In this document: piece by piece, positions 1-49,854 of the stretch | How positions within the stretch are numbered: the first letter of the stretch is position 1 | Layout of the letters: each line of letters starts with the position of its first letter | Virus record (IMG/VR): IMGVR_UViG_2529293239_000010 | Strand: one strand, 5' to 3' | Origin: a virus | Taxonomy: Duplodnaviria; Heunggongvirae; Uroviricota; Caudoviricetes | Length of the DNA stretch: 49,854 bases | Position numbers and translations under genes: made by a program | Notes under the pieces: generated by a model | Seen by the model: the letters and a program-made list of their open reading frames with translations, nothing else | Database searches by the model: none | Told to the model about the DNA's origin: nothing

Positions 1-1131
1 TCAAATGACCAGTTTTTTCCATTCCTTACCGCGTGCGTCGTTGTAAATATCGGTCATTTTTTGATTCGAATGGCCTAGCAAAATTTTGGTATCAACCCCC
101 TGCTCTCTGAACAATCGCTCTGATAAAGATCTCTGCTCATGGAAAGAGGGAGGGGTGCCATTAGCACGCCAGTTGTAATCCACAGAATCCCGGGCTTTTT
201 TAAATGCAACGGTTAATGTTGCTGGCTTAACCATCCCGCCGCGCTTAGCTGTCCCTTTCGCGTGATGGTGGTGCAATAGCCACGGACTAAGAACGCAATC
301 GCGGCAGGATGACACCACATCATCCAGGGTGAGATTTAATTTATCGCAACGCAGAGCCAGAGGGATGGCAATCCGGGTTCCTGTTTTTTGCTGTTCGACA
401 TGAAGATAACCATCCCGGATATCCGAAAATTGCATTTTGCAAATATCTGAAAGGCGCTGGCCTGTCATCAGTGCCAGCAGCATACCGCGCTGTAAAAAGT
501 AACCATCCTTTTCCGCTGCGTTATAAATCATCATCCACTCATCAAAAGTCAGTCGCTGTCTTGATATCCGCACCTGCGGTTTTTTTGCCGATTCTGCAGG
601 GTTAAAGCCTGGCGGGACATCGCCCGTTTGCTGAGCTTCCCGGAAAACATCGATCAGTACTTTCCTGAAAATTTGTCCCATTCTGTTATGTCCTCTGGCC
701 TTGTACTCTTCCAGTACTGATACCACATCTTTTACGGTTATGGCATCTAACCGTCTGGTGCCAAAACGTTCATCAAATACCCTGAGAGGGGCCGCTTTCT
801 GTTTCAGCGTGTTGAGTTTGATCTCGCCGTTTTCATATCTTTCCTGTTGAATTTTTCTGTAATTATTCAGAAAAATGGTAACAGTTGATGAACCGCCGGT
901 ATCACTAATAATTTTCTCCTGCAGACTGAGCATTTGTTCCATTTGCTGCCGGGCAAGACGGCTGTTCGCTTCTGCTGCAATAGTTTCTGCCAGTTTCTGG
1001 TCAATACTGCCGAGACCGTGATTTTTGCCTGTTATGGGATGCCTGTAACGCCAGTAAACTTTGTTATTTCTTTTGTCAAAATACGGAGATAATCCCGGAA
1101 CATCGGTTTTATATTTTCGCGGGCGCGCCAT
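1..1131 (-). CDS. int: Phage integrase, tyrosine recombinase family
   Basis: 376-aa ORF with integrase-like N-terminus and C-terminal catalytic region (R...HxxR...Y context near LGHSNQKMTDIY); sits at the prophage edge next to an excisionase, as in lambdoid prophages. Its stop codon lies at window positions 1..3. Confidence 0.85.
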   Translation of the reverse strand: MARPRKYKTDVPGLSPYFDKRNNKVYWRYRHPITGKNHGLGSIDQKLAETIAAEANSRLARQQMEQMLSLQEKIISDTGGSSTVTIFLNNYRKIQQERYENGEIKLNTLKQKAAPLRVFDERFGTRRLDAITVKDVVSVLEEYKARGHNRMGQIFRKVLIDVFREAQQTGDVPPGFNPAESAKKPQVRISRQRLTFDEWMMIYNAAEKDGYFLQRGMLLALMTGQRLSDICKMQFSDIRDGYLHVEQQKTGTRIAIPLALRCDKLNLTLDDVVSSCRDCVLSPWLLHHHHAKGTAKRGGMVKPATLTVAFKKARDSVDYNWRANGTPPSFHEQRSLSERLFREQGVDTKILLGHSNQKMTDIYNDARGKEWKKLVI

Positions 1132-1357
1132 CTTCCAGTATCCTCTTCAAAGCAGGGTGATCTGTGGCGATCACCTCCGGCTTGTTTACCATTCCGACAA
1201 AGCGAGCTTGCGGATCCACTCGCCAGCGTCTTCCAACTTTTTTGGGGAGAGGAAATATCATTCCGGCTTTAGCGTATTTACTTAACGTACTCGGAGTAGG
1301 GACCGGTTCACTGAATTCCTCTTTTGCCCACTCAGTGAGCAGAATAAGTCTTGCCAT
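1109..1357 (-). CDS. xis: Excisionase-like small DNA-binding protein
   Basis: 82-aa ORF directly upstream of and overlapping int on the same strand; N-terminal LxLxEWAKEEF...TL.KYAKAG motif typical of lambdoid Xis proteins. Confidence 0.65.
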   Translation of the reverse strand: MARLILLTEWAKEEFSEPVPTPSTLSKYAKAGMIFPLPKKVGRRWRVDPQARFVGMVNKPEVIATDHPALKRILEDGAPAKI

Positions 1358-1421
1358 GAGCGTCGTTCGCTAATCATGGTCGCCGCCACTATAGCTGGTG
1401 GGCAACGACCGGGGTTGAACA

Positions 1422-3893
1422 TTAAAAATCAGCCTGATTCGGGATCAGTTTTTGCCAGATAACTGAAATGTATTTTGCCTGGTAACGGGCGTCATCAAGT
1501 GCATTATGGCGCTCACCTTCGAATGGAATAGCCGTTCTGGCATCGAAGTCTATGGCTTTCCCCAGCTCAACGATTGTGCGTACATCGCGATCGTTGTAGT
1601 AACGCCACGGGCAGGGGATCCCCTGCCGTTCGTATGAACGGCGCAAAATCGTGTTGTCGAAGTTGGCTCCATTTCCCCAGACCTGAACAAAAAATTCACC
1701 GGAGTTTTCGTCGATAAATTCCCGCAATTGTAACAGTGCATCATCTAACGGGATTTCATCGGTCATAATGGCAGACTGCGCTTCACGTGATTGCTTCAGC
1801 CACCTTTTAATGACGTCACGATCAATGACTCCGCCAGCAGTTTCCAGATCGATAGTCTTACTAAATTCCGGTCCCATATCTCCGGTTTGCGGATCGAAAA
1901 ATATTGCACCTATTGAGATAATCGGGGCATCAGGATTTTTTCCCATGGTTTCAAGGTCGATCATTAGATGGTCACACGTCCTGCTGGTGGATGTGATAAC
2001 GTGATGACCGTTCATCGCAATTAAGGGATCTGCCGTCTCGCCAGTTTCACTATCGCTGGCGTGATCCTGAGCGCTACCAGCATTCTCCTTGTGTGGATGT
2101 TCAGCGCCTTCCATTTCCTTCGGATCATTTTCCTGAACTTCAACCTGATTCTCTTCATCGAATGTTTCCTGGTATGTTGCGTCACCCATCACCGCGCCAC
2201 AATCAGGGCAGTTGCCGCCACCGCTTTGACCGCAGGCGGTGCAGACTTTTTCCGGTTCCTGTTGCGCTACTGGCTCAGGTTGTTTCGTTTCTGGCTCGTT
2301 TTGTTGCGTATTTGGGCTGTTTTGTTCCGCTTTCTGGTCGTTCTGTTCCGATTCTTGCTGGTTCTGGTTTACAGAATCGCGGGTTTCAATCCCCTTTACC
2401 CATTTCGGATCATTCGGGTCGCTAATCCCTGCAACAAATTCTCCGCGAGAGGCAGCAAGCAACTTATCGGCGTCAGGCTGGCTGATATTGGCTGCCTGCA
2501 TAATTTTGTTTACTTCGTCAGCGGTAACTTTTACCGGCTCTGGTTGTGCGGTCGTGTCAGATGCACCAGTATTTTGTTGTGAACCTGAGTACGTGCCGTT
2601 TTTACGTGCGAAGTATTCCTCTTTTGTGATTTCCGTAGCTCCCAAGGCTAGTGCTTTTTCCAGACCAGAAAGTTTGTTTGCGCGACCGTATTTTTCGCCA
2701 TCCTTGTCGGTGAAGAGGAAGTAGAACGGCCCCTCACGCTCTACAGATGGTTCGACTTCCACTTTGCATTCGGTTTTTTCGTTGCCCGGAATTGCCGTTT
2801 CCACTGCATCAGTTTCTGGTACTGGCGACGAGAGAGTATCAGTTGCGCTCTGATTTCTTCCTTCATCTTCAAACACGCCCTTTGTAGTCAGGTATTCAGT
2901 AATGTATTTGTTCAGTGCCACAGGGTCTTTGTGAATGTCGATCGGACGTTCACGGACAAGGCCAAAAATAGTCTGGCGGTCGTAGCGAAGGGCATCAGGC
3001 TGTTTGCGCATTGATGCCGAGATACGCTTCCAGTCTTCGCGGTCGTTGTCGATAACTTCATTTTTTGCCCAGCGATGGATGCTGCCGTCAATGTTTCCGG
3101 CATCCACATCACCAGGCCAGAGAGCGTAGGCCAGTTCGTCATCCAGTGTTTTCCATGTCTGCTTGTATTCGCGATGAATGGCAGCAATGACCGGGCTGAT
3201 TTTTCCTGTTGAATTTTCACTGTGCTGTTGATTGGTTCTGGCGCGGGCGAGATCAACAACAGACGTGTATTTTCCGGTTTCCTTGCGTTCACCTTCGCGA
3301 CGTTTTTTCCAGATGCGCATCTCTGCCTGAATTTCGGGCCATTTGGCACCAGGCTTACATTTATGCTTAACCCACCCGATGGCATGCAGCTTAAGCTCCG
3401 GATACATGGCGTTAACTTCTGGCATTTTCATCAACGCTTCAACGATATGTCCGTCGAATGTTGCCATGTCTTCCTGCAACAATTCCTGTGCGCTAATAAC
3501 CATATCAACGGTGATGTTTTCACATGTGTCGAACTTAACCATGACAGCGTTCTGTACTTCAGGGGCCAGCTTGTCAAAAGTGACGTTCATCGGATCTGAT
3601 TCAGTCTCAACCGGGACAAAGGAAGCAGACTCCTCATCCCAGCGGTTTTCCTGCATATATTCAGCATCCCAGGAATCGAGGGCAGGGCGGGGTATACCGG
3701 GTTTATCCTCGCAGACAAGAAATTTATAAGCGCAGTCCTGAGCAGCCGGATAATGTTCCAGGAATTGCCAGTGAAATTTTGCGCGGGCGCGACGTTCATC
3801 ACCGGCTTCAATGGCAGTGGCTACAGCGACGGCACCTTCTTCCTTTATTGCCTGTTCGTCCGGAATGGCGGCGCAAATAAAGACTTTACTCAT
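1422..3893 (-). CDS. Phage exonuclease, 823 aa, with C-terminal DEDDh (DnaQ-like) 3'-5' exonuclease domain and central CxxC...CxxC zinc ribbon
   Basis: C-terminal motifs DLETMG ... WGNGANFD ... HNALDDA fit the DEDDh exonuclease fold; CTACGQ...CPDCG zinc ribbon; Q/E/N-rich low-complexity linker encoded by imperfect tandem DNA repeats around 2240..2360. Confidence 0.8.
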   Translation of the reverse strand: MSKVFICAAIPDEQAIKEEGAVAVATAIEAGDERRARAKFHWQFLEHYPAAQDCAYKFLVCEDKPGIPRPALDSWDAEYMQENRWDEESASFVPVETESDPMNVTFDKLAPEVQNAVMVKFDTCENITVDMVISAQELLQEDMATFDGHIVEALMKMPEVNAMYPELKLHAIGWVKHKCKPGAKWPEIQAEMRIWKKRREGERKETGKYTSVVDLARARTNQQHSENSTGKISPVIAAIHREYKQTWKTLDDELAYALWPGDVDAGNIDGSIHRWAKNEVIDNDREDWKRISASMRKQPDALRYDRQTIFGLVRERPIDIHKDPVALNKYITEYLTTKGVFEDEGRNQSATDTLSSPVPETDAVETAIPGNEKTECKVEVEPSVEREGPFYFLFTDKDGEKYGRANKLSGLEKALALGATEITKEEYFARKNGTYSGSQQNTGASDTTAQPEPVKVTADEVNKIMQAANISQPDADKLLAASRGEFVAGISDPNDPKWVKGIETRDSVNQNQQESEQNDQKAEQNSPNTQQNEPETKQPEPVAQQEPEKVCTACGQSGGGNCPDCGAVMGDATYQETFDEENQVEVQENDPKEMEGAEHPHKENAGSAQDHASDSETGETADPLIAMNGHHVITSTSRTCDHLMIDLETMGKNPDAPIISIGAIFFDPQTGDMGPEFSKTIDLETAGGVIDRDVIKRWLKQSREAQSAIMTDEIPLDDALLQLREFIDENSGEFFVQVWGNGANFDNTILRRSYERQGIPCPWRYYNDRDVRTIVELGKAIDFDARTAIPFEGERHNALDDARYQAKYISVIWQKLIPNQADF

Positions 3894-3985
3894 TTTGTTT
3901 TACCTCATTACAGATTTAAGGGTGAACAAATCCCTGCCATTGCTGGCATATAAGAATGAAACCGGATATTTATTACGGAACTGTT

Positions 3986-4177
3986 TTAAAGACCTGCCGG
4001 GATTTCGTTATTATCCTGGTGAATAACTTTATCGACCGGGTAACAGTTACCGGGAATTTTCTGTTCGGTTGCTGCAGTCACACACTCCTGCATTGTCCTG
4101 TGAACACTGACTGCAATATCAACTGGCTCTCCGGAAACAAGAAAAACTGTCAGAACAAGTGCAAATGCTGTATTCAT
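3986..4177 (-). CDS. Small hydrophobic, signal-peptide-like protein of unknown function (about 63 aa)
   Basis: ORF with hydrophobic N-terminus (MNTAFALVLTVFLVSG); its ATG overlaps the stop of the upstream gene in an ATGA arrangement, suggesting translational coupling; AAGGA Shine-Dalgarno about 8 nt upstream. Confidence 0.35.
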   Translation of the reverse strand: MNTAFALVLTVFLVSGEPVDIAVSVHRTMQECVTAATEQKIPGNCYPVDKVIHQDNNEIPAGL

Positions 4178-4467
4178 TGCCAGCATCCTTTTTGTATCGG
4201 ACGTAAACGGGCCAGCATTGAAAGAATGCATATTTTATTTAATAGCTCCCGTTCGTGTTTTCTCTTGTTAATGGCATCTTCAGTAAATACAGGGTTACTG
4301 ATAGTGACACCAATTTCAAAACAACCTTCAGACGTATTAATGTTTGGTAATAACGTTTCCATTATCGCGTCCTCAACAATGAATTTTGTGATGCGGTGCC
4401 TGGTGCCTCCAGGTGACGTTAACCAGTTAACAATTAACGCCGGATACAGAGAATCCACCCATAACAC
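4174..4467 (-). CDS. Hypothetical protein in leftward early operon
   Basis: 97-aa ORF on the same strand as the early leftward genes; stop overlaps the start of the downstream small ORF. No recognisable motifs. Confidence 0.4.
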   Translation of the reverse strand: MLWVDSLYPALIVNWLTSPGGTRHRITKFIVEDAIMETLLPNINTSEGCFEIGVTISNPVFTEDAINKRKHERELLNKICILSMLARLRPIQKGCWQ

Positions 4468-4923
4468 TGTTTTTGGTTTTAACTGTTCCGCGTGCGCTCA
4501 GCCGCATTCACCACATCACAAAATTCACTTTAAAAAGGGCGGCAGAGCAGTCACGGAGTAAAACTGATACCGCCAAACGTCACCAGAAAATTGATAACAG
4601 AGGGCGTTGCAGCGGGGTTGTCACTTAAGCGTATGGTCAACCTGACAACTCGGTGTCCTCAACGGGGAAGGAATAACCCCGCCATACTTACCGCCGCGCC
4701 ATTTCGCGGATTGCCACAACCGGAAACGCACGGTCGACGAAAATTTAACGACAGGCTATCTATGAACCAGCTACCTCGCCGGGCGCTTTCGCGTTATGGT
4801 CTGACTTTTCAGGGAAATATCCTTTCAGTAAACTGTCAGTGCCGGATGCTCACCCGTGTCCGGCGCACGCACTCCACCTCACCCGTGGAGAACTCCTTAA
4901 TCACCAACCCTCAGGAGGGTGAA

Positions 4924-5199
4924 ATGTCGACTGAAAATGATGAAATCATTAACTCCCTGATACGCCAGATTAATAATTTTGATAAAGCATTGCAACATGC
5001 TGCGGCGCGTAGTGATATAACTCTTTTAGCAATTTCATTTCTTGCATCTGTTATGGATAAAAATGAAGTCGTACGACAGAGTCTTGTTGATTATATCGAC
5101 TCGCTTCAACCCGGCACTTTCAATCATGAGAGCTTCAATCATGAGAAAGAGCATGTTAAGTCTGTAATTAATTCTCTTATTTTGAATCAAAAGAATTAA
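4924..5199 (+). CDS. Hypothetical protein (about 91 aa) in AT-rich segment
   Basis: ATG at 4924 preceded by strong Shine-Dalgarno GGAGGGTGAA; the longer 202-aa ORF call upstream has no ribosome binding site. Convergent with, and overlapping, the 3' end of the minus-strand gene 5177..5509. Confidence 0.35.
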   Translation: MSTENDEIINSLIRQINNFDKALQHAAARSDITLLAISFLASVMDKNEVVRQSLVDYIDSLQPGTFNHESFNHEKEHVKSVINSLILNQKN

Positions 5200-5509
5200 T
5201 GCTTTTTGTTGCAAAGTAATTTTCAAGGGGTTCTATTCGAATCCCTTTCTTTTTCATTAACAAGCCAAACCCCTTATCAATGATGTCCATTAGATCCAGG
5301 AAGTATTTTTCATGTAAATCCTGGTTATCAGAGAGCTGCTTCTCTTCGTACAGCCCGATAAAGGCTCGGCGTACGTTACCGGATATATTGTCGATGGTTT
5401 CTTTTTCTACGGTACTCAGGTCAAGAGTCGCCAGTTGAGAGCGAACCACATTCGATGCCATTTCCTGGAATGGTACTGGTAAATCTTTAAATTCCATCGT
5501 CAACCTCAT
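5177..5509 (-). CDS. Hypothetical protein, second gene of PL-proximal operon
   Basis: 110-aa ORF whose start overlaps the stop of the upstream gene (5509); AT-rich; no recognisable family. Confidence 0.45.
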   Translation of the reverse strand: MRLTMEFKDLPVPFQEMASNVVRSQLATLDLSTVEKETIDNISGNVRRAFIGLYEEKQLSDNQDLHEKYFLDLMDIIDKGFGLLMKKKGIRIEPLENYFATKSINSFDSK

Positions 5510-5742
5510 CAGTCAGTGTTTCTGGTTAACCAGCGACGCGCGCCAGCTTCAGTTTTAAACGTTTTGCTTCTGGTATACGTCATCGCGGTGAACGTACCGT
5601 CCTGGTTGGGGAACACGCCACATACCAGAGATTCGCTGTTGCCAAGCTCGATAGTATCCATGCTGACCTCATTTCCCCTTAACGCCGGGGTAGCGGAACA
5701 AAAACCTGCTGCATAGTTATTAAAGTTGAACCCTGCCGTCAT
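5509..5742 (-). CDS. Hypothetical protein, first gene downstream of PL
   Basis: 77-aa ORF about 100 bp downstream of a strong leftward promoter; occupies the position of N in lambda but has no arginine-rich N-terminus. Confidence 0.45.
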   Translation of the reverse strand: MTAGFNFNNYAAGFCSATPALRGNEVSMDTIELGNSESLVCGVFPNQDGTFTAMTYTRSKTFKTEAGARRWLTRNTD

Positions 5743-5841
5743 GTTCTTACGCCTCGGGCTGGCTACTTAACCCCTGACCACTGCCTGGTAACTCGAGGTA
5801 TTGCCCTGTATTGTGTGGGACGGGATGGGTTGGTATGGGAA

Positions 5842-5870
5842 AACTATAGGAAATGCCTAATTACTTGTCA
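5842..5870 (-). promoter_or_regulatory. PL-like leftward early promoter with overlapping operator
   Basis: On the minus strand, TTGACA - 17 bp - TATAGT; overlaps the palindromic operator AATAGGCTATGCCTAAT (5869..5885) and further CCTAAT half-sites. Confidence 0.55.
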
Positions 5871-5979
5871 ATAGGCTATGCCTAATAATTTGGGCGCAAC
5901 CTAATAGGTGATGGTTTGTGGGAGAGGTAGTAGGAGTTAACTAACGGGAACTAGGAATTTCCCGTCGGACCATATAAGT

Positions 5980-6456
5980 TTAAGTTCCTGTCTTGGTGAT
6001 GTTCTGGCTTTTCCGTTTTGATTCTTGATTTTTCAGATAGTTAGCTACCTTCATTTCCATTGCGGCAATGTAGGCGCGAACGTCATAATCAACCCAACTA
6101 GGCTCCGTAGCATTTCCAGATAAGATGAAAGCCACAATTGCTTTTTTTTCATCAGAGGCGGCTTGATAAAGGCTGTTTATGTCTAAAAGTTCACTTTTTG
6201 TATCTGAAGTGGATGGGGTTGGTATGGGGTATTCGTTAAGCCCCCAATGCTCTGGACCAACCACATCAGAAAAGAAACGCCATAGTTCTGGAAGTTTGTC
6301 TTTACTTATCGAACCTTTCTTAATCCAGTCATGGATTGATGGTGGTTGGACTTTGAAATGACGTGCGATTTCCGCCTTTGATTTGACGGCTCCTGATGCA
6401 ATTTTTTTGTTAATGGCCTGCTCTATCGCTCGGCCTAAGTCTTTACCACTAAGCAT
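5980..6456 (-). CDS. Prophage repressor, RacR-like (HTH, no S24 peptidase domain)
   Basis: 158-aa ORF divergent from a cro-like gene and flanked on both sides by copies of the same palindromic operator; HTH-like segment KSKAEIARHFKVQPPSIHDWIKKG. Confidence 0.75.
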   Translation of the reverse strand: MLSGKDLGRAIEQAINKKIASGAVKSKAEIARHFKVQPPSIHDWIKKGSISKDKLPELWRFFSDVVGPEHWGLNEYPIPTPSTSDTKSELLDINSLYQAASDEKKAIVAFILSGNATEPSWVDYDVRAYIAAMEMKVANYLKNQESKRKSQNITKTGT

Positions 6457-6508
6457 TGCTTAATAGTCTCCTATGCGCATCGCGTTAGGCAATCCCTACT
6501 CTCGATGT

Positions 6509-6553
6509 ATTAGGCATAGCCTATTGACAATTTCATTAGGCTAAGCCTAATAT
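6509..6553 (+). promoter_or_regulatory. OR operators with PR-like rightward promoter
   Basis: TTGACA (6525..6530) - 17 bp - TAATAT (6548..6553); operator palindromes ATTAGGCATAGCCTATT (6509..6525) and ATTAGGCTAAGCCTAAT (6535..6551) overlap -35 and -10; a third partial site lies near 6483..6499. Confidence 0.6.
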
Positions 6554-6580
6554 TGTTGCGTGTTTTTTGGAGTTCATTCG

Positions 6581-6904
6581 ATGAAAAAAGATAACTATTC
6601 ATTCAAACGAGCTTGTGCTGTTGTCGGTGGGCAATCAGCAATGGCTAGGCTTTTAGGTGTATCTCCTCCAAGCGTAAATCAATGGATCAAAGGTGTACGT
6701 CAGTTACCTGCTGAGAGATGTCCTGCGATTGAACGAGCAACAAAAGGTGGTGTCCTGTGTGAAGAACTTCGTCCTGATGTTGATTGGACATACTTACGAC
6801 GCTCGTCATGTTATTCGCAGAATATGTCGATGAAGCAACCAAATGACGAAAACGATCATACCCGAAGCATCAAGAGGCAAATGATTCATGAAAATCAAAC
6901 ATGA
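6581..6904 (+). CDS. Cro/YdaS-like HTH regulator
   Basis: Starts at ATG 6581 after GGAG; HTH segment QSAMARLLGVSPPSVNQWIKG; divergent from the repressor across the operator region. Confidence 0.65.
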   Translation: MKKDNYSFKRACAVVGGQSAMARLLGVSPPSVNQWIKGVRQLPAERCPAIERATKGGVLCEELRPDVDWTYLRRSSCYSQNMSMKQPNDENDHTRSIKRQMIHENQT

Positions 6905-7313
6905 GCACATCCGCATGGCGATGAATGCCTGGGCATACCCTGATGGTGAGAAAGTTCCTGCAGCTGAAATAGCCCGGACTTATTTCGAACTGGGGATGAC
7001 GTTCCCTGAACTGTACGACGACAGCCATCCGGAAGCCCTGGCCCGTAATACCCAGAAAATTTTCCGTTGGCTGGATAAAGACCCCCCTGATGCTGTTGAA
7101 AAAATGCAGGCTCTGTTACCGGCGATCGAAAAGGCGATGCCGCCTTTGCTGGTGGCCCGTATGCGCAGCCACAGTTCTGAATATTACCGTGAGATCGTCG
7201 AACGGAGGGATCGGCTGGTGAAGGATGTCGATGATTTTGTTGCGTCAGCGGTTGTTTTGTATGACCAGATGAATCGCGGCGGCCCGGCAGGGAATGCTGT
7301 GGTGATGCACTAA
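6888..7313 (+). CDS. YdaT-like protein (Rac-type immunity region partner)
   Basis: 141-aa ORF immediately after the cro-like gene, starting MKIKHEHIRMAMN; size and position match ydaT of the Rac racR-ydaS-ydaT locus. Confidence 0.55.
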   Translation: MKIKHEHIRMAMNAWAYPDGEKVPAAEIARTYFELGMTFPELYDDSHPEALARNTQKIFRWLDKDPPDAVEKMQALLPAIEKAMPPLLVARMRSHSSEYYREIVERRDRLVKDVDDFVASAVVLYDQMNRGGPAGNAVVMH

Positions 7314-7335
7314 AAGCACGGTGTTCGGGGGTTTT

Positions 7336-8298
7336 ATGAGCAGCAAGCTTCATGGTCTTGTCTGGGAAGGGTGCGCCTTCACCGGCATGATCTTATCCAG
7401 GGTGGCGGTTATGGCCCGTCTTGCAGACTACAGCAATGACGAGGGCGTGTCATGGCCTGCCATTGAAACTATCCGGCGTCAGATCGGTGCAAGAAGTGAA
7501 TCCACAGTGAAATCGGCTATTGCAGAACTGGCGAAAGAGGGCTGGCTGACGAAGGAAGAGCGTAAGGTCGGTGGGCGTAATGTAAGCAATATCTATCGGC
7601 TTAATGTGGAAAAACTCGAAGCAGCTGCGGCGGCGGCGCGTGAGTCATATAAACCGAAAAGAAAAATTAGCCCGGCAAAAAATGACCCGTTAACAGTTGA
7701 CCCGTCAAATATTGACCCCTCAACGGTTGACCCGTCAAATTTTGATGGATCAACTGTTGATAAAAAACTGCCGATTAGGGGGGCGATGATTGACCCCGAT
7801 CCGTCAGTATTAAAACCTGATCCGTCAGATAAAAGATCTTCTTGTCCGGACGCTTCGCAACCGGACCCGCAGACGGCTGAACAGGATTTTTTAACCCGAC
7901 ACCCTGACGCGGTTGTGTTCAGTGCGAAAAAACGCCAGTGGGGAAGTCAGGAAGATTTGGTGTGCGCACAGTGGATCTGGGGACGAATCGTGAGTCTTTA
8001 CGAGCAGGCGGCCAGCTATGATGGCGAGATCACTAGACCGAAAGAACCCAACTGGACAGCATGGGCCAATGACGTTCGCACAATGCGGATGCTGGATGGC
8101 AGAACTCACAGACAAATTTGTGAAATGTTTGGGCGTCTCCAGCGGGATTCGTTCTGGGTAAAAAACATCATGAGTCCGGCAAAACTCCGGGAAAAATGGG
8201 ATGAACTGGTTATCCGCCTGGGGCGTTCGCCTGCGCAGCGTTGTGTGAATCACATTTCTGAACCGGACACTGAAATACCGCCGGGATTCAGGGGGTGA
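7336..8298 (+). CDS. Replication initiation protein (lambda O-like role) with internal iterons
   Basis: N-terminal winged-helix-like region; gene contains five 15-bp iteron-like repeats that encode DPSNIDPSTVDPSNFD; followed directly by a DnaC-like gene. Confidence 0.7.
   Translation: MSSKLHGLVWEGCAFTGMILSRVAVMARLADYSNDEGVSWPAIETIRRQIGARSESTVKSAIAELAKEGWLTKEERKVGGRNVSNIYRLNVEKLEAAAAAARESYKPKRKISPAKNDPLTVDPSNIDPSTVDPSNFDGSTVDKKLPIRGAMIDPDPSVLKPDPSDKRSSCPDASQPDPQTAEQDFLTRHPDAVVFSAKKRQWGSQEDLVCAQWIWGRIVSLYEQAASYDGEITRPKEPNWTAWANDVRTMRMLDGRTHRQICEMFGRLQRDSFWVKNIMSPAKLREKWDELVIRLGRSPAQRCVNHISEPDTEIPPGFRG
7682..7760. repeat. Iteron array, probable phage replication origin
   Basis: Five tandem 15-bp repeats, consensus TTGACCCGTCAANNN, embedded in the replication initiator gene, as lambda ori lies within O. 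Confidence 0.55.
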
Positions 8299-8304
8299 CG
8301 TGTC

Positions 8305-17108: not shown

Positions 17109-18962
17109 ATGGCATTTAAACACTATGACGTGGTCAGGGCGGCATCGCCGTCAGACCTTGCGAAACAACTGACACAAAAACTGAAGGAGGGCTGGCAGCC
17201 GTTTGGTAGTCCGGTGGCCATAACCCCTTATACCCTGATGCAGGCGATTGCAGCAGAAGGTGATGTGGTCGTCAGTGGTGCAACTGAGCCGGAGTGGTAC
17301 TACGTCATCGTACTGGCCGGGCAATCCAATGCCATGGCTTACGGTGAAGGGCTTCCGCTTCCGGATTCATACGATGCGCCCCATCCGCGCATTAAGCAAC
17401 TGGCCCGTCGTAACACAGTGACTCCCGGTGGTGAAGTATGCGTATTTAACGACATCATTCCTGCTGACCATTGTCTGCATGATGTTCAGGATATGAGTAC
17501 GATTAACCATCCCCGGGCTGACCTGAGCAAAGGGCAGTACGGCTGTGTCGGACAGGGCTTACATATTGCCAAAAAACTGCTTCCGTATATCCCTAATAAT
17601 GCGGGGATCCTGCTGGTACCATGCTGTCGTGGTGGTTCGGCATTCACCCAGGGCACGGAGGGGACATTCAGCGAGTCCACGGGAGCCAGTCAGGATTCGG
17701 CTCGCTGGGGAGTGGGTAAGCCGTTATATCAGGATCTGCTTTTCCGCACGAAGGCAGCATTGCAGAAAAACCCGAAAAACGTTTTGCTGGCGATATGCTG
17801 GATGCAGGGGGAATTCGATATGACGAATGCCAGTTACGCCCAGCAGCCAGCAGCATTTCTTGCAATGGTACAGCAGTTCCGTGCTGACCTTGCCGGGCTG
17901 GCAGCGCAGTGTCACGGTGGAAGTCCGGCATCAGTCCCCTGGATTTGTGGCGACACGACATACGCGTGGAAACAAGAACACGGTACGCAATATGAAGTGG
18001 TATATGGTGCATATAAAGGTAAAGAATCCCAGCAGATTTATTTTGTTCCCTTTATGACCGATGGTAGCGGAGTTAATACACCGACAAACAACCCGTCAGA
18101 AGATCCTGATATTGCCGGGTCTGGTTATTACGGTTCGGCATCCCGAACGAACAAAAACTGGGTATCATCAAATCGCCCGACGCATTTCAGCTCATGGGCG
18201 CGTCGTGGCATTATTCCCGATCGTATGGCAACTGCTATTCTGAACGTAGCCGGTCGCACCTTAGCCTTCATTAGTGGTAAGGCACCGGAAATCAAACCCT
18301 CGCCCGGCGGCGACACGCCATCGGGGCCGTCTGAAGATGCATCCGTACGCACAATCTCCCTGTTGCCGACAGCCGGAGATGCTGCTGCGCAGGGCTGGAG
18401 CATTAAGAATGGCGGAATTCAGTTGTCAGATGGTGTATTTAAGATCACCAAGCAGAGCAATAAAGCCTGGTCCCTGACGCGCCCGGTGGATGACGCAGTC
18501 TCCCTGCTGACACGGGGTGGCAGACTGAGCTGTAAGTTTCGACTGTCAGGCGCACTGACCAACAACCAGTTCGGTCTGGGAATTTATCTGTATACCGATG
18601 TAGCGTTACCTGACGTCGTGGCGATGACCGGGACTGGTAACCCGTTCCTGATGTCGTTCTTCACCCAGACCACAGACGGCAAACTGAATCTGATGCATCA
18701 CAAGAAAGCCGGAAACACAAAGTTGGGCGAGTTCGGGAATTACAGTAACGACTGGCAGACGCTGGAGCTGGTGTTCACCGCCGGCAGTGCCACGGTTACT
18801 CCGAAACTGAATGGAGTGGCTGGCCCGGCATTCCAGGTCATAAAAGACAGTCTGACAGTGGGACTAAATGCACTGACGCTGACGGATATTACCAAAAATG
18901 CAACGTATGGCGTTGAGATAGAAAGTCTGGTGCTGGAGATAAATGCACCGGCATCATCATAA
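17109..18962 (+). CDS. NanS-p-like sialate O-acetylesterase (SGNH/DUF303 hydrolase)
   Basis: 617-aa ORF with [14 protein letters not shown]-hydrolase motif after an N-terminal domain; strong Shine-Dalgarno GGGAGGA; occupies the position downstream of the tRNA cluster as in Stx-type phages. Confidence 0.7.
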
Positions 18963-19111
18963 AAAGTGAGCCAGTCAAATGGAAGGTATCGTTAAACTCA
19001 CCGGTAGTGTCAGTGGGTCGTCTGAGACGCCTGCATGAGTTATCAGAGCCATCAGTACTTAACTGGTGGCTTTTTTATTGTTGTCAGCTTCCGGATAACG
19101 GGAGACGGGGT

Positions 19112-19327
19112 ATGTACCAGATGGAAAAAATCACAACAGGTGTGTCATACACCACGTCAGCGGTGGGAACGGGCTACTGGTTCCTGCAGTTGCTGGACAG
19201 GGTTTCCCCGTCTCAGTGGGCGGCAATAGGCGTGCTGGGGAGTCTGCTGTTTGGGCTGCTGACATATCTGACTAACCTGTATTTCAAAATCAGAGAGGAC
19301 CGTCGTAAGGCTGCACGGGGAGAGTAA
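19112..19327 (+). CDS. Holin with dual-start motif
   Basis: 71-aa product [10 protein letters not shown]... with two hydrophobic segments and charged C-terminus; Met1 and Met4 give a lambda-S-like dual start; directly upstream of the lysis genes. Confidence 0.75.
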
Positions 19328-19331
19328 TTCA

Positions 19332-19682
19332 ATGACTCAAAACTATAAACTGATTGTGAAAGGGATCCGCAATTTTGAGAATAAAGTTACGGTAACTTTA
19401 GCGTTACGGGACAAAAAACGCTTTGACGGTGAAATTTTTGACCTGGACATCTCGCTGGACCGTGTTGAAGGTGCCGCGCTGGAGTTTTATGAGGCAGCAG
19501 CCAGAAGGAGCATCAGACAGGTCTTCCTGGATGTTGCTGCCGGGTTATGTGAAGGGGATGAGCAGTCGCCGGAAAAGCGCCCCGTAATTTTAGAGGCGCA
19601 GAATGTATGGATAACCTACAAAGGAAAGCTACCGGGAAGAATTACTGGTTCTCTGAAGACTCCTCCGGAATCACAACCTTAA
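19332..19682 (+). CDS. Hypothetical protein between holin and endolysin
   Basis: 116-aa ORF tightly packed between holin and endolysin on the same strand; no recognisable motif. Confidence 0.5.
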   Translation: MTQNYKLIVKGIRNFENKVTVTLALRDKKRFDGEIFDLDISLDRVEGAALEFYEAAARRSIRQVFLDVAAGLCEGDEQSPEKRPVILEAQNVWITYKGKLPGRITGSLKTPPESQP

Positions 19683-19745
19683 GTCACTGACCGGAACAGA
19701 TAAACCTGTCCGTGGGCAGAAACCGATAAATCCTGATAAATATCC

Positions 19746-20279
19746 ATGAACGCAAAAATCAGATACGGCCTGTCGGCTGCCGTTCTGGCGCTGATTGCCG
19801 CTGGTGCGCCTGCGCCTGACATTCTCGACCAGTTTCTGGATGAAAAGGAAGGTAACCACACCACGGCATACCGTGATGGCGCGGGTATCTGGACCATCTG
19901 CCGCGGTGCCATCCTGGTGGATGGCAAACCTGTCGTTCCGGGCATGAAGTTGTCGAAGGAAAAATGCGACCGGGTTAACGCCATTGAGCGTGATAAGGCG
20001 CTGGCATGGGTGGAGAAAAACATCAGAGTGCCATTGAGTGAACCCCAGAAAGCGGGGATCGCGTCATTCTGTCCGTACAACATTGGCCCCGGTAAGTGTT
20101 TTCCGTCGACGTTTTATAAACGAATTAATGCAGGTGATCGCAGGGGAGCGTGTGAGGCGATTCGCTGGTGGATTAAGGACGGTGGCAGAGACTGCCGTAT
20201 TCGCTCAAACAACTGTTACGGTCAGGTATCCCGTCGCGACCAGGAGAGTGCGCTGGCGTGCTGGGGAATTGACAGATAA
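19746..20279 (+). CDS. SAR endolysin (phage lysozyme, T4-lysozyme-like fold)
   Basis: N-terminal hydrophobic signal-arrest-release segment LSAAVLALIAAGAPA followed by lysozyme catalytic region E...D...T (EGNHTTAYRDGAGIWTICRG). Confidence 0.85.
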   Translation: MNAKIRYGLSAAVLALIAAGAPAPDILDQFLDEKEGNHTTAYRDGAGIWTICRGAILVDGKPVVPGMKLSKEKCDRVNAIERDKALAWVEKNIRVPLSEPQKAGIASFCPYNIGPGKCFPSTFYKRINAGDRRGACEAIRWWIKDGGRDCRIRSNNCYGQVSRRDQESALACWGIDR

Positions 20280-20370
20280 GCAGAATATTTTGCTGAAAAA
20301 TGCGGTTTGCTCACACGGACGGATAACACGAAATCCTGCGAACTGACAAAAACTAAGAGAATAAAAGTAA

Positions 20371-20404
20371 AAACCCCGTTTGTTGGCTGCAAGCGGGGTT
20401 TTGT
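20371..20404 (+). terminator. Hairpin terminator after the endolysin
   Basis: AAACCCCG...CGGGGTTT inverted repeat followed by a T-rich tract. Confidence 0.45.
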
Positions 20405-20477
20405 GTTTCCTGACTCCGGAAAAGTCAAAGGAGAAAGTGTGTTTGATTTTAGCAAACTGATTCGGGAGATTCGAGTG

Positions 20478-20576
20478 ATGGCTGAAAAATTATCCACCTG
20501 GAAGTTCATTCTTATCTGGCTGGTGTTTGTGATTATGGCCTCCGGTTATTTCATCGGTCAGATACGCTGGTGGTGA
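20478..20576 (+). CDS. Very small single-pass membrane protein (32 aa) upstream of Rz
   Basis: MAEKLSTWKFILIWLVFVIMASGYFIGQIRWW is one transmembrane helix; GGGAG about 10 nt upstream; stop is 1 nt before the Rz ATG. An alternative GTG start lies at 20449. Confidence 0.3.
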   Translation: MAEKLSTWKFILIWLVFVIMASGYFIGQIRWW

Positions 20577-20577
20577 A

Positions 20578-21015
20578 ATGAACCGCGTACTGTGCGTGGT
20601 CATCATTGCCCTGCTGGTGGCCTGTGGTGCGCTTAGTCTGGGGCTGAATCATTACCGTGATAACGCCATAACCTACAAAGAGCAGCGCGATAAAGCCACA
20701 TCCACAATCGCTGATATGCAGAAGCGTCAACGTGACGTAGCAGAACTCGATGCCAGATATACAAAGGAGCTTGCTGATGCTAACGCGACTATCGAAAGCC
20801 TCCGTGCTGATGTTTCTGCTGGGCGTAAGCGCCTGCAAGTCGCCGCTACCTGTGCAAAGTCAACGACCGGAGCCAGCGGCATGGGCAATGGAGAAAGCCC
20901 AAGACTTACAGCAGATGCTGAACTCAATTATTACCGTCTCCGAAGTGGAATCGACAAGATAACCGCGCAGGTCAACTACCTGCAGGAGTACATCAGGACG
21001 CAGTGCTTAAAATAA
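20578..21015 (+). CDS. Rz: Rz i-spanin
   Basis: 145-aa ORF with N-terminal transmembrane anchor and coiled-coil-like periplasmic domain; contains an embedded +1-frame lipoprotein gene. Confidence 0.8.
   Translation: MNRVLCVVIIALLVACGALSLGLNHYRDNAITYKEQRDKATSTIADMQKRQRDVAELDARYTKELADANATIESLRADVSAGRKRLQVAATCAKSTTGASGMGNGESPRLTADAELNYYRLRSGIDKITAQVNYLQEYIRTQCLK
20777..20962 (+). CDS. Rz1: Rz1 o-spanin lipoprotein, embedded in Rz in the +1 frame
   Basis: AAGGAG Shine-Dalgarno 7 nt upstream of ATG 20777; signal peptide with lipobox LLGVSAC; proline-rich mature part. Confidence 0.7.
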   Translation: MLTRLSKASVLMFLLGVSACKSPLPVQSQRPEPAAWAMEKAQDLQQMLNSIITVSEVESTR

Positions 21016-21052
21016 TTTTAATTTCACTGAAATTTAATACGTGACTTTCAGG

Positions 21053-21081
21053 AAAATGCCTCGCAGATGCGGGGCATTTTT
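21053..21081 (+). terminator. Hairpin terminator after the lysis cassette
   Basis: ATGCCTCGC...GCGGGGCAT stem followed by TTTTT. Confidence 0.45.
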
Positions 21082-21405
21082 GTACAGGTATTTCACCGCG
21101 CACCGCAGTGCACTCAACCACGTCGAACCAAACCCTTTGGAATGAGCCTTTGAGTAGTCAGTTAGTGCTGGTGAGCCTTGACGGGCTGATCTCCTATGCA
21201 GCAAAGGTTCATCTCAAAGTAAGGCGAACGCTATGACAAACCAAGATTCTATAGACCTATCTGATCTTCGTGGAATGGTCAGTTTTCCAGACAAAAGGTA
21301 ATCACCATAGTCGTATGGCTATGAATCTTGTTGCTGCAGATAAGCATTTTGTGAACCGCCCCGGGAATCCTGGAGACTAAACTCCCTGAGAAAGAGGTAA
21401 ACAGG

Positions 21406-21732
21406 ATGACTAAAAATACTCGTTTTTCCCCCGAAGTCCGTCAGAGGGCGATTCGTATGGTTCTGGAAAGTCAGGGCGAATATGACTCACAGTGGGCGGC
21501 AATTTGTTCCATTGCCCCAAAGATTGGCTGTACACCGGAGACTCTGCGTGTCTGGGTACGCCAGCATGAGCGGGATACCGGAGGCGGTGATGGCGGGCTC
21601 ACCACCGCTGAACGTCAGCGTCTGAAAGAGCTGGAACGTGAAAATCGTGAACTGCGCCGCAGTAACGATATCCTTCGCCAGGCTTCCGCTTATTTTGCGA
21701 AGGCGGAGTTCGACCGCCTCTGGAAAAAGTGA
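21406..21732 (+). CDS. IS629 transposase OrfA (HTH)
   Basis: 108-aa [24 protein letters not shown]... with leucine-zipper-like C-terminus, typical IS3-family OrfA. Confidence 0.85.
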
Positions 21733-22619
21733 TGCCACTGCTGGATAAGCTGCGTAAGCTGTACGGGGTCGGACCGGTATGCAGTGAACTACATATTGCC
21801 CCGTCAACGTATTACCACTGTCAGCAACAGCGACATCATCCTGATAAACGCAGTGCCCGTGCGCAGCGCGATGACTGGCTGAAGAAAGAGATACTGCGCG
21901 TATACGATGGGAATCATCAGGTATACGGTGTGCGTAAAGTCTGGCGTCAGTTGTTACGGGAAGGTATCAGAGTGGCCAGATGCACTGTGGCACGTCTCAT
22001 GGCGGTTATGGGACTTGCCGGTGTTCTCCGGGGTAAAAAGGTCCGTACGACCATCAGCCGGAAAGCCGTTGCCGCAGGCGACCGCGTAAACCGTCAGTTC
22101 GTGGCAGAACGACCTGACCAGCTGTGGGTGGCTGATTTTACTTACGTCAGCACATGGCAGGGCTTCGTCTATGTGGCGTTCATTATTGATGTGTTTGCCG
22201 GATACATCGTGGGGTGGCGGGTCTCATCGTCCATGGAAACGACATTCGTGCTGGATGCTCTGGAGCAGGCGTTATGGGCCCGTCGACCGTCCGGCACGGT
22301 CCATCACAGTGATAAAGGTTCTCAGTATGTATCGCTGGCCTACACACAGCGGCTTAAGGAAGCCGGATTACTGGCATCAACAGGAAGTACAGGCGACTCG
22401 TATGACAACGCGATGGCGGAGAGCATCAATGGTCTTTACAAAGCGGAGGTAATACACCGTAAGAGCTGGAAAAACCGTGCAGAAGTGGAACTGGCCACAC
22501 TCACGTGGGTGGACTGGTATAATAATCGACGATTGCTGGAAAGGCTGGGCCACATCCCTCCGGCAGAAGCAGAAAAAGCTTATTATGCTTCCATCGGAAA
22601 CGATGATCTGGCAGCCTGA
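21729..22619 (+). CDS. IS629 transposase OrfB (DDE catalytic domain), normally made as an OrfAB fusion by -1 frameshift
   Basis: 296-aa ORF overlapping orfA in the -1 frame; DDE integrase-core region (WVADFTYV..., HSDKGSQY..., [10 protein letters not shown]). Confidence 0.85.
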
Positions 22620-22744
22620 GTTCACAGATAAAACACTCTCCAGGAAACCCGGGGCGGTTCATTGTGATTGAAGTGGTCAAATCTCTCAAATGCAGTAAAA
22701 TGCAGTGCGCTATAATTCAATAACGGAGGGAGTAAGGAGAAGTC

Positions 22745-23365
22745 ATGAAAGATCAAGATGTTAGGTTCGCGGTGCATCATAAGCTTTTGAAAGAATCGCA
22801 TTTAGATCCAGACTGCCTTGTGGTCGATGAATTTTCCATATCCCTTGGCGCCAGTAGAGCAGACATTGCTGTAATAAATGGTGTTATACACGGGTACGAG
22901 CTCAAAAGTGAATATGACTCTTTGGAGCGTTTGCCTCTTCAAATCAAGCATTATTCTTCTGTAATGGACAAGGTTACTCTTGTCGTAGCTGAGAAACATC
23001 TTGAGGGAGCATTAAAGTTAATCCCAGGTTGGTGGGGCGTTAAAACGGTTTCTGTTGGGCCAAAAGGCGCCATTCTTATAAAGCACATGCGTGGAGAAAA
23101 GCTTAATCGAAACCATGACACATTGATGCTCGCTCAATTGCTTTGGAAAGATGAATGTATCGACGTACTTGAACGATGGGGCTATTCCAAAGGAATCAAA
23201 AGCAAGCCCCGATTTGAGTTATGGAATATTATTGCGGAAAATATTCCAATAGCGAATCTCAGGCTTGAAGTCAGAACAGCCTTAAAGAAACGCGTAGGCT
23301 GGAAAGTTAAGGCTTGGCAGGCTGAGTCTGCGCCAACCAATAAAGCTGTCTCACGACTAACGTAA
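22745..23365 (+). CDS. Cargo protein A (206 aa), unknown function, with PD-(D/E)xK-like nuclease motif
   Basis: Strong Shine-Dalgarno GGAGGGAGTAAGGAG and TATAAT box upstream; motif VVDEF...RADIAVINGVIHGYELKSE fits a restriction-endonuclease-like D...ExK core; AT-rich relative to flanking phage DNA. Confidence 0.6.
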   Translation: MKDQDVRFAVHHKLLKESHLDPDCLVVDEFSISLGASRADIAVINGVIHGYELKSEYDSLERLPLQIKHYSSVMDKVTLVVAEKHLEGALKLIPGWWGVKTVSVGPKGAILIKHMRGEKLNRNHDTLMLAQLLWKDECIDVLERWGYSKGIKSKPRFELWNIIAENIPIANLRLEVRTALKKRVGWKVKAWQAESAPTNKAVSRLT

Positions 23366-24374
23366 TATGGTGCGTATGTGCAACTTTACGCCATTCTTTA
23401 GAGCCGCCAGATTTGTTAGCGCCTAATGATCTTTGGTAAATGTAATCATCCCCCCAACTAAATTTGGAACCAAAGACTTGATACTCTGGCGAACTAACAA
23501 GGGTAGTACATAAGTTTTTAGTTTGGCCCCATCCATTTCCTTTAACTGCGGTACCTTTTACAAAGATCCATGAGGTATCGTTCGAATATCTCACTGAGAC
23601 ATACTGAGACATGAAGCGTGGGTCTACGCTCGTAATGGTAGAGCTAGCGGTGGGATAATCACTAAAACTTGGCGTTCTTCCATTGCTAAAATTCTGTACT
23701 ACGTACATCCAAAGATCGTATTCATGGCGCGGAATATGATGAACTTGATGTTGCGGTATCCCTGCCTGTGATGCTGGGTATGCGGTTGAAGATAAAATCA
23801 AGTTTCTCCACGGAGCTTGGCCTGATAATGTGTTGACCATGCTTAATGCTTGTTGTTTTAAACTATCAGTTGCGTTTTGAATATCTCCAAAATCAATGAT
23901 TACATCAATTAAACTAGGATGAATATTTAAGTGGTTAACCAGACTTGTGAATTGGTGCCATGTCTGGGGGGTGATAGATATAGCGAGCCCATTGATTAAG
24001 TTGCGTTGAACAGCATGTATATAGTTTGTTGAATATGCGGGAGAAACAACAGGGATAATTTCCTTACCATTTACTCTAGCATCTTGGATACACATATCTA
24101 GAGGATGATGGCGGCTCGAACCATGTTTATCTAAATATTTAACATCCAGCAAAACAGGACGATTGGCTTTCCAGGATGCCGCAAGGTTAATACCGAAGTC
24201 AGATAAGTAAGAACTCAAACTCTTCTTGTAGCATTCGTTTTCATAATCCCAGTCTATGTCTGGAATGGTAATGATCGGAGTAAAACCAGAGAGCGTAGTT
24301 TGATCTAAAAGCATCAGAGATTCATATTCAGCAGGCTTCCATTTCAGCTGTGGATAATATTGATGTTGACTCAT
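23307..24374 (-). CDS. Cargo protein B (355 aa), unknown function, convergent partner of cargo protein A
   Basis: AAGGAG Shine-Dalgarno upstream of the ATG at 24374; 3' end overlaps that of gene A by 59 bp; AT-rich; no motif I can assign. Confidence 0.6.
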   Translation of the reverse strand: MSQHQYYPQLKWKPAEYESLMLLDQTTLSGFTPIITIPDIDWDYENECYKKSLSSYLSDFGINLAASWKANRPVLLDVKYLDKHGSSRHHPLDMCIQDARVNGKEIIPVVSPAYSTNYIHAVQRNLINGLAISITPQTWHQFTSLVNHLNIHPSLIDVIIDFGDIQNATDSLKQQALSMVNTLSGQAPWRNLILSSTAYPASQAGIPQHQVHHIPRHEYDLWMYVVQNFSNGRTPSFSDYPTASSTITSVDPRFMSQYVSVRYSNDTSWIFVKGTAVKGNGWGQTKNLCTTLVSSPEYQVFGSKFSWGDDYIYQRSLGANKSGGSKEWRKVAHTHHITLVVRQLYWLAQTQPAKP

Positions 24375-24597
24375 TAAAACTCCTTAAAATCTTTACTTAT
24401 CCTAAGTATAGTGTTATGGCGTAACGCCAATTGTTTTTATACACTTGAAAACATTGGGAAAAGTTGAGCTATATCTAAATTTACAAAATTGGATGTTATA
24501 GAAATCGAGGTTTCAACTAGGCATGGAACTGCAAAATTTTTAATGCCTGCACGCGAAAGTCGTTGGCGGGTCCTTTCCGGTGATCCAGACCGTTACG

Positions 24598-24609
24598 GGG
24601 CGGCGACCT
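24598..24609. other. cosN cohesive-end site (GGGCGGCGACCT), lambda type
   Basis: Exact lambda 12-nt cohesive end sequence followed by lambda-like cosB and the Nu1 gene about 190 bp downstream. Confidence 0.85.
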
Positions 24610-24786
24610 CGCGGGTTTTCGCTATTTATGAAAATTTTCCGGTTTAAGGCGTTTCCGTTCTTCTTCGTCGTAACTTAATGTTTTTATTTAAAATACCCCC
24701 TGAAAAGAAAGGAAACGACAGGTGCTGAAAACGAACTTTTGGGCCTTTGTCGTTTCCTTTCTCTGTTTTTGGCCGTGGAATGAACA

Positions 24787-25306
24787 ATGGAAGTCAACAA
24801 AAAGCAGCTGGCTGACATTTTCGGTGCGAGTATCCGTACCATTCAGAACTGGCAGGAACAGGGAATGCCCGTTCTGCGAGGCGGTGGCAAGGGTAATGAG
24901 GTGCTTTATGACTCTGCCGCCGTTATAAAATGGTATGCCGAAAGGGATGCTGAAATTGAGAACGAAAAGCTGCGCCGGGAGGTTGAAGAACTGCGCCAGG
25001 CCAGCGAGGCAGATCTCCAGCCAGGGACTATTGAGTACGAACGCCATCGACTTACGCGTGCGCAGGCCGACGCACAGGAACTGAAGAATGCCAGAGACTC
25101 AGCTGAAGTGGTGGAAACCGCATTCTGTACTTTCGTGCTGTCGCGGATCGCAGGTGAAATTGCCAGTATTCTCGACGGGATCCCCCTGTCGGTGCAGCGG
25201 CGTTTTCCGGAACTGGAAAACCGACATGTTGATTTCCTGAAACGGGATATCATCAAAGCCATGAACAAAGCAGCCGCGCTGGATGAACTGATACCGGGGT
25301 TGCTGA

Positions 25307-25332
<26 letters not shown>
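24787..25332 (+). CDS. nu1: Terminase small subunit Nu1
   Basis: 181-aa product MEVNKKQLADIFGASIRTIQNWQEQGMPVLRGGGKGNEVLYD... is recognisably lambda gpNu1. Confidence 0.95.
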
Positions 25333-29013
<3,681 letters not shown>

Positions 29014-29033
<20 letters not shown>

Positions 29034-30333
29034 TCTCCCGCATATTGCCAGCATGGCCTTTAATGAGCCGCTGATGCTTGAACCCGCCTATGCGCGGGTT
29101 TTCTTTTGTGCGCTTGCAGGCCAGCTTGGGATCAGCCGCCTGACGGATGCGGTGTCCGGCGACAGCCTGACTGCCCAGGAGGCACTCGCGACGCTGGCAT
29201 TATCCGGTGATGATGACGGACCACGACAGGCCCGCAGTTATCAGGTCATGAACGGCATCGCCGTGCTGCCGGTGTCCGGCACGCTGGTCAGCCGGACGCG
29301 GGCGCTGCAGCCGTACTCGGGGATGACCGGTTACAACGGCATTATCGCCCGTCTGCAACAGGCTGCCAGCGATCCGATGGTGGACGGCATTCTGCTCGAT
29401 ATGGACACGCCCGGCGGGATGGTGGCGGGGGCATTTGACTGCGCTGACATCATCGCCCGTGTGCGTGACATAAAACCGGTATGGGCGCTTGCCAACGACA
29501 TGAACTGCAGTGCAGGTCAGTTGCTTGCCAGTGCCGCCTCCCGGCGTCTGGTCACGCAGACCGCCCGGACAGGCTCCATCGGCGTCATGATGGCTCACAG
29601 TAATTACGGTGCTGCGCTGGAGAAACAGGGTGTGGAAATCACGCTGATTTACAGCGGCAGCCATAAGGTGGATGGCAACCCCTACAGCCATCTTCCGGAT
29701 GACGTCCGGGAGACACTGCAGTCCCGGATGGACGCAACCCGCCAGATGTTTGCGCAGAAGGTGTCGGCATATACCGGCCTGTCCGTGCAGGCTGTGCTGG
29801 ATACCGAGGCTGCAGTGTACAGCGGTCAGGAGGCCATTGATGCCGGACTGGCTGATGAACTTGTTAACAGCACCGATGCGATCACCGTCATGCGTGATGC
29901 ACTGGATGCACGTAAATCCCGTCTCTCAGGAGGGCGAATGACCAAAGAGACTCAATCAACAACTGTTTCAGCCACTGCTTCGCAGGCTGACGTTACTGAC
30001 GTGGTGCCAGCGACGGAGGGCGAGAACGCCAGCGCGGCGCAGCCGGACGTGAACGCGCAGATCACCGCAGCGGTTGCGGCAGAAAACAGCCGCATTATGG
30101 GGATCCTCAACTGTGAGGAGGCTCACGGACGCGAAGAACAGGCACGCGTGCTGGCAGAAACCCCCGGTATGACCGTGAAAACGGCCCGCCGCATTCTGGC
30201 CGCAGCACCACAGAGTGCACAGGCGCGCAGTGACACTGCGCTGGATCGTCTGATGCAGGGGGCACCGGCACCGCTGGCTGCAGGTAACCCGGCATCTGAT
30301 GCCGTTAACGATTTGCTGAACACACCAGTGTAA
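29014..30333 (+). CDS. C: Head maturation protease C (GTG start)
   Basis: GTG at 29014 after GAGGAGGAG; 439 aa as lambda gpC; begins VTAELRNLPHIASMAFNEP. Confidence 0.9.
29728..30333 (+). CDS. nu3: Scaffolding protein Nu3 (in-frame internal start within C)
   Basis: ATG at 29728 in the C frame gives a 201-aa product ending at the C stop, as in lambda. Confidence 0.75.
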   Translation: MDATRQMFAQKVSAYTGLSVQAVLDTEAAVYSGQEAIDAGLADELVNSTDAITVMRDALDARKSRLSGGRMTKETQSTTVSATASQADVTDVVPATEGENASAAQPDVNAQITAAVAAENSRIMGILNCEEAHGREEQARVLAETPGMTVKTARRILAAAPQSAQARSDTALDRLMQGAPAPLAAGNPASDAVNDLLNTPV

Positions 30334-30342
30334 GGGATGTTT

Positions 30343-30675
30343 ATGACGAGCAAAGAAACCTTTACCCATTACCAGCCGCAGGGCAACAGTGACCCGGCTC
30401 ATACCGCAACCGCGCCCGGCGGATTGAGTGCGAAAGCGCCTGCAATGACCCCGCTGATGCTGGACACCTCCAGCCGTAAGCTGGTTGCGTGGGATGGCAC
30501 CACCGACAGTGCTGCCGTTGGCATTCTTGCGGTTGCTGCTGACCAGACCAGCACCACGCTGACGTTCTACAAGTCCGGCACGTTCCGTTATGAGGATGTG
30601 CTCTGGCCGGAGGCTGCCAGCGACGAGACGAAAAAACGGACCGCGTTTGCCGGAACGGCAATCAGCATCGTTTAA
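30343..30675 (+). CDS. D: Head decoration protein D
   Basis: 110-aa product [41 protein letters not shown]... is lambda gpD. Confidence 0.95.
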
Positions 30676-30730
30676 CTTTACCCTTCATCACTAAAGGCCG
30701 CCTGTGCGGCTTTTTTTACGGGATTTTTTT

Positions 30731-31756
30731 ATGTCGATGTACACAACCGCCCAACTGCTGGCGGCAAATGAGCAGAAATTTAAGTTTGATCCGCTGTTTC
30801 TGCGTCTCTTTTTCCGTGAGAGCTATCCCTTCACCACGGAGAAAGTCTATCTCTCACAAATTCCGGGACTGGTAAACATGGCGCTGTACGTTTCGCCGAT
30901 TGTTTCCGGTGAGGTTATCCGTTCCCGTGGCGGCTCCACCTCTGAATTTACGCCGGGATATGTCAAGCCGAAGCATGAAGTGAATCCGCAGATGACCCTG
31001 CGTCGCCTGCCGGATGAAGATCCGCAGAATCTGGCGGACCCGGCTTACCGCCGCCGTCGCATCATCATGCAGAACATGCGTGACGAAGAGCTGGCCATTG
31101 CTCAGGTCGAAGAGATGCAGGCCGTTTCTGCCGTGCTCAAGGGCAAATACACCATGACCGGTGAAGCCTTCGATCCGGTTGAGGTGGATATGGGCCGCAG
31201 TGCGGCGAACAACATCACGCAGTCCGGCAGCACGGAGTGGAGCAAGCGTGACAAGTCCACGTATGACCCGACCGACGATATCGAAGCCTACGCGCTGAAC
31301 GCCAGCGGCGTGGTGAATATCATCGTGTTTGATCCGAAAGGCTGGGCGCTGTTCCGTTCCTTCAAAGCCGTCAGGGAGAAGCTGGATACCCGTCGCGGCT
31401 CTCATTCCGAGCTGGAGACAGCGGTGAAAGACCTGGGTAAAGCGGTGTCCTATAAGGGGATGTATGGCGATGTGGCCATCGTCGTGTATTCCGGACAGTA
31501 CGTGGAAAACGGCGTCAAAAAGAACTTCCTGCCGGACAACACGATGGTACTGGGGAACACTCAGGCACGCGGTCTGCGCACCTATGGCTGCATTCAGGAT
31601 GCGGACGCACAGCGCGAAGGCATTAACGCCTCTGCCCGTTACCCGAAAAACTGGGTGACCACCGGCGATCCGGCGCGTGAGTTCACCATGATTCAGTCAG
31701 CACCGCTGATGCTGCTGGCTGACCCTGATGAGTTCGTGTCCGTACAACTGGCGTAA
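30731..31756 (+). CDS. E: Major capsid protein E
   Basis: 341-aa product MSMYTTAQLLAANEQKFKFDPLFLRLFFRESYPF... is lambda gpE. Confidence 0.95.
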   Translation: MSMYTTAQLLAANEQKFKFDPLFLRLFFRESYPFTTEKVYLSQIPGLVNMALYVSPIVSGEVIRSRGGSTSEFTPGYVKPKHEVNPQMTLRRLPDEDPQNLADPAYRRRRIIMQNMRDEELAIAQVEEMQAVSAVLKGKYTMTGEAFDPVEVDMGRSAANNITQSGSTEWSKRDKSTYDPTDDIEAYALNASGVVNIIVFDPKGWALFRSFKAVREKLDTRRGSHSELETAVKDLGKAVSYKGMYGDVAIVVYSGQYVENGVKKNFLPDNTMVLGNTQARGLRTYGCIQDADAQREGINASARYPKNWVTTGDPAREFTMIQSAPLMLLADPDEFVSVQLA

Positions 31757-31797
31757 TCGTGGCCCTTCGGGGCCATTTTCTCTCTGTGGAGGAGTCC

Positions 31798-32193
31798 ATG
31801 ACGAAAGATGAACTGATTGTCCGTCTCCGGTCGCTGGGTGAGCAACTGAACCGTGATGTCAGCCTGACGGGGACGAAAGAAGAACTGGCGCTCCGTGTGG
31901 CAGAGCTGGAAGAGGAGCTTGATGACACGGATGACGCTGCCGGTCAGGATACCCCTCTCAGACCGGAAAATGCGCTGACCGGACATGAAAATGAGGTGGT
32001 ATCAGCACAGACGGATACCGTGACTGATGCGGCTGCTCTGGTCACGGTTGTGGCACTGGTGACGCTGCATACCGATGCACTTCACGCCACGCGGGATGAA
32101 CCTGTGGCATTTGTGCTGCCGGAAACGGCGTTCCGTGTCTCTGCCGGTGTGGCAGCTGAAATGACAGAGCGCGGCCTGGCCAGAATGCAATAA
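31798..32193 (+). CDS. FI: DNA packaging protein FI
   Basis: 131 aa starting MTKDELIVRLRSLGEQLNRDVSLTGTKEELALRVAEL, lambda gpFI. Confidence 0.9.
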   Translation: MTKDELIVRLRSLGEQLNRDVSLTGTKEELALRVAELEEELDDTDDAAGQDTPLRPENALTGHENEVVSAQTDTVTDAAALVTVVALVTLHTDALHATRDEPVAFVLPETAFRVSAGVAAEMTERGLARMQ

Positions 32194-32204
32194 CGGGAGG
32201 CGCT

Positions 32205-32558
32205 GTGGCTGATTTCGATAACCTGTTCGATGCTGCCATTGCCCGCGCCGATGAAACGATACGCGGGTACATGGGAACGTCAGCCACCATGACATCCGGT
32301 GAGCAGTCCGGCGCAGTAATACGTGGTGTTTTTGATGACCCTGAAAATATCAGCTATGCCGGACAGGGCGTACGCGTTGAAGGCTCCAGCCCGTCCCTGT
32401 TTGTCCGGACTGATGAGGTGCGGCAGCTGCGGCGCGGCGACACGCTGACCATCGGTGAGGAAAACTTCTGGATAGACCGGATTTCGCCGGATGATGGCGG
32501 AAGCTGTCATCTCTGGCTTGGGCGGGGCGTACCGCCTGCCGTTAACCGTCGCCGCTGA
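32205..32558 (+). CDS. FII: Head-tail connector FII
   Basis: 117 aa, lambda gpFII position and size. Confidence 0.9.
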   Translation: MADFDNLFDAAIARADETIRGYMGTSATMTSGEQSGAVIRGVFDDPENISYAGQGVRVEGSSPSLFVRTDEVRQLRRGDTLTIGEENFWIDRISPDDGGSCHLWLGRGVPPAVNRRR

Positions 32559-32569
32559 AAGGGGGATGT

Positions 32570-33148
32570 ATGGCCATAAAAGGTCTTGAGCAGGCCGTTG
32601 AAAACCTCAGCCGTATCAGTAAAACGGCGGTGCCCGGTGCCGCCGCAATGGCCATTAACCGCGTTGCTTCATCCGCGATATCGCAGTCGGCGTCACAGGT
32701 TGCTCGTGAGACAAAGGTACGCCGGAAACTGGTAAAGGAAAGGGCCAGGCTGAAAAGGGCCACGGTCAAAAATCCGCAGGCCAGAATCAAAGTTAACCGG
32801 GGGGATTTGCCCGTAATCAAGCTGGGTAATGCGCGGGTTGTCCTTTCGCGCCGCAGGCGTCGTAAAAAGGGGCAGCGTTCATCCCTGAAAGGTGGCGGCA
32901 GCGTGCTTGTGGTGGGAAACCGTCGTATTCCCGGCGCGTTTATTCAGCAACTGAAAAATGGCCGCTGGCATGTCATGCAGCGTGTGGCCGGGAAAAACCG
33001 TTACCCCATTGATGTGGTGAAAATCCCGATGGCGGTGCCGCTGACCACGGCGTTTAAACAGAATATTGAACGGATACGGCGTGAACGTCTTCCGAAAGAG
33101 CTGGGCTATGCGCTGCAGCATCAACTGAGAATGGTAATAAAGCGATGA
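32570..33148 (+). CDS. Z: Tail completion protein Z
   Basis: 192 aa, lambda gpZ position and size. Confidence 0.9.
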   Translation: MAIKGLEQAVENLSRISKTAVPGAAAMAINRVASSAISQSASQVARETKVRRKLVKERARLKRATVKNPQARIKVNRGDLPVIKLGNARVVLSRRRRRKKGQRSSLKGGGSVLVVGNRRIPGAFIQQLKNGRWHVMQRVAGKNRYPIDVVKIPMAVPLTTAFKQNIERIRRERLPKELGYALQHQLRMVIKR

Positions 33149-33540
33149 AACATACTGAACTCCGTGCAGCCGTACTGGATGCACTGGAGAAGCATGACAC
33201 CGGGGCGACGCTTTTTGATGGTCGCCCCGCTGTTTTTGATGAGGAAGATTTTCCGGCAATTGCCGTTTATCTCACCGGCGCTGAATACACGGGCGAAGAG
33301 CTGGACAGCGATACCTGGCAGGCGGAGCTGCATATTGAAGTTTTCCTGCCTGCTCAGGTGCCGGATTCAGAGCTGGATGCGTGGATGGAGTCCCGGATTT
33401 ATCCGGTGATGAGCGATATCCCGGCACTGTCAGATTTGATCACCAGTATGGTGGCCAGTGGCTATGACTACCGGCGCGACGATGATGCGGGCCTGTGGAG
33501 TTCAGCCGATCTGACTTATGTCATTACCTATGAAATGTGA
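33145..33540 (+). CDS. U: Tail terminator protein U
   Basis: 131 aa, lambda gpU position and size. Confidence 0.9.
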
Positions 33541-33547
33541 GGACGCT

Positions 33548-34288
33548 ATGCCTGTACCAAATCCTACAATGCCGGTGAAAGGTGCCGGGACCACCCTGTG
33601 GGTTTATAAGGGGAGCGGTGACCCTTATGCGAACCCGCTTTCAGACGTTGACTGGTCGCGTCTGGCAAAAGTTAAAGACCTGACGCCCGGCGAACTGACC
33701 GCTGAGTCCTATGACGACAGCTATCTCGATGATAAAGATGCAGACTGGACTGCGACCGGGCAGGGGCAGAAATCTGCCGGAGATACCAGCTTCACGCTGG
33801 CGTGGATGCCCGGAGAGCAGGGGCAGCAGGCGCTGCTGGCGTGGTTTAATGAAGGTGATACCCGTGCCTATAAAATCCGCTTCCCGAACGGCACGGTCGA
33901 TGTGTTCCGTGGCTGGGTCAGCAGTATCGGTAAGGCGGTGACGGCGAAGGAAGTGATTACCCGCACGGTGAAGGTCACCAATGTGGGACGTCCGTCGATG
34001 GCAGAAGATCGCAGCACGGTAACAGCGGCAACCGGCATGACCGTGACGCCTGCCAGCACTTCGGTGGTGAAAGGGCAGAGCACCACGCTGACCGTGGCAT
34101 TCCAGCCGGAAGGCGCAACCGACAAGAGCTTCCGTGCGGTGTCTGCGGATAAAACAAAAGCCACCGTGTCGGTCAGTGGTATGACCATCACCGTGAAAGG
34201 TGTTGCTGCAGGCAAGGTCAACATTCCGGTTGTATCCGGTAATGGTGAACTTGCTGTGGTTGCAGAAATCACCGTCACCGACAGTTAA
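33548..34288 (+). CDS. V: Major tail protein V
   Basis: 246 aa starting [42 protein letters not shown], lambda gpV. Confidence 0.95.
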
Positions 34289-34303
34289 TCCGGAGAGTCA
34301 GCG

Positions 34304-34726
34304 ATGTTCCTGAAAACCGAATCATTTGAATATAACGGTGTGAGCGTCACGCTTTCTGAACTGTCAGCCCTGCAGCGAATTGAGCATCTCGCCCTGCTGA
34401 AACGACAGGCAGAACAGGCGGGATCCAGTCTCAATCGACAGGTGAGCGTGGAAGATCTCGTCAGAACCGGTGCTTTTCTGGTGGCGATGTCCCTGTGGCA
34501 TAGCCATCCGCAGAAGACAAAGATGCCGTCCATGAATGAAGCCGTTAAACAAATTGAGCAGGAAGTGCTTACCACCTGGCCCACAGAGGCAATTGCTCAG
34601 GCTGAAAATGTGGTAATGCGTCTGTCCGGTATGTCTGAGTTTGTTGTGAATGATGCACCTGAACAGGCAGATGACGCCGGGCCAGCAGAGCCTGTTTCTG
34701 CGGGAAAGTGTTCGACGGTGAGCTGA
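34304..34726 (+). CDS. G: Tail assembly chaperone G
   Basis: 140 aa, lambda gpG; contains the slippery heptamer G GGA AAG at 34702..34708 near its 3' end. Confidence 0.9.
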   Translation: MFLKTESFEYNGVSVTLSELSALQRIEHLALLKRQAEQAGSSLNRQVSVEDLVRTGAFLVAMSLWHSHPQKTKMPSMNEAVKQIEQEVLTTWPTEAIAQAENVVMRLSGMSEFVVNDAPEQADDAGPAEPVSAGKCSTVS

Positions 34727-35142
34727 GTTTTGCCCTGAAACTGGCGCGTGAGATGGGGCGACCCGACTGGCGCGCCATGCTTGCCGGGATGTCATCCACG
34801 GAGTATGCCGACTGGCACCGCTTTTACAGTATCCATTATTTTCATGATGTTCTGCTGGATATGCACTTTTCCGGGCTGACGTACACCGTACTCAGCCTGT
34901 TTTTCAGCGATCCGGATATGCATCCGCTGGATTTCAGTCTGCTGAACCGGCGCGAGGCTGACGAAGAGCCTGAAGATGATGTGCTGATGCAGAAAGCGGC
35001 AGGGCTTGCCGGAGGCGTCCGCTTTGGCCCGGACGGGAATGAAGTTATCCCCGCTTCCCCGGATGTGGCGGACATGACGGAGGATGACGTAATGCTGATG
35101 ACAGTATCAGAAGGGATCGCAGGAGGAGTCCGGTATGGCTGA
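34708..35142 (+). CDS. T: Tail assembly protein T frame, expressed as G-T fusion by programmed -1 frameshift
   Basis: ORF in the -1 frame relative to G, beginning at the slippery site, 144 aa as lambda T. Confidence 0.85.
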   Translation: MFDGELSFALKLAREMGRPDWRAMLAGMSSTEYADWHRFYSIHYFHDVLLDMHFSGLTYTVLSLFFSDPDMHPLDFSLLNRREADEEPEDDVLMQKAAGLAGGVRFGPDGNEVIPASPDVADMTEDDVMLMTVSEGIAGGVRYG

Positions 35143-37696
35143 ACCGGTAGGCGATCTGGTCGTTGATTTGAGTCTGGATGCGGCCAGATTTGACGAGCAG
35201 ATGGCCAGAGTCAGGCGTCATTTTTCCGGTACGGAAAGTGATGCGAAAAAAACAGCGGCAGTCGTTGAACAGTCGATGAACCGGCAGGCGCTGGCTGCAC
35301 AGAAAGTGGGAATTTCCGTCGGGCAGTATAAAGCCGCCATGCGTATGCTGCCTGCGCAGTTCACTGACGTGGCCACGCAGCTTGCAGGCGGGCAAAGTCC
35401 GTGGCTGATCCTGCTGCAACAGGGGGGTCAGGTGAAGGACTCCTTCGGCGGGATGATCCCCATGTTCCGGGGGCTTGCCGGTGCGATCACCCTGCCGATG
35501 GTGGGGGCCACCTCGCTGGCGGTGGCGACCGGAGCGCTGGCGTATGCCTGGTATCAGGGCAACTCAACCCTGTCCGATTTCAACAAAACGCTGGTCCTTT
35601 CCGGCAATCAGGCGGGACTGACGGCAGATCGTATGCTGGTCCTGTCCAGAGCCGGGCAGGCGGCAGGGCTGACGTTTAACCAGACCAGCGAGTCACTCAG
35701 CGCACTGGTTAAGGCGGGGGTAAGCGGTGAGGCTCAGATTGCGTCCATCAGCCAGAGTGTGGCGCGTTTCTCCTCTGCATCCGGCGTGGAGGTGGACAAG
35801 GTCGCTGAAGCCTTCGGGAAGCTGACCACAGACCCGACGTCGGGGCTGACGGCGATGGCACGCCAGTTCCATAACGTGACGGCGGAGCAGATTGCGTATG
35901 TTGCTCAGTTGCAGCGTTCCGGCGATGAAGCCGGGGCATTGCAGGCGGCGAACGAGGCCGCAACGAAAGGGTTTGATGACCAGACCCGACGCCTGAAAGA
36001 GAACATGGGCACGCTGGAAACCTGGGCAGACAGGACAGCACGGGCATTCAAATCCATGTGGGATGCGGTGCTGGATATTGGTCGTCCTGATACCGCTCAG
36101 GAGATGCTGATTAAGGCAGAGGCTGCGTTTAAGAAAGCAGACGACATCTGGAATCTGCGCAAGGATGATTATTTTGTTAACGATGAAGCGCGGGCGCGTT
36201 ACTGGGATGATCGTGAAAAGGCCCGTCTTGCGCTTGAAGCCGCCCGAAAGAAGGCTGAGCAGCAGACTCAACAGGACAAAAATGCGCAGCAGCAGAGCGA
36301 TACTGAAGCGTCACAGCTGAAATATACCGAAGAGGCGCAGAAGGCTTACGAACGGCTGCAGACGCCGCTGGAGAAATATACCGCCCGTCAGGAAGAACTG
36401 AACAAGGCACTGAAAGACGGGAAAATCCTGCAGGCGGATTACAACACGCTGATGGCGGCGGCGAAAAAGGATTATGAAGCGACGCTGAAAAAGCCGAAAC
36501 AGTCCGGCGTGAAGGTGTCTGCGGGCGATCGTCAGGAAGACAGTGCTCATGCTGCCCTGCTGACGCTTCAGGCAGAACTCCGGACGCTGGAGAAGCATGC
36601 CGGAGCAAATGAGAAAATCAGCCAGCAGCGCCGGGATTTGTGGAAGGCGGAGAGTCAGTTCGCGGTACTGGAGGAGGCGGCGCAATGTCGCCAGCTGTCT
36701 GCACAGGAGAAATCCCTGCTGGCGCATAAAGATGAGACGCTGGAGTACAAACGCCAGCTGGCTGCACTTGGCGACAAGGTTACGTATCAGGAGCGCCTGA
36801 ACGCGCTGGCGCAGCAGGCGGATAAATTCGCACAGCAGCAACGGGCAAAACGGGCCGCCATTGATGCTAAAAGCCGGGGGCTGACTGACCGGCAGGCAGA
36901 ACGGGAAGCCACGGAACAGCGCCTGAAGGAACAGTATGGCGATAATCCGCTGGCGCTGAATAACGTCATGTCAGAGCAGAAAAAGACCTGGGCGGCTGAA
37001 GACCAGCTTCGCGGGAACTGGATGGCAGGCCTGAAGTCCGGCTGGAGTGAGTGGGAAGAGAGCGCCACGGACAGTATGTCGCAGGTAAAAAGTGCAGCCA
37101 CGCAGACCTTTGATGGTATTGCACAGAATATGGCGGCGATGCTGACCGGCAGTGAGCAGAACTGGCGCAGCTTCACCCGTTCCGTGCTGTCCATGATGAC
37201 AGAAATTCTGCTTAAGCAGGCAATGGTGGGGATTGTCGGGAGTATCGGCAGCGCCATTGGCGGGGCTGTTGGTGGCGGCGCATCCGCGTCAGGCGGTACA
37301 GCCATTCAGGCCGCTGCGGCGAAATTCCATTTTGCAACCGGAGGATTTACGGGAACCGGCGGCAAATATGAGCCAGCGGGGATTGTTCACCGTGGTGAGT
37401 TTGTCTTCACGAAGGAGGCAACCAGCCGGATTGGCGTGGGGAATCTTTACCGGCTGATGCGCGGCTATGCCACCGGCGGTTATGTCGGTACACCGGGCAG
37501 CATGGCAGACAGCCGGTCGCAGGCGTCCGGGACGTTTGAGCAGAATAACCATGTGGTGATTAACAACGACGGCACGAACGGGCAGATAGGTCCGGCTGCT
37601 CTGAAGGCGGTGTATGACATGGCCCGCAAGGGTGCCCGTGATGAAATTCAGACACAGATGCGTGATGGTGGCCTGTTCTCCGGAGGTGGACGATGA
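35135..37696 (+). CDS. H: Tail tape measure protein H
   Basis: 853 aa, coiled-coil-rich, lambda gpH position and size. Confidence 0.95.
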   Translation: MAEPVGDLVVDLSLDAARFDEQMARVRRHFSGTESDAKKTAAVVEQSMNRQALAAQKVGISVGQYKAAMRMLPAQFTDVATQLAGGQSPWLILLQQGGQVKDSFGGMIPMFRGLAGAITLPMVGATSLAVATGALAYAWYQGNSTLSDFNKTLVLSGNQAGLTADRMLVLSRAGQAAGLTFNQTSESLSALVKAGVSGEAQIASISQSVARFSSASGVEVDKVAEAFGKLTTDPTSGLTAMARQFHNVTAEQIAYVAQLQRSGDEAGALQAANEAATKGFDDQTRRLKENMGTLETWADRTARAFKSMWDAVLDIGRPDTAQEMLIKAEAAFKKADDIWNLRKDDYFVNDEARARYWDDREKARLALEAARKKAEQQTQQDKNAQQQSDTEASQLKYTEEAQKAYERLQTPLEKYTARQEELNKALKDGKILQADYNTLMAAAKKDYEATLKKPKQSGVKVSAGDRQEDSAHAALLTLQAELRTLEKHAGANEKISQQRRDLWKAESQFAVLEEAAQCRQLSAQEKSLLAHKDETLEYKRQLAALGDKVTYQERLNALAQQADKFAQQQRAKRAAIDAKSRGLTDRQAEREATEQRLKEQYGDNPLALNNVMSEQKKTWAAEDQLRGNWMAGLKSGWSEWEESATDSMSQVKSAATQTFDGIAQNMAAMLTGSEQNWRSFTRSVLSMMTEILLKQAMVGIVGSIGSAIGGAVGGGASASGGTAIQAAAAKFHFATGGFTGTGGKYEPAGIVHRGEFVFTKEATSRIGVGNLYRLMRGYATGGYVGTPGSMADSRSQASGTFEQNNHVVINNDGTNGQIGPAALKAVYDMARKGARDEIQTQMRDGGLFSGGGR

Positions 37697-38022
37697 AGAC
37701 CTTCCGCTGGAAAGTGAAACCCGGTATGGATGTGGCTTCGGTCCCTTCTGTAAGAAAGGTGCGCTTTGGTGATGGCTATTCTCAGCGAGCGCCTGCCGGG
37801 CTGAATGCCAACCTGAAAACGTACAGCGTGACGCTTTCTGTCCCCCGTGAGGAGGCCACGGTACTGGAGTCGTTTCTGGAAGAGCACGGGGGCTGGAAAT
37901 CCTTTCTGTGGACGCCGCCTTATGAGTGGCGGCAGATAAAGGTGACCTGCGCAAAATGGTCGTCGCGGGTCAGTATGTTGCGTGTTGAGTTCAGCGCAGA
38001 GTTTGAACAGGTGGTGAACTGA
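37693..38022 (+). CDS. M: Tail tip protein M
   Basis: 109 aa, lambda gpM position and size. Confidence 0.9.
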   Translation: MKTFRWKVKPGMDVASVPSVRKVRFGDGYSQRAPAGLNANLKTYSVTLSVPREEATVLESFLEEHGGWKSFLWTPPYEWRQIKVTCAKWSSRVSMLRVEFSAEFEQVVN

Positions 38023-38720
38023 TGCAGGATATCCGGCAGGAAACACTGAATGAATGCACCCGTGCGGAGCAGTCGGCCAGCGTGGTGCTCTGGGAAATCG
38101 ACCTGACAGAGGTCGGTGGAGAACGTTATTTTTTCTGTAATGAGCAGAACGAAAAAGGTGAGCCGGTCACCTGGCAGGGGCGACAGTATCAGCCGTATCC
38201 CATTCAGGGGAGCGGTTTTGAACTGAATGGCAAAGGCACCAGTACGCGCCCCACGCTGACGGTTTCTAACCTGTACGGTATGGTCACCGGGATGGCGGAA
38301 GATATGCAGAGTCTGGTCGGCGGAACGGTGGTCCGGCGTAAGGTTTACGCCCATTTTCTGGATGCGGTGAACTTCGTCAACGGAAACAGTTACGCCGATC
38401 CGGAGCAGGAGGTGATCAGCCGCTGGCGCATTGAGCAGTGCAGCGAACTGAGCGCGGTGAGTGCCTCCTTTGTACTGTCCACGCCGACGGAAACGGATGG
38501 CGCTGTTTTTCCGGGACGTATCATGCTGGCCAACACCTGCACCTGGACCTATCGCGGTGACGAGTGCGGTTATAGCGGTCCGGCTGTCGCGGATGAATAT
38601 GACCAGCCAACGTCCGATATCACGAAGGATAAATGCAGCAAATGCCTGAGCGGTTGTAAGTTCCGCAATAACGTCGGCAACTTTGGCGGCTTCCTTTCCA
38701 TTAACAAACTTTCGCAGTAA
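38022..38720 (+). CDS. L: Tail tip protein L
   Basis: 232 aa, lambda gpL position and size. Confidence 0.9.
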   Translation: MQDIRQETLNECTRAEQSASVVLWEIDLTEVGGERYFFCNEQNEKGEPVTWQGRQYQPYPIQGSGFELNGKGTSTRPTLTVSNLYGMVTGMAEDMQSLVGGTVVRRKVYAHFLDAVNFVNGNSYADPEQEVISRWRIEQCSELSAVSASFVLSTPTETDGAVFPGRIMLANTCTWTYRGDECGYSGPAVADEYDQPTSDITKDKCSKCLSGCKFRNNVGNFGGFLSINKLSQ

Positions 38721-38725
38721 ATCCC

Positions 38726-39469
38726 ATGACACAGACAGAATCAGCGATTCTGGCGCACGCCCGGCGATGTGCGCCAGCGGAGTCGTGCGGCTTCGTGGTA
38801 AGCACGCCGGAGGGGGAAAGATATTTTCCCTGCGTGAATATCTCCGGTGAGCCGGAGGCGTATTTCCGTATGTCGCCGGAAGACTGGCTGCAGGCAGAAA
38901 TGCAGGGTGAGATTGTGGCGCTGGTCCACAGCCACCCCGGTGGTCTGCCCTGGCTGAGTGAGGCCGACCGGCGGCTGCAGGTGCAGAGTGATTTGCCGTG
39001 GTGGCTGGTCTGCCGGGGGACGATTCATAAGTTCCGCTGTGTGCCGCATCTCACCGGGCGGCGCTTTGAGCACGGTGTGACGGACTGTTACACACTGTTC
39101 CGGGATGCTTATCATCTGGCGGGGATTGAGATGCCGGACTTTTATCGTGAGGATGACTGGTGGCGTAACGGCCAGAATCTCTATCTGGATAATCTGGAGG
39201 CGACGGGGCTGTATCAGGTGCCGTTGTCAGCGGCACAGCCGGGCGATGTGCTGCTGTGCTGTTTTGGTTCATCAGTGCCGAATCACGCCGCAATTTACTG
39301 CGGCGACGGCGAGCTGCTGCACCATATTCCTGAACAACTGAGCAAACGAGAGAGGTACACCGACAAATGGCAGCGACGCACACACTCCCTCTGGCGTCAC
39401 CGGGCATGGCGCGCATCTGCCTTTACGGGGATTTACAACGATTTGGTCGCCGCATCGACCTTCGTGTGA
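38726..39469 (+). CDS. K: Tail tip assembly protein K (MPN/JAMM plus NlpC/P60-like)
   Basis: 247-aa ORF; HSHPGG JAMM-like motif; the long form from 38726 includes the N-terminal part of the MPN domain; overlaps I. Confidence 0.85.
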   Translation: MTQTESAILAHARRCAPAESCGFVVSTPEGERYFPCVNISGEPEAYFRMSPEDWLQAEMQGEIVALVHSHPGGLPWLSEADRRLQVQSDLPWWLVCRGTIHKFRCVPHLTGRRFEHGVTDCYTLFRDAYHLAGIEMPDFYREDDWWRNGQNLYLDNLEATGLYQVPLSAAQPGDVLLCCFGSSVPNHAAIYCGDGELLHHIPEQLSKRERYTDKWQRRTHSLWRHRAWRASAFTGIYNDLVAASTFV

Positions 39470-40038
39470 AAACGGGGGCTGAAGCCATCCGGGCACTGGC
39501 CACACAGCTCCCGGCGTTTCGTCAGAAACTGAGCGACGGCTGGTATCAGGTACGGATTGCCGGGCGGGACGTCAGCACGTCCGGGTTAACGGCGCAGTTA
39601 CATGAGACTCTGCCTGATGGCGCTGTGATTCATATTGTTCCCAGAGTCGCCGGGGCCAAGTCAGGTGGCGTATTCCAGATTGTCCTGGGGGCTGCCGCCA
39701 TTGCCGGATCATTCTTTACCGCCGGAGCCACCCTTGCAGCATGGGGGGCAGCCATTGGGGCCGGTGGTATGACCGGCATCCTGTTTTCTCTCGGTGCCAG
39801 TATGGTGCTCGGTGGTGTGGCGCAGATGCTGGCACCGAAAGCCAGAACTCCCCGTACACAGACAACGGATAACGGCAAACAGAACACCTATTTCTCCTCA
39901 CTGGATAACATGGTTGCCCAGGGCAATGTTCTGCCGGTTCTGTACGGTGAAATGCGCGTGGGGTCACGCGTGGTTTCTCAGGAGATCAGCACGGCAGACG
40001 AAGGGGACGGTGGTCAGGTTGTGGTGATTGGTCGCTGA
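39367..40038 (+). CDS. I: Tail tip assembly protein I
   Basis: 223 aa starting MAATHTLPLASPGMARICLYGDLQRFGRR, lambda gpI. Confidence 0.9.
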   Translation: MAATHTLPLASPGMARICLYGDLQRFGRRIDLRVKTGAEAIRALATQLPAFRQKLSDGWYQVRIAGRDVSTSGLTAQLHETLPDGAVIHIVPRVAGAKSGGVFQIVLGAAAIAGSFFTAGATLAAWGAAIGAGGMTGILFSLGASMVLGGVAQMLAPKARTPRTQTTDNGKQNTYFSSLDNMVAQGNVLPVLYGEMRVGSRVVSQEISTADEGDGGQVVVIGR

Positions 40039-40095
40039 TGCAAAATGTTTTATGTGAAACCGCCTCCGGGCGGTTTTATCGTTTATGGAGCATGA

Positions 40096-43497
<3,402 letters not shown>

Positions 43498-43515
43498 ATT
43501 TTATAACCCAGAACG

Positions 43516-43540
43516 GGCGTCAGAAATGACGCCTTTTTTA
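43516..43540 (+). terminator. Hairpin terminator after J
   Basis: GCGTCA-GAAA-TGACGC stem-loop followed by a T6 run. Confidence 0.5.
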
Positions 43541-43563
43541 TTGCAGAAAAGCGAGAGGTAATT

Positions 43564-44163
43564 ATGCGTAAACTTTATGCCGCCATTTTGTCCGCAGCCA
43601 TTTGTCTGGCCGTATCCGGTGCGCCTGCATGGGCGTCTGAACATCAGTCCACGCTGAGCGCGGGGTATCTTCATGCCCGGACGAACGTTCCCGGCAGTGA
43701 TGATCTGAACGGGATTAACGTGAAATACCGTTATGAGTTTACGGACACACTGGGGATGGTGACGTCGTTCAGCTATGCAGGAGACAAGAATCGCCAGATT
43801 ACCCGTTACAGCGATACCCGCTGGCATGAAGATTCCGTTCGTAACCGCTGGTTCAGCGTAATGGCGGGGCCGTCTGTGCGCGTGAATGAATGGTTCAGCG
43901 CGTATGCGATGGCGGGTGTGGCTTACAGCCGTGTGTCGACTTTCTCCGGGGATTATCTCCGCGTAACTGACAACAAGGGGAAAAAGCACGATGTGCTGAC
44001 CGGAAGTGATGACGGTCGCCACAGCAACACGTCTCTGGCGTGGGGAGCTGGCGTGCAGTTTAACCCGACCGAATCCGTGGCCATTGATGTCGCTTATGAA
44101 GGCTCCGGCAGTGGTGACTGGCGCACTGACGGGTTCATCGTGGGTGTTGGTTATAAATTCTGA
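43564..44163 (+). CDS. lom: Lom/Ail family outer membrane beta-barrel protein
   Basis: 199-aa ORF with signal peptide and C-terminal [23 protein letters not shown] identical in style to lambda Lom; central part divergent from lambda Lom. Confidence 0.85.
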
Positions 44164-44189
44164 TTAGCCAGGTAACACAGTGTTATGAC

Positions 44190-44216
44190 AGCCCGCCGGT
44201 TCAGGCGGGCTTTTTT
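44190..44216 (+). terminator. Hairpin terminator after lom
   Basis: AGCCCGCC-GGTTCA-GGCGGGCT stem-loop followed by TTTTTT. Confidence 0.55.
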
Positions 44217-44227
44217 GTGGGGTGAAT

Positions 44228-47200
44228 ATGGCAGTAAAAATTTCAGGTGTACTGAAAGACGGCACAGGAAAACCGGTACAGAACTGCACAATCCAGCTGA
44301 AAGCAAAACGTAACAGTACCACGGTGGTGGTGAACACGCTGGCATCTGAAAATCCGGATGAAGCCGGGCGTTACAGCATGGACGTTGAGTACGGTCAGTA
44401 CAGCGTTATTCTGTTGGTGGAAGGATTCCCGCCGTCACATGCCGGGACCATCACCGTGTATGAAGATTCCCGACCCGGTACGCTGAATGATTTTCTCGGT
44501 GCCATGACGGAGGATGATGCCCGTCCGGAGGCACTGCGCCGTTTTGAGCTGATGGTGGAAGAGGTGGCGCGTAACGCGTCCGTGGTGGCACAGAACACGG
44601 CAGCCGCGAAGAAGTCAGCCAGTGATGCCAGCACATCAGCCCGTGAGGCGGCAACCCATGCGACTGATGCTGCAGGCTCAGCACGCGCAGCCAGCACGTC
44701 AGCCGGACAGGCCGCGTCGTCGGCTCAGTCAGCGACTTCCAGCGCAGGAACGGCATCAACAAAGGCCACTGAAGCATCAAAAAGTGCTGCCGCTGCAGAG
44801 TCCTCAAAAAGCGCGGCAGCTACCAGTGCCAGTGCCGCGAAAACGTCAGAAACGAATGCTGCAGCGTCACAACAATCAGCAGCCACTTCTGCATCCACCG
44901 CGACTACGAAAGCGTCAGAAGCTGCCACCTCAGCCCGGGATGCGGCGGCTTCAAAAGAGGCGGCAAAATCATCAGAAACGAACGCATCCTCGAGCGCCAG
45001 TAGCGCAGCTTCCTCGGCAACAGCGGCAGGAAATTCCGCGAAGGCGGCAAAAACGTCAGAGACGAACGCCAGGTCTTCTGAAACGGCAGCGGGACAGAGC
45101 GCCTCGGCTGCGGCAGGCTCAAAAACAGCGGCTGCGTCGTCTGCCAGTGCAGCGTCAACAAGTGCCGGGCAGGCCTCAGCCAGTGCCACCGCCGCCGGAA
45201 AATCGGCAGAAAGCGCCGCATCGTCTGCTTCAACAGCCACAACGAAGGCTGGCGAAGCCACTGAACAGGCCAGCGCAGCAGCGAGGTCTGCTTCCGCAGC
45301 GAAGACATCCGAAACGAACGCGAAAGCGTCGGAAACCAGCGCAGAATCCTCAAAAACGGCTGCCGCATCGTCAGCCAGTTCGGCGTCGTCATCGGCCTCA
45401 TCGGCGTCTGCTTCAAAAGATGAGGCGACCAGACAGGCGTCAGCAGCGAAGGGTAGCGCCACGACGGCATCCACGAAGGCGACAGAGGCAGCTGGCAGTG
45501 CGACGGCGGCAGCTCAGAGCAAAAGTACGGCGGAATCTGCAGCAACGCGCGCCGAGACAGCGGCAAAACGGGCAGAGGATATTGCATCCGCCGTGGCGCT
45601 TGAGGATGCGAGCACGACGAAAAAGGGGATAGTACAGCTCAGCAGTGCGACCAACAGCACTTCCGAGTCACTGGCGGCAACGCCAAAAGCCGTTAAGGCC
45701 GCGTATGACCTGGCTAACGGGAAATACACCGCACAGGATGCAACGACAGCACAGAAAGGGATAATCCAGCTAAGCAGCGCGACCAACAGCACGTCTGAAA
45801 CGCTGGCGGCAACGCCAAAGGCAGTAAAAGCAGCCAATGACAATGCTGAGAAACGTCTGCAGAAAGATCAGAACGGTGCGGATATCCCTGGCAAAGACAC
45901 CTTTACGAAAAATATTGGTGCCTGCCGTGCCTTCGGTGGGTCAGTAAGCACAACAACAGGAAACTGGACGACTGCACAGTTTATCGAGTGGCTGGATTCT
46001 CAGGGAGCATTTAACCATCCATACTGGATGTGCAAGGGTTCCTGGTCTTATGGCAATAATAAAATCATTACTGATACTGGCTGCGGTAATATTCATCTCG
46101 CCGGAGCTGTCATTGAAGTAATGGGGATAAAGTCAGCGATGACGATCCGCATTACCACACCGACCACCTCCACTGGTGGTGGAACAACTAACGCCCAGTT
46201 TACCTATATTAATCACGGAACAGATTATTCACCTGGCTGGCGAAGGGACTATAACTCCAGAAATAAGCCAACGGCATCAGAGATCGGGGCGTTACCGTCA
46301 GGTGGAACAGCAGTATCATCAGTTAATCTGTCTTCAAAAGGTCGGGTAACCGCGCTGACAGACAATACGCAGGGGGCAACAGGTCTTGAGTTATACGAGG
46401 TGTATAACAACGGATATCCAACAGCGTATGGAAATATCATTCACCTGAAAGGGATGACAGCCGTTGGCGAAGGTGAGTTACTCATCGGCTGGAGTGGTAC
46501 AAGCGGTGCTCATGCTCCGGCATTTATTCGTTCACGACGGGATACGACCGACGCAAACTGGTCGCCGTGGGCGCAGCTTTACACCTCGGCTCATCCTCCT
46601 GCAGAGTTTTATCCAGTCGGTGCACCAATCCCGTGGCCATCAGATACCGTTCCGTCTGGTTATGCCCTGATGCAGGGGCAGACTTTTGACAAATCTGCTT
46701 ACCCGAAACTTGCAGCCGCTTATCCGTCAGGCGTGATCCCTGATATGCGTGGCTGGACGATTAAGGGCAAGCCCGCCAGTGATCGAGCCGTATTGTCTCA
46801 GGAACAGGACGGCATTAAATCACACACCCACAGCGCCAGCGTATCCAGTACGGATTTGGGGACGAAAACCACATCGTCGTTTGATTACGGCACTAAATCC
46901 ACGAATAACACTGGTGCGCATACCCATAGTGTTAGCGGTACGGCTGCTTCAGCCGGTGCACATACCCATTCGATGACATTTGTTTCAGGTGGTTCCAGTG
47001 GTGCTCCGGGAAGTGGATCACCTGATTATTCTAAATACAGTGTTAACACTTCTTCTGCAGGCGCTCATACGCACTCTGTATCGGGTACTGCTGCAAGCGC
47101 AGGTGCACACGCACATACTGTCGGTATTGGTGCTCATACGCACTCCGTTGCGATTGGTTCACATGGACATACCATCACCGTTAACGCTGCTGGTAACGCG

Positions 47201-47251
47201 GAAAACACCGTCAAAAACATCGCATTTAACTATATTGTGAGGCTTGCATAA
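44228..47251 (+). CDS. stf: Side tail fibre protein Stf with expanded Ala/Ser-rich repeat region and His-rich C-terminal repeats
   Basis: N-terminus [30 protein letters not shown] as lambda Stf; central low-complexity repeats around KTSETNA; C-terminal GAHTHS repeats; stop overlaps the tfa start. Confidence 0.85.
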
Positions 47252-47835
47252 TGGCATTCAGAATGAGTGAACAACCACGGACCATAAAAATTTATAATCT
47301 GCTGGCCGGAACTAATGAATTTATTGGTGAAGGTGATGCATATATTCCGCCTCATACAGGTCTGCCAGCAAACAGTACCGATATTGCACCGCCAGATATT
47401 CCGGCAGGCTTCGTGGCTGTTTTCAACAGTGATGAGGCATCGTGGCATCTCGTTGAAGACCATCGGGGTAAAACGGTTTATGACGTAGCGTCAGGGGACG
47501 CGTTATTTATTTCTGAACTCGGTCCGTTACCGGAAAATGTTACCTGGTTATCGCCGGAAGGGGAGTTTCAGAAGTGGAACGGCACAGCCTGGGTGAAAGA
47601 TGCAGAAGCAGAAAAACTGTTCCGGATCCGGGAGGCGGAAGAAACAAAAAACAGCCTGATGCAGGTAGCCAGTGAGCATATTGCGCCACTTCAGGATGCT
47701 GTAGATCTGGAAATCGCAACGGAGGAAGAAACCTCATTGCTGGAAGCCTGGAAAAAATATCGGGTGTTGCTGAACCGTGTTGATACATCAACTGCACCTG
47801 ATATTGAGTGGCCTACGAACCCTGTCAGGGAGTAA
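47251..47835 (+). CDS. tfa: Tail fibre assembly protein Tfa
   Basis: 194 aa starting [54 protein letters not shown], lambda Tfa. Confidence 0.9.
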
Positions 47836-47847
47836 TCATTGGGATTA

Positions 47848-47884
47848 TGCCGCAGCACGTCTTAAGCAAGAACGTGCTGCGGTT
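47848..47884. terminator. Bidirectional hairpin terminator between tfa and the convergent methyltransferase gene
   Basis: CCGCAGCACG...CGTGCTGCGG inverted repeat followed by a T-rich tract on the plus strand. Confidence 0.5.
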
Positions 47885-47889
47885 GGATG

Positions 47890-48555
47890 CTATTTTTTCC
47901 CTGAAGCGGAAAACATTACTACAGTACCTTGAACCTTGGTTTTAACATTCTCGAAATGCTCTGAGAGTATATGTGTTAAGCCTTCTTCGGAATCTTTTGT
48001 GTTTGAAAAGATGCCTTTCTGATTGTAAATGCGCATCAGTTTTTGACCGAAGCTATTGTGCACAACTCCATCGCCAAGAATTGTGGCTCCGTATAGAGTT
48101 CCATCGTCAGTTAAGGCCTGCGCCGCATTGCGTATTACACAGCTTTTTGTAGATATATTTCCAGGCAGGCAGTGAAGAAGGTAAAACATGGAAATGGAAT
48201 CAAATTGACCATGTAACGCCGCGGGATAAGGTTCAAAAACATCATGGCTAATTTTATGTTTAATTTTTGATTCCCCAGCCCTTGTAGATGCCGCGTTCAG
48301 GCTAGCTTCGTTCAAATCCATTAAAGATATCAGACTACTCTCAGGTACGTGAGTAAGGTAAAACCCAGTTCCAACACCAATATCCAGATGGTTGTTACCT
48401 ACATGTTCCAGAAAGTGTGGAAGAAGGTGTTCCTTTGTAGGACATCCCCATGCAAGCCGATTTGATACTCCCAAAACCCACCAGTCATAAAGCTTTAGGG
48501 TAAGTGGTGTGTAAATTTTAGCCCCATCATCTGTGTTTTTTTTCATTGATTTCAC
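47890..48555 (-). CDS. Class I SAM-dependent methyltransferase (moron)
   Basis: 221-aa ORF with motif I LDIGVGTGFY and downstream acidic/hydrophobic motifs (LMDLNEASL, FDSISMFYLLHCLP); AT-rich; opposite orientation to the tail genes. Confidence 0.65.
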   Translation of the reverse strand: MKSMKKNTDDGAKIYTPLTLKLYDWWVLGVSNRLAWGCPTKEHLLPHFLEHVGNNHLDIGVGTGFYLTHVPESSLISLMDLNEASLNAASTRAGESKIKHKISHDVFEPYPAALHGQFDSISMFYLLHCLPGNISTKSCVIRNAAQALTDDGTLYGATILGDGVVHNSFGQKLMRIYNQKGIFSNTKDSEEGLTHILSEHFENVKTKVQGTVVMFSASGKK

Positions 48556-48614
48556 CGTGTTATAGTTTTATTTGTGAATTAAATCAATTATGGCGATGAA
48601 TTACAAGGGGTTAA

Positions 48615-48884
48615 ATGCTGCCGCAGCATAGCGATATTGAAATAGCCTGGTATGCTTCGATACAGCAGGAGCCGAATGGCTGGAAGACCGTCACCACACA
48701 GTTCTACATCCAGGAATTCAGTGAGTATATTGCGCCACTGCAGGATGCTGTAGATCTGGAAATCGCAACGGAGGAAGAAAGATCGTTGCTGGAGGCATGG
48801 AATAAATATCGGGTATTGTTGAATCGTGTTGATACATCAACTGCACCTGATATTGAGTGGCCTGCAAATCCTGTCAGGGAGTAA
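48615..48884 (+). CDS. Tfa C-terminal-domain paralog or fragment (89 aa)
   Basis: C-terminal 53 aa nearly identical to the Tfa C-terminus; novel 36-aa N-terminus; AAGGGG Shine-Dalgarno before ATG 48615; lies within a direct repeat of the tfa 3' region. Confidence 0.4.
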
Positions 48885-49262
48885 TCATTGGGATTATGCC
48901 GCAGACACGTCGTATGCAGGAACGTGCTGCGGTTAGTTTGTGAGCTTTCGATAGTGGTTGTTATTTTTGCCCTTATTTGTTCCGGAGGCCATGGTTCAAT
49001 GGTCCGTCTGCCACCCTGTGGTGATGTCAGCAAAATCAGCCACTGCGCGAACCACAATAGCCCGGGAAGATGCTGAAGATCACCAGGTAAAGCTGTCAGC
49101 GCAGAAACTGGAAGAACTGCTCGCATCAATGGTTAAGGATGAGGTTGATCGCAATGATGGGATTTATTGACGTCAGCGAGAGCAGAAGGAAGAACTGAAT
49201 AACCTGAATGATTTACGCTCAATCAGAGCGATGGCGATTAGCGGCAATCACGCTCGATAAAA

Positions 49263-49292
49263 TTAACCCCGGTGATCATCCGGGGTTTTGCA
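49263..49292. terminator. Bidirectional hairpin terminator downstream of the Rha-like gene
   Basis: AACCCCGG-TGATCAT-CCGGGGTT stem-loop flanked by T-runs on both strands. Confidence 0.5.
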
Positions 49293-49296
49293 TTCA

Positions 49297-49854
49297 TTAA
49301 AACCGCATCAACCTTTCCACCAATTGTTCTTTACGGGCAACGATCCACCCATGTTGCTCCAGATAAAATTTAAACCGTTCCAGCGTGCATACCATCGCAT
49401 CGGCGGGGACTTTTTCTGTGAACTCGACCTGACCGTGTTTATCGAAGTGGATCAGTAATGCGCATCCATTATTTGGGGCGGGGGAGTTTTGTGCTGCAGG
49501 AGGACGTTTGTGGAGTTCTTCTTCCATTGCGTTAAATTTTTCAATGTAAGCTTCTTTTAGTCTGGCTGCTTTTTTGCCAGTAAATCCCATTACGAGGAAC
49601 ATGAAGCCGTCTTTTGTGATCAGGTAGCATCGTGATTCACGTTCTGCGCCGTTGCCAATTTCGACAGTCTGAACATCGGCCGAAAAGTTGGCTGATGTAA
49701 ATTCGGGAGAGCAGTCGAGTGTGTCAATCTTAGCTAAAACGTGTTTATGTTGTTTATCGAAGTAGTCGGCAACAGCTTGAGAGGTGGTAACCAGGCGACC
49801 ATCTTTGAAAAAGACTTTTGGTGACTCGTTAGAAAAAGTTATAGCTGTATTCAT
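49297..49854 (-). CDS. Rha family phage regulatory protein
   Basis: 185-aa ORF starting MNTAITFSNESPKVFFKDGRLVTTSQAVADYFDKQHKHVLAKI, Rha-like N-terminal domain; start codon sits at the window edge, so the true start could lie beyond it. Confidence 0.65.
   Translation of the reverse strand: MNTAITFSNESPKVFFKDGRLVTTSQAVADYFDKQHKHVLAKIDTLDCSPEFTSANFSADVQTVEIGNGAERESRCYLITKDGFMFLVMGFTGKKAARLKEAYIEKFNAMEEELHKRPPAAQNSPAPNNGCALLIHFDKHGQVEFTEKVPADAMVCTLERFKFYLEQHGWIVARKEQLVERLMRF

Follow-up and report, generated by a model that had tools for sequence, protein, structure and literature searches.

Sequence analysis of a dicBF-type prophage operon and of the AT-rich convergent gene pair within it

Comparison with the Qin and Rac operons

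The closest described systems are the dicBF operon of the Qin prophage of Escherichia coli K-12 (ydfABC-dicF-dicB-ydfD) and the early-left region of the Rac prophage of the same strain, in which racR, ydaG, ydaF (DUF1391), a sieB that converges on ydaF and overlaps its end, the kilS sRNA, kilR and recE follow one another. In K-12, an RNase III cut in the leader region gives rise to a 190-nt DicF precursor (PMC10448788), and an RNase III site reported in the dicF-dicB spacer yields a 72-nt DicF (PMC5069750). The lysis function of YdfD has also been described (PMC8835842).

Positions 3986..5742 of a viral DNA stretch of 49,854 nucleotides (IMGVR_UViG_2529293239_000010, the whole of which is called the window) were compared with these systems. 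Window positions 3902..4909 aligned with the K-12 Qin dicBF operon with 97.1% of nucleotides identical along about 1 kb; in Qin the aligned stretch begins shortly behind ydfC and reaches beyond ydfD. The gene order annotated in K-12 matches this region, and the published operon structure and processing scheme agree with the layout found here (PMC5069750, PMC9438474, PMC10448788). A RefSeq locus with 99.7% identity carried matching gene annotations and was adjoined by ompW, int, xis and the exonuclease gene; dicF was absent from the RefSeq feature table inspected for this locus. The region is very probably the dicBF-type early-left operon of a Rac/Qin-like lambdoid prophage lying beside ompW, with the AT-rich patch as a mosaic accessory cassette. 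The dicBF operon (DicF, DicB, YdfD, YdfA) is an already known and well-studied prophage system, and the stretch is therefore mostly ordinary. The features are summarized in Table 1.

The order promoter, ydfA, long untranslated region, DicF, dicB and ydfD is common to this locus and to Qin. The differences lie in ydfB and ydfC of Qin, which are replaced here by gene B and the convergent gene A, in the repressor, which is of RacR type here and DicA in Qin, and in the downstream genes: the 823-aa exonuclease, xis and int are intact here, whereas the exonuclease is the pseudogene ydfE in K-12. Rac and this locus share a layout in which a RacR repressor and a DUF1391 gene are followed by a convergent gene that runs into the preceding 3' end, then by an sRNA, a division inhibitor and an exonuclease; between the two, identity is 80-86% in the promoter region, in the DUF1391 gene and in the spacer from sRNA to inhibitor. 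In Rac the sRNA is KilS and the inhibitor KilR, in place of DicF and DicB here. The convergent gene of Rac is sieB, encoding a membrane superinfection-exclusion protein, whereas the protein encoded by gene A is predicted to be small, soluble and helical and bears no similarity to SieB.

The initial annotation had assigned the region to the host-interaction functions of lambdoid phages, which was right in spirit, the region being a leftward early operon with host-division and exclusion functions. Its description of the genes as unrecognisable and candidate novel was wrong for ydfA, DicF, dicB and ydfD, four of the seven elements, which belong to named families; published functions exist for DicF, DicB and YdfD. 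The uncharacterised part is the AT-rich two-gene cassette only (the convergent pair A and B), which stands in place of ydfB-ydfC.

Table 1. Coordinates of the operon and cassette features in the window
Feature	Position	Strand	Remarks
ydfD (DUF1482), lysis protein, 63 aa	3986..4177	-	Pfam PF07358 3.7e-25
dicB, cell-division inhibitor, 62 aa	4174..4362	-	Pfam PF05358 4.9e-37; NCBIfam NF049927 1.2e-38
dicF-dicB spacer	4363..4536	-	closing helix of ~28 pairs with one mismatch, around smaller hairpins
DicF sRNA	4537..4588	-	Rfam RF00039, full model 1-52; terminator U-run extends to ~4532
Structured dicBF mRNA leader, upstream of DicF	4589..4923	-	core 4589..~4750 near-invariant; distal part mosaic
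Gene A, convergent near-orphan, 91 aa, predicted four-helix	4924..5199	+	AGGAGG at 4913..4918, 5 bases before ATG
Gene B, hypothetical all-helical protein, 106 aa	5177..5497	-	start at 5497, MEFKDLP...
Terminator-like hairpin, 9 bp, -11.6 kcal/mol, then UCUUUUUCA	5225..5257	+	26 nt past the gene A stop, within the gene B CDS
ydfA (DUF1391), 50 aa	5509..5661	-	Pfam PF07151 8.8e-27; RefSeq "DUF1391 family protein"
PL-like (dicBp-equivalent) promoter	5843..5871	-	TTGACA-17-TATAGT, 11/12 consensus match

Promoter and named genes of the operon

The PL promoter that had been placed upstream was recovered as a PL-like promoter reading leftward from 5871 to 5843. The promoter region showed 84% identity with the Rac racR-ydaG intergenic region. 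Two exact copies of the repeat GCCTAATWA flank the promoter, at 5855 and 5880, and three near-copies lie at 6507..6553, on the far side of the repressor gene (5980..6456; NCBIfam RacR match, 4.2e-73). These clustered repeats are read as putative operators.

The two small genes next to the promoter had been given as 5509..5742 and 5177..5509. Both open reading frames exist, but their starts were wrong and were corrected to those of ydfA and gene B in Table 1. The 50-aa form of YdfA scored 93 bits for PF07151 against a cut-off of 27.3, with DUF1391 covering residues 2-48 of this short form, and it has 42 of 50 residues in common with the 51-aa YdfA of K-12. DicB scored 125.9 bits in Pfam (cut-off 27) and 130.7 in NCBIfam (cut-off 100), and 54 of its 62 residues are common to K-12 DicB; a 97-aa GTG reading frame for dicB running to 4467 was rejected. 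YdfD, encoded directly after dicB, gave 88 bits against a cut-off of 25 and shares 59 of 63 residues with its K-12 counterpart. Its N-terminus is hydrophobic, the hydropathy peak being at residue 1. The two genes overlap by ATGA at 4174..4177 and are therefore translationally coupled, in accordance with the earlier description of the final gene pair as coupled and one product as signal-peptide-like.

DicF and the structured untranslated region

The gap reported as free of open reading frames at 4468..4923 indeed holds no credible gene, although mechanical reading frames are present at 4473..4628 (+) and 4621..4731 (-), and the frame of gene A is open upstream as far as 4591. The true non-coding stretch is 4363..4923 (561 nt), because dicB starts at 4362 and not at 4467. 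The suggestion that the gap may hold an sRNA or a terminator/antiterminator element was borne out by DicF with its intrinsic terminator and by the processing-region leader. DicF scored 76.7 bits against the RF00039 gathering score of 48 (E = 2.8e-15) and is identical to K-12 dicF in 58 of 58 bases, hairpin and U-run included, the hairpin folding at -15.9 kcal/mol. In a prophage operon under repressor control, it lies within a long untranslated stretch that separates dicB from the small genes nearest the promoter, as described for dicF (PMC5069750).

The minus-strand RNA of the non-coding stretch folded at -207 kcal/mol (z = -3.84 against shuffles). The conservation of the gap, on which the initial annotation had made its reading depend, was measured on 116 distinct sequences; it holds for the leader core and gives way in the distal part to mosaic breakpoints at 4809, 4858, 4869, 4887, 4909 and 4926. 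The leader region is the positional counterpart of the K-12 RNase III/RNase E processing region (PMC5069750, PMC10448788), and its structure is consistent with DicF processing by these two enzymes. The dicF-dicB spacer folded at -66 kcal/mol, with an unbroken run of about 20 bp as the longest in its closing helix, and has 80% identity with the kilS-kilR spacer of Rac. STnc100 (RF02076) was rejected for this spacer, as the score of 39.8 bits over 4330..4539 (-) falls below the gathering score of 47 and the likeness is one of helix architecture only.

A further undescribed regulatory RNA in the gap, besides DicF, was also considered, one form of which is a plus-strand transcript serving both as the gene A mRNA and as an antisense damper of leaky dicF/dicB. 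The convergent geometry would suit such a transcript, a weak promoter-like TTAACA-16-GAGAAT (4427..4454) points through dicF in the antisense direction, and the 130 nt 5' of the gene A start are highly conserved in the loci bearing the junction described below, despite diverged neighbouring sequence. This conservation, however, is inseparable from that of the minus-strand leader, which is conserved also in loci without gene A; the K-12 study, which examined the sense strand, showed no additional operon promoters (PMC10448788), and in the Rfam scan of the gap every family other than DicF stayed below threshold. A second regulatory RNA is accordingly held to be very unlikely.

On the model of K-12, release of the PL-like promoter by the RacR-type repressor would give a single leftward transcript. 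It would span ydfA, gene B, gene A in antisense, the 335-nt structured leader, DicF, the structured spacer, dicB and ydfD, with a probable continuation into the exonuclease, xis and int genes. As in K-12, RNase III would cleave the leader and RNase E would trim the product to a 53-nt DicF, and the DicF hairpin and U-run would terminate part of the transcription. DicF with Hfq would then repress ftsZ, manX and other mRNAs, while DicB with MinC would block division and, again with MinC, would inhibit ManYZ and so exclude phage; YdfD would cause lysis.

The AT-rich cassette and its convergent slot

Alignments to phage Tritos and to K-12 placed the swap boundaries of the cassette at about 4909 and 5510. 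The AT-rich patch reported earlier was found again, with a GC content of 0.32-0.39 over about 4900..5350 and of 0.50-0.56 on either side, as was the plus-strand reading frame with its excellent ribosome-binding site, which converges on gene B with a 3' overlap of 23 nt (5177..5199). The order ydfA-ydfB-ydfC-B-A in one other locus (L010) indicates that the module can join existing genes and not only replace them.

The start of gene B was the same in 47 of 47 family representatives and in RefSeq. The family is small, belongs to enterobacterial prophages and is carried by roughly one in four complete E. coli genomes, O157:H7 included; its N-terminal module of about 55 residues is conserved and its C-termini are variable. 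An exhaustive profile search with B gave the 47 cluster representatives and no informative domain in the longer C-termini, and its PHROGs matches were families of unknown function only.

Gene A has only 15 homologs, all in E. coli, and among 5426 complete genomes of this species 198 carry it; tblastn against 50,697 phage genome records gave no match. PHROGs matched it weakly to phrog_18692, and homology to the 92-aa protein of that type was supported by a Smith-Waterman z of 8.5 (0 of 2000 shuffles reaching the score) and by hhalign (31% identity over 78 columns). Nothing was found for A or B in Pfam or NCBIfam, and nothing significant in PADLOC, where BrxA was best (E = 0.014, 12.7 bits). The remote homology and structure prediction proposed in the initial annotation recovered the families of ydfA, dicB and ydfD and gave no function for A and B: their models were of moderate confidence only, and fold searches returned generic helical bundles with a catalytic fold in neither protein. 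A literature search by RefSeq protein accession returned nothing. Gene A was also compared with SieB, which it resembles only in the position and orientation of Rac sieB, and this identity was rejected as no Pfam or PHROG SieB match was obtained. Its top hydrophobic 15-residue window (1.75) has charged residues on either side, and the protein therefore has no full transmembrane segment.

Gene A could be a chance antisense frame in the untranslated region of the operon, and the AT-rich patch merely the divergent 3' sequence of gene B. Its near-orphan status, without family or phage-record match, would fit this, as would the promoter scans, the pLDDT of only 69 for the structure model and the frameshifts in 7 of 54 copies of the 92-aa relative. 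Consensus and weighted sigma-70 scans gave weak candidates only, the best being TTTTCA-17-TAAACT at 4806..4834. The consensus AGGAGG and its 5-nt spacing are, however, conserved across cassette types, and the slot is filled elsewhere by unrelated intact frames, each its own PHROG family. The dN/dS minimum falls in the annotated frame (0.28, against 0.44-1.6 in the other frames), and the relative of about 31% identity keeps the frame and its length (91 against 92 aa). A chance frame is thus improbable. On the strength of its Shine-Dalgarno sequence and terminator-like hairpin, the in-frame dN/dS and the homolog of the same length, gene A is probably a real gene. The hairpin may act as a one-way terminator for it; such a hairpin after the convergent frame is clear only in the gene A cassette type and not convincing in the others.

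The convergent arrangement also raised the question of a cognate two-component module (toxin-antitoxin, abortive-infection or toxin-immunity), in which the variable C-terminus of B is neutralised or partnered by a variable A. The genes converge with 3' overlaps of 23, 11 or 41 nt in three cassette types, B combines a conserved N-terminus with a variable C-terminus as polymorphic toxins do, and the cassette is AT-rich and mosaic. Against this, 12 loci (the L157 type) carry B without any convergent partner, so that the pairing of A and B is not obligate, and one B core (residues 1 to about 98) occurs with two unrelated frames of 91 and 73 aa. In the PADLOC, Pfam and NCBIfam searches neither protein resembled a component of a known toxin-antitoxin or anti-phage defence system, and neither showed a catalytic fold. 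A cognate pair is therefore regarded as highly improbable, and toxin-immunity or toxin-antitoxin function was rejected as the leading idea.

In being AT-rich and in having its own ribosome-binding site and a terminator-like hairpin, the insert resembles phage morons and the accessory hotspots of temperate phages; further likenesses are the orientation of gene A, opposite to the surrounding operon, and the varying content between near-identical flanks. We infer that gene A is an accessory (moron) gene with expression of its own in the lysogen, its likeliest role being exclusion or another interaction with host or phage. Unlike in phage morons, one fixed Shine-Dalgarno/ATG junction, CCCTCAGGAGGGTGA(A)ATG, stands in front of unrelated frames, and the promoter scans for gene A gave weak candidates only. 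The junction precedes frames of the 91-aa, 73-aa, 92-aa and 77-aa types (at least four different convergent types). With other junctions, the same place is taken by a fifth convergent type of 68 aa and by a membrane frame with three TM segments. We know of no description of such a junction for the dicBF operon.

In the proposed arrangement gene B would be read from PL, and gene A would sit in a convergent slot whose junction stays fixed while the small frames vary between prophages, the positional and orientational counterpart of Rac sieB. The distal dicF leader could then carry a fixed antisense landing pad, a conserved 5' region ending in AGGAGGGTGA(A)ATG and driving the slot frames, and the slot an undescribed hotspot of exclusion, defence or counter-defence genes. 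This reading was drawn from the use of the junction by at least four frame types and from the equivalent convergent position of sieB in Rac; it is offered as speculative and on balance unlikely. The genes of such a hotspot may be lysogen-expressed and may occur in both dicBF-type and Rac-type prophages, and convergent transcription from the pad might damp leaky read-through into the toxic dicF, dicB and ydfD.

The main outcome of this analysis is a correction: the supposedly unrecognisable region is a textbook prophage operon, and its gap consists of the DicF sRNA and the processing leader. The gene B family and the convergent slot are a modest, testable lead rather than a discovery. Should the slot frames turn out to serve exclusion or defence, new genes of these kinds could be sought in this compact slot.

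Prophage setting

A lambdoid prophage has inserted at ompW, and the region studied is its early-left operon. This follows from a 99.7% identical locus of E. coli MS 145-7, which adjoins ompW and for which RefSeq lists integrase, excisionase, exonuclease, a DUF1482 protein, dicB, two hypothetical proteins, a DUF1391 protein and racR. The features of the window are collected in the table. The 823-aa exonuclease appears to be an intact version of the K-12 pseudogene ydfE. Its counterparts in related loci encode YdfE_N, YdfE_C and Rv2179c-like exonuclease domains.

Features of the window, with match scores where available
Feature	Coordinates	Strand	Remarks
Integrase	1..1131	minus	left end of window, followed by excisionase
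823-aa exonuclease	1422..3893	minus	after integrase and excisionase
dicB	4174..4362		corrected
dicF-dicB spacer	4330..4539	minus	span of the Rfam STnc100 match, sub-threshold, 39.8 bits (gathering score 47)
Non-coding stretch (gap)	4363..4923		561 nt
DicF	4537..4588	minus	Rfam, 76.7 bits (gathering score 48)
Leader core	4589..~4750		
Gene A	4924..5199	plus	91 aa
Tandem 15-nt repeat	5119..5148		codons 66-75 of gene A
Gene B	5177..5497	minus	106 aa, start corrected
ydfA	5509..5661		corrected to 50-aa form
Promoter-like site	5871->5843	minus	TTGACA-17-TATAGT
RacR-type repressor	5980..6456	minus	NCBIfam RacR, 4.2e-73; right of dicBF-type operon
cro-like gene, ydaT-like gene, replication genes			right of operon, with the repressor
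sok antitoxin RNA	11188..11363	plus	Rfam, 120.5 bits
Three tRNA genes	15884..16130		upstream of two STnc100 copies
STnc100, full copy	16209..16399	plus	136 bits
STnc100, full copy	16677..16886	plus	165 bits
ALIL pseudoknot	21687..21803	plus	116 bits
IS009 RNA	47594..47792	plus	227 bits

The sole strong promoter-like site is flanked by two exact copies of a GCCTAATWA repeat, while three near-copies cluster beyond the repressor gene. This is the pattern expected for left and right operators, and the repeats would thus be putative operators. The promoter region has 84% identity to the racR-ydaG intergenic region of Rac, a cryptic prophage of K-12.

Elsewhere in the window, the Rfam sok match points to a type I toxin-antitoxin locus of the hok/sok kind within the prophage. 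The two full STnc100 copies lie directly downstream of the tRNA genes, and this stretch is presumed to be the prophage late region. The ALIL pseudoknot is a translational frameshift element of insertion sequences; its match and that of IS009 point to elements related to insertion sequences in the window.

The dicBF-type operon and its non-coding RNA

The initial annotation had described unrecognisable, candidate novel small genes in this region. The observation is real and concerns mostly a known system: the minus-strand small ORFs are present, the last two being coupled through an ATGA overlap, and novelty holds for the AT-rich module of genes A and B only, the remainder being a dicBF-type system. 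DicB, DUF1482 (YdfD) and DUF1391 (YdfA) gave Pfam and NCBIfam matches above cut-offs and share 54 of 62, 59 of 63 and 42 of 50 residues, respectively, with K-12. The segment 4909..3902 is 97.1% identical to the K-12 cryptic prophage Qin, in a match that opens directly behind ydfC and extends beyond ydfD, and DicF, including its hairpin and U-run, has every base the same as K-12 dicF. The arrangement is exactly that described in the literature for the dicBF operon, where DicB acts as an inhibitor of both division and the ManYZ phage receptor (PMC6832061) and YdfD as a lysis protein (PMC8835842). For the MS 145-7 locus (NZ_CP146655.1), RefSeq lists dicB and the DUF proteins and has no ncRNA feature for dicF at the equivalent of 4537..4588, whereas the K-12 annotation does carry one.

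Because dicB starts at 4362, the non-coding stretch is longer than the roughly 450 bp first claimed; it holds no credible ORF, though mechanical ORFs occur. The guess that it contains an sRNA or terminator was correct, given the Rfam DicF match and the hairpin with U-run. RNA read from the minus strand across the gap has a folding energy of -207 kcal/mol (z = -3.84), far better than shuffled controls. In published work, RNase III cutting yields a 190-nt precursor and RNase E the 53-nt DicF, whose 3' end is at the Rho-independent terminator, and an alternative 72-nt form also arises from RNase III (PMC5069750, PMC9438474, PMC10448788). Judged by its sequence, the locus fits this processing scheme, and for a 190-nt precursor with its 3' end at the terminator, the 5' end would fall near 4725, within a predicted long hairpin. 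Among 116 distinct sequences of the leader (the dicBF mRNA upstream of DicF), the core is nearly invariant; the distal leader is a mosaic whose breakpoints lie at 4809, 4858, 4869, 4887, 4909 and 4926.

When folded, the dicF-dicB spacer forms a closing helix with about 28 pairs and a single mismatch, which encloses smaller hairpins. The spacer shares 80% identity with its kilS-kilR counterpart in K-12 Rac; in view of this, the fold and the STnc100-like match, a structured module 5' of the division-inhibitor gene may be common to both prophage types.

The AT-rich cassette and the convergent slot

The AT-rich patch was confirmed, GC dropping from 0.50-0.56 on either side to 0.32-0.39 within about 4900..5350. 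Alignments with phage Tritos and K-12, which hold ydfB and ydfC where the window has gene B and convergent gene A, indicated replacement of everything from about 4909 to 5510. One metagenomic contig has the A/B module added after ydfA-ydfB-ydfC, not substituted. Gene B matched phrog_6937 (6e-67) and had no match in Pfam, NCBIfam or PADLOC. When 1.84 billion representatives were searched exhaustively with its profile, only 47 clusters came up, all having the same N-terminus of about 55 residues (beginning MEFKDLP throughout the family), unrelated C-termini and no recognisable domains; their total lengths range from about 31 to 208 residues. DNA of this N-terminal module occurs in 1357 of 5426 complete E. 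coli genomes, O157:H7 among them.

Gene A is probably a real gene. The good ribosome binding site and the overlap initially described were confirmed: a consensus Shine-Dalgarno sequence, AGGAGG, lies five bases 5' of the ATG, and the overlap with gene B is 23 nt. A terminator-like hairpin with U-run lies 26 nt 3' of its stop. Counting against the gene, the promoter scan gave no clear candidate. Against a variant 79% identical in protein, dN/dS was 0.28 in the annotated frame and 0.44-1.6 in the five other frames, a comparison based on no more than 44 differences. Length and collinearity are kept in a 92-aa relative (phrog_18692) at about 31% identity. The 15 homologs are all from E. coli, gene A being present in 198 of 5426 complete genomes and in none of the sequenced phage records. 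The tandem repeat encodes FNHES-FNHEK, its number varying from one to three copies among homologs. In 7 of 54 copies a frameshift breaks the 92-aa ORF into ORFs of 27 and 64 aa (in the related loci L007-L009 at about 3560..3640 of their minus strand), which also counts against gene A and suggests that the 92-aa gene is dispensable in some lineages.

The junction CCCTCAGGAGGGTGAAATG was scanned in viral contigs and found at no fewer than 120 loci, and among the matches listed and analysed three different ORFs follow it, each with a characteristic B variant: 91 aa with a 106/109-aa B, 73 aa (phrog_7249) with a 124-aa B, and 92 aa with a 133-aa B. A fourth type of 77 aa (phrog_10348), in an O157:H7 prophage, has the same Shine-Dalgarno sequence and a 135-aa B. 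Other dicF loci carry at this place, after different junctions, a convergent ORF of 68 aa (phrog_4987) or a three-TM membrane ORF. In the dicF locus L134 the slot is occupied by an ORF of 106 aa that has three hydrophobic segments and no match in Pfam or PHROG, at 988..1308 of the extracted upstream segment (operon orientation, minus strand; not locus coordinates); it is convergent to, and within, an apparently spurious 205-aa ydfB extension.

The 106/109-aa and 124-aa B proteins have residues 1 to about 98 in common, their differences being confined to the overlap with the convergent gene, and twelve loci have B without any convergent ORF. One B core with two unrelated partners, and also alone, argues against a cognate toxin-antitoxin or toxin-immunity pair of A and B. 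The slot is a mosaic accessory one, of which the A/B cassette represents a single variant.

The corresponding genes of K-12 Rac run racR, ydaG, ydaF (DUF1391), sieB, the sRNA KilS, the FtsZ inhibitor KilR and, at a greater distance, recE, with sieB convergent and overlapping the end of ydaF. The window follows the same plan: gene A takes the place of sieB, and DicF, DicB and the 823-aa exonuclease stand where Rac has KilS, KilR and RecE. Gene A has no similarity to SieB and lacks a transmembrane segment. By analogy of position with sieB, gene A would be an accessory gene that the lysogen expresses separately, exclusion being its most plausible role. The remaining lead is the fixed Shine-Dalgarno/ATG slot, which is host to diverse convergent small ORFs.

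Follow-up and report, generated by a model that had tools for sequence, protein, structure and literature searches.

Operator palindromes and divergent promoters around racR in a probable Rac-type immunity region of a lambdoid prophage

The window analyzed here, i.e., the whole stretch of 49,854 bases assigned to the Caudoviricetes, contains a 158-aa repressor gene that is surrounded by copies of one palindrome and by two divergent promoters. This locus raises the question of which immunity system it represents and whether its repressor may act on both sides of its own gene. The original prediction had described a Rac-type immunity switch, and this classification held: the repressor and the Cro analogue YdaS were found to be 90% and 85% identical to their counterparts in E. 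coli K-12, and the operator half-sites occupy the K-12 positions. The locus is thus very probably the immunity region of a lambdoid prophage with the Rac immunity type, operating as the switch proposed below.

The repressor gene and its operators

The repressor is identical to RacR of K-12 (b1356) in 142 of its 158 residues (gapless alignment, 90%), and racR is also the RefSeq gene name for the repressor in matching E. coli genomes. Judged by this similarity, the protein can be addressed as RacR itself, and not merely as a Rac-like repressor. A 2-kb query around the gene gave matches in 4,387 out of 5,426 complete E. coli genomes, with a coverage of at least 80% in 529. Furthermore, the findings reported for K-12 Rac (RacR binding at OR, the ydaS transcription start, repression, lethality of racR loss, the RacR octamer, and YdaT activation) presumably hold also for the 90%-identical allele of the window.

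Across the entire window, five copies of the palindrome TAGGCNNNGCCTA were detected with at most one mismatch (5847–5859, 5872–5884, 6486–6498, 6511–6523, and 6537–6549), all five being confined to the two intergenic regions on either side of the 158-aa reading frame at 5980–6456 (minus strand). Dinucleotide shuffles of the sequence (n = 100) contained 1.06 copies on average and four at maximum, none of them reaching five. The claim that the repressor gene is bracketed by copies of one palindrome was thereby confirmed. The centre-to-centre steps between neighbouring copies are 25, 25, and 26 bp, and two weaker copies with two mismatches each are located at 6450–6462 and 5891–5903. On the right side, this results in four sites separated by steps of 26, 25, and 36 bp, one of them lying across the racR ATG, so that the predicted flanking copies were found, but the right-hand array comprises more than these. 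The features of the locus are as follows:

5509–5742, minus strand: first reading frame downstream of PL, YdaF-like with DUF1391, no N protein (Pfam and PHROG scans)
5843–5848, minus strand: PL −10 hexamer TATAGT, identical in K-12 Rac and phage vB_EcoS-683R6
5847–5859, strandless: OL1, TAGGAAATGCCTA, one mismatch, sharing 2 bp with the PL −10 hexamer
5866–5871, minus strand: PL −35 hexamer TTGACA (promoter scan)
5872–5884, strandless: OL2, TAGGCTATGCCTA, perfect, adjoining the PL −35 hexamer
5891–5903, strandless: possible weak OL3, TGGGCGCAACCTA, two mismatches, 19-bp spacing
5980–6456, minus strand: racR, 158-aa repressor with a predicted N-terminal helix-turn-helix domain, a linker, and a helical C-terminal domain
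6450–6462, strandless: operator across the racR ATG, TAAGCATTGCTTA, two mismatches, the O3 of PMC9638921
6486–6498, strandless: OR3, TAGGCAATCCCTA, one mismatch, in the racR promoter region, identical in K-12
6511–6523, strandless: OR2, TAGGCATAGCCTA, perfect, adjoining the PR −35 hexamer
6524–6529, plus strand: PR (PydaST) −35 hexamer TTGACA (promoter scan)
6537–6549, strandless: OR1, TAGGCTAAGCCTA, perfect, between the PR −35 and −10 hexamers and sharing 2 bp with the latter
6548–6553, plus strand: PR −10 hexamer TAATAT (promoter scan), 18-bp spacer
6581–6904, plus strand: ydaS, Cro analogue, 107 aa (Pfam YdaS_toxin, PF15943, 3.8e-30; P22_Cro, 1e-08)
6881–6898, strandless: YdaT-box ATGATT-N6-AATCAA, spanning the ydaT start codon, one mismatch to TTGATT-N6-AATCAA
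6888–7313, plus strand: ydaT, CII analogue, 141 aa, probable CP-933P allele (Pfam YdaT_toxin, PF06254, 2.1e-09)

In a promoter scan of positions 1–16000, PL and PR were the top two sigma-70 matches, all others scoring 9/12. PL was found on the minus strand exactly as proposed, with TTGACA (5871–5866) and TATAGT (5848–5843) separated by 17 bp (11/12). For PR, the proposed plus-strand hexamers TTGACA and TAATAT were recovered (10/12), but the spacer given for them as 17 bp is actually 18 bp long. The palindromes overlap these divergent promoters in the same way on both sides, one operator adjoining the −35 hexamer and the next one sharing two bases with the −10 hexamer. Moreover, 5865–5887 and 6508–6530 form a perfect inverted repeat of 23 bp, and the PL −35 hexamer with its adjacent operator is therefore identical to that of PR. 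A third left operator at 5891–5903 was considered and kept as 'possible' in view of its two mismatches, its 19-bp spacing, and its occurrence at Escherichia loci only; the matching K-12 position carries more than two mismatches.

Alignment of the window with K-12 revealed that all operator half-sites are unchanged, base for base and at the same positions. The substitutions sit in the N3 spacers (TAA vs. GTC, ATA vs. ACA, and AAT vs. TAA) and in the inter-operator DNA. The comparison set comprised 27 loci from species-representative genomes, each encoding a repressor whose N-terminal domain is that of RacR. In the 123 kb covered by 24 non-redundant loci and the window, 84 palindrome sites were found, all of them upstream or downstream of the repressor gene. 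Orthologous immunity regions thus contain the palindromes, whose absence there would have spoken against the original prediction; the Rac-like phage vB_EcoS-683R6 has them too, in the same arrangement. Their extended consensus across loci, aTTAGGC-N3-GCCTAAt, is close to the sequence TTAGGC-N3-GCCTAA originally read from the window. The upstream sites are placed at fixed offsets of 54, 29, and −6 bp from the repressor start codon; in Escherichia, the offsets are 81, 55, 30, and −6 bp, corresponding to one extra 26-bp unit. At −6 from the ATG, TAGGC-N3-GCTTA was detected in 21 out of 23 non-Escherichia loci of the family.

For K-12, the literature from 2017 to 2025 already covers the operators on the right, the promoter of ydaS, the binding of RacR, and the lethal effect of deleting racR. 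Krishnamurthi et al. (2017) described three variant GCCTAA/TTAGGC repeats in the 123-bp intergenic region, as well as ChIP enrichment of RacR and repression of a gfp reporter (PMC5700373). In a study published in Nucleic Acids Res. in 2022, transcription starts were mapped, TAATAT was assigned as the ydaS −10 hexamer, and PR was located by means of primer extension and mutagenesis; RacR was footprinted with DNase I, and the consensus T/A-TAGGC-n3-GCCTA-T/A was given, with one operator placed across the racR ATG (PMC9638921). Protection set in at the ydaS promoter (OR1) with the lowest concentration of RacR and reached the promoter region of racR (OR3) at higher concentrations (PMC9638921). The ydaS promoter is given with an 18-bp spacing (PMC11879457), and four inverted repeats, together with a RacR octamer deduced from size exclusion, have been reported (PMC11014345). 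Essentially all of the tests suggested along with the original prediction (EMSA, footprinting, reporter fusions, and repressor deletion) are accordingly on record for the right operator in K-12 Rac. Since repressor, operators, and rightward promoter are mapped in K-12, the reading is correct but ordinary: it confirms that the sequence alone reveals the promoters and operators of a well-studied immunity type, and otherwise adds little beyond correct annotation.

The left operator pair, PL, and the leftward operon

Of the parts of this locus, only the left operator pair with PL adds to the published record that we found. Studies on Rac have so far been centred on the racR-ydaS intergenic region only. 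A description of RacR sites or of a promoter downstream of racR (Rac OL/PL or the sbcA operator) was not found in the search, the older kil/sbcA papers lying outside its range. Among the related loci, downstream sites nearly all occur as pairs 25 bp apart, and such a pair is present in 16 out of 27 of them, as well as in K-12 and in vB_EcoS-683R6. In all Enterobacterales relatives having the pair, TTGA directly abuts its first site.

Left palindromes and PL could also be a relic without function or have arisen by chance as a duplicate of the right operator, with the RacR octamer assembling solely on the four right-hand sites. The published binding data all originate from the right intergenic region, and the octamer was interpreted as four dimers occupying the four right-hand repeats (PMC11014345). 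We nevertheless consider this very unlikely, as the pair retains its 25-bp spacing, the TTGACA −35 hexamer, and the −10 contact across Escherichia, Mixta, Morganella, Proteus, and Erwinia, and is kept 0.07–1.9 kb downstream in beta-proteobacterial relatives in which the surrounding DNA is unrelated. Half-sites are maintained, whereas the N3 spacers vary. In addition, the leftward genes ydaG, ydaF, kilR, ydaE, and racC were reported to rise 40–70 fold under RacR-silencing conditions (PMC11014345), which is what a RacR-controlled PL predicts.

We infer that PL and OL would be under the control of RacR. In CP-933P, the repressor PaaR2, which is unrelated to RacR, has been demonstrated to have an analogue of PL/OL (PMC8630535); an OL/PL of the Rac type would therefore be an expected feature, and its conservation supports it well. 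If PL is controlled by RacR, this would explain the 40–70 fold rise of ydaG, kilR, and racC and would offer an alternative reading of the RacR octamer. More tentatively, and as a possibility rather than as our expectation, OL1 and OL2 may pair with the four right-hand sites through a RacR octamer, forming a loop of approximately 640 bp round racR, with domain and operators constituting a portable module. This looped OL-OR arrangement differs from the published octamer, which is placed only on the right-hand sites (PMC11014345); the word 'loop' is absent from that 2023 paper. Regarding the module, the RacR DNA-binding domain and the TAGGC-N3-GCCTA set were observed together from Enterobacterales to Burkholderiales, with either a helical or an S24 C-terminal half.

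The operon downstream of PL comprises, in this order, the DUF1391 gene, a gene for a 110-aa protein, the DicF small RNA, dicB, a DUF1482 gene, an exonuclease gene, xis, and int. Strain 2017C-4173W12 harbours a near-identical lambdoid prophage, which is of full length, located at ompW, and equipped with Q, lysis, head, and tail genes. This position and completeness indicate that Rac immunity resides here within a mosaic prophage, which is not Rac itself. The full-length prophage combines Rac immunity with a YdaT of the CP-933P type and a Qin-like dicF-dicB module.

The leftward operon had been described as having no recognizable N protein or nut boxA, and the scans agreed with this. None of the leftward reading frames scanned, including the DUF1391 gene and that of the 110-aa protein, matched an N family in Pfam or PHROGs, and boxA (CGCTCTTA) had zero exact matches in the window, in which one-mismatch matches were below chance (22 vs. 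29 expected). The ydaS and ydaT reading frames overlap, leaving no room for a nutR/tR1 interval. A put-like or nut-like RNA in the 188-nt PL leader (5837–5650, minus strand) was considered and rejected, the leader folding no better than its shuffles (z = +1.34). An Rfam scan of 4400–7400 (E up to 1) returned only DicF and a weak STnc100 fragment, with nothing in the PL leader. The layout without N is common to K-12 Rac and the Rac-like phage and is typical of Rac-like phages generally. As far as can be read from the sequence, these results are consistent with an early region devoid of lambda-type N and nut, and with the predicted departure from the early antitermination logic of lambda; divergent nut-like or put-like elements are possible. 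For K-12, Rho-dependent termination inside racR has been documented, guarding against kil expression (PMC4150792).

RacR, YdaS, and YdaT in the proposed switch

The AlphaFold model of RacR (mean pLDDT 78.8) predicted a helical N-terminal domain (4–71, with helices at 4–21, 27–33, 38–47, 55–61, and 68–71), a disordered linker (80–87), and a helical C-terminal domain (86–153). RacR had no family or sequence match in Pfam (E up to 0.01), PHROGs, or the PDB sequences. Foldseek searches with the model yielded weak matches (best E 0.09), nearly all of them XRE or lambda cI N-terminal domains and including 1lli, 1rio, 1lmb, ClgR, and HipB. A Peptidase S24 domain was not found in RacR (Pfam, E up to 0.01). 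Beta-proteobacterial relatives with the same N-terminal domain do carry PF00717, and an S24 domain would therefore have shown up in RacR if present. In Achromobacter, Pigmentiphaga, Azoarcus, and other bacteria, the RacR-type N-terminal domain is fused to S24, and several of these keep the same operators. RacR would thus act like cI at the DNA but does not belong to the self-cleaving cI/LexA family. An SOS-controlled antirepressor was considered as an induction route for such a non-cleavable RacR, but the scans were unproductive: LexA-box-like matches in the window had two mismatches each and were mostly situated within structural or methylase genes, and no CTGT-N8-ACAG box was seen by eye in the promoter region that precedes ash/Rha in the near-identical prophage.

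The rightward operon opens with a YdaS-like gene followed by a YdaT-like gene, as originally proposed and as is evident from the Pfam matches listed above. YdaS, which is 85% identical to its K-12 homolog, also matches HTH_3. YdaT shares only 30% identity with YdaT of K-12, belongs to a PHROG family of CII-like activators (3.6e-46), and matches the YdaT_toxin-domain chain of PDB 8bt1 (E 2.5e-88), which we take to be the CP-933P protein. On the basis of these similarities, the window appears to carry the CP-933P allele of ydaT. In K-12, YdaT is described as the counterpart of CII, with the YdaT-box as the site of its action, and the reference repeat ATGATT-n6-AATCAA is the very sequence of the box in the window (PMC11879457).

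Given the stated competition between YdaS and RacR for the same operators (PMC11014345), the palindromes might primarily be sites of this Cro-type protein, with RacR reading something else nearby; the sequence of a palindrome alone does not decide which protein reads it. However, in EMSA, K-12 RacR formed three complexes on the full intergenic region and one on a 49-bp fragment with a single repeat (PMC5700373), and its footprints coincide with the repeats (PMC9638921). In a comparison of palindromes and repressors across loci, the palindrome also went together with the N-terminal domain of RacR. Taken together, this makes the assignment of the palindromes primarily to YdaS highly improbable, and RacR is retained as the protein expected to read them.

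Very unlikely, too, is the view that the locus is a toxin-repressor or atypical toxin-antitoxin module, in which RacR exists only to silence the toxins YdaS and YdaT and no lysis/lysogeny switch is involved. The Pfam names YdaS_toxin and YdaT_toxin suggest it, and in K-12, deletion of racR succeeds only if ydaS and the intergenic region are removed as well, and ectopic expression of YdaS or YdaT is toxic (PMC5700373). This interpretation has been disputed in print (PMC5917428; PMC11879457): Jobling (2018) argued that YdaS and YdaT are Cro and cII analogues and not toxins (PMC5917428). YdaS matches P22_Cro and HTH_3, YdaT matches the CII-like activators and 8bt1, and YdaT of CP-933P is a characterized DNA-binding protein (PMC9986795). 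Binding of YdaS and YdaT to operator and YdaT-box DNA and regulation of PR, PRM, and PRE-like promoters have been reported at non-toxic levels for both K-12 and CP-933P. In addition, ydaS and ydaT stand where cro and cII would be expected, followed by replication genes, and the prophage is of full length; the same operators flank a PL for recombination, excision, and integration genes. A type II toxin-antitoxin system is suggested by the Pfam names only, and the literature speaks against it (PMC11879457, PMC5917428).

The preferred reading remains a Rac-type immunity switch, which builds on directly observed sites, their geometry, statistical excess, and conservation, and on three protein identities. 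RacR dimers would bind the 13-bp palindromes TAGGC-N3-GCCTA. OR1 and OR2 would cover the −10 and −35 hexamers of PR, the strong promoter predicted to drive ydaS, ydaT, and the replication genes, while OR3 and the site across the racR ATG, both in the promoter region of racR itself, would mediate autoregulation. On the left, the OL pair, 25 bp apart, would cover the −10 and −35 hexamers of PL in mirror-image geometry and silence the leftward early operon with DUF1391, DicF/DicB, exonuclease, xis, and int. Upon loss of RacR, PL and PR would both be freed; YdaS would then compete for the operators and favour excision and lytic development. YdaT, on binding the YdaT-box where ydaT begins, would increase leftward transcription of racR, similar to CII at PRE.

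Comparison with K-12 Rac, lambda, and CP-933P

The closest named system is Rac of K-12 (b1356–b1358), with which the locus shares the length of the repressor and 90% of its residues, a Cro analogue of 85% identity, the operator half-sites with their positions, including the site across the racR ATG, and the promoters PR (TTGACA-18-TAATAT) and PL (TTGACA-17-TATAGT). Differences concern YdaT (30% identical), the N3 spacers, and the inter-operator DNA; the −10 boxes assigned to PracR2 and PracR3 (PMC9638921) are affected as well. The leftward operon of K-12 Rac encodes kilR, ydaE, and racC, whereas that of the window has DicF and DicB instead. The near-identical prophage of strain 2017C-4173W12 is of full length and located at ompW, in contrast to the cryptic K-12 Rac at ttcA.

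Phage lambda has in common with this region the divergent PR and repressor promoters, a CII-type activator, several palindromic operators approximately 24–26 bp apart that cover −35 and −10, and, beyond the repressor gene, a further set of operators at PL. Also shared are two features reported for K-12 RacR, namely a repressor transcript without leader and a repressor that forms octamers. Unlike the lambda repressor, RacR has no S24 self-cleavage domain, and the window features four right-hand sites, one of them across the start codon, with no N gene or nut sites found. The distance between OL and OR amounts to approximately 640 bp in the window, whereas it is approximately 2.4 kb in lambda. 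Unlike Cro, which represses cI, YdaS of K-12 does not repress racR (PMC9638921), and the analogy to lambda is therefore incomplete.

CP-933P of E. coli O157:H7 EDL933, finally, differs in its repressor, which is PaaR2 and not RacR, and in its operator repeat (consensus GTTTAGTAA); paaR2 is, moreover, co-transcribed with the paaA2-parE2 toxin-antitoxin pair, which is absent in the window (PMC8630535). The architecture of a repressor gene with divergent ydaS-ydaT genes is the same (PMC8630535), as is the form of the YdaT-box, and for CP-933P, a PL/OL has been described in addition to OR, the repressor being octameric there too (PMC8630535).

Operator number and the RacR domain among related loci

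Comparison of the window region 6450-6549 with loci L008-L013, drawn from species-representative genomes encoding a repressor with the RacR N-terminal domain, revealed two arrangements of the TAGGC-N3-GCCTA operators. In the Rac-type regions of Escherichia, four sites were located upstream of or at racR, at offsets of 81, 55, 30, and -6 bp from the repressor start codon (-6 being the site over the ATG), versus three sites (54, 29, and -6) in Mixta, Morganella, Proteus, Erwinia, and others. Accordingly, Escherichia carries one extra 26-bp operator unit, by which PR is displaced outward.

A fusion of the RacR N-terminal DNA-binding domain to Peptidase_S24 was found in beta-proteobacteria and other non-enteric genomes (L014, L016, L017, L020, L022-L024, and L026, with the repressor gene beginning at 2501 or 1385); the DNA-binding domain is 53-78% identical in these proteins. 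TAGGC-N3-GCCTA sites were retained at the same offsets in several of the fusion loci, and the DNA-binding domain and the operator set appear to travel together as a unit, irrespective of the C-terminal domain. On a contig binned as 'Candidatus Nanosynbacter' (L006), the racR region is of the E. coli type and its operators match those of K-12 exactly, and a scaffold binned as 'Alistipes senegalensis' (L021) encodes a RacR-domain repressor. Both look like contamination from metagenome binning.

Hairpin and small palindrome near racR and PL

5945-5966, shortly past the racR stop codon: hairpin with 7-bp stem and 8-nt loop (ACGGGAA...TTCCCGT)
5899-5909, a short way upstream of PL -35 and OL2: small palindrome ACCTAATAGGT, its half-sites separated by 1 bp

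In K-12 a compensatory change from G-C to A-T preserves the hairpin; no T-run lies 3' of it. It may represent the 3' end or a stability element of the racR transcript, and trac, a published Rho-dependent terminator, is located close by. The palindrome ACCTAATAGGT is identical in K-12 Rac.

Replication gene and further RNA elements

8305-9047 (+): DnaC-like replication gene (IstB_IS21 ATPase)
11188-11363, 15884-16130, 16209-16886, 21687-21803, and 47594-47792, between them: sok antitoxin RNA (adjoining hokD), three tRNA genes, two STnc100, an ALIL pseudoknot (IS remnant), and IS009

Compared to the otherwise identical copy in strain 2017C-4173W12, the DnaC-like gene lacks TTTT at 8772-8773, and this 4-bp deletion leaves two ORFs in its place, 8305-8817 and 8796-9047, reflecting either a homopolymer sequencing error or a replication-defective prophage.

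Leftward operon in comparison with K-12 Rac

4537-4588 (-): DicF small RNA (Rfam, 76.7 bits)
4174-4467 (-): dicB
4924-5199 (+): 91-aa ORF on the opposite strand within the operon (hypothetical in RefSeq)
4949-4977: promoter-like signal of this ORF
5225-5247: terminator-like signal of this ORF

DicF and dicB belong to the leftward operon, placed under the Rac-type PL, and a Qin-like dicBF cell-division-inhibitor module is thus joined with Rac immunity. K-12 Rac, in contrast, encodes kilR where the window prophage harbors the dicBF module, and its sieB matches the 91-aa ORF in position.

Follow-up and report, generated by a model that had tools for sequence, protein, structure and literature searches.

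Phage origins of the lambda type have an established layout, with iterons and an AT-rich tract in the middle of gene O (PMC7466680). The annotated origins of lambda (four iterons, 39034-39118), phi80 (four gp15 sites) and P22 (a rep_origin in gene 18) are all found just after the N-terminal DNA-binding domain. Iteron origins also occur on theta plasmids (RepA, RepE, pi), where the sites of a winged-helix initiator stand beside an unwinding region and vary in copy number; plasmid iterons typically measure 17-22 bp, are helix-phased and are found, together with DnaA boxes, outside the rep gene.

The window, that is, the whole 49.8-kb stretch of viral DNA that was analysed, carries a replication initiator gene with a tandem array inside it. 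The original prediction took this array to mark the probable origin. Its position, the conservation of its DNA and its low-stability neighbour argue strongly for that view by comparison, and we consider it likely that the array supplies the iterons (initiator-binding sites) of a lambda-type phage origin that lies within the gene of its own binding protein. The layout as such is known, and what is met here is very probably that layout with a different DNA-binding domain and a different type of repeat. Our searches of the literature returned no description of these repeats or of this origin type and no experiments on any member of the initiator family, and the Stx-phage replication-region literature that we checked makes no mention of iterons.

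The repeat array and its low-stability neighbour

Five in-frame 15-bp units at 7681-7755, with a remnant at 7756-7770, lie inside the initiator gene (Table 1). Tandem Repeats Finder and the codon register both bear out the five tandem repeats that had been predicted: over 7662/7671-7745/7760 the program reports a period of 15 (5.0-5.1 copies, 71-73% matches) and a period of 30 (2.5-3.0 copies, 80-84% matches, scores 96-101). The units are pseudo-dyads of the form TTGA-N4-TCAA, placed head-to-tail 15 bp apart; three are near-perfect, the one at the 5' end is degenerate, one matches on the opposite strand and the sixth has decayed. Read in register they encode NDPLT/VDPSN/IDPST/VDPSN/FDGST and then VD, a peptide of the DPS(N/T)(I/V)DPS type, as the original prediction had it. 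The motif TTGACCCNTCAA has three exact copies, all within 7697-7738 and none elsewhere in the 49.8 kb, where base-4 arithmetic gives an expectation of about 0.02 exact matches; near-exact copies of the array motif were likewise not found outside the array in the window. Five of the window's 24 matches to the core TGA-N4-TCA fall within 7698-7827. Upon synonymous resampling, with the peptide fixed and codons drawn from the window's own usage, the four dyads observed compare with a mean of 0.21 expected (p = 2e-5), and the lag-15 identities (48/75) with 35.4 expected (p = 5e-5).

Table 1. Features of the initiator locus, in positions of the window.
Feature	Position	Strand	Remarks
pR-like sigma-70 promoter	6524..6553	+	TTGACA-18-TAATAT; consensus match only, 10/12
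YdaS/P22_Cro (cro-like) gene	6560-6904		Pfam; downstream of pR-like promoter
YdaT gene	6888-7313		Pfam; downstream of pR-like promoter
Replication initiator gene	7336..8298	+	320 aa, ATG at 7336; ORF list starts at GTG 7321
N-terminal winged-helix DNA-binding domain	7336..7647	+	aa 1-104; Pfam HTH_36
Unit 1	from 7681; core 7682-7693		AAT GAC CCG TTA ACA; degenerate; codon register
Unit 2	from 7696; core 7697-7708		GTT GAC CCG TCA AAT; codon register
Unit 3	from 7711; core 7712-7723		ATT GAC CCC TCA ACG; codon register
Unit 4	from 7726; core 7727-7738		GTT GAC CCG TCA AAT; codon register
Unit 5	from 7741; core 7742-7753		TTT GAT GGA TCA ACT; opposite-strand match TTGATCCATCAA
Unit 6	from 7756		GTT GAT AAA AAA CTG; decayed remnant, A-rich GTTGATAAAAAACTG
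Degenerate site TTAGGGGGGCGA	7775-7786		a good site TTAAGGGGTCAA in homologues; register listing, 13 class-1 genes
Degenerate site TTGACCCCGATC	7790-7801		3' of the decayed sixth unit
Conserved low-stability segment CAGTATTAAAACCTGATCCGTCAGATAAAAGATCTTC	7805..7841	.	candidate DNA-unwinding region
GC-rich imperfect inverted repeat	7837..7873	.	GTCCGG...CCGGAC; closes the conserved element
C-terminal domain, homologue of lambda O/phi80 gp15	7879..8235	+	aa 182-300; BLASTP
C-terminal tail ...RCVNHISEPDTEIPPGFRG	8233..8295	+	DnaT-like; common to Rac YdaU
DnaC/IstB-type helicase-loader gene	8305..9047	+	Pfam IstB_IS21; two ORFs, 8305-8817 and 8796-9047

The original prediction had suggested looking for an AT-rich unwinding element next to the array. 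Low-stability stretches do adjoin it, but they are less A+T-rich than their counterparts in lambda, phi80 and P22 (-34.6 to -36.6 against -31.6 to -33.8 kcal/mol per 30 steps). The least-stable 30-bp stretch here begins at 7737, so that it falls on units 4 and 5 and not on the conserved segment, and continues 3' of the array; both this stretch (7737-7767) and a second one (7807-7841) rank in the lowest 2-4% of the window's 30-bp windows. When the whole gene is profiled in each of 80 homologues, the 30 bp of lowest stability begin 0-14 nt 3' of the conserved GATCCGTCA in 64 of them, and the same computation in lambda, phi80 and P22 picks the AT-rich region adjoining the iterons. One more dyad, TGATCCGTCA (7818-7827), falls within the conserved segment, as do two GATC sites (7819 and 7835), with another GATC just 5' of the segment at 7798; in the window alone this clustering is borderline (four sites in 91 bp), and we relied instead on conservation across homologues. 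Synonymous sites within the segment are invariant in both classes of homologue introduced below, and the invariance extends to residue 177. Just after its gp15 sites, phage phi80 has CAGTATTAAAAGATCTTCG..CCG in common with the window, the CAGTATTAAAAGATCTTCG part falling in the AT-rich region of phi80. The inverted repeat that follows presumably corresponds in position to the right-arm palindrome of ori-lambda, as judged from the lambda sequence and the layout of ori-lambda. The conserved GATC-rich low-stability element (about 7805-7870) is our candidate, and a likely one, for the unwinding region.

The initiator, its promoter and the helicase loader

The initiator belongs over its full length to PHROG 391, 'replication initiation O-like' (E 2e-115), and RefSeq annotates a 963-nt CDS at the equivalent place in NZ_CP033762. 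Its N-terminus scores 27.9 bits against HTH_36 (cut-off 25) and is modelled by AlphaFold, run on an alignment without lambda and phi80 sequences, as helices followed by a beta-hairpin wing (pLDDT 75-88). The closest folds in the PDB, according to Foldseek, are dimeric ArsR/PadR/MarR-type winged-helix regulators; these are generic, and there was no initiator among the matches. Residues 109-170 are predicted to be disordered (pLDDT < 50), and the array together with the conserved element (to about 7870) encodes residues 116-178, the linker between the winged helix and the O-like domain (residues 178-297). The latter is modelled as helical (pLDDT 80-95); BLASTP aligns residues 182-300 with the lambda O C-terminal domain at 39% identity (E 5e-26), and the domain with phi80 gp15 at 36% identity (E 5e-26). 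With these identities and the equivalent position of the array, the predicted mirroring of lambda ori within O turns out closer than had been claimed, being homology and not analogy.

At the far end of the protein, 13 of 19 tail residues are identical to the tail of YdaU, and phmmer gives weak matches to the DnaT chains 2ru8, 6aep and 9zbt (E 0.01-0.03), the only matches to emerge from a PDB sequence search with the initiator. The tail differs in homologues that are paired with P-type loaders, among which the form ...WNTPEGWRDVL occurs, and we propose that it could be the contact for a DnaC-type loader. The loader gene next door was correctly called DnaC-type, Pfam IstB_IS21 agreeing with PHROG 50 ('DnaC-like helicase loader'), which matches both of its pieces. 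It is broken here: when it is aligned with its 747-nt counterpart in NZ_CP033762, which is intact, a 4-bp deletion after 8772 is seen to shift the frame, and the window thus has no intact AAA+ loader gene adjoining the initiator; the family assignment is clear. Unless host DnaC can stand in for the broken loader, this copy of the origin is probably inactive, a silent relic. Upstream, transcription from the putative pR-like promoter would cross the initiator gene and the array; a scan for terminators and internal promoters found no terminator, and no promoter besides this one.

The replisome module had also been described as otherwise unlike lambda O/P. This is only half right, because the C-terminal domain is homologous and the array sits at the position of the lambda, phi80 and P22 iterons. 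The HTH_36 N-terminus and the DnaC/IstB loader do set the module apart, but the C-terminal half of the initiator is O-like and its close homologues pair with lambda-P-type loaders.

Constraint on the DNA and competing readings

Relatives of the initiator are Enterobacterales-wide, including phages of Shigella, Klebsiella and Yersinia and some Stx phages, and the gene is present at near full length in 1514 of 5426 complete E. coli genomes. Lag-15 repeat tracts occupy the equivalent position in all of about 80 homologous Enterobacterales genes, in 2 to 9 or more copies, and initiator lengths differ among close relatives in multiples of 5 aa. The flank of the repeat unit varies with the class of the DNA-binding domain, all class-1 domains going with TTGA-SSSS-TCAA and class-2 domains with CTGA-CnCn-TCAAAA. 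Together with the winged-helix fold of the domain, this covariation speaks indirectly for binding of the iterons by the gene's own product. The alternating orientation of their units gives class-1 arrays a 30-bp super-period, for which reason the lag-15 detector under-called them; they were listed by register instead. Of the two alternating units, TTGAGGGGTCAA (V-E-G-S) is the exact reverse complement of TTGACCCCTCAA (I/V-D-P-S), and both are met in turn in homologues from Edwardsiella, Erwinia, Pantoea and Serratia, among others, the peptide changing and the site staying constant. Upstream regulators and the downstream loader (DnaC-type, lambda-P-type or none) vary freely among the homologues.

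Codon choice within the class-2 arrays is narrow. Serine is TCT at unit codon 1 (208/226) and TCA at unit codon 4 (262/295), and every lysine is AAA (212/212), against 11% TCT and 16% TCA of the serine codons and 61% AAA of the lysine codons in the remainder of the same genes. Synonymous-codon identity, scored at conserved residues, reaches 0.85 in the linker of class 1 (11 genes) and 0.44 elsewhere (Mann-Whitney p 5e-11), and likewise 0.85 against 0.42 in class 2 (66 genes; p 2e-15), the sequences being related by descent and the p-values overstating their independence. A stretch predicted to be disordered, as this linker is, would normally drift. At the level of sequence comparison, the array DNA is shown to be under purifying selection beyond that on the peptide. 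The original prediction had named DNA units drifting under a conserved peptide as the pattern that would speak against it; what we found is the opposite, with related elements keeping their DNA better than their peptide.

Perhaps the sites bind the initiator, or some other phage or host protein, for the sake of control (autoregulation, a transcription roadblock, or copy-number control and incompatibility through titration or handcuffing), with replication starting elsewhere. Control roles are known for plasmid iterons, and the weak AT-rich element and a 15-bp spacing unlike that of lambda would both suit such a function. Against it, copies of the motif are confined to the array in the 49.8-kb window, three annotated lambdoid origins occupy the homologous position, the motif tracks the DNA-binding domain of the initiator and not the neighbouring regulators, and the adjoining low-stability segment is positionally conserved. 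We therefore regard control without initiation as quite improbable.

Alternatively, the conserved DNA might be a module junction, kept alike by homologous recombination that shuffles N- and C-terminal halves, or by recent exchange. Indeed, the DNA similarity of the window to other phages starts at gene nt 478-511, which is the conserved element; chimeric proteins such as P0070 switch their C-terminal domain right after ...DKRSSCPD, and class-2 genes carry two different C-terminal domains 3' of one conserved element. Recent exchange, however, would raise identity in at least one flank, whereas the island of about 100-190 nt has near-100% synonymous identity between flanks of about 0.45, and the repeat part differs between the classes yet is conserved within each. 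As the source of the conservation a junction is therefore very improbable. One stretch of DNA could serve both as a recombination junction and as an origin.

It is also conceivable that a single-stranded structure is what selection maintains, be it a hairpin in the mRNA, by which translation between the domains is slowed or regulated, or one in ssDNA. The array RNA forms a long hairpin (-32.2 kcal/mol, z -6.5, with no shuffle as good), and the arrays of homologues fold well too (z -2.7 to -8.7). Nevertheless, the pairing pattern varies by homologue, as would be expected if the arrays folded merely because their units are self-complementary; conservation concerns the specific bases TGA/TCA at a strict 15-bp period and not complementarity, the N4 spacers (CCCC, CnCn) cannot pair with themselves, and the conserved non-repetitive segment is left unexplained. 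No Rfam family matched 6400-9200 at threshold even though a permissive E-value was used, the only match being one to mir-250, which at 21 bits fell short of the gathering score (58) and arose from the inverted repeats. We find a hairpin function hardly credible on these grounds. The idea that the repeats matter as protein only, as a flexible Pro/Ser-rich pentapeptide linker lengthened and shortened by slippage, whose DNA likeness stems from duplication or concerted evolution, would suit the predicted disorder, the copy-number steps of 5 aa among close relatives and the identity of units 2 and 4 in the window, which fits recent duplication, but is most improbable given synonymous sites far better conserved across genera in the linker than in the folded domains, the position-specific serine codons (TCT at codon 1, TCA at codon 4), reverse-complement units that encode different peptides (DPS or EGS) and the equally invariant synonymous sites of the non-repetitive stretch downstream.

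How the probable origin might work, and how it compares with described origins

Given an origin at the array, we infer that its iterons are bound and that it fires, perhaps along the following lines. Transcription from pR would yield the initiator, whose winged-helix domain, probably dimeric, would occupy the TTGA-N4-TCAA sites, which recur at 15-bp intervals between 7682 and 7753 and continue as weaker ones to 7827. The resulting nucleoprotein complex could destabilise the A+T-rich GATC segment (about 7805-7841, possibly also 7737-7767), and the O-like C-terminal domain and the DnaT-like tail would recruit the DnaC-type loader with host DnaB. At 15 bp the sites fall out of helical phase, unlike those of lambda and phi80, which recur roughly every 21 bp. 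The complex cannot simply copy the lambda O-some. Given that the dyads abut every 15 bp, can face either way and number from 2 to 9 or more, we tentatively raise a conceivable though unlikely arrangement in which the initiator does not wrap phased sites but polymerises as a continuous spiral filament on sites about 1.4 turns apart and, at the same time, the downstream element of about 75 bp acts as a shared, loader-independent helicase entry gated by Dam methylation and SeqA. That element is invariant across iteron classes, C-terminal domains and loaders (DnaC-type, P-type or none), and its GATC sites are conserved.

Once defined, the origin would give those who study replication, incompatibility and induction in these prophages an exact fragment to work with (about 7650-7880). 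It would also offer a clean case of a cis-acting DNA element that dictates the sequence of a disordered linker, in which one site in two orientations reads as DPS or EGS. The DNA-binding domain, its iterons and the putative unwinding element travel as a unit; it is the C-terminal domain, the tail and the loader that are swapped. The general view of lambdoid replication is unchanged by this origin.

Several described systems invite comparison. We rejected a plasmid-type iteron origin, considering the 15-bp spacing, the array inside the gene and DnaA boxes at chance level; the one 8/9 match to TTATCAACA (7755-7763) is not conserved in homologues. The Rac YdaU/YdaV region resembles the window in its order of repressor, YdaS, YdaT, initiator and DnaC-type ATPase, and YdaU shares the C-terminal tail ...PDxxIPPGFRG. 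The N-terminus of YdaU, however, is DUF1376 whereas that of the window's initiator is HTH_36, and YdaU was set aside as a relative, as only its last 19 residues match. A DnaT C-terminal motif has been reported in DopC (PMC5509034), and the tail of our initiator resembles it.

The P22 origin is similarly placed, inside gene 18 after the DNA-binding domain, with CAGATCGGTAAAAC-like repeats followed by an A+T-rich stretch; gp18, though, begins with Phage_rep_O and is partnered by the DnaB-type helicase gp12 and not by a loader. As a protein relative gp18 was discarded, having no detectable similarity to the window's initiator. Closer is phi80, whose ori in gene 15 has four gp15 sites at the equivalent place and whose C-terminal domain is the 36% homologue; its sites are GAAAACGGGAA-like with a 21-bp spacing where the window has 15 bp, the N-terminus of gp15 is Phage_rep_O, and the loader gp14 is annotated as P-like. 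Like ori-lambda, the probable origin of the window lies midway along the initiator gene, where the linker joins the DNA-binding and C-terminal domains; both consist of repeated dyad sites, then a low-stability stretch (less A+T-rich in the window), then a GC-richer inverted repeat, and they also have in common the homologous C-terminal domain and, upstream, a pR (pR-like in the window). The lambda O N-terminus is Phage_rep_O in Pfam and that of the window's initiator HTH_36, although an HHpred analysis assigns HTH_36 to lambda O too (PMC5509034), and the loader is P in lambda and DnaC/IstB-type in the window. In lambda four iterons of 18 bp follow one another at intervals of about 20-24 bp, and there are Stx phages with six; the window has 12-15 bp sites head to tail every 15 bp, and sites of its type come in both orientations and in variable number.

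Repeat array, initiator gene and relatives

The array anatomy, a constraint at the DNA level, covariation between the sites and the DNA-binding domain, homology to O and a conserved low-stability segment were all observed in the O-like initiator (320 aa), and its array is very likely the initiator-binding part of a replication origin. Tandem Repeats Finder called a period of 15 with about 5 copies (7662/7671-7745/7760), and both this call and the listing of units, whose starts lie in the codon register of the ORF (see table), bear out the original prediction of five tandem 15-bp repeats at this position. A period-30 reading of the same tract scores better (2.5-3 copies, 80-84% matches). The pseudo-dyad TTGA-N4-TCAA is present in every array unit, although in the fifth it is the opposite strand that fits the consensus. 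All 3 copies of the exact 12-mer TTGACCCNTCAA lie within the array, with 0 elsewhere in the window, and 5 of the 24 window matches to TGA-N4-TCA fall within 7698-7827. When synonymous codons were resampled with the peptide fixed, 0.21 dyads were expected versus 4 observed (p 2e-5). In a close relative from E. coli OkiPb01696 (87% identity) the array is one unit shorter, and a GAC to GGC change at gene nt 376-390 removes the TGA half-site of one unit. Together with length variants of 303-320 aa, these changes show that units have been gained, lost and degraded within E. coli.

Features of the window around the initiator gene
Feature	Position	Strand	Sequence or basis
Divergent repressor-like gene	5980-6456	-	ORF list
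pR-like promoter	6524-6553		consensus scan
YdaS/Cro-like gene	6560-6904		Pfam
YdaT gene	6888-7313		Pfam
Initiator gene	7336-8298		ORF list and RefSeq annotation
Array unit	7681		AAT GAC CCG TTA ACA (NDPLT)
Array unit	7696		GTT GAC CCG TCA AAT (VDPSN)
Array unit	7711		ATT GAC CCC TCA ACG (IDPST)
Array unit	7726		GTT GAC CCG TCA AAT (VDPSN)
Array unit	7741		TTT GAT GGA TCA ACT (FDGST)
Decayed unit	7756		GTT GAT AAA AAA CTG (VDKKL)
Conserved element, invariant synonymous sites	7786-7873		ATG ATT GAC CCC GAT CCG TCA GTA TTA AAA CCT GAT CCG TCA GAT AAA AGA TCT TCT TGT CCG GAC GCT TCG CAA CCG GAC
GC-rich inverted repeat, arms	7837-7849 and 7861-7873
DnaC/IstB-type loader	8305-9047		Pfam and PHROG
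DUF1627, then DUF977	from 9069
QueH (epoxyqueuosine reductase; tRNA modification) gene, early-right region	10434-11120		Pfam PF02677, E 1e-65
Hok/Gef-family toxin gene, 3' of replication module	11301-11513		PF01848
DUF968/HNH-type nuclease gene, 3' of replication module	11955-13010

The early-right operon is Rac-like in gene order, and annotated E. coli chromosomes and the Rac prophage of K-12 show the same arrangement. The initiator is covered end to end by PHROG 391 ('replication initiation O-like'); its first 100 residues are HTH_36 (Pfam), and residues 182-300 align with the C-terminal domain of lambda O (39% identity, E 5e-26) and with phi80 gp15 (36% identity). An AlphaFold model built on 68 homologues has a winged helix at aa 1-104 (pLDDT 75-88), with its nearest likeness among dimeric ArsR/PadR/MarR-type regulators, a disordered stretch at aa 109-170 (pLDDT below 50) and a helical C-terminal domain. 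The disordered stretch is exactly what the repeats and the conserved DNA after them encode.

The tail ...PDTEIPPGFRG (window 8233-8295) accompanies DnaC-type loaders; Rac YdaU carries it too, and it shows a weak likeness to the DnaT C-terminus (PDB 2ru8, 6aep, 9zbt). A DnaT-like tail has already been noted in DopC (PMC5509034). The tails ...WNTPEGWRDVL and ...WNSPEAWENTL accompany lambda-P-type loaders. This variation of the last ~20 residues with loader type, seen across the window, the gene ends of the homologous loci L084, L086 and L087, and L002 (4120-4977), points to an exchangeable peptide on which the loader docks. The loader gene of the window is split in two ORFs by a 4-bp deletion after 8772 (GAAAAATTTTTACAGG to GAAAAATACAGG), called against the intact 747-nt allele of NZ_CP033762, and the break falls 3' of the Walker A (P-loop) motif GKTGTGK. 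Unless this deletion arose in assembly, the window copy of the replication module is probably defective. Elsewhere in the window, three overlapping period-21 tandem-repeat calls (2260-2366, 74-77% matches) suggest a heptapeptide repeat within a large minus-strand gene for a RecE-like exonuclease, placed by offset from an annotated relative, and the 12-mer TTGATACATCAA at 47780-47791 and 48829-48840, 1049 bp apart, is a possible sign of a longer duplication close to the right end.

A protein search returned 914 initiator relatives. Among the close ones, lengths vary in steps of five residues, each step a whole pentapeptide unit in the alignment. Scanning one genome per species gave 80 Enterobacterales loci, and every complete gene among them shows a lag-15 repeat tract in this position. 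The genes fall into two broad classes. Initiators of class 1 share the N-terminus MSSKLHGLVWEG, units resembling TTGACCCCTCAA and sites of the form TTGA-SSSS-TCAA; they include those of the window, Citrobacter, Edwardsiella, Erwinia, Mixta, Pantoea, Serratia symbiotica, Morganella and one sequencing-run assembly. Class 2, with Shigella phages SfII and SfIV and many genera among its members, has the N-terminus MSTKLTGYVWD..., units TCT GAC nCn TCA AAA (S-D-x-S-K) and sites CTGA-CnCn-TCAAAA. The spacer and the base 5' of TGA vary with the class of N-terminal domain, and the neighbouring genes vary independently of it: class-1 initiators are preceded by YdaS/YdaT, Cro/CP76, TumE or ANT genes and followed by a DnaC-type loader (as in the window), a lambda-P-type loader or no loader. 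The flank follows the N-terminal class and the neighbouring genes do not, so the iteron sites track the initiator's own DNA-binding domain. One class-1 initiator, from Citrobacter freundii CP140470 (locus L085, 2501-3960), has a normal array; the genes immediately after this initiator are PerC, LexA_DNA_bind and RusA, and a helicase loader of either type was not found beside it.

The conserved element beside the array

Between the array and the C-terminal domain, synonymous sites of the conserved element are invariant in both classes. The element holds a further dyad, TGATCCGTCA (7818-7827), and 3 of the 4 GATC sites of 7748-7838. Of 80 homologues, 64 have the least-stable 30-bp window of the whole gene starting 0-14 nt past the first GATCCGTCA. 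Applied to lambda, phi80 and P22, the same computation finds the A+T-rich region beside their iterons, and CAGTATTAAAAGATCTTCG at the conserved element is common to phi80 and the window. In the window the absolute minimum lies at 7737-7767 (-34.6 kcal/mol) and 7808-7838 comes close to it (-35.5), with a gene mean of -43; these minima are less extreme than that of lambda (-31.6). As a candidate for the AT-rich unwinding element looked for next to the array, the low-stability segment is thus plausible and conserved in position, but weaker than lambda's and not striking. The four GATC sites fall within 91 bp, and both iteron classes retain two of them; GATC is rarer than expected across the whole window (127 vs 191 +/- 13 in shuffles), and a Dam-type methyltransferase gene lies just 3' in some relatives (L084, L086).

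The homologous protein P0070 equals the window protein up to ...DKRSSCPD, continues with an unrelated middle domain and ends in the same C-terminal tail, and the similarity of window DNA to other phages begins at gene nt 478-511. In many class-2 genes the conserved element leads into another C-terminal domain (ITDQAKQVLxHLN...). Mosaic breakpoints, as seen in P0070 and the phage DNA matches, fall at the end of this element, and they are consistent with the conserved DNA being a module-junction sequence; however, a junction leaves unexplained why the DNA forms an island between saturated synonymous sites on both sides. Junction and origin are compatible readings.

Constraint on the DNA and readings of the array

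In class 1, the units ATT GAC CCC TCA A.. (I-D-P-S) and GTT GAG GGG TCA AC. (V-E-G-S) are exact reverse complements and alternate in several genera, and the 12-bp site is kept while residues vary (D to E, P to G, S to L or P). Among 299 class-2 units (128 distinct sequences), Ser is encoded by TCT at unit codon 1 (208/226) and by TCA at unit codon 4 (262/295), and Lys by AAA (212/212); elsewhere in these genes TCT and TCA make up 11% and 16% of Ser codons, and AAA 61% of Lys codons. Scored at columns with a conserved amino acid, pairwise codon identity is ~0.3-0.55 in both folded domains versus 0.9-1.0 across the linker. Mean synonymous-codon identity is 0.85 in the linker and 0.44 elsewhere for 11 class-1 genes (Mann-Whitney p 5e-11), and 0.85 and 0.42 for 66 class-2 genes (p 2e-15), p-values that are generous because the sequences share descent; the flanking domains of the same genes served as control for relatedness. 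Conservation of the peptide repeat without conservation of the DNA units had been set beforehand as the refuting outcome; reverse-complement units, codon choice and synonymous identity all favour the DNA.

Such a constraint might also come from a hairpin of RNA or single-stranded DNA, given that the array and its homologues fold well, but the pairings vary among homologues, specific bases are kept rather than complementarity, and no RNA family match was found. A set of control sites instead of an origin is disfavoured by the position of the array, by a motif without other copies in the window and by the low-stability segment adjoining it. Repeats that matter only as a protein linker are contradicted by the reverse-complement units, the position-specific codons and the synonymous identity of the linker.

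As an origin, the array would be bound at its dyads by winged-helix dimers of the initiator, this complex would open the adjacent low-stability segment, and the O-like C-terminal domain and tail would recruit the loader with DnaB. The dimer site could lie in either register, TTGA-N4-TCAA or TCAA-N3-TTGA.

Likeness to known phage origins

In database records, lambda O has four iterons annotated within it, phi80 gene 15 has four gp15 sites and P22 gene 18 a rep_origin, all directly after the DNA-binding domain; the lambdoid origin has been described as iterons plus an AT-rich tract in mid-O (PMC7466680). The window array lies at the homologous position and the C-terminal half of its initiator is homologous to O, in agreement with the predicted parallel to lambda ori within O. 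Iterons are without mention in the Stx-phage replication-region literature examined, which lists YdaT-plus-HTH_36 modules (Eru8, Eru11). Lambda O, phi80 gp15 and P22 gp18 have an N-terminal Phage_rep_O domain, whereas the window initiator has HTH_36. Compared with the lambda and phi80 origins, the window also differs in its iterons (unit length, spacing, orientation and copy number), its A+T-rich part is weaker and its loader is of another type. Sites spaced 15 bp apart are not in phase with the helix, which makes a copy of the wrapped lambda O-some unlikely. From these sequence comparisons, we infer that the window array works like an origin of the lambda/phi80 type, to which it is homologous in part.

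Follow-up and report, generated by a model that had tools for sequence, protein, structure and literature searches.

The open reading frame at positions 17109-18962 (+ strand; 617 aa, ATG start) of the 49,854-nucleotide stretch of DNA analysed here (the window) is most probably, at about 0.9, an intact NanS-p gene in the late operon of a toxin-free lambda-like prophage, which on induction would be turned on along with the lysis genes, and for which the absence of stx is the default state. Judged from its sequence, the window is a lambda-like siphovirus prophage of E. coli, with lambda-type structural genes (gpE/gpD head) 3' of the lysis cassette.

The genes around the esterase lie in the order Q, pR'/tR', methylase, ileZ-argN-argO, STnc100, nanS-p, holin, DUF1327, lysozyme and Rz. 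The 273-aa late antiterminator Q (13388-14209, + strand; PF03589 'Antiterm', E 5e-51; RefSeq 'antitermination protein') contains two PF03589 repeats with CxxCxGxG zinc-finger motifs and is of the same type as the 273-aa Q described for the Stx2a prophage of strain 00-3076 (PMC10462455). The DNA methyltransferase gene (N6_N4_Mtase; 14784-15834, + strand) is interrupted at a T8 run (15707-15714), where the reading frame shifts by +1; deletion of one T from this run gives the 349-aa protein annotated in strain TOE17. Three + strand tRNA genes follow, found by ARAGORN and with tRNA matches in Rfam: ileZ (CAU, Ile2; 15884-15959; RefSeq tRNA-Ile), argN (UCG; 15967-16043) and argO (UCU; 16057-16133). 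The first is 100% identical to ileZ of 933W, where it is annotated as an AUA-reading tRNA-Ile, and when the cluster was aligned to those of 933W, phage 86 and 00-3076 the mean column identity was 97%. The original prediction placed the esterase downstream of this cluster, which is correct, although not directly downstream: a 975-bp interval (16134-17108) that holds two full STnc100 sRNA genes separates the two.

The nanS-p leader (16984-17108, + strand) is conserved, with 92.8% identity to the leader of 933W L0105; a terminator-like hairpin lies at 16984-16999, and GGGAGG is the Shine-Dalgarno sequence. On the other side of the gene, a structured intergenic RNA (18963-19111, + strand; fold z = -2.7) carries a 12-bp-stem terminator (19045-19073) just 5' of the holin gene and is 99% identical to its counterparts in phage 86 and phage PPyecE_EH1910 (PPyecE). 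The presence of PasA/PasC in this interval was considered and rejected, as its sequence does not resemble the corresponding intervals in YYZ-2008 and 2B8, the representative PasA/PasC phages named in a recent preprint (bioRxiv 10.64898/2026.05.13.724894). The genes for a P21-type holin S (19112-19327), DUF1327/YdfR (19332-19682), lysozyme R (19746-20279) and Rz (20578-21015) come next, all on the + strand and all identified by Pfam and RefSeq. An IS3-family insertion is found after Rz; because of this insertion and the frameshifted methylase, inducibility of the prophage is only putative.

The esterase is co-oriented with the rest of the late transcription unit, and the layout fits its predicted Q-dependent late expression, as originally proposed. 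A candidate pR' (TTGATT, 16 nt, TGgTAAATT; 14215-14242, + strand), just downstream of Q, matches 8 of 12 hexamer positions and has an extended -10, and scores under the threshold of the scan tool. It is followed by a strong intrinsic terminator detected by terminator scan, the putative tR' (stem 14292-14307 plus T-run, region to 14313, + strand), with a short structured leader between them (fold of 14232-14318, z = -4.5); their position agrees with that of the annotated pR'/qut/terminator of 933W. Between pR' and the esterase start codon there are nine + strand terminator-like hairpins (counting both strands, 18 terminator-like sites were found vs 5.5 +/- 2.4 in shuffles). Transcription of nanS-p would start at pR', and only Q-modified RNA polymerase would reach the gene, by reading through tR', the terminator after the tRNAs, those of the sRNAs and the hairpin in the leader, so that induction would switch on nanS-p together with the lysis genes.

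It is unlikely, in our estimation, that the esterase is instead a Q-independent lysogenic-conversion gene, expressed chiefly during lysogeny from a promoter of its own or of an sRNA and serving the nutrition of the host rather than the phage. Growth on Neu5,9Ac2 was seen only with nanS-p alleles (PMC8065619), and such growth of a lysogen needs some nanS-p expression without mass lysis; moreover, the upstream STnc100 modules may hold promoters, with the conserved TCACAAT as a possible -10 box. The growth phenotype can, however, be accounted for by spontaneous induction in part of the population, and no sigma-70-like + strand promoter was found in a scan of 14100-19400, while any transcript from STnc100 copy 2 would meet hairpins at 16856-16875 and 16984-16999 before the start codon. 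Published expression data also link nanS-p to induction: mitomycin C raises nanS-p along with stx2a in qPCR (PMC10462455), and nanS-p is among the most induced late genes on arrays (PMC8065619).

The interval between argO and nanS-p begins with an intrinsic terminator (16148-16172, + strand), found by terminator scan and comparison with Stx phages; the homologous hairpin after argO in 933W is labelled 'terminator upstream of the stx genes'. STnc100 module copy 1 (16179-16399, + strand; Rfam RF02076 at 16209-16399, 136.3 bits) opens with TCACAATTCAG and has its own terminator (16369-16388). A spacer (16400-16646, + strand) containing a degenerate STnc100-like stretch (16438-16611; 30.1 bits, sub-threshold) and a terminator (16582-16605) separates it from STnc100 module copy 2 (16647-16886, + strand; RF02076 at 16677-16886, 165.4 bits). 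Both full copies span model positions 1-206 and exceed the RF02076 gathering score of 47 bits. Copy 1 is 91.5% identical to the copy of PPyecE and 99.6% to those of O157:H7 non-Stx prophages, and its allele is of the type found in non-Stx prophages. Copy 2, with 88% identity to the 00-3076 copy and 96% over 96 nt to that of 933W, is by sequence comparison orthologous to the STnc100 located after stxB in Stx phages, among them phage 86, H-19B and 00-3076. A recent tandem duplication of the module was rejected, as the copies are only about 70-80% alike and have different nearest relatives, non-Stx alleles for copy 1 and the post-stxB allele for copy 2.

Base-level comparison of four Stx phages showed that the stx cassette is always bordered by the argO terminator on one side and, on the other, by the motif TCACAATTCAG with which an STnc100 module starts. 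Homology of the window to 00-3076, phage 86 and 933W ends at the T-run of the argO terminator, the left boundary of this slot, and restarts at TCACAATTCAG, the right boundary. What had been described as a repeat module is the pair of full STnc100 genes; the slot itself (16172-16647) is filled by an STnc100 copy, namely copy 1, plus the spacer (468 bp). In other genomes this slot holds IraM+DUF3927, TerB+DUF3927 or a toxin-antitoxin pair. Following copy 2, a convergent sRNA-like element on the minus strand (16887-16975; 5' region, GC stem 16894-16915, U7; fold z = -1.8) sits where phage 86 has AsxR (88 bits) and PPyecE has AgvB (96.5 bits), but its sequence is unlike both; its allele, unannotated, occurs in 987 of the 5,426 complete E. 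coli genomes of our survey sample. A 251-bp search of the window gave no match to AsxR or AgvB (RF02703/RF02702) even at E<=10, and a weak OmrA-B match (25 bits vs a gathering score of 40) was treated as chance or terminator-driven.

The arrangement of Q, tRNA-Ile2, two tRNA-Arg genes and nanS-p is, as had been proposed, the backbone in which Stx phages carry their toxin genes: the window is collinear with 933W, phage 86 and 00-3076 minus stx, and the order also recurs around stx1 in H-19B. A close match in layout is the Stx2a prophage of the O113:H21 strain 00-3076 (NZ_CP027584), which shares with the window the order Hok, DUF968, RusA, 273-aa Q, 65-aa ORF and methylase, and then ileZ-argN-argO, the slot, STnc100, esterase, holin, DUF1327, lysozyme, Rz and lambda-type head genes. 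Its Q-to-tRNA block is 88.5% identical to that of the window, whereas identity falls to 59% for the esterase protein and to 66-77% for the DNA of the morphogenesis genes; its slot contains stx2a (1,335 bp), and an IraM pseudogene follows STnc100. Phage 86, a podovirus (Traversvirus), carries stx2AB in its slot, in contrast to the lambda-type siphovirus without stx described here. It shares with the window the leader, the downstream intergenic RNA (99%), the holin and the RPTH variant of esterase motif block IV. Non-Stx nanS-p prophages of E. coli, such as PPyecE and the several CP-933/Sp elements of O157:H7, have STnc100 5' and holin/lysozyme 3' of nanS-p and no stx. PPyecE, whose NanS-p is 86% identical to that of the window and has the same DUF1737 allele, differs in lacking the tRNA cluster, in carrying a toxin-antitoxin pair and TerB-like genes in the slot, and in having AgvB in place of the window's different convergent element.

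The absence of stxA and stxB that had been noted was confirmed over the whole window. Searches with Stx1A/B and Stx2A/B by tblastn (word size 2, E<=100) of all 49.8 kb gave no significant match, the best having an E of 0.035, and blastn with stx (word size 7) gave chance-level matches only. The E 0.035 match lies on the minus strand within STnc100 copy 2 and cannot be a relic of stxA, because it is on the wrong strand and in sequence retained 3' of stxB by the Stx phages themselves. When the whole stx cassette and its private flanks were used in blastn-short searches of the whole window, the interval 16134-17108 showed only modules common to all these phages, and the private flanks (53 bp upstream and 45 bp downstream) were absent from the window.

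The original prediction left open whether this prophage was never toxigenic or had lost stx. Of the two, a lineage that was never toxigenic or separated long ago is better supported than a derivative that lost stx recently; an ancient replacement by recombination is possible. We searched for a toxigenic twin with a chimeric query in which the methylase-tRNA region of the window was joined to stx2A. The full methylase-tRNA-stx2A junction was present in 150 genomes, aligning as a single piece, and the best of these was 95.6% identical to the chimeric query, so that the part taken from the window would match at about 93%, vs hundreds of stx-free genomes that match at >=99%. Recent loss is therefore unlikely, because no stx-positive genome in this search has the methylase-tRNA allele of the window lineage, reaching about 93% at best.

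That the prophage derives recently from an Stx phage by deletion or recombination of stxAB, with the esterase as a leftover of the toxin module, is accordingly very improbable, even though Stx phages share its backbone (00-3076 even the 273-aa Q, methylase and tRNAs), lambdoid phages recombine freely, and repeated stx loss has been raised as one possible cause of the low share (<3%) of chromosomal PasA loci that adjoin stx (bioRxiv 10.64898/2026.05.13.724894). Neither coding nor flank remnants of stx are in the window. A simple deletion cannot yield its slot, because the 468 bp there are found at that place in none of the examined Stx phages. Nor would a recombinational deletion have been driven by an STnc100 copy upstream of stx, as there is none in the 150 junction genomes, given that the junction aligns as a single piece in them. 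In the head and tail genes, moreover, identity to 00-3076 is only 66-77%.

Population frequencies indicate that the toxin-free state is the normal one. In the 5,426 complete E. coli genomes surveyed, nanS-p-like genes occupied 7,869 places in 2,392 genomes, and stx occupied 1,103 places (743 stx2 and 360 stx1), so that at most 14% of nanS-p-like loci are able to adjoin stx. The description of the esterase as retained although no toxin genes are present therefore reverses the relationship: the comparative data indicate that this backbone lacks stx by default, and that the esterase is not what remained after a loss. The two-copy STnc100 arrangement occurs in 670 genomes, one of them that of the E. 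coli type strain ATCC 11775 (100%), and by these alignments the prophage is a member of a toxin-free lineage that is widespread and whose slot holds a second, divergent STnc100 module.

The identity of the gene product is well defined, and the NanS-p-like assignment that had been made for it held up. Pfam recognised three domains: DUF1737 (PF08410; aa 3-50, 17115-17258; E 3.3e-15, 56 bits vs a cut-off of 24), SASA (PF03629; aa 66-262; E 1.4e-12) and DUF6645 (PF20350; aa 467-577; E 2e-19). The NanS/SASA catalytic core spans 17283-18245 and the lectin-like C-terminal domain 18369-18947, both on the + strand. The structure of E. coli NanS (PDB 3PT5) matched aa 59-379 (E 4.5e-122) and that of the NanS-p C-terminal domain (PDB 6YP6) aa 421-613 (E 8.8e-31). 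Chromosomal NanS (YjhS) has a homologous catalytic domain with the GQSN...RxxH motifs, part of the SGNH-variant blocks of NanS and NanS-p (PMC10462455). The 3PT5 match covers chain residues 16-332 of 337 and only the catalytic core of the query. NanS (YjhS) is a chromosomal sialic-acid-utilisation gene and not a prophage late gene. All the SGNH-variant motifs are intact here (GQSN 71-74, CCRGGSAF 172-179, WMQGEFD 231-237 and RPTH 356-359), and the blocks, including RxxH, as well as S73 and H359, were invariant in five homologs; RPTH is the block-IV variant reported for phage 86 (PMC10462455). The RefSeq label for the same CDS in a near-identical genome is 'SASA family carbohydrate esterase', while PADLOC and NCBIfam searches gave no match for the esterase. 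The family assignment is settled because of the two solved structures and the 443 near-identical genomic copies (E. coli records with >=99% identity), and these matches identify the ORF as an intact copy of the well-known prophage NanS-p of the sialate O-acetylesterase family.

Among known relatives, NanS-p of phage 86 (YP_794050, 'NanS-p sequence 20' of PMC10462455) has 92% aa identity to the window protein, with 95% in the SASA core, 100% in the linker and 96% in the C-terminal domain, but only 61% in DUF1737. The experimentally studied NanS-p proteins 933W L0105/z1466 and phi24B vb_24B_21 (gp84) have the same three-domain architecture, SGNH-variant blocks and position, between stx/STnc100 and holin S; they differ from the window in DUF1737 allele class and virion type, and identity to L0105 is 56% over the whole protein, falling to 37% for the C-terminal domain. 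The proposed sugar-binding aromatics Y510, Y515, Y540 and F611 of vb_24B_21 align with F488, Y493, F518 and V584 here, so that three of the four positions are aromatic, one has lost its aromatic residue and only Y515 is identical; phage 86 and PPyecE likewise have F, Y and F at the first three positions and V or L at the fourth. The C-terminal jelly-roll domain, which has only 37% identity to the crystallised one, probably binds carbohydrate. The central SGNH-variant (SASA) domain is predicted to strip O-acetyl groups from 9-O-acetylated sialic acids of gut mucins, such as Neu5,9Ac2; all seven NanS-p alleles of EDL933 and all five of O104:H4 are active esterases that support growth on Neu5,9Ac2 (PMC8065619). 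That the ORF is instead a decayed or functionally different SGNH hydrolase, as its diverged C-terminal domain with partly kept sugar-binding aromatics and an N-terminal linker 12-14 aa shorter than in Stx-phage alleles might suggest, is extremely improbable, given the uninterrupted 617-aa frame in those 443 records, the strength of the NanS core match, the invariance of every motif block and the finding of no SGNH family other than NanS/SASA in Pfam at E<=0.01.

In phi24B gp84, DUF1737 is reported to decorate the capsid (bioRxiv 10.64898/2026.04.10.717836), and by analogy that of the window may act as a capsid-docking module, although capsid docking by DUF1737 is known from a T=9 podovirus and not from a lambda-type head. 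The window has the short-loop 'ITPYTLMQ' allele, without the 12-14 aa Pro/Ser-rich linker of phage 86. In a small sample, this allele occurred in siphoviruses (the window, 00-3076, H-19B, PPyecE, vB_EcoS-640R1 and vB_EcoS_phi330), accompanying lambda gpE/gpD heads in the window and 00-3076, and the long-loop 'STAGYGAEFIQ' allele with the Tyr42 'tooth' occurred in the T=9 podoviruses 933W, phage 86 and vB_EcoP_phi296/phi345. We offer only tentatively, as a rather doubtful idea, that the esterase is kept in toxin-free phages as a virion component, with DUF1737 docking on the capsid and its allele matched to the head type; the pattern of alleles and heads may equally reflect simple linkage of neighbouring modules.

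Toxin-free nanS-p prophages are already known, and this gene is present in hundreds of sequenced E. coli; as nanS-p in non-Stx prophages is on record (PMC10462455; PMC8065619), the locus itself has little discovery value. If capsid matching were true, the lambda-type heads of siphoviruses of commensal E. coli would bear an esterase acting on mucin sialic acids. The slot boundaries, the argO T-run and TCACAATTCAG, can be used to classify prophage cargo as stx, a second sRNA, IraM, TerB or a toxin-antitoxin pair, and the Q-tRNA-nanS-p layout should not count as the signature of a former Stx phage.

The original prediction placed a NanS-p-like esterase downstream of a tRNA cluster in the backbone in which Stx phages carry stxAB. 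The open reading frame at 17109-18962 (plus strand, ATG start, 617 aa) contains the trio of domains that Pfam assigns to NanS-p (DUF1737 at aa 3-50, SASA at aa 66-262 and DUF6645 at aa 467-577) and matched no other SGNH family in Pfam, which places it in the NanS-type family rather than a different one. Searches of solved structures matched aa 59-379 to E. coli NanS/YjhS (3PT5, E 4.5e-122) and aa 421-613 to the crystallised NanS-p C-terminal domain (6YP6, E 8.8e-31), and in E. coli TOE17, whose chromosome is near-identical, RefSeq labels the same coding sequence a 'SASA family carbohydrate esterase'. The motif blocks GQSN (71-74), CCRGGSAF (172-179), WMQGEFD (231-237) and RPTH (356-359) retained their key residues in all five aligned sequences, the RPTH variant of block IV having been described previously in phage 86 (PMC10462455). 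At the four proposed sugar-binding aromatic positions of the phi24B C-terminal domain, the present protein has F, Y, F and V. All NanS-p proteins tested from EDL933 (seven of seven) and O104:H4 (five of five) were active Neu5,9Ac2 esterases enabling growth on this sugar (PMC8065619), and by analogy the present protein is probably one as well.

Protein identity to NanS-p was 92% for the Stx2 phage 86, 86% for the non-Stx phage PPyecE_EH1910, 59% for the Stx2a prophage of strain 00-3076 and 56% for L0105 of 933W. The DUF1737 part was 91% identical to the type found in 00-3076 and PPyecE, but only 61% identical to that of phage 86, with which the catalytic core and C-terminal domain shared 95-96% identity; these alignments indicate a mosaic protein.

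No stxA or stxB accompanies this gene, as had been predicted. Very permissive tblastn searches of the whole window with Stx2A/B of phage 86 and Stx1A/B of H-19B found no stx remnant; the best match (E 0.035) fell within an sRNA gene, on the minus strand, and cannot be an stxA relic because Stx phages carry this same sRNA gene downstream of stxB. Likewise, when the entire 00-3076 cassette plus private flanks, or everything in 933W between the argO terminator and L0105, was used as a blastn-short query, no stx cassette or flank was detected in 16134-17108, and the only matches there were three shared modules (the argO terminator, STnc100 and the nanS-p leader). The window and the Stx phages are homologous through the argO terminator as far as its T-run at 16172; homology then stops, and picks up again past stxB in the Stx phages at the motif TCACAATTCAG. 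Within this cargo slot, 00-3076 carries a 1,335-bp cassette (stx2 promoter region, stx2AB and approximately 41 further bp), while the same boundaries in the window enclose 16172-16647, which holds an STnc100 gene (copy 1, itself beginning with TCACAATTCAG) and a spacer that contains a terminator of its own. Thus, the stx insertion boundaries and the flanks of the repeat module coincide.

The direct repeats of this module were identified by Rfam as STnc100 sRNA genes (RF02076, gathering score 47), with full-length copies at 16209-16399 (copy 1, 136 bits) and 16677-16886 (copy 2, 165 bits). The spacer between them contains a degenerate third STnc100-like stretch (16438-16611, plus strand; 30 bits, below gathering), whose own terminator lies at 16582-16605. 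A member of this family is found approximately 75 nt past stxB in phage 86, H-19B and 00-3076, a placement also reported in PMC12370729. Copy 2 is the ortholog of this post-stxB sRNA (88% identity to 00-3076, and 96% to 933W over 96 nt), whereas copy 1 was only 69% identical to it and much closer to the PPyecE allele (91.5%) and to the copies carried by non-Stx prophages of O157:H7 (99.6%). As the two copies resemble different alleles, the module is a mosaic of two lineages, and a fresh duplication was ruled out. The partial 'hypothetical protein' pseudogene that RefSeq annotates over copy 1, on the minus strand, is spurious.

On the opposite (minus) strand, immediately past the 3' end of STnc100, phage 86 encodes AsxR and PPyecE encodes AgvB. 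In exactly this position, the window has an sRNA-like element of different sequence (16887-16975, minus strand), convergent on copy 2 and carrying a terminator, with a GC stem at 16894-16915 followed by U7. It matched no Rfam family, including AsxR and AgvB (OmrA-B came closest, at 25 bits, below its gathering score of 40). The same allele (95-100% identity) is present, unannotated, in 987 genomes out of 5,426 complete E. coli sequences. This element may be a third allele of the anti-sRNA locus.

Upstream, the backbone consists of the Q antiterminator (13388-14209; PF03589, E 5e-51), a late-region DNA methyltransferase (14784-15834) and tRNAs with anticodon CAU (15884-15959), Arg-UCG (15967-16043) and Arg-UCU (16057-16133). 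The CAU tRNA is 100% identical to ileZ of 933W, annotated there as an AUA-reading tRNA-Ile, and in an alignment of the whole cluster with those of 933W, phage 86 and strain 00-3076, mean column identity was 97%. The esterase gene is not immediately downstream of the tRNAs, being separated from them by a 975-bp non-coding interval. The methyltransferase gene has a +1 frameshift in a T8 run (15707-15714), which is T7 in TOE17, where the 349-aa protein is intact; this reflects either a sequencing error or genuine slip-strand inactivation.

An old replacement of stx by inter-prophage recombination is a conceivable origin of this toxin-free arrangement. Recent loss from an Stx-converting phage has in its favor the existence of a toxigenic counterpart, the 00-3076 Stx2a prophage, which shares the unusual 273-aa Q, the methylase, the tRNAs and the lambda-type head genes, but the Q-to-tRNA block of that prophage is only 88.5% identical to the window and its morphogenesis genes 66-77%. 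A chimeric query joining the methylase-tRNA segment of the window to the stx2 promoter and 5' part of stx2A of 00-3076 found the complete junction in 150 genomes, in every one as a single piece; thus, in none of these does an STnc100 copy precede stx. The best match (95.6% identity) implies approximately 93% identity across the window-derived two-thirds, whereas stx-free genomes carry this segment at at least 99% identity. Furthermore, a simple deletion cannot yield the state of the window, because 468 bp are present in the slot that have no counterpart there in Stx phages. Recent loss is thus unlikely.

The original prediction also held that the esterase is positioned for Q-dependent late expression. 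A plausible late promoter (TTGATT-16 nt-TGgTAAATT; 14215-14242, plus strand) lies immediately past the Q stop codon, followed by a strongly folding leader (z = -4.5) and a GC-rich terminator (14292-14307), a layout parallel to the annotated pR', qut and terminators of 933W. The predicted pR'-to-tR' transcript (14215-14313, plus strand) would be a strongly structured RNA of approximately 65 nt (z = -4.5), which we take to be a positional analog of StxS, the short terminated late transcript of Stx phages. Nine plus-strand terminator-like hairpins occur from this promoter to the esterase start (18 sites were detected across the two strands, whereas shuffles gave 5.5 +/- 2.4), no plus-strand sigma-70-like promoter was found in a scan of the region, and a strong terminator (19045-19073) lies between esterase and holin. 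This is how a late operon under Q antitermination is built, and we infer that esterase expression is Q-dependent in this prophage. In published qPCR and array experiments, nanS-p rises alongside stx2 upon induction (PMC10462455; PMC8065619). The interval between nanS-p and holin also encodes a structured RNA (18963-19111, plus strand; z = -2.7) that ends in a terminator with a 12-bp stem; phage 86 and PPyecE have this RNA at 99% identity. It occupies the position at which a preprint places PasA/PasC, but had no sequence similarity to the same intervals of YYZ-2008 and 2B8.

Among the 5,426 complete E. coli genomes, nanS-p-like DNA occurred at 7,869 places (2,392 genomes), stx2AB at 743 (602 genomes) and stx1AB at 360 (349 genomes); at most 14% of nanS-p-like loci could adjoin stx, and at least approximately 1,440 genomes had the esterase and no stx. 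The nanS-p of the window was found at at least 99% identity in 443 records, the argO/STnc100/spacer/STnc100 junction in 670 genomes and the entire Q-to-Rz block in 535 (both at a minimum of 80% coverage), and type strain ATCC 11775 has the two-STnc100 junction at 100% identity. Other genomes carry IraM and DUF3927, TerB and DUF3927, or a toxin-antitoxin pair between the tRNAs/methylase and the esterase. The facts and the hedged interpretation of the original prediction stand, but the toxin-free setting is ordinary and already described: nanS-p in non-Stx prophages has been published (PMC10462455; PMC8065619), and fewer than 3% of chromosomal esterase-PasA-holin loci adjoin stx (2026 preprint, bioRxiv 10.64898/2026.05.13.724894). 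What our analysis adds is limited to the base-level slot boundaries, the finding that the repeat module consists of two STnc100 genes, and a handful of RNA-like elements that lack annotation.

An IS3-family insertion (~21300-22650; orfA 21406-21732, orfB 21729-22619) between Rz and the next genes is missing from the otherwise near-identical TOE17 prophage. A convergent gene pair (22745-24374) between the lysis cassette and terminase encodes an sce7726-family protein (PADLOC 'cll', E 4e-31) and a 'Beta protein' (PF14350; PADLOC PD-Lambda-2_C/beta, E 4e-32), and looks like candidate prophage-borne anti-phage defence cargo.

The original prediction identified the gene correctly: it is a genuine, intact nanS-p of a common toxin-free, lambda-like E. 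coli prophage. In phi24B, DUF1737 is reported to form hexamers on capsid hexons, and the protein to be processed (2026 preprint, bioRxiv 10.64898/2026.04.10.717836). The window lacks the T=9 podovirus architecture of phi24B, and has genes for lambda-type gpA, portal, gpC, gpD, gpE, tape-measure and gpJ. Its DUF1737 (17109-17280) is of a short-loop form shared with H-19B, 00-3076, PPyecE and vB_EcoS phages, all siphoviruses, as opposed to the long-loop form of the podoviruses 933W, phage 86 and vB_EcoP phages; we tentatively suggest that allele class follows morphotype, in a small, non-independent sample with few scorable cases. If DUF1737 docks on the capsid, nanS-p would be a structural or auxiliary gene of the phage, with grounds of its own for being kept in the absence of the toxin.

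Follow-up and report, generated by a model that had tools for sequence, protein, structure and literature searches.

An IS629 isoform inserted with a TTG target duplication in the leader of a beta/cII-like cassette of a lambda-like Escherichia coli prophage

The window, the whole 49,854-nt stretch of DNA analyzed here, is a lambda-like E. coli prophage of roughly 50 kb (Table 1). Besides the integrase, antiterminator, lysis and terminase genes it carries three tRNAs, a NanS-p-like esterase gene, tail-fibre genes and a lysozyme-type open reading frame whose product name was taken from the matching gene in a related prophage of strain 14EC047. The anticodons of the tRNAs are CAT, Arg-TCG and Arg-TCT; after these genes come two tandem copies of the STnc100 small RNA (16209-16399 and 16677-16886), just upstream of the NanS-p-like esterase gene. 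In Stx phages the toxin genes lie at the position of this tRNA/NanS-p-like region (15884-16886); no stx gene was found there in the window.

The DNA between Rz and cos is a variable slot in prophages of this kind. In DLP12-like and O157 prophages it is filled by bor/iss-ybcV-ylcI, and in an O111 prophage by Rha-IS1203-NleG. Here it holds a cassette whose left edge lies near 21237, as judged by comparison with the O111 prophage, and whose right edge lies near 24560, where thousands of genomes resume matching. The cassette was found in 126 of 5,426 E. coli genomes, at 99% identity or more in all carriers, and in the carrier genomes listed its pair of cargo genes has the lysis protein (Rz) gene on one side and the cos/Nu1 region on the other. 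An insertion sequence (IS) lies about 110 bp inside the left edge of the cassette and ends 83 bp before the start codon of cargo gene A.

Table 1. Coordinates of the insertion, the cargo cassette and the surrounding prophage genes in the window.
Feature	Position	Strand	Basis or remark
Integrase	1-1131		Identified in window
Q-type antiterminator	13388-14209		Identified in window
Rz	20578-21015		Lysis gene upstream of cassette
Terminator-like hairpin + T-run	21052..21081	+	Directly after Rz; dG -22.6 kcal/mol, z -5.05
Target duplication, left copy, TTG	21349..21351	.	Sequence read; single-TTG empty allele 100% in E. coli genomes
IS3-family element, complete, 1310 bp	21352-22661		Sequence read and repeat finder
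Left terminal inverted repeat (IRL), TGAACCGCCCCGGGAATCCTGGAGA	21352..21376	+	25-nt pair; in register with annotated IS629
orfA, 108 aa, HTH_Tnp_1 DNA-binding protein	21406..21732	+	ORF list; Pfam PF01527, E 1.8e-12
ALIL pseudoknot, -1 frameshift stimulator of IS3411/IS629-type elements	21687..21803	+	Rfam RF01497
Slippery run AAAAAG, orfA/orfB overlap	21724..21729	+	Sequence; orfB in -1 frame relative to orfA
orfB, 296 aa, HTH_21 + rve (DDE) catalytic core	21729..22619	+	Pfam PF13276, PF00665 (E 1.4e-27)
Right terminal inverted repeat (IRR)	22637..22661	-	Repeat pair and terminus search
Target duplication, right copy, TTG	22662..22664	.	Sequence read and reconstructed empty site
Candidate promoter P1, TGGTCA-16 nt-TAAAAT	22674..22701	+	Consensus scan, 9/12
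TATAAT box, candidate P2, weak -35	22711..22716	+	Consensus match, 49 nt past IS end
Cargo gene A, sce7726-family, P4 cII homologue	22745..23365	+	NCBIfam NF033832, 184 bits
Cargo gene B, Beta_protein family, P4 beta/PD-lambda-2C-like	23307..24374	-	Pfam PF14350, E 8e-56
Nu1	24787-25332		Identified in window
TerL	25307-27232		Large terminase

The repeat finder returned one long inverted pair, two 25-nt arms separated by 1260 nt and complementary at 23 positions (92%), which delimit the element. In the sequence of 21100-23000 the left junction reads ...GCATT-TTG-TGAACCGCCCCGGG... and the right junction ...CCCGGGGCGGTTCA-TTG-TGATTGAAG.... Searching the 49.9-kb window for the 14-nt terminus TGAACCGCCCCGGG gave exactly two matches, which mark the two ends of the IS in opposite orientation; with up to two mismatches allowed, 0.39 matches are expected by chance. 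No second or partial copy came to light in the window, these two termini being the only matches. The IS and the continuation of the right flank both begin with TGA, so that the direct repeat is formally 6 bp long (TTGTGA); we set the duplication at 3 bp from the known IS629 termini, TGAACC...GGTTCA, which are in register with the annotated IS629. The element thus has the length of about 1.3 kb and the imperfect 5'-TG...CA-3' repeats of IS629 within the IS3 family, and TTG on both sides falls within the expected target duplication of 3-4 bp (PMC3271280). The first-pass annotation had called a complete 1310-bp element of IS629 type with both inverted repeats and TTG direct repeats, a reading that is borne out down to its exact coordinates.

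Both transposase reading frames are uninterrupted in the ORF list. The orfB product is an IS3 family transposase by NCBIfam NF033516 (310 bits, cut-off 160), and the two proteins carry the domains typical of IS3/IS629, a DDE (rve) core in OrfB and a helix-turn-helix in OrfA. orfA (frame 0) and orfB (frame -1) overlap at a predicted -1 frameshift signal, where the ALIL model is covered over its full length with 116.2 bits (gathering score 50, E 1.3e-29), and orfB is predicted to be expressed as an OrfAB fusion. On every sequence criterion the element is apparently intact and potentially competent for transposition.

The two cargo genes downstream of the IS are convergent and share 59 bp at their 3' ends (23307-23365). 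In PADLOC, gene A hits the model 'cll' (E 4.3e-31) and gene B the models PD-Lambda-2_C (E 4e-32) and 'beta' (E 3.5e-10). Identity to the P4 proteins is 27% for gene A with cII (E 1e-18) and 22% for gene B with beta (E 3e-7). The gop-beta-cII locus of P4 protects against lambda and P1 (PMC9122126), and PD-lambda-2C is a beta-like accessory factor (PMC9519451). As in P4, a beta-family gene, encoding 355 aa in both, converges with a cII/sce7726-family gene next to cos. Unlike in P4, where the toxin gene gop precedes beta-cII, no open reading frame of the cassette matches PADLOC 'gop', for which the P4 gop control scores 4.8e-70, and the part of the cassette upstream of the beta-like gene measures only about 185 bp. 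Furthermore, P4 has a terminator between beta and cII in place of the 59-bp overlap, the identities are only 22-27%, and the host element is a lambdoid prophage rather than a P4 satellite. Judged by its gene content, the pair is a relative of the P4 gop-beta-cII system and not a member of it, with beta-like and cII-like genes found and gop missing. Assignment to PD-lambda-2, which consists of A, an HTH-peptidase B and a beta-like C (Vassallo et al. 2022), was likewise rejected: the C-like protein alone is found, and its partner here is of the sce7726/cII family instead of an HTH-peptidase.

Gene A is preceded by an AAGGAG ribosome-binding site (22732-22737), 7 nt before its ATG at 22745, and by two candidate promoters. 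P1 lies wholly downstream of the IS, its -35 starting 10 nt past the duplication. The second candidate has its TATAAT box at a distance from the IS that the first-pass annotation had correctly put at about 50 bp. Promoter scans returned both candidates identically in the occupied and the empty allele; these calls are consensus matches, and their count is no higher than in shuffled sequence. A heptamer, ATGCAGT, is directly repeated with 10-bp spacing at 22690-22696 and 22700-22706; lying across the P1 -10 and the -35 region of the TATAAT promoter, the repeat is a possible operator.

By the ISfinder convention, isoforms of an insertion sequence share at least 95% nucleotide identity. End-to-end alignment gave 97.33% over 1310 nt to the 'IS3 family IS629' of the Stx2a phage Stx2_499 (LC567824), a GenBank-annotated copy that served as comparator, which places the element above this threshold for IS629. 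The same kind of alignment gave 95.8% (4.2% difference) to the copy in an O111:H2 prophage that PGAP names 'IS1203 family'. The best match in E. coli, at 99.39%, is in the non-O157 strain cM8a from Malawi. The 35 nucleotide differences from the O157-type copy of Stx2_499 (2.7%) are clustered within the first 570 nt, whereas the eight differences from the cM8a copy all fall in IS positions 833-1205 and change a single amino acid, T276I in OrfB. At the protein level, OrfA differs from that of the O157-type IS629 by two amino acids and is identical to that of cM8a; OrfB differs by eight amino acids and by one, respectively. IS1203 and IS3411 have been treated as isoforms of IS629, and IS629 subtypes are 4-5% apart (PMC3271280). 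Taken together with these published definitions, the identities indicate that IS629 isoform is the right name for the element, yet that it is not the O157 allele. It shares with IS629 (isoforms IS1203, IS1203v and IS3411) the length of 1310 bp, identical termini (TGAACCGCCCCGGG...GGTTCA), OrfA of 108 aa and OrfB of 296 aa in 0/-1 frames, the ALIL pseudoknot, the 3-bp duplication and the location in a prophage. It differs from the O157-type IS629 in its slippery run, AAAAAG in place of AAAAAA, and from the comparison copy in starting orfB with GTG and not ATG, and OrfB T276I is private with respect to the nearest relative.

The abundance of IS629 in the O157 lineage had been taken in the first-pass annotation as a hint at the host background. 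This hint does not hold. An O157 origin of the prophage is rejected because the IS is closer to its best match, a non-O157 copy (99.4%), than to the O157-type one (97.3%), because IS629 is widely distributed and because the nearest prophage relatives are non-O157. Of the 5,426 complete E. coli genomes, 3,043 have copies resembling IS629 with at least 80% of the element covered, and the median number of places is 4 per genome. The left arm of the prophage is closest, at 99.4%, to a prophage with an empty site from an O112ab:H8 pig isolate, while for the right arm prophages of many unrelated strains match at about 97%. In the one O157:H7 genome that was inspected, the slot is filled by bor-ybcV-ybcW-ylcI and the cassette is not there. 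The IS629-type copy at 21352-22661 is therefore unfit for inferring an O157 background.

It has been reported that IS629 generates duplications of 3-4 bp with no target consensus and that 62% of the O157 copies lie inside prophages (PMC3271280). In this respect the insertion resembles those catalogued in the Sp and SpLE elements of O157:H7, which likewise hit non-essential parts of prophages, duplicate 3-4 bp and follow no target consensus (PMC3271280), and differs from them in host background, IS subtype and site. Insertion sequences are also seen elsewhere among the relatives of this prophage. In the empty-site prophage of 14EC047 (NZ_CP024155.1), the small terminase gene is interrupted by a different IS3-family element (8522-10383 of locus L001); the large terminase gene of the related prophage in this strain is frameshifted. 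The O111:H2 prophage has its IS1203-family copy downstream of Rz. The IS3-family element in 14EC047 and the IS1203-family copy in O111:H2 together indicate that IS insertions are recurrent in this prophage family. The insertion in the window shows the accessory slot of this prophage to be a landing pad for IS629-type elements.

A match of the 3 bp flanking an element is by itself expected by chance once in 64 cases, and the decisive test is the reconstructed empty site. The empty allele was rebuilt by joining 400 nt of left flank ending in TTG to the right flank, 800 nt in total, and served as the query in a search of 5,426 complete E. coli genomes. At least 14 E. coli chromosomes carry the rebuilt site at 100.0% over all 800 nt as a single ungapped piece, and 125 of the 5,426 carry it at 99% identity or more with full coverage. 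The annotation of these empty-site genomes gives 'lysis protein' followed by 'sce7726 family protein' with no gene between. Comparison with IS-free alleles had been proposed as a check in the first-pass annotation, and it comes out in favor of an insertion, with flanks contiguous and a single TTG in the 125 genomes. Because the empty site was recovered exactly, the element was acquired by true transposition: this is a clean event with a 3-bp duplication, and an assembly chimera is ruled out for practical purposes.

The occupied site was found in none of the collections searched. With the IS and its 400-nt flanks as the query, none of the 5,426 complete E. coli genomes has one place covering at least 80% of it, and an exact 30-mer across the left junction is absent from the GTDB one-genome-per-species contigs, from IMG/VR and from the JGI metagenome contigs. 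The insertion is therefore genuine and lineage-specific, private to one strain or a narrow lineage. These absences also fit the earlier description of the transposition as relatively recent. Since the junction was seen in no collection searched, it is a useful strain marker.

Our preferred reading, to which we assign a probability of roughly 0.78, is that an IS629 isoform landed in the cassette leader of a lambda-like prophage and that the insertion is neutral or nearly so. On this reading, the element transposed into the non-coding leader, about 400 bp long, of a 2-kb accessory cassette and duplicated TTG there; the cassette, a P4 beta/cII-like pair, fills the variable slot between Rz and cos in this lambda-like E. 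coli prophage. IS3-family elements transpose by a copy-out/paste-in mechanism via a circular intermediate (PMC9330008), and family membership suggests that the copy at 21352-22661 took the same route. The insertion lies upstream of every recognizable promoter element of gene A, and the gene would retain both its promoter and its ribosome-binding site. Physically, the IS would mainly displace the upstream DNA by 1.3 kb and put its GC-rich end in place of an AT-richer segment just before the P1 -35, with at most weak extra read-through from the transposase gene in the same orientation. The prophage itself would be enlarged by 1.3 kb.

It is unlikely that the IS instead raises expression of the cassette or makes it constitutive, either by read-out from the transposase genes or through a hybrid promoter at its right end. 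Gene A shares its strand with the transposase genes, and the region between the orfB stop and gene A is free of terminator-like structure, as no terminator-like site was found on the + strand of 22134-22811 and no stable structure in 22610-22750 (z +1.15); read-out into gene A is therefore possible. However, orfB translation ends 125 nt before gene A, and read-out is likely to be weak, as elements of the IS3 family have weak native promoters; in IS911, a member of this family, the indigenous promoter is about 40-fold weaker than the junction promoter (PMC9330008). A hybrid promoter, which the first-pass annotation had also considered, would have precedent in some IS3-family elements, whose IRR holds an outward -35 able to form fusion promoters (PMC9330008). 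Here it is not supported, because no -35/-10 pair using the IS end reaches even 7/12 in standard or relaxed scans of the right junction, and because both candidates for gene A lie downstream of the duplication and are unchanged between the alleles. Our literature search returned no specific report of an outward IS629 promoter or of IS629-driven downstream activation.

Lowered expression is a still weaker candidate. The IS would in this case cut the gene A promoter off from lysis-gene read-through or from an upstream activating element, by which we mean an UP element, an activator site or a small leader ORF. Its proximity to the P1 -35, only 10 nt, speaks for such an effect, as does the fall in A+T content of the 25 nt upstream of that -35 from 64% in the empty allele to 44% in the IS end of the occupied one. 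This change could matter only if the DNA acts as an UP element, and an UP element or activator site upstream of 22662, if present, may have been displaced by the IS; no activator site was identifiable. The empty allele also has a 31-codon ORF, MAMNLVAADKHFVIEVVKSLKCSKMQCAIIQ, that runs across the insertion point from an ATG at 21317 to a TAA at 22720 (21317-21351 joined to 22665-22722), ends just before the ribosome-binding site of gene A and is split by the IS. It lacks a convincing ribosome-binding site and is not annotated by PGAP in the IS-free 14EC047. The frames across the insertion point, namely this one and an antisense frame of 69 codons, which are the only two, were judged unlikely to be genes. 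As to read-through, the hairpin and T-run directly after Rz are present in both IS-free and IS-bearing alleles and conserved in the O111 prophage, so that in the lysogen the cassette would already be insulated from upstream transcription before the IS arrived. The earlier suggestion that the IS uncouples the cassette from late-operon read-through is disfavored by the sequence, as the hairpin separates the two in either allele. During lytic growth of lambda, Q-modified polymerase ignores terminators, and under Q antitermination the late operon would still be read through both hairpin and IS.

An assembly artefact, with a repeat collapsed or misplaced, is exceedingly improbable. Although multicopy IS629-like repeats are classic breakpoints of short-read assembly, taking out the IS and one TTG leaves flanks that run on without a break in 125 other genomes, and exact canonical termini with a 3-bp duplication are a signature that a misjoin would not give.

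Returning to the near-neutral insertion, this is a routine IS629 insertion in a prophage, made by an IS already known and belonging to a well-documented kind of event; the sequence gives no sign of a change in cassette expression. Its importance beyond annotation is small. The sole possibility of biological interest is altered expression of the beta/cII-like cassette, and we consider it improbable that the IS, 10 nt before the cassette -35, adaptively rewires lysogenic expression of this gop-less pair. Such rewiring could proceed by weak constitutive read-out or by loss of an upstream control element or the leader ORF. If true, the consequence would be a change in how the prophage affects its host, in a phenotype of the superinfection-exclusion or toxin-antitoxin-like type.

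On the minus strand, the right junction creates a promoter-like TTGAGA-17 nt-CACAAT (22661-22689) that points into the IS and whose CACAAT -10 uses the last IS base. It is followed, within IRR, by a small terminator-like hairpin (22640-22652, minus strand); both are consensus-level features. Elsewhere in the window, Rfam matched DicF (4537-4588, minus strand), a sok-like antitoxin RNA (11188-11363, plus strand) and IS009 (47594-47792, plus strand), the last inside a tail-fibre assembly gene. All three are taken to be usual RNA features of lambdoid prophages.

Follow-up and report, generated by a model that had tools for sequence, protein, structure and literature searches.

We found that the distal part of the window (the whole stretch of viral DNA analysed here, 49,854 nucleotides; IMG/VR record IMGVR_UViG_2529293239_000010) contains stf, the side tail fibre gene of a lambda-like prophage, which is intact and had been sequenced before. 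The evidence makes it very probable that the region encodes a complete, modular and presumably trimeric fibre built from five modules (Table 1). In this architecture, a lambda-type domain would dock the fibre on the tail (module 1), followed by a rigid shaft made up of 49 heptads in perfect phase (module 2), two 44-residue fibre repeats (module 3), a Mu S′-like central domain with one further uncharacterised segment (module 4), and a T4 gp37-type collar and needle (module 5). The needle may be held together by seven His-x-His (HxH) pairs from three chains, each coordinating a single iron ion, and the 32-residue loop at its far end would contact the host receptor.

Table 1. Features of the stf region, with positions in the window and residues of the Stf protein
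Feature	Position	Strand	Details
Terminator-like GC-rich hairpin and T run	44191..44217	+	Downstream of lom, immediately ahead of the stf ribosome-binding site
stf, side tail fibre gene	44228..47251	+	1007 aa from ATG
N-terminal tail-attachment (collar) domain and linker	44228..44557	+	Residues 1-110
Ala/Ser/Thr tract, predicted proximal coiled-coil shaft	44558..45586	+	Residues 111-453; 49 uninterrupted heptads
Alternative-frame ORF	44622..45632	+	336 aa
Antisense ORF	44725..45474	-	249 aa
Span of four dispersed K[ST]SETNA units	44840..45323	+	DNA repeat family D4, 75-89% identical
Antisense ORF	44904..45587	-	227 aa
Residues absent from Ur-lambda Stf	45137..45451	+	105 residues (304-408), exactly 15 heptads; global alignment, gap check
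Two tandem 44-aa Phage_fiber_2 repeats	45603..45841	+	PF03406, 2 stretches, E = 5.8e-37
Phage Mu S′-like central domain	45842..46312	+	Residues 539-695; PDB 8ju3 residues 178-334, 237 bits
Second central segment, uncharacterised	46313..46606	+	Residues 696-793; putative role, from position only
T4 gp37-type putative receptor-binding tip	46607..47248	+	Residues 794-1007; collar, then needle with seven HxH
Hypervariable tip loop between HxH 3 and HxH 4	46970..47065	+	Residues 915-946, 32 aa
tfa, putative tail fibre assembly chaperone gene	47251..47835	+	PF02413, E = 3.2e-45
Second tfa fragment	48615..48884		Direct orientation

A preliminary description of this DNA had identified a side tail fibre longer than that of lambda (774 aa), and this was borne out, although the 1008 aa that it counted from the ATG are in fact 1007. 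The gene is a single open reading frame that could also start at an in-frame GTG (position 44222; 1009 aa), which sits within a Shine-Dalgarno-like GGGGTG. Upstream, the hairpin reads GCCCGCC-GGTTCA-GGCGGGC-TTTTTT, followed by GGGGTGAAT-ATG. stf is flanked by lom (Ail/Lom family, PF06316) and tfa, whose start shares one base with the stf stop codon. With a J-like ORF of 1132 aa, this gives the order J-lom-stf-tfa, which is shared with the RefSeq annotation of a 99.8% identical copy, as is the stf start. Since the protein is already in IMG/VR (locus L067 encodes an identical 1007-aa protein) and many E. coli genomes carry copies at least 99.5% identical to the gene, it has little weight as a discovery. 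Moreover, because its shaft reads as a phased coiled coil and its His repeats correspond to the iron-binding scaffold of T4, stf is ordinary rather than new. A proximal coiled-coil shaft has already been described for Ur-lambda, and for every module a relative has been solved or described.

The N terminus of Stf matched the attachment domain PF08400 over its full length (1-134, E = 1.4e-71) and PDB 9e7m, which comprises residues 1-94 of the lambda tail fibre protein (E = 1.3e-51). In lambda, the N-terminal domain has a role in a dodecameric collar, and the Ur-lambda Stf is a homotrimer, present as four fibres per virion, in which primary receptor binding speeds adsorption (PMC12617516). The two proteins are 87% identical over residues 1-303, and their genes share the positions of J, lom, stf, and tfa. 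Both have the 9e7m collar domain, K[ST]SETNA units set in the same heptad tract, Phage_fiber_2 repeat sequence, and an HxH tip like that of gp37, and both are paired with Tfa.

The present protein exceeds Ur-lambda Stf by 233 residues, an excess that had been ascribed to the Ala/Ser/Thr tract. However, global alignment placed only 105 of the 233 extra residues there, in an insertion that holds the fourth KTSETNA unit. The remaining excess is a longer central module with a second 44-aa fibre repeat and the Mu S′-like domain. The length difference is the sum of +105 aa (tract), about +160 aa (a differing central region), and about -32 aa (tip), the last two figures being obtained by subtraction from alignment coordinates. 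Lambda thus carries a short form of the tract, by exactly 15 heptads; it also has three KTSETNA units where Stf has four here, one 44-aa fibre repeat instead of two, eight HxH instead of seven, and a hinge and distal domain unrelated to the central region of our protein, which is Mu S′-like. The Rac StfR of E. coli K-12 and the common E. coli prophage proteins annotated as "tail fiber N-terminal domain-containing" are collinear with it over the 5′ half of the gene, including the full 49-heptad tract, and in K-12 strains the 5′ half of stf aligned as one ungapped piece (95.9% identity over 1310 nt). The distal cassettes of StfR and of these prophage proteins differ from the one described here.

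As the preliminary description had noted, Stf contains an Ala/Ser/Thr-rich tract with recurring KTSETNA-like units (73% Ala+Ser+Thr over residues 111-460; four K[ST]SETNA). The tract follows the heptad consensus [ST]-x-A-x-[TS]-S-A, with Ala at position 3 in 47 of the 49 heptads, Ala at position 7 in 35, and Ser at position 6 in 37. The register holds throughout the 343 residues, every 28-residue block being in the same phase, and identity at a lag of seven residues is 0.435, compared to 0.22 ± 0.02 in 5000 shuffles (z = 10.6). Positions 3, 6, and 7 are nearly invariant (0.03-0.05 bits), while the outer positions are variable. On this signature of 49 in-phase heptads, the tract falls in the same class as the proximal coiled coil to which residues 102-393 of Ur-lambda Stf were assigned by cryo-ET and AlphaFold3 (PMC12617516). 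A single-chain AF2 model made without an alignment (pTM 0.28) was helical (H2-289, H296-370; mean pLDDT 75) apart from a brief interruption at model residues 285-298. Searching the PDB with the tract alone gave marginal matches to trimeric shafts of the T5-like L-shaped fibre (8HQZ, E = 0.0095) and T7 gp17 (7BOZ, E = 0.1). These fibres likewise have a small-residue heptad shaft near the N terminus, but their shafts are much shorter and the matches may reflect composition only.

A tract with this composition and few hydrophobic residues might instead be an intrinsically disordered, low-complexity linker that serves as a flexible tether, and the BLAST low-complexity filter did drop it, leaving 68% coverage even for near-identical alleles. 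We consider such a linker highly unlikely, as it accounts poorly for a strict seven-residue register with zero phase slip, for conservation at positions 3, 6, and 7 with the remaining positions variable, for indels that are mostly in phase, and for the helical AF2 model. In addition, cryo-ET of Ur-lambda found the proximal domain of the fibre to be straight and to move as a rigid body (PMC12617516). As part of the architecture that we hold to be very probable, the tract would be a precisely phased coiled-coil shaft and not merely low-complexity sequence, and annotation should describe it as structured. The heptad pattern suggests a three-stranded coiled coil of the alanine-zipper type, in which both core positions are Ala and the flanking position is Ser. 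The shaft would measure about 51 nm, exceeding that of lambda by roughly 16 nm. Coiled coils built on two Ala core positions are unusually thin, and the stability of the trimer is assumed from the lambda work.

The tract also gives rise to long ORFs in another frame and on the opposite strand, which had been called spurious from the outset. Consistent with that view, the three ORFs (336, 249, and 227 aa) had no Pfam match. For the 227-aa antisense ORF, we considered a real overlapping gene, since its frame contains 2 stops compared to 9.4 ± 2.5 in synonymous-codon shuffles (P = 0.004; approximately 0.02 when corrected for the five frames tested), its longest open run is 226 codons against a shuffle mean of 96, and the stop depletion also occurs in lambda (P = 0.007). 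However, E. ruysiae alleles keep the depletion, yet their frame is broken by 4 stops. As the depletion persists where the frame is broken, it is better explained by codon-context bias, acting against NCT|A junctions, than by an ORF being kept open. The lack of a Pfam match for this ORF, a product that is a Leu/Pro/Arg/Trp-rich mirror of the sense heptads, and the behaviour of the other four alternative frames, which is as synonymous shuffles predict, also make an overlapping gene extremely unlikely. We conclude that the alternative-frame ORFs are by-products of composition and should not be called as genes. The lambda orf206b is one such ORF of the tract.

The preliminary description had further proposed that the tract and the His repeats are hypervariable, that the tract is prone to slippage or recombination, and that these regions set receptor specificity. 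Read in this way, the region would resemble a contingency locus, which would be expected to contain head-to-tail DNA repeats of high identity and to change copy number frequently among close relatives. Tandem Repeats Finder (minimum score 30) detected no tandem repeat anywhere in stf; the repeats of the tract, including the KTSETNA units, are dispersed and only 60-89% identical at the DNA level. The four K[ST]SETNA units (residues 205, 247, 275, and 359) are spaced by 42, 28, and 84 aa, all multiples of 7. Close relatives seldom differed in copy number, with variation restricted to the 44-aa fibre repeat.

Comparison of alleles revealed that tract length is mostly constant. Of 110 protein clusters, 76 kept its span of 340 residues, as did 76 of the 87 fetched loci having both anchor motifs, although allele frequencies are indicative only, since the large protein search covered the best 120 of 4861 matches, many of them partial, and rarer lengths may be undercounted because the samples are skewed to close relatives of the query N terminus. 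Among 5426 complete E. coli genomes, 3563 had a match to at least 80% of the tract region, and all 41 full-coverage rows from an evenly spaced sample of E. coli genomes, K-12 stfR included, were collinear with a tract length change of at most 1 nt. A GTDB genome scan yielded few independent alleles, as many matches were lambda PaPa contamination contigs or tiny fragments. Repeat number is therefore largely identical across related prophages, an outcome that the preliminary description itself had taken to argue against variability, and the data already point to no within-lineage change in tract length.

Where tract length did differ, the changes were mostly in phase (-112, -105 [lambda], -49, -28, and -14 aa), with the -112 aa allele present in 28 clusters, one of them on 84 contigs. 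Out-of-phase changes (-30, -29, -18, -3, and +4 aa) were all singletons. Since a few such variants exist, conservation of register is a strong tendency and not a rule. The junctions of the -28 and -112 aa alleles lie exactly at D4 (K[ST]SETNA) copies 2/3 and 2/4, respectively, and two of the singletons look like micro-slippage events, one having lost 3 aa from an (SSA)n run and the other having gained 4 aa through a TSAS duplication. Most of the rare length variants have lost whole heptads between repeated units. A mechanism compatible with these junctions is that unequal recombination between diverged K[ST]SETNA-type units would occasionally remove or add whole heptads, changes that leave the coiled coil in register.

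The end-points at repeated units and the two micro-slippage singletons preserve part of the slippage and recombination claim, as an occasional event and not one driven by tandem repeats. They also speak for a contingency-like locus, as does an HxH count that ranges from 5 to 7 among 47 distinct C-terminal modules and is 8 in lambda. Against it stand the dispersed and diverged repeats, the collinear tract with almost invariant core heptad positions, and the seven HxH with fixed spacing in 41 of the 47 modules. Nor does the tract determine specificity: chimeras that join lambda Stf N-termini to distal parts of P2, K1F, K5, or KL106 are functional and change specificity through the distal part (PMC11338833). 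A contingency-like locus in the tract and His repeats is therefore very unlikely.

With the tract read as a coiled-coil shaft, its length may yet be an adaptive, quantised trait that matches the reach of the tip beyond the central fibre to the thickness of the host O-antigen or capsule, an idea that we regard as speculative and rather improbable. The heptad classes would be 49 (here and in most E. coli prophages), 34 (lambda), and 33 (the widespread -112 aa allele), with heptads gained and lost through the K[ST]SETNA recombination proposed above. The quantisation and the junctions come from the alleles themselves; the link to host surface type is purely a proposal. Length classes quantised in heptads, together with defined junctions, could guide the choice of in-register fusion or truncation points in chimeric lambda fibres.

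Most alleles diverge further along, just after the first fibre repeat. The two repeats are of the Phage_fiber_2/Mu S type (PF03406, approximately 42 residues), with a period of 44 aa or 132 nt, 77% nucleotide identity, and 28 of 44 residues identical. Among 199 distinct alleles, the repeat was present in 0-4 copies that were always 44 aa apart, and 109 of the 199 lost collinearity with the present stf at residues 480-489, a figure that in part reflects alleles with a single 44-aa repeat. With the 5′ half in common, complete alleles of the gp37 type were 791 to 1176 aa long. Recombination between lambda and Rac in the 88%-identical stf region has been demonstrated experimentally (PMC3945230). 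The conserved 5′ half could likewise serve as a homology arm for swapping whole distal cassettes between prophages, and the 44-residue repeat would change in copy number. Variability is located in this copy number, in wholesale exchange of the distal cassette, and in the 32-aa tip loop.

In the central region, residues 490-568 matched the end of the constant part of Mu S/S′ (PDB 5YVQ, 8JU3), and the adjoining Mu S′-like domain continued the match to 8ju3 (Table 1). Stf lacks the distal, receptor-binding end of the Mu fibre and has a gp37-type tip in its place. The second central segment had no Pfam or PDB sequence match and ends in a W..W..YTS motif, as does the Mu S′-like domain that precedes it. 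A literature search for the Mu S′ structure paper gave no explanation of what the 8ju3-like domain does.

Because this resemblance to Mu S/S′ surrounds the constant/variable junction, we asked if a site-specific invertase could switch fibre specificity, as in Mu G, P1 C, and e14/Pin, with the repeats lying within an invertible cassette. A pinQ recombinase gene does follow the same stf-tfa pair in another E. coli genome. In the window, however, no G-segment-like inversion system was found: no recombinase-type ORF was apparent among the listed ORFs downstream of tfa, positions 47200-49300 contain no inverted repeats of at least 30 nt, and the second tfa fragment is in direct, not inverted, orientation. 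With no serine invertase apparent among those ORFs and no inverted repeats of that length to act as crossover sites flanking alternative fibre ends, an invertible cassette is almost certainly not the explanation.

The C-terminal module matched the T4 gp37 needle (PDB 2XGF) end to end, with query residues 794-1007 aligned to chain residues 28-242 (E = 4.9e-86), corresponding to gp37 812-1026. The alignment includes the collar (PF07484 at residues 798-845, E = 6.8e-12), all seven HxH, and a C-terminal 11-residue stretch. The GAHTHS-type repeats reported by the preliminary description are these seven HxH, at residues 866, 898, 912, 947, 961, 970, and 979, and they align one-to-one with the seven iron sites of gp37, where HxH pairs coordinate seven iron ions (PMC11705849; PMC6957217). 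The HxH of Stf form a conserved structural scaffold and, by homology, are predicted to bind iron, with six histidines per site coordinating Fe(II) octahedrally. That they are hypervariable, as had been supposed, does not agree with their constancy in number and spacing among the 47 modules, where only the loop between HxH 3 and HxH 4 varies.

This tip loop is the only segment that differs in length among the 47 modules, with a mean column entropy of 2.05 bits compared to 0.07-0.35 bits elsewhere in the module. It corresponds to the tip subdomain of T4 gp37 (residues 932-959) that was mapped by mutagenesis (PMC6957217), and by this analogy it probably contacts the receptor. The earlier view that the C-terminal part determines receptor specificity was, to this extent, right. 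The sequence of the loop is unlike both the T4 and the lambda loops. Since it is shorter than and different from that of lambda, OmpC binding cannot be assumed. Host-range inference should draw on the tip loop and the distal cassette, not on the Ala/Ser/Thr tract or the HxH scaffold.

In T4, the needle was expressed together with gp38 and gp57A (PMC6957217). The module described here differs from that of T4 in being part of a siphovirus side fibre paired with a Tfa-type chaperone. Together with the collar and needle homology and the seven HxH, the downstream tfa places the tip in the gp37 class, and Tfa may act as its folding chaperone.

We found that the side tail fibre gene stf is a single ORF that shares its start with lambda Stf and encodes 1007 aa from the ATG, one fewer than the preliminary description had counted; the 774 aa that it gave for lambda Stf matches the length in Ur-lambda. 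A GTG six bases before the ATG sits within a Shine-Dalgarno-like GGGGTG, and the RefSeq start for a 99.8% identical copy is the ATG. Since a terminator-like hairpin and T run lie just before the gene, stf expression would need late-operon transcription to pass them by read-through or antitermination. A J-like 1132-aa ORF and an Ail/Lom gene precede stf, and a tail fibre assembly gene (tfa; PF02413, E 3.2e-45) follows it. This position identifies the product as a lambdoid prophage side tail fibre, and Tfa would be expected to serve as its chaperone.

Every feature defining the lambda Stf family with a gp37-type tip that can be assessed from sequence was present. An identical protein is encoded on IMG/VR locus L067. 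At least 80% of the 3030-nt gene is matched in 638 E. coli genomes, the top matches being copies at 99.5-99.8% identity, and Salmonella phage SPF_0923 shows 95% identity where it matches. The gene falls within known kinds throughout and is an ordinary, already known feature. By analogy with Ur-lambda, this allele is predicted to be trimeric. The earlier observations largely held, while their interpretation did so only in part.

Coordinates of stf, its modules and neighbouring features (nt, nucleotides of the window; res, residues of the stf product)
Feature	Position	Match or basis
Terminator-like strong GC hairpin and T6 run, between lom and stf	nt 44191-44217	~10 nt 5′ of the stf start codon, then GGGGTG
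stf, start 44222 (GTG) or 44228 (ATG)	nt to 47251 (+)	
Prophage tail fibre N-terminal domain	res 1-134, overlaps tract start	PF08400, E 1.4e-71
N-terminal domain, PDB match		lambda tail fibre protein 9e7m, residues 1-94, E 1.3e-51
Ala/Ser/Thr heptad tract	res 111-453	composition and lag-7 periodicity
-3-frame ORF	nt 44904..45587 (-)	
Two Phage_fiber_2 repeats	res 462-546	PF03406, E 5.8e-37
Fibre repeat copies	nt 45603-45709, 45735-45841	44 aa, 132-nt period, 77% nt identity
Match to end of Mu S constant part	res 490-568	5yvq
Mu S′-like domain	res 539-695	8ju3 residues 178-334, 237 bits
Uncharacterised segment	res 696-793	no match in Pfam and PDB sequence searches
T4 gp37-type tip	res 794-1007	2xgf, E 4.9e-86
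Collar domain in tip	res 798-845	PF07484
HxH motifs	res 866, 898, 912, 947, 961, 970, 979	
197-nt direct repeat	nt 47659-47855, 48708-48904	91% identical
Methyltransferase ORF	nt 47890..48555 (-)	PF08242/PF13489
tfa fragment ORF	nt 48615..48884	89 aa
ORF at window edge	nt 49297..49854 (-)	

The extra length of this allele had been attributed to the Ala/Ser/Thr-rich tract. In a global alignment, Ur-lambda Stf was collinear with residues 1-303 (87% identity), lacked residues 304-408 in a single clean 105-residue gap, and resumed at residues 409-499 (80% identity); its central region was essentially unrelated, and identity returned at 89-93% from the collar on. Arithmetic on the alignment coordinates divides the 233 extra residues into +105 in the tract, ~+160 from a replaced central part and ~-32 in the tip. 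Thus, the attribution was less than half right, with the remainder lying elsewhere.

The tract is strongly periodic. Ala makes up 37%, Ser 24% and Thr 12% of residues 111-460, and residue identity at lag 7 was 0.435, compared to 0.22 ± 0.02 in shuffles (z = 10.6). It comprises exactly 49 heptads with consensus [ST]-x-A-x-[TS]-S-A, in which Ala occupies position 3 in 47/49 and position 7 in 35/49 and Ser occupies position 6 in 37/49. All 28-residue blocks share one best phase, with neither stutter nor stammer along the 343 residues. Positions 7 and 3 alternate at intervals of 3 and 4 residues and thus represent the a and d positions of a coiled-coil core. A single-chain AlphaFold2 model was almost wholly helical (H2-289, H296-370; mean pLDDT 75), and the tract weakly matched the shafts of a T5-like L-shaped fibre (8hqz, E 0.0095) and T7 gp17 (E 0.1). 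Together with the assignment of residues 102-393 of the trimeric Ur-lambda fibre as a "proximal coiled-coil domain" by cryo-ET and AlphaFold3 (PMC12617516), these data mean that the structural role of the tract is known. In the 151 alleles that are collinear up to residue 470, entropy was 0.03-0.05 bits at heptad positions 3, 6 and 7 and 0.18-0.29 bits at positions 1, 2, 4 and 5, the pattern that would be expected of purifying selection on a coiled-coil core. With a coiled-coil rise of ~0.15 nm per residue, the tract would extend ~51 nm, ~16 nm beyond lambda's 238 residues.

We determined tract length among relatives, in samples biased towards close relatives, as the span between the conserved anchors MVEEVxRN and AEDIAxAV. 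The protein set consisted of 120 clusters (the best 120 of 4861 matches in a large protein search) and phage alleles, with both anchors present in 110. The span was 340, as in this allele, in 76 of these clusters and 112 aa shorter in 28; lambda (-105 aa) accounted for one, and differences of -49, -30, -29, -28 and -14 aa each occurred once. A cluster outside the 110 that lacks the first anchor (P0082) had an 18-aa gap at the tract end. The span was also 340 in 76 of the 87 fetched IMG/VR and GTDB loci that carry the two anchors; the others were nine lambda contamination contigs at 235, one locus at -3 and one at +4. The tract region (1321 nt) was at least 80% matched in 3563/5426 complete E. 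coli genomes. When the ranked matches were sampled at even intervals, none of the 41 rows covered to at least 98%, K-12 stfR (95.9% identity) among them, showed a tract length change above 1 nt; one sampled row differed by 1 nt and one by +132 nt, the size of one fibre repeat. Since span 340 prevails in clusters, loci and genomes, the 49-heptad tract is the common form. Lambda is a short outlier, the tract is "expanded" solely relative to lambda, and the claim that it is hypervariable is contradicted by these counts. Tracts close to lambda's in length also occur in Salmonella Gifsy-2 and Fels-1 and in E. ruysiae alleles, so an ancient duplication within the tract may have given rise to the long form. 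The extra segment resembled stretches upstream of it, at 66-69% across 35 aa (background 43%).

Length variants had junctions at repeated motifs. Of the four dispersed K[ST]SETNA units, the -112 aa alleles fuse units 2 and 4 and the -28 aa allele fuses units 2 and 3; at the DNA level, the joined units are copies of repeat family D4 that lie 84 and 336 nt apart. The lambda junction lies between two SA[ST][AT]AST motifs 105 aa apart. The -3 aa singleton lost SSA from an (SSA)n run, and the +4 aa singleton duplicated TSAS. These junctions and singletons support recombination or slippage as a rare process. The proposed proneness to such events is therefore borne out by rare repeat-junction variants but not by a DNA tandem repeat, as tandem-repeat analysis of stf DNA detected none in the tract. 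Length changes predominantly keep the heptad register. Such quantisation is to be expected in a coiled-coil protein, and an explicit statement of heptad-quantised tract indels with K[ST]SETNA junctions may be absent from print.

We also detected lambda-type stf N-termini on low-coverage GTDB contigs, several of ~48.5 kb (L012-L020), and on GTDB fragments (L021-L029, L033, L036, L038, L042, L043, L045), in assemblies labelled Pseudomonas, Shewanella, Leeuwenhoekiella, Oceanobacillus, Desulfosporosinus, Kitasatospora, Bradyrhizobium and others. The stf ORF of the nine longest ends at 401 aa, like orf-401 of the laboratory phage lambda PaPa. These contigs are almost certainly lambda DNA contamination. 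In phage mEp332 (L006, PV340541, positions 301-3701), a frameshift in the tract splits stf, which is annotated as two hypothetical proteins, a break that recalls the laboratory frameshift of lambda PaPa and could reflect laboratory adaptation or sequencing error.

The tandem repeat of stf that does vary in copy number is the Phage_fiber_2 unit, which is absent from the preliminary description. Among 199 distinct alleles, we found zero (6 alleles), one (137), two (51), three (4) or four (1) copies, spaced 44 aa apart in every multi-copy allele. A second source of variation is exchange of the distal cassette. Collinearity with this allele was lost at residues 480-489, just past the first repeat, in 109/199, in part reflecting one repeat fewer. 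Complete ORFs sharing the 5′ half were 791 to 1176 aa long, with quite different C-termini in 14 complete ORFs. Lambda and Rac recombine inside an 88%-identical stf region (PMC3945230), and the N-terminal part of lambda Stf joined to P2, K1F, K5 or KL106 distal parts yields functional particles with new specificity (PMC11338833).

The GAHTHS-type repeats reported near the C-terminus are seven HxH (His-x-His) motifs: in order, KSHTHS, three GAHTHS, GAHAHT, GAHTHS and GSHGHT. They align one-to-one with the seven of T4 gp37 (2xgf), which coordinate seven iron ions that lie along the axis of the needle (PMC11705849) and include the essential iron-binding histidines H929 and H931 (PMC6957217); by analogy, the stf tip would bind iron. 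All seven motifs were present in 41/47 distinct gp37-type modules on Stf alleles, with the first three at fixed positions and the last four spaced 14, 9 and 9. In these seven-motif modules, the HxH3-HxH4 interval alone varied in length (35 to 56 residues). Mean column entropy was 0.07 bits in the Collar, 0.35 in the stem with HxH 1-3, 2.05 in the loop at residues 915-946, and 0.17 in the stem with HxH 4-7 and the C-terminus. The fixed spacing and low entropy outside the loop indicate that the HxH motifs are a conserved scaffold. The loop is the counterpart of T4 tip subdomain 932-959, which carries LPS and OmpC contact patches (PMC6957217), and this likeness suggests that the loop framed by HxH contacts the receptor and determines specificity. 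Hypervariability and receptor choice, which had been ascribed to the His repeats, thus belong to the framed loop rather than to the scaffold. As the loop sequence is unlike both T4 and lambda, the receptor cannot be deduced from either.

The ORF listing confirmed that the tract yields long ORFs in other frames and on the opposite strand. As a null model, we permuted synonymous codons within the tract, keeping protein and codon usage. A stop is impossible in the +2 frame under this permutation, and the +3, -1 and -2 frames had stops as in shuffles; by coordinate arithmetic, the annotated lambda orf206b is the -2 frame. The -3 frame contained 2 stop images, compared to 9.4 ± 2.5 in shuffles (P = 0.004). 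This depletion also occurred in lambda and E. ruysiae and was not seen in the J gene in the same test. We rejected the -3-frame ORF as a real gene because the E. ruysiae frame is still broken four times and alternative-frame products matched no Pfam family. The depletion, a minor unexplained point, is probably codon-context bias against NCT|A junctions.

Downstream of stf, the 197-nt repeat duplicates the 3′ end of tfa, with the second copy forming the tfa fragment ORF, and flanks the SAM-dependent methyltransferase ORF, which looks like a cargo gene that recombination inserted at the end of tfa. The same stf-tfa pair is followed in another E. coli genome by pinQ in place of the methyltransferase. 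The ORF at the window edge, just past the tail fibre region, begins MNTAITFSNESPKVFFKDGRLVTTSQAVADYF and presumably resembles a Rha-family phage regulatory or antirepressor protein.

Follow-up and report, generated by a model that had tools for sequence, protein, structure and literature searches.

A ybcY methyltransferase module between duplicated tfa gene ends in a lambdoid prophage, best read as the scar of an imprecise inter-phage junction

Morons, in the sense of the Hendrix/Juhala literature, are cargo genes added between conserved genes of phages; lom and bor of lambda are examples. The closest described counterpart of the locus studied here is the tfaD–ybcY–tfaX module (b0561-b0563) of the K-12 cryptic prophage DLP12, which shares its gene order and orientation with our window (the whole 49,854-nt stretch of DNA that was analysed) and is 97.5% identical to it in DNA across 47397-48861 (1,465 nt). 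The locus is this annotated module, common in E. coli lambdoid prophages, and the arrangement was already known. The two versions differ in that, in K-12 only, ybcY is a pseudogene, tfaD has no stf partner and tfaX is shortened to 61 aa, whereas the window has an intact methyltransferase (218 aa), tfa (194 aa) and 89-aa ORF in what appears to be a complete prophage. At a threshold of at least 95% identity, the 823-bp cargo of the module was found in 3,844 of 5,426 complete E. coli genomes (71%), at 4,893 places in all, with up to 4 copies per genome and identities of 95-99.9% among thousands of cassette copies. It was also found in about 14 records of sequenced temperate phages, and the viable phages PhiR26_1, 2G7b, ev243, Kati and Turner carry it.

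The features of the locus, in window coordinates, are as follows.
44222..47251, plus strand: stf, side tail fibre gene (1009 aa, from the ORF list), the last structural gene upstream of tfa
47251..47835, plus strand: tfa, full-length gene for the 194-aa tail fibre assembly protein (residues 72-191 match Pfam Caudo_TAP, E 3.2e-45)
47659..47884, plus strand: repeat copy 1, the final 54 tfa codons, stop codon and hairpin (205/226 match to copy 2)
47776..47814, plus strand: 39-bp core identical in both copies (partner 48825-48863)
47849..47883, no strand: hairpin 1, which separates tfa from the methyltransferase gene convergent with it; distance to the methyltransferase stop codon, 6 nt
47885..48707, no strand: cargo between the repeats, 823 bp, holding the methyltransferase gene, the divergent promoter spacer and the first part of the ORF that derives from PHROG 3893
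47890..48546, minus strand: YbcY-family class I SAM-dependent methyltransferase, 218 aa (conserved ATG at 48546; alternative GTG at 48555 giving 221 aa)
48556..48614, no strand: AT-rich divergent spacer with sigma-70-like hexamers directed toward the methyltransferase (minus strand)
48587-48582 and 48564-48559, minus strand: hexamers TTGATT and TATAAC, 17 nt apart, by consensus reading
48614-48587: second hexamer pair, TTAACC-16-CATAAT, by consensus reading
48615..48884, plus strand: chimeric, TfaX-like ORF of 89 aa (codons 1-35 from a PHROG 3893 gene, 36-89 the Tfa C-terminal domain)
48702..48720, plus strand: putative point of illegitimate joining of the PHROG 3893 gene to codon 141 of tfa
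48708..48934, plus strand: repeat copy 2, a tfa 3' fragment with hairpin 2 (48898-48933)
48958..49170, plus strand: tail-fibre-related gene fragment, a third remnant 3' of copy 2 (PHROG 7703 and PHROG 1141, 'tail fiber protein', residues 19-70)
49297..49854, minus strand: Rha-family regulator gene (Pfam Phage_pRha, E 3e-27)

Annotations of relatives agree with this layout. In the 99%-identical record NZ_CP128947 stf is labelled 'prophage tail fiber N-terminal domain-containing protein', and tfa is annotated as tail fibre assembly in relatives also. The fragment at 48958..49170, for which a Pfam search gave no match, is to PGAP a 'DUF4376 domain-containing protein, internal stop, missing N-terminus'. 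The position of the Rha-family gene indicates that the prophage extends past the cassette, and beyond rha the relatives carry an ash gene, then an ompW fragment, then trpA. The methyltransferase gene lies inside the prophage, since relatives have rha, ash and the attachment-site region beyond it.

The duplication of the tfa 3' end, which the original prediction had proposed, is real. Local alignment of 47659-47884 with 48708-48934 gave direct repeats with 205 of 226 positions identical (90.7%) and one 1-nt indel, located within the hairpin arm, and cross-copy blastn E-values of 1e-83 to 1e-85 exclude chance similarity. The coordinates first given for the repeats mark their in-frame coding part correctly, while the codon counts of 53 shared and 36 N-terminal have to be corrected to 54 and 35; the stop codon and hairpin are shared as well. 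The 54 repeated codons correspond to the conserved C-terminal helical domain of the Caudo_TAP family. In Tfa proteins the fibre-binding N-terminal domain is variable and the C-terminal trimerisation domain is conserved (PMC9608196). PGAP labels copy 2 in a relative as 'tail fiber assembly protein, incomplete, missing N-terminus', and copy-2 alleles are also present in full-length tfa genes of other phages.

Between the repeats lies, as had been predicted, an AT-rich and oppositely oriented methyltransferase gene. The cargo has a GC content of 41.6% (tfa, 48.2%; stf, 54.9%; whole window, 52.3%), and the product exceeds the Pfam gathering scores of Methyltransf_12, _23, _25 and _11, with 37.5 bits against a cut-off of 30 for Methyltransf_12. 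It has the Rossmann-like seven-stranded fold of class I SAM methyltransferases. Motif I (GxGxG), present as DIGVGTG and including D58 and G60, is invariant in the family, as are an N-terminal YDWWV...W.C.T lid and the residues C38, H56, H104, H128 and C129. The view that it is not a DNA methyltransferase was borne out: the (D/N/S)PP(Y/F/W) and PC/ENV motifs and any likeness to DNA methyltransferase families were absent, and the fold is of the small-molecule type. The structural neighbours of YbcY are MM_2633 (3dtn), DhpI (3ou2), BelI (9fce) and Coq5 (4obw), together with phosphoethanolamine/PE N-methyltransferases (8ys9 and 4iv0) and JHAMT (7ec0); at 10-21% identity and with a flat ranking, they single out no substrate class. 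The YbcY family differs from small-molecule and lipid class I SAM methyltransferases in having its own invariant N-terminal lid and invariant C/H residues. A sequence search of the PDB gave weak matches alone (best E 4e-6, JHAMT), no NCBIfam family reached its cut-off, and the corresponding family, PHROG 2132, is labelled 'unknown function'.

The methyltransferase was intact at 218 aa in 79 of 80 IMG/VR copies, and its 15 synonymous and 16 non-synonymous variant sites give an omega of roughly 0.3 as a crude count; the gene is intact even within a heavily degraded DLP12 remnant. Distant homologues had tfa or N35 flanks (N35 being the 35-codon N-terminus of the 89-aa ORF) at 0 of 73 loci and in 0 of 6 context look-ups. 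Such flanks are confined to 99%-identical Escherichia/Shigella copies, homologues of 75% identity or less being without tfa flanks, which argues for a single origin of the arrangement. The neighbourhoods of the homologues showed synteny at genus level only and are uninformative on function; in 17 Pseudomonas loci the homologue is followed by an enoyl-CoA hydratase-family gene and then by a CorA-like gene.

An anti-defence role, which had also been suggested, was not upheld: PADLOC defence models gave nothing significant (a sole partial match of 12.8 bits, E 0.009), and YbcY relatives are solitary chromosomal genes in many Gammaproteobacteria. In published work, a ybcY deletion mutant had no effect in a Hha toxicity assay (PMC2408971). 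Our literature searches returned gene-list mentions only for ybcY, and nothing relevant on tfaX, on moron plus methyltransferase or on the phage names. We infer that the product is a cytoplasmic methyltransferase of small-molecule or lipid type, derived from a solitary chromosomal gammaproteobacterial gene family.

The near-identical ybcY<>tfaX spacer of K-12 is an RNAP-sigma70 SELEX site, carries an H-NS mark and contains the same TTGATT-17-TATAAC pair as the window (PMC3946193). The mark suggests silencing under laboratory conditions. Two stable hairpins accompany the repeats. Hairpin 1 folds at -28.6 kcal/mol on the plus strand and -25.4 kcal/mol on the minus strand (z about -4.3 to -4.5), and hairpin 2 at -24.1 kcal/mol on the plus strand (z -2.6). 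The hairpin structure described in the original prediction stands, but neither hairpin is a textbook intrinsic terminator, as the U-run of hairpin 1 begins about 10 nt downstream on the plus strand and none is present on the minus strand. On consensus or in vitro evidence, the lysogen probably transcribes the methyltransferase gene from a sigma-70 promoter of its own within this AT-rich, H-NS-bound spacer; the transcripts would end at the hairpin that it has in common with tfa, although this hairpin has no U-tract on the strand of the gene.

The 89-aa ORF matches PHROG 2341 over its full length and PHROG 3893 at residues 3-37. Caudo_TAP positions 75-130 of 131 fall on its residues 31-86 (E 6e-25) and positions 1-74 are missing; the C-terminal domain of Tfa is present and the N-terminal fibre-binding domain absent. 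Direct reading places AAGGGG 5 nt before the ATG, in agreement with the ribosome binding site predicted for this ORF. The novelty claimed for its N-terminus, by contrast, does not hold, since this stretch derives from the start of a PHROG 3893 gene. An intact 79-aa relative of that gene is present in Klebsiella phage Kp4882-3 (L008:4004-4243; tblastn), and the gene runs on beyond codon 35, without a tfa fusion, in 38 E. coli genomes and phage Ayreon. The last position homologous to the Ayreon-type gene is 48701, and identity to tfa in frame begins at 48720; the stretch between shows imperfect microhomology. Ayreon is a deletion derivative from which 47926-48584 is gone and in which the final 12 methyltransferase codons are kept. 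A search for a donor-type locus, with an intact methyltransferase adjoining a full-length PHROG 3893 gene, found none; the sole extended version, of the Ayreon type, has lost the methyltransferase and contains a stop codon. Two further assignments were discarded. The 'DinI family protein' fragment of PGAP (minus strand, 48633-48713) encodes a peptide without a Pfam match, while the plus strand matches PHROG 3893, and the ORF 3' of the Klebsiella 79-aa gene, considered as UmuD-like, had no Pfam match.

Our preferred reading, to which we give a probability of about 0.7, is that this is the ybcY module of DLP12-type prophages, that its repeats come from one imprecise inter-phage junction and that the chimera is a by-product. 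The methyltransferase gene is solitary, convergent to tfa and placed at the usual cargo site 3' of the tail-fibre genes, where relatives carry cdtABC, sit-like transporter genes, ompT or a hydrolase. Given that the N-terminus of the 89-aa ORF is a PHROG 3893 5' end joined to tfa codon 141, the second tfa copy is most simply a leftover of an exchange. In an ancestral event between two lambdoid phages, a donor segment would have arrived that carried, in this order, tfa, the hairpin, ybcY on the minus strand and the first part of the PHROG 3893 gene. An imprecise join at 48702-48720 would have linked its right end to the resident tfa at codon 141, stranding the 3' end of that gene together with its hairpin and native downstream flank. 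The 9% divergence of the copies would then be that of two tfa alleles, not of decay after duplication. Since the repeat encodes the conserved Tfa trimerisation domain, it offers DNA-level conservation between variable fibre modules and variable cargo. The conserved tfa end could thereby serve as a substrate for homologous recombination, with breakpoints scattering across both copies in different phages, and a crossover between the copies in the 39-bp core would delete the cassette or, in reverse, add it.

Two genomes, NZ_CP043406 and NZ_CM169486, have the same prophage arm without the cassette (stf-tfa-DUF4376 fragment-rha-ash-ompW fragment-trpA). The single tfa end of both is a copy1/copy2 chimera that switches within the 39-bp identical core: as far as 47775 its diagnostic sites are mainly copy-1-like, though some carry copy-2 or private alleles, and from 47815 into the copy-2 flank 7/7 sites are copy-2-like. 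To judge from this chimeric end the repeats do recombine, and deletion between the repeats and homologous insertion would fit it equally well. With a tfa 5% diverged from that of the window, these genomes are not derivatives by a simple recent deletion. Cassette-free phages, too, have mosaic tfa 3' ends, which makes the allele patterns noisy. Across 80 IMG/VR loci, homology to the window begins at 47054, 47690, 47716, 47738 or 47850 and stops at 48839, 48862, 48956 or 49233. Among the IMG/VR loci with the Tfa type of the window and at least 250 nt downstream (n=47), 36 carry the cassette. The 11 loci without the full cassette include three deleted or contig-truncated versions and one with just 364 nt of unrelated sequence downstream. 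In the seven cassette-free loci with unrelated downstream sequence, none had a second tfa copy within the available length of up to 3.5 kb. The ORFs of three of these seven were read as cdtABC-like, a sit-like transporter and a DUF4236/DUF2971 pair; in this survey, proposed with the original prediction, alternative cargo lay after single tfa ends and not between paired repeats.

That prediction had seen a cassette inserted by recombination at the tail-fibre locus; recombination is retained, but the evidence for a cassette signature is better accommodated by one imprecise junction. A true recombinational cassette would be a circle with one hybrid tfa 3' end that enters any lambda-type tfa end by a single crossover and regenerates the repeats. 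The single chimeric repeat that switches in the 39-bp core mirrors such an integration exactly in reverse, the cassette occurs behind different fibre modules, and in some loci its left arm is reduced to the hairpin (from 47850). Every right arm, however, has the identical PHROG 3893 fusion joint, which points to one founding event; the seven cassette-free loci with other downstream cargo or sequence show no second tfa copy; the left breakpoints scatter as ordinary mosaic exchange with flanking homology would give; and there are no known circles or recombinase. We consider this mechanism rather unlikely, and the duplicated tfa ends are best read as a recombination scar, not as the mark of a dedicated cassette mechanism. 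A transposon- or integron-type cassette was rejected, as the repeats are 226 nt long, 9% diverged and coding, with no adjacent recombinase gene. Local tandem duplication of tfa, with the methyltransferase inserted into a second copy that then decayed, would give direct repeats with the second copy in frame. It is nevertheless very improbable, because what lies upstream of copy 2 is the start of a different gene family and not decayed tfa, the 5' two-thirds of tfa leaves no trace between the copies, the copies diverge by 9% against 95-99.9% identity among thousands of cassettes, and copy-2 alleles occur in full-length tfa of other phages. The stacking of fibre and chaperone gene fragments 3' of stf-tfa could recall the remains of a tail-fibre system with an invertible segment or alternative fibres, as in Mu G, P1 C or e14 P, but we see next to no chance of this: the repeats are direct and not inverted, neither the ORF list nor the annotations of relatives contain an adjacent invertase, and copy 2 is the conserved 3' domain alone, without an alternative fibre C-terminus. 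Likewise excluded is the alternative raised with the original prediction, of two full-length tfa paralogs that belong to an invertible or alternative fibre system, the methyltransferase being a core host gene beyond the prophage.

The chimera itself might be functional, as a free Tfa trimerisation domain that co-assembles with Tfa and modulates or poisons side-fibre assembly by the resident or superinfecting phages. Its ATG follows an SD-like AAGGGG, and the ORF has a PHROG to itself (2341), is present as an exact sequence on at least 1000 contigs and is 88-89 aa long in 56 of 80 IMG/VR loci, with C-termini that follow the tfa alleles; the part kept is the conserved oligomerisation domain (PMC9608196). 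Against this, the ORF is truncated, frameshifted or read through in K-12, IAI39, 2G7b, KKo009 and about one-fifth of IMG/VR copies, its N35 part has 4 synonymous and 8 non-synonymous variant sites and is not clearly different from neutral, the fibre-binding N-domain is missing, and the promoter hexamer proposed for tfaX overlaps the tfaX start codon (PMC3946193). We doubt that it has such a role; most likely the 89-aa ORF arose as a by-product and is not required for any function. We are equally sceptical of a broader proposal, in which YbcY would be a lysogen-benefit factor acting on a small molecule or envelope lipid, the TfaX-like chimera would interfere with side-fibre assembly by rival lambdoid phages and the two genes would form a host-modulating and phage-interference unit, mobile through tfa homology. 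If true, the benefit to the lysogen would explain why ybcY is kept intact in most E. coli genomes, even in eroded DLP12 remnants.

The locus, read as the product of an imprecise junction, is a case of routine lambdoid mosaicism, already annotated in E. coli K-12, and is useful as a clean illustration of it. In it, host-range modules and cargo would be joined by recombination at the conserved tfa 3' domain, and both the duplicated gene end and the chimeric small ORF (TfaX) would stem from one imprecise junction. YbcY is a very widespread prophage-borne orphan methyltransferase, found in 71% of complete E. coli genomes, and its substrate, once identified, would give a common orphan gene a function.

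Compared with described morons, the ybcY gene is moron-like in sitting between neighbours that are adjacent in NZ_CP043406 and NZ_CM169486 (tfa, then the DUF4376 fragment and rha), and in its lower GC and opposite orientation, and may be so in its own promoter-like elements and flanking hairpin. It is unlike the usual morons in that part of the upstream gene is duplicated on its flanks, a feature that we attribute to one imprecise junction. The 89-aa ORF, set beside Tfa proteins of the Caudo_TAP family such as lambda Tfa and Mu Tfa, lacks the N-terminal fibre-binding domain and carries a foreign N-terminus of 35 aa in its place.

The original prediction placed a direct repeat of the tfa 3' end around an AT-rich, oppositely oriented methyltransferase gene, and this arrangement is real. 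Copy 1 (47659-47884) and copy 2 (48708-48934) share 205 of 226 aligned positions (90.7%; E ~1e-84 by blastn), with one 1-nt indel in the hairpin arm. The coding stretch common to both comprises 54 codons plus the stop, and a stable hairpin closes each copy (-28.6 kcal/mol for copy 1, -24.1 kcal/mol for copy 2). The 823-bp piece between them (47885..48707), referred to here as the cassette, has a GC content of 41.6% versus 52.3% for the window. By ORF and profile reading the window is an E. coli lambdoid prophage that looks complete, and in near-identical genomes an ash gene, an ompW fragment and trpA come next beyond it. Its relevant features are:

1-1131, lambda-type integrase
Between integrase and stf in gene order, J and lom
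44222-47251 (+), stf
47251-47835 (+), tfa
47890-48546 (-), class I SAM methyltransferase gene, 218 aa (Pfam Methyltransf_12/23/25/11 above cut-off)
48615-48884 (+), 89-aa ORF, beginning in the 823-bp piece and extending into copy 2
48958-49170, third fibre-related fragment, just 3' of copy 2
Terminal end of the window, Rha-family gene

The N-terminal half of stf (44600-45850) is Ala/Ser/Thr-rich and made up of numerous short direct repeats in degenerate form (families D2-D12), with a GC content of 60-65% and strong AT skew.

According to a passage in PMC9608196, citing work on Mu Tfa, the N-terminal, fibre-binding domain of Tfa proteins is variable, and their C-terminal domain, helical and responsible for trimerisation, is conserved. 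It is the conserved domain that the repeat codes for, and the repeat thus constitutes a stretch of shared DNA lying between fibre modules and cargo, both of which vary. Comparison of 80 IMG/VR loci with the window revealed many homology breakpoints inside both copies, with left-side breakpoints at 47690, 47716, 47738 and 47850 and right-side breakpoints at 48839, 48862, 48956 and 49233. IAI39 and phage 2G7b have an unrelated fibre system, with no more than a fragment of the left copy behind it. In NZ_CP043406 and NZ_CM169486 the prophage has the same arm and occupies the same chromosomal site, but the cassette is absent; about 3 of 379 genomes are in this state (by subtraction of two counts). 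The lone tfa end of these two genomes is mostly copy-1-like at the diagnostic sites as far as 47775, a few of which carry copy-2 or private alleles, and copy-2-like at 7/7 sites from 47815, followed by copy-2 flank. Such a chimeric end would be the expected product of a crossover in the 39-bp identical core (47776..47814, partner 48825-48863); cassette deletion or, reversed, insertion would both fit. Besides repeat recombination, the methyltransferase gene has been lost repeatedly by small deletions, as indicated by a 659-bp deletion (47926-48584) in phage Ayreon and 38 E. coli genomes and a 176-bp deletion (window 48019-48194) at locus L148:4268 (IMGVR_UViG_2609460053_000006).

The N-terminus of the 89-aa ORF had been considered novel, which proved not to be so. 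Its first 35 codons match positions 2-36 of PHROG 3893, a 79-aa phage protein family, and an intact relative is present in Klebsiella phage Kp4882-3 (51% identity). The E. coli version of this gene is a pseudogene in Ayreon and the 38 E. coli genomes, where it runs past codon 35 and not into tfa. Ayreon lacks 47926-48584 but retains the final 12 methyltransferase codons along with the hairpin and the 3' fragment of tfa, and is therefore derived by deletion from a tfa–hairpin–ybcY(-)–PHROG 3893(+) arrangement. The simplest history is one imprecise exchange, in which a donor segment ending within the PHROG 3893 gene would have fused at 48702-48720 to codon 141 of the resident tfa, stranding the resident 3' end with its hairpin and native flank. 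Such an exchange fits the 9% difference between the copies, as against less than 5% among thousands of cassette copies, the occurrence of copy-2 alleles in full-length tfa of other phages, and the third fibre-related fragment. The duplicated tfa end is therefore best read as a recombination scar that is still recombining. The resulting 89-aa chimera is probably a by-product; 56 of 80 IMG/VR loci encode it at a length of 88-89 aa, K-12, IAI39, 2G7b, KKo009 and others have truncated, frameshifted or read-through versions, and variant sites in its first 35 codons are 4 synonymous versus 8 non-synonymous. That it acts as a free trimerisation domain is improbable.

The interpretation in the original prediction is thus partly supported: recombination at the tail-fibre locus is upheld, and a general cassette mechanism fared less well. 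We surveyed 47 IMG/VR loci that have this Tfa type and at least 250 nt downstream of it, and 36 held the ybcY cassette. Three of the other 11 have a deleted or contig-truncated cassette, and in one the sequence downstream is unrelated and just 364 nt long. In the last seven, a single tfa end gives way to unrelated sequence, with no second tfa copy in the stretch available downstream (up to 3.5 kb). ORFs were read in three of these seven, all in related prophages (L159:4458-6666, L152:4191-7489, L171:4189-6393). From the translated ORFs, we read the cargo after the tfa hairpin as an operon for a cdtA/B/C-like cytolethal distending toxin and a metal ABC transporter resembling sitABCD; a DUF2971 and DUF4236 pair, confirmed by Pfam, might be a defence system. 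Among 80 species-representative loci, tfa or PHROG 3893-like flanks accompanied the methyltransferase only at 99%-identical Escherichia/Shigella copies. Homologues of 56-90% identity are solitary in Salmonella, Citrobacter, E. albertii, Enterobacter, Yersinia and Aeromonas, some in ordinary chromosomal settings and others amid mobile-element debris. Together these comparisons argue against a general cassette mechanism.

The methyltransferase belongs to a broad family (1,611 matches), with members at 50-60% identity in Pseudomonas, Xanthomonas, Proteus, Erwinia, Yersinia and others. Some 55 positions do not vary among 40 members, including DIGVGTG, the N-terminal YDWWV...W.C.T, C38, H56, H104, H128 and C129. 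The gene is intact in 79 of 80 IMG/VR copies, with omega ~0.3 by a crude variant-site count. The AT-rich spacer contains sigma-70-like hexamers, and PMC3946193 lists the same spacer in K-12 among RNAP-sigma70 SELEX sites, marked for H-NS. At 17 Pseudomonas loci (L227-L265), an enoyl-CoA hydratase/isomerase-family gene lies ~250 nt 3' of the homologue on the same strand, followed by a CorA-like transporter gene. This synteny is genus-wide, and faintly hints at an acyl-CoA or lipid-related role.

The prophage has a separate, bona fide N6_N4 DNA methylase gene at 14784-15776 (+) (PF01555, E 7e-32), and the ybcY-type gene is therefore not its DNA methyltransferase. Elsewhere, a 228-aa early-region ORF (10434-11120, +) matches QueH (epoxyqueuosine reductase, PF02677, E 1e-65), a tRNA/queuosine-pathway enzyme aboard a lambdoid prophage. 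An 823-aa ORF adjoining the integrase (1422-3893, -) ends in an Rv2179c-like 3'-5' exoribonuclease domain (PF16473, E 9e-63) preceded by 640 residues to which no domain is assigned. We read a 617-aa ORF (17109-18962, +) with DUF1737, SASA (sialate O-acetylesterase) and DUF6645 domains as a NanS-like esterase, a type known in lambdoid and Stx prophages. An IS3-family transposase (rve/HTH_21; 21406-22619, +) adjoins a 355-aa 'Beta_protein' ORF (23307-24374, -; PF14350, E 8e-56) in the interval from the lysis region to the terminase genes, and this pair may be an additional cargo insertion.

The cargo is widespread, occurring at ≥95% identity in 3,844 of 5,426 complete E. coli genomes, with up to 4 copies per genome, and in ~14 sequenced temperate phages, among them PhiR26_1, 2G7b, ev243, Kati and Turner. 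The exact methyltransferase and 89-aa proteins are each found on at least 1000 contigs. Two contigs labelled as Bacillus sp. and Planococcaceae MAGs (L193, L201) carry the cassette with tfa flanks at 99% identity to E. coli, most likely through E. coli contamination or mis-binning. The families of the two proteins, PHROG 2132 (methyltransferase) and PHROG 2341 (89-aa ORF), are both labelled as of unknown function. We found no functional study of ybcY in the literature, where it is named in gene lists; deleting it changed nothing in one Hha toxicity assay (PMC2408971). The methyltransferase is a very common orphan. Judged by its sequence, the locus itself is an ordinary one that has been annotated before, with the same order and orientation as tfaD–ybcY–tfaX of the cryptic prophage DLP12 in E. 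coli K-12 and 97.5% identity to it over 1,465 nt.
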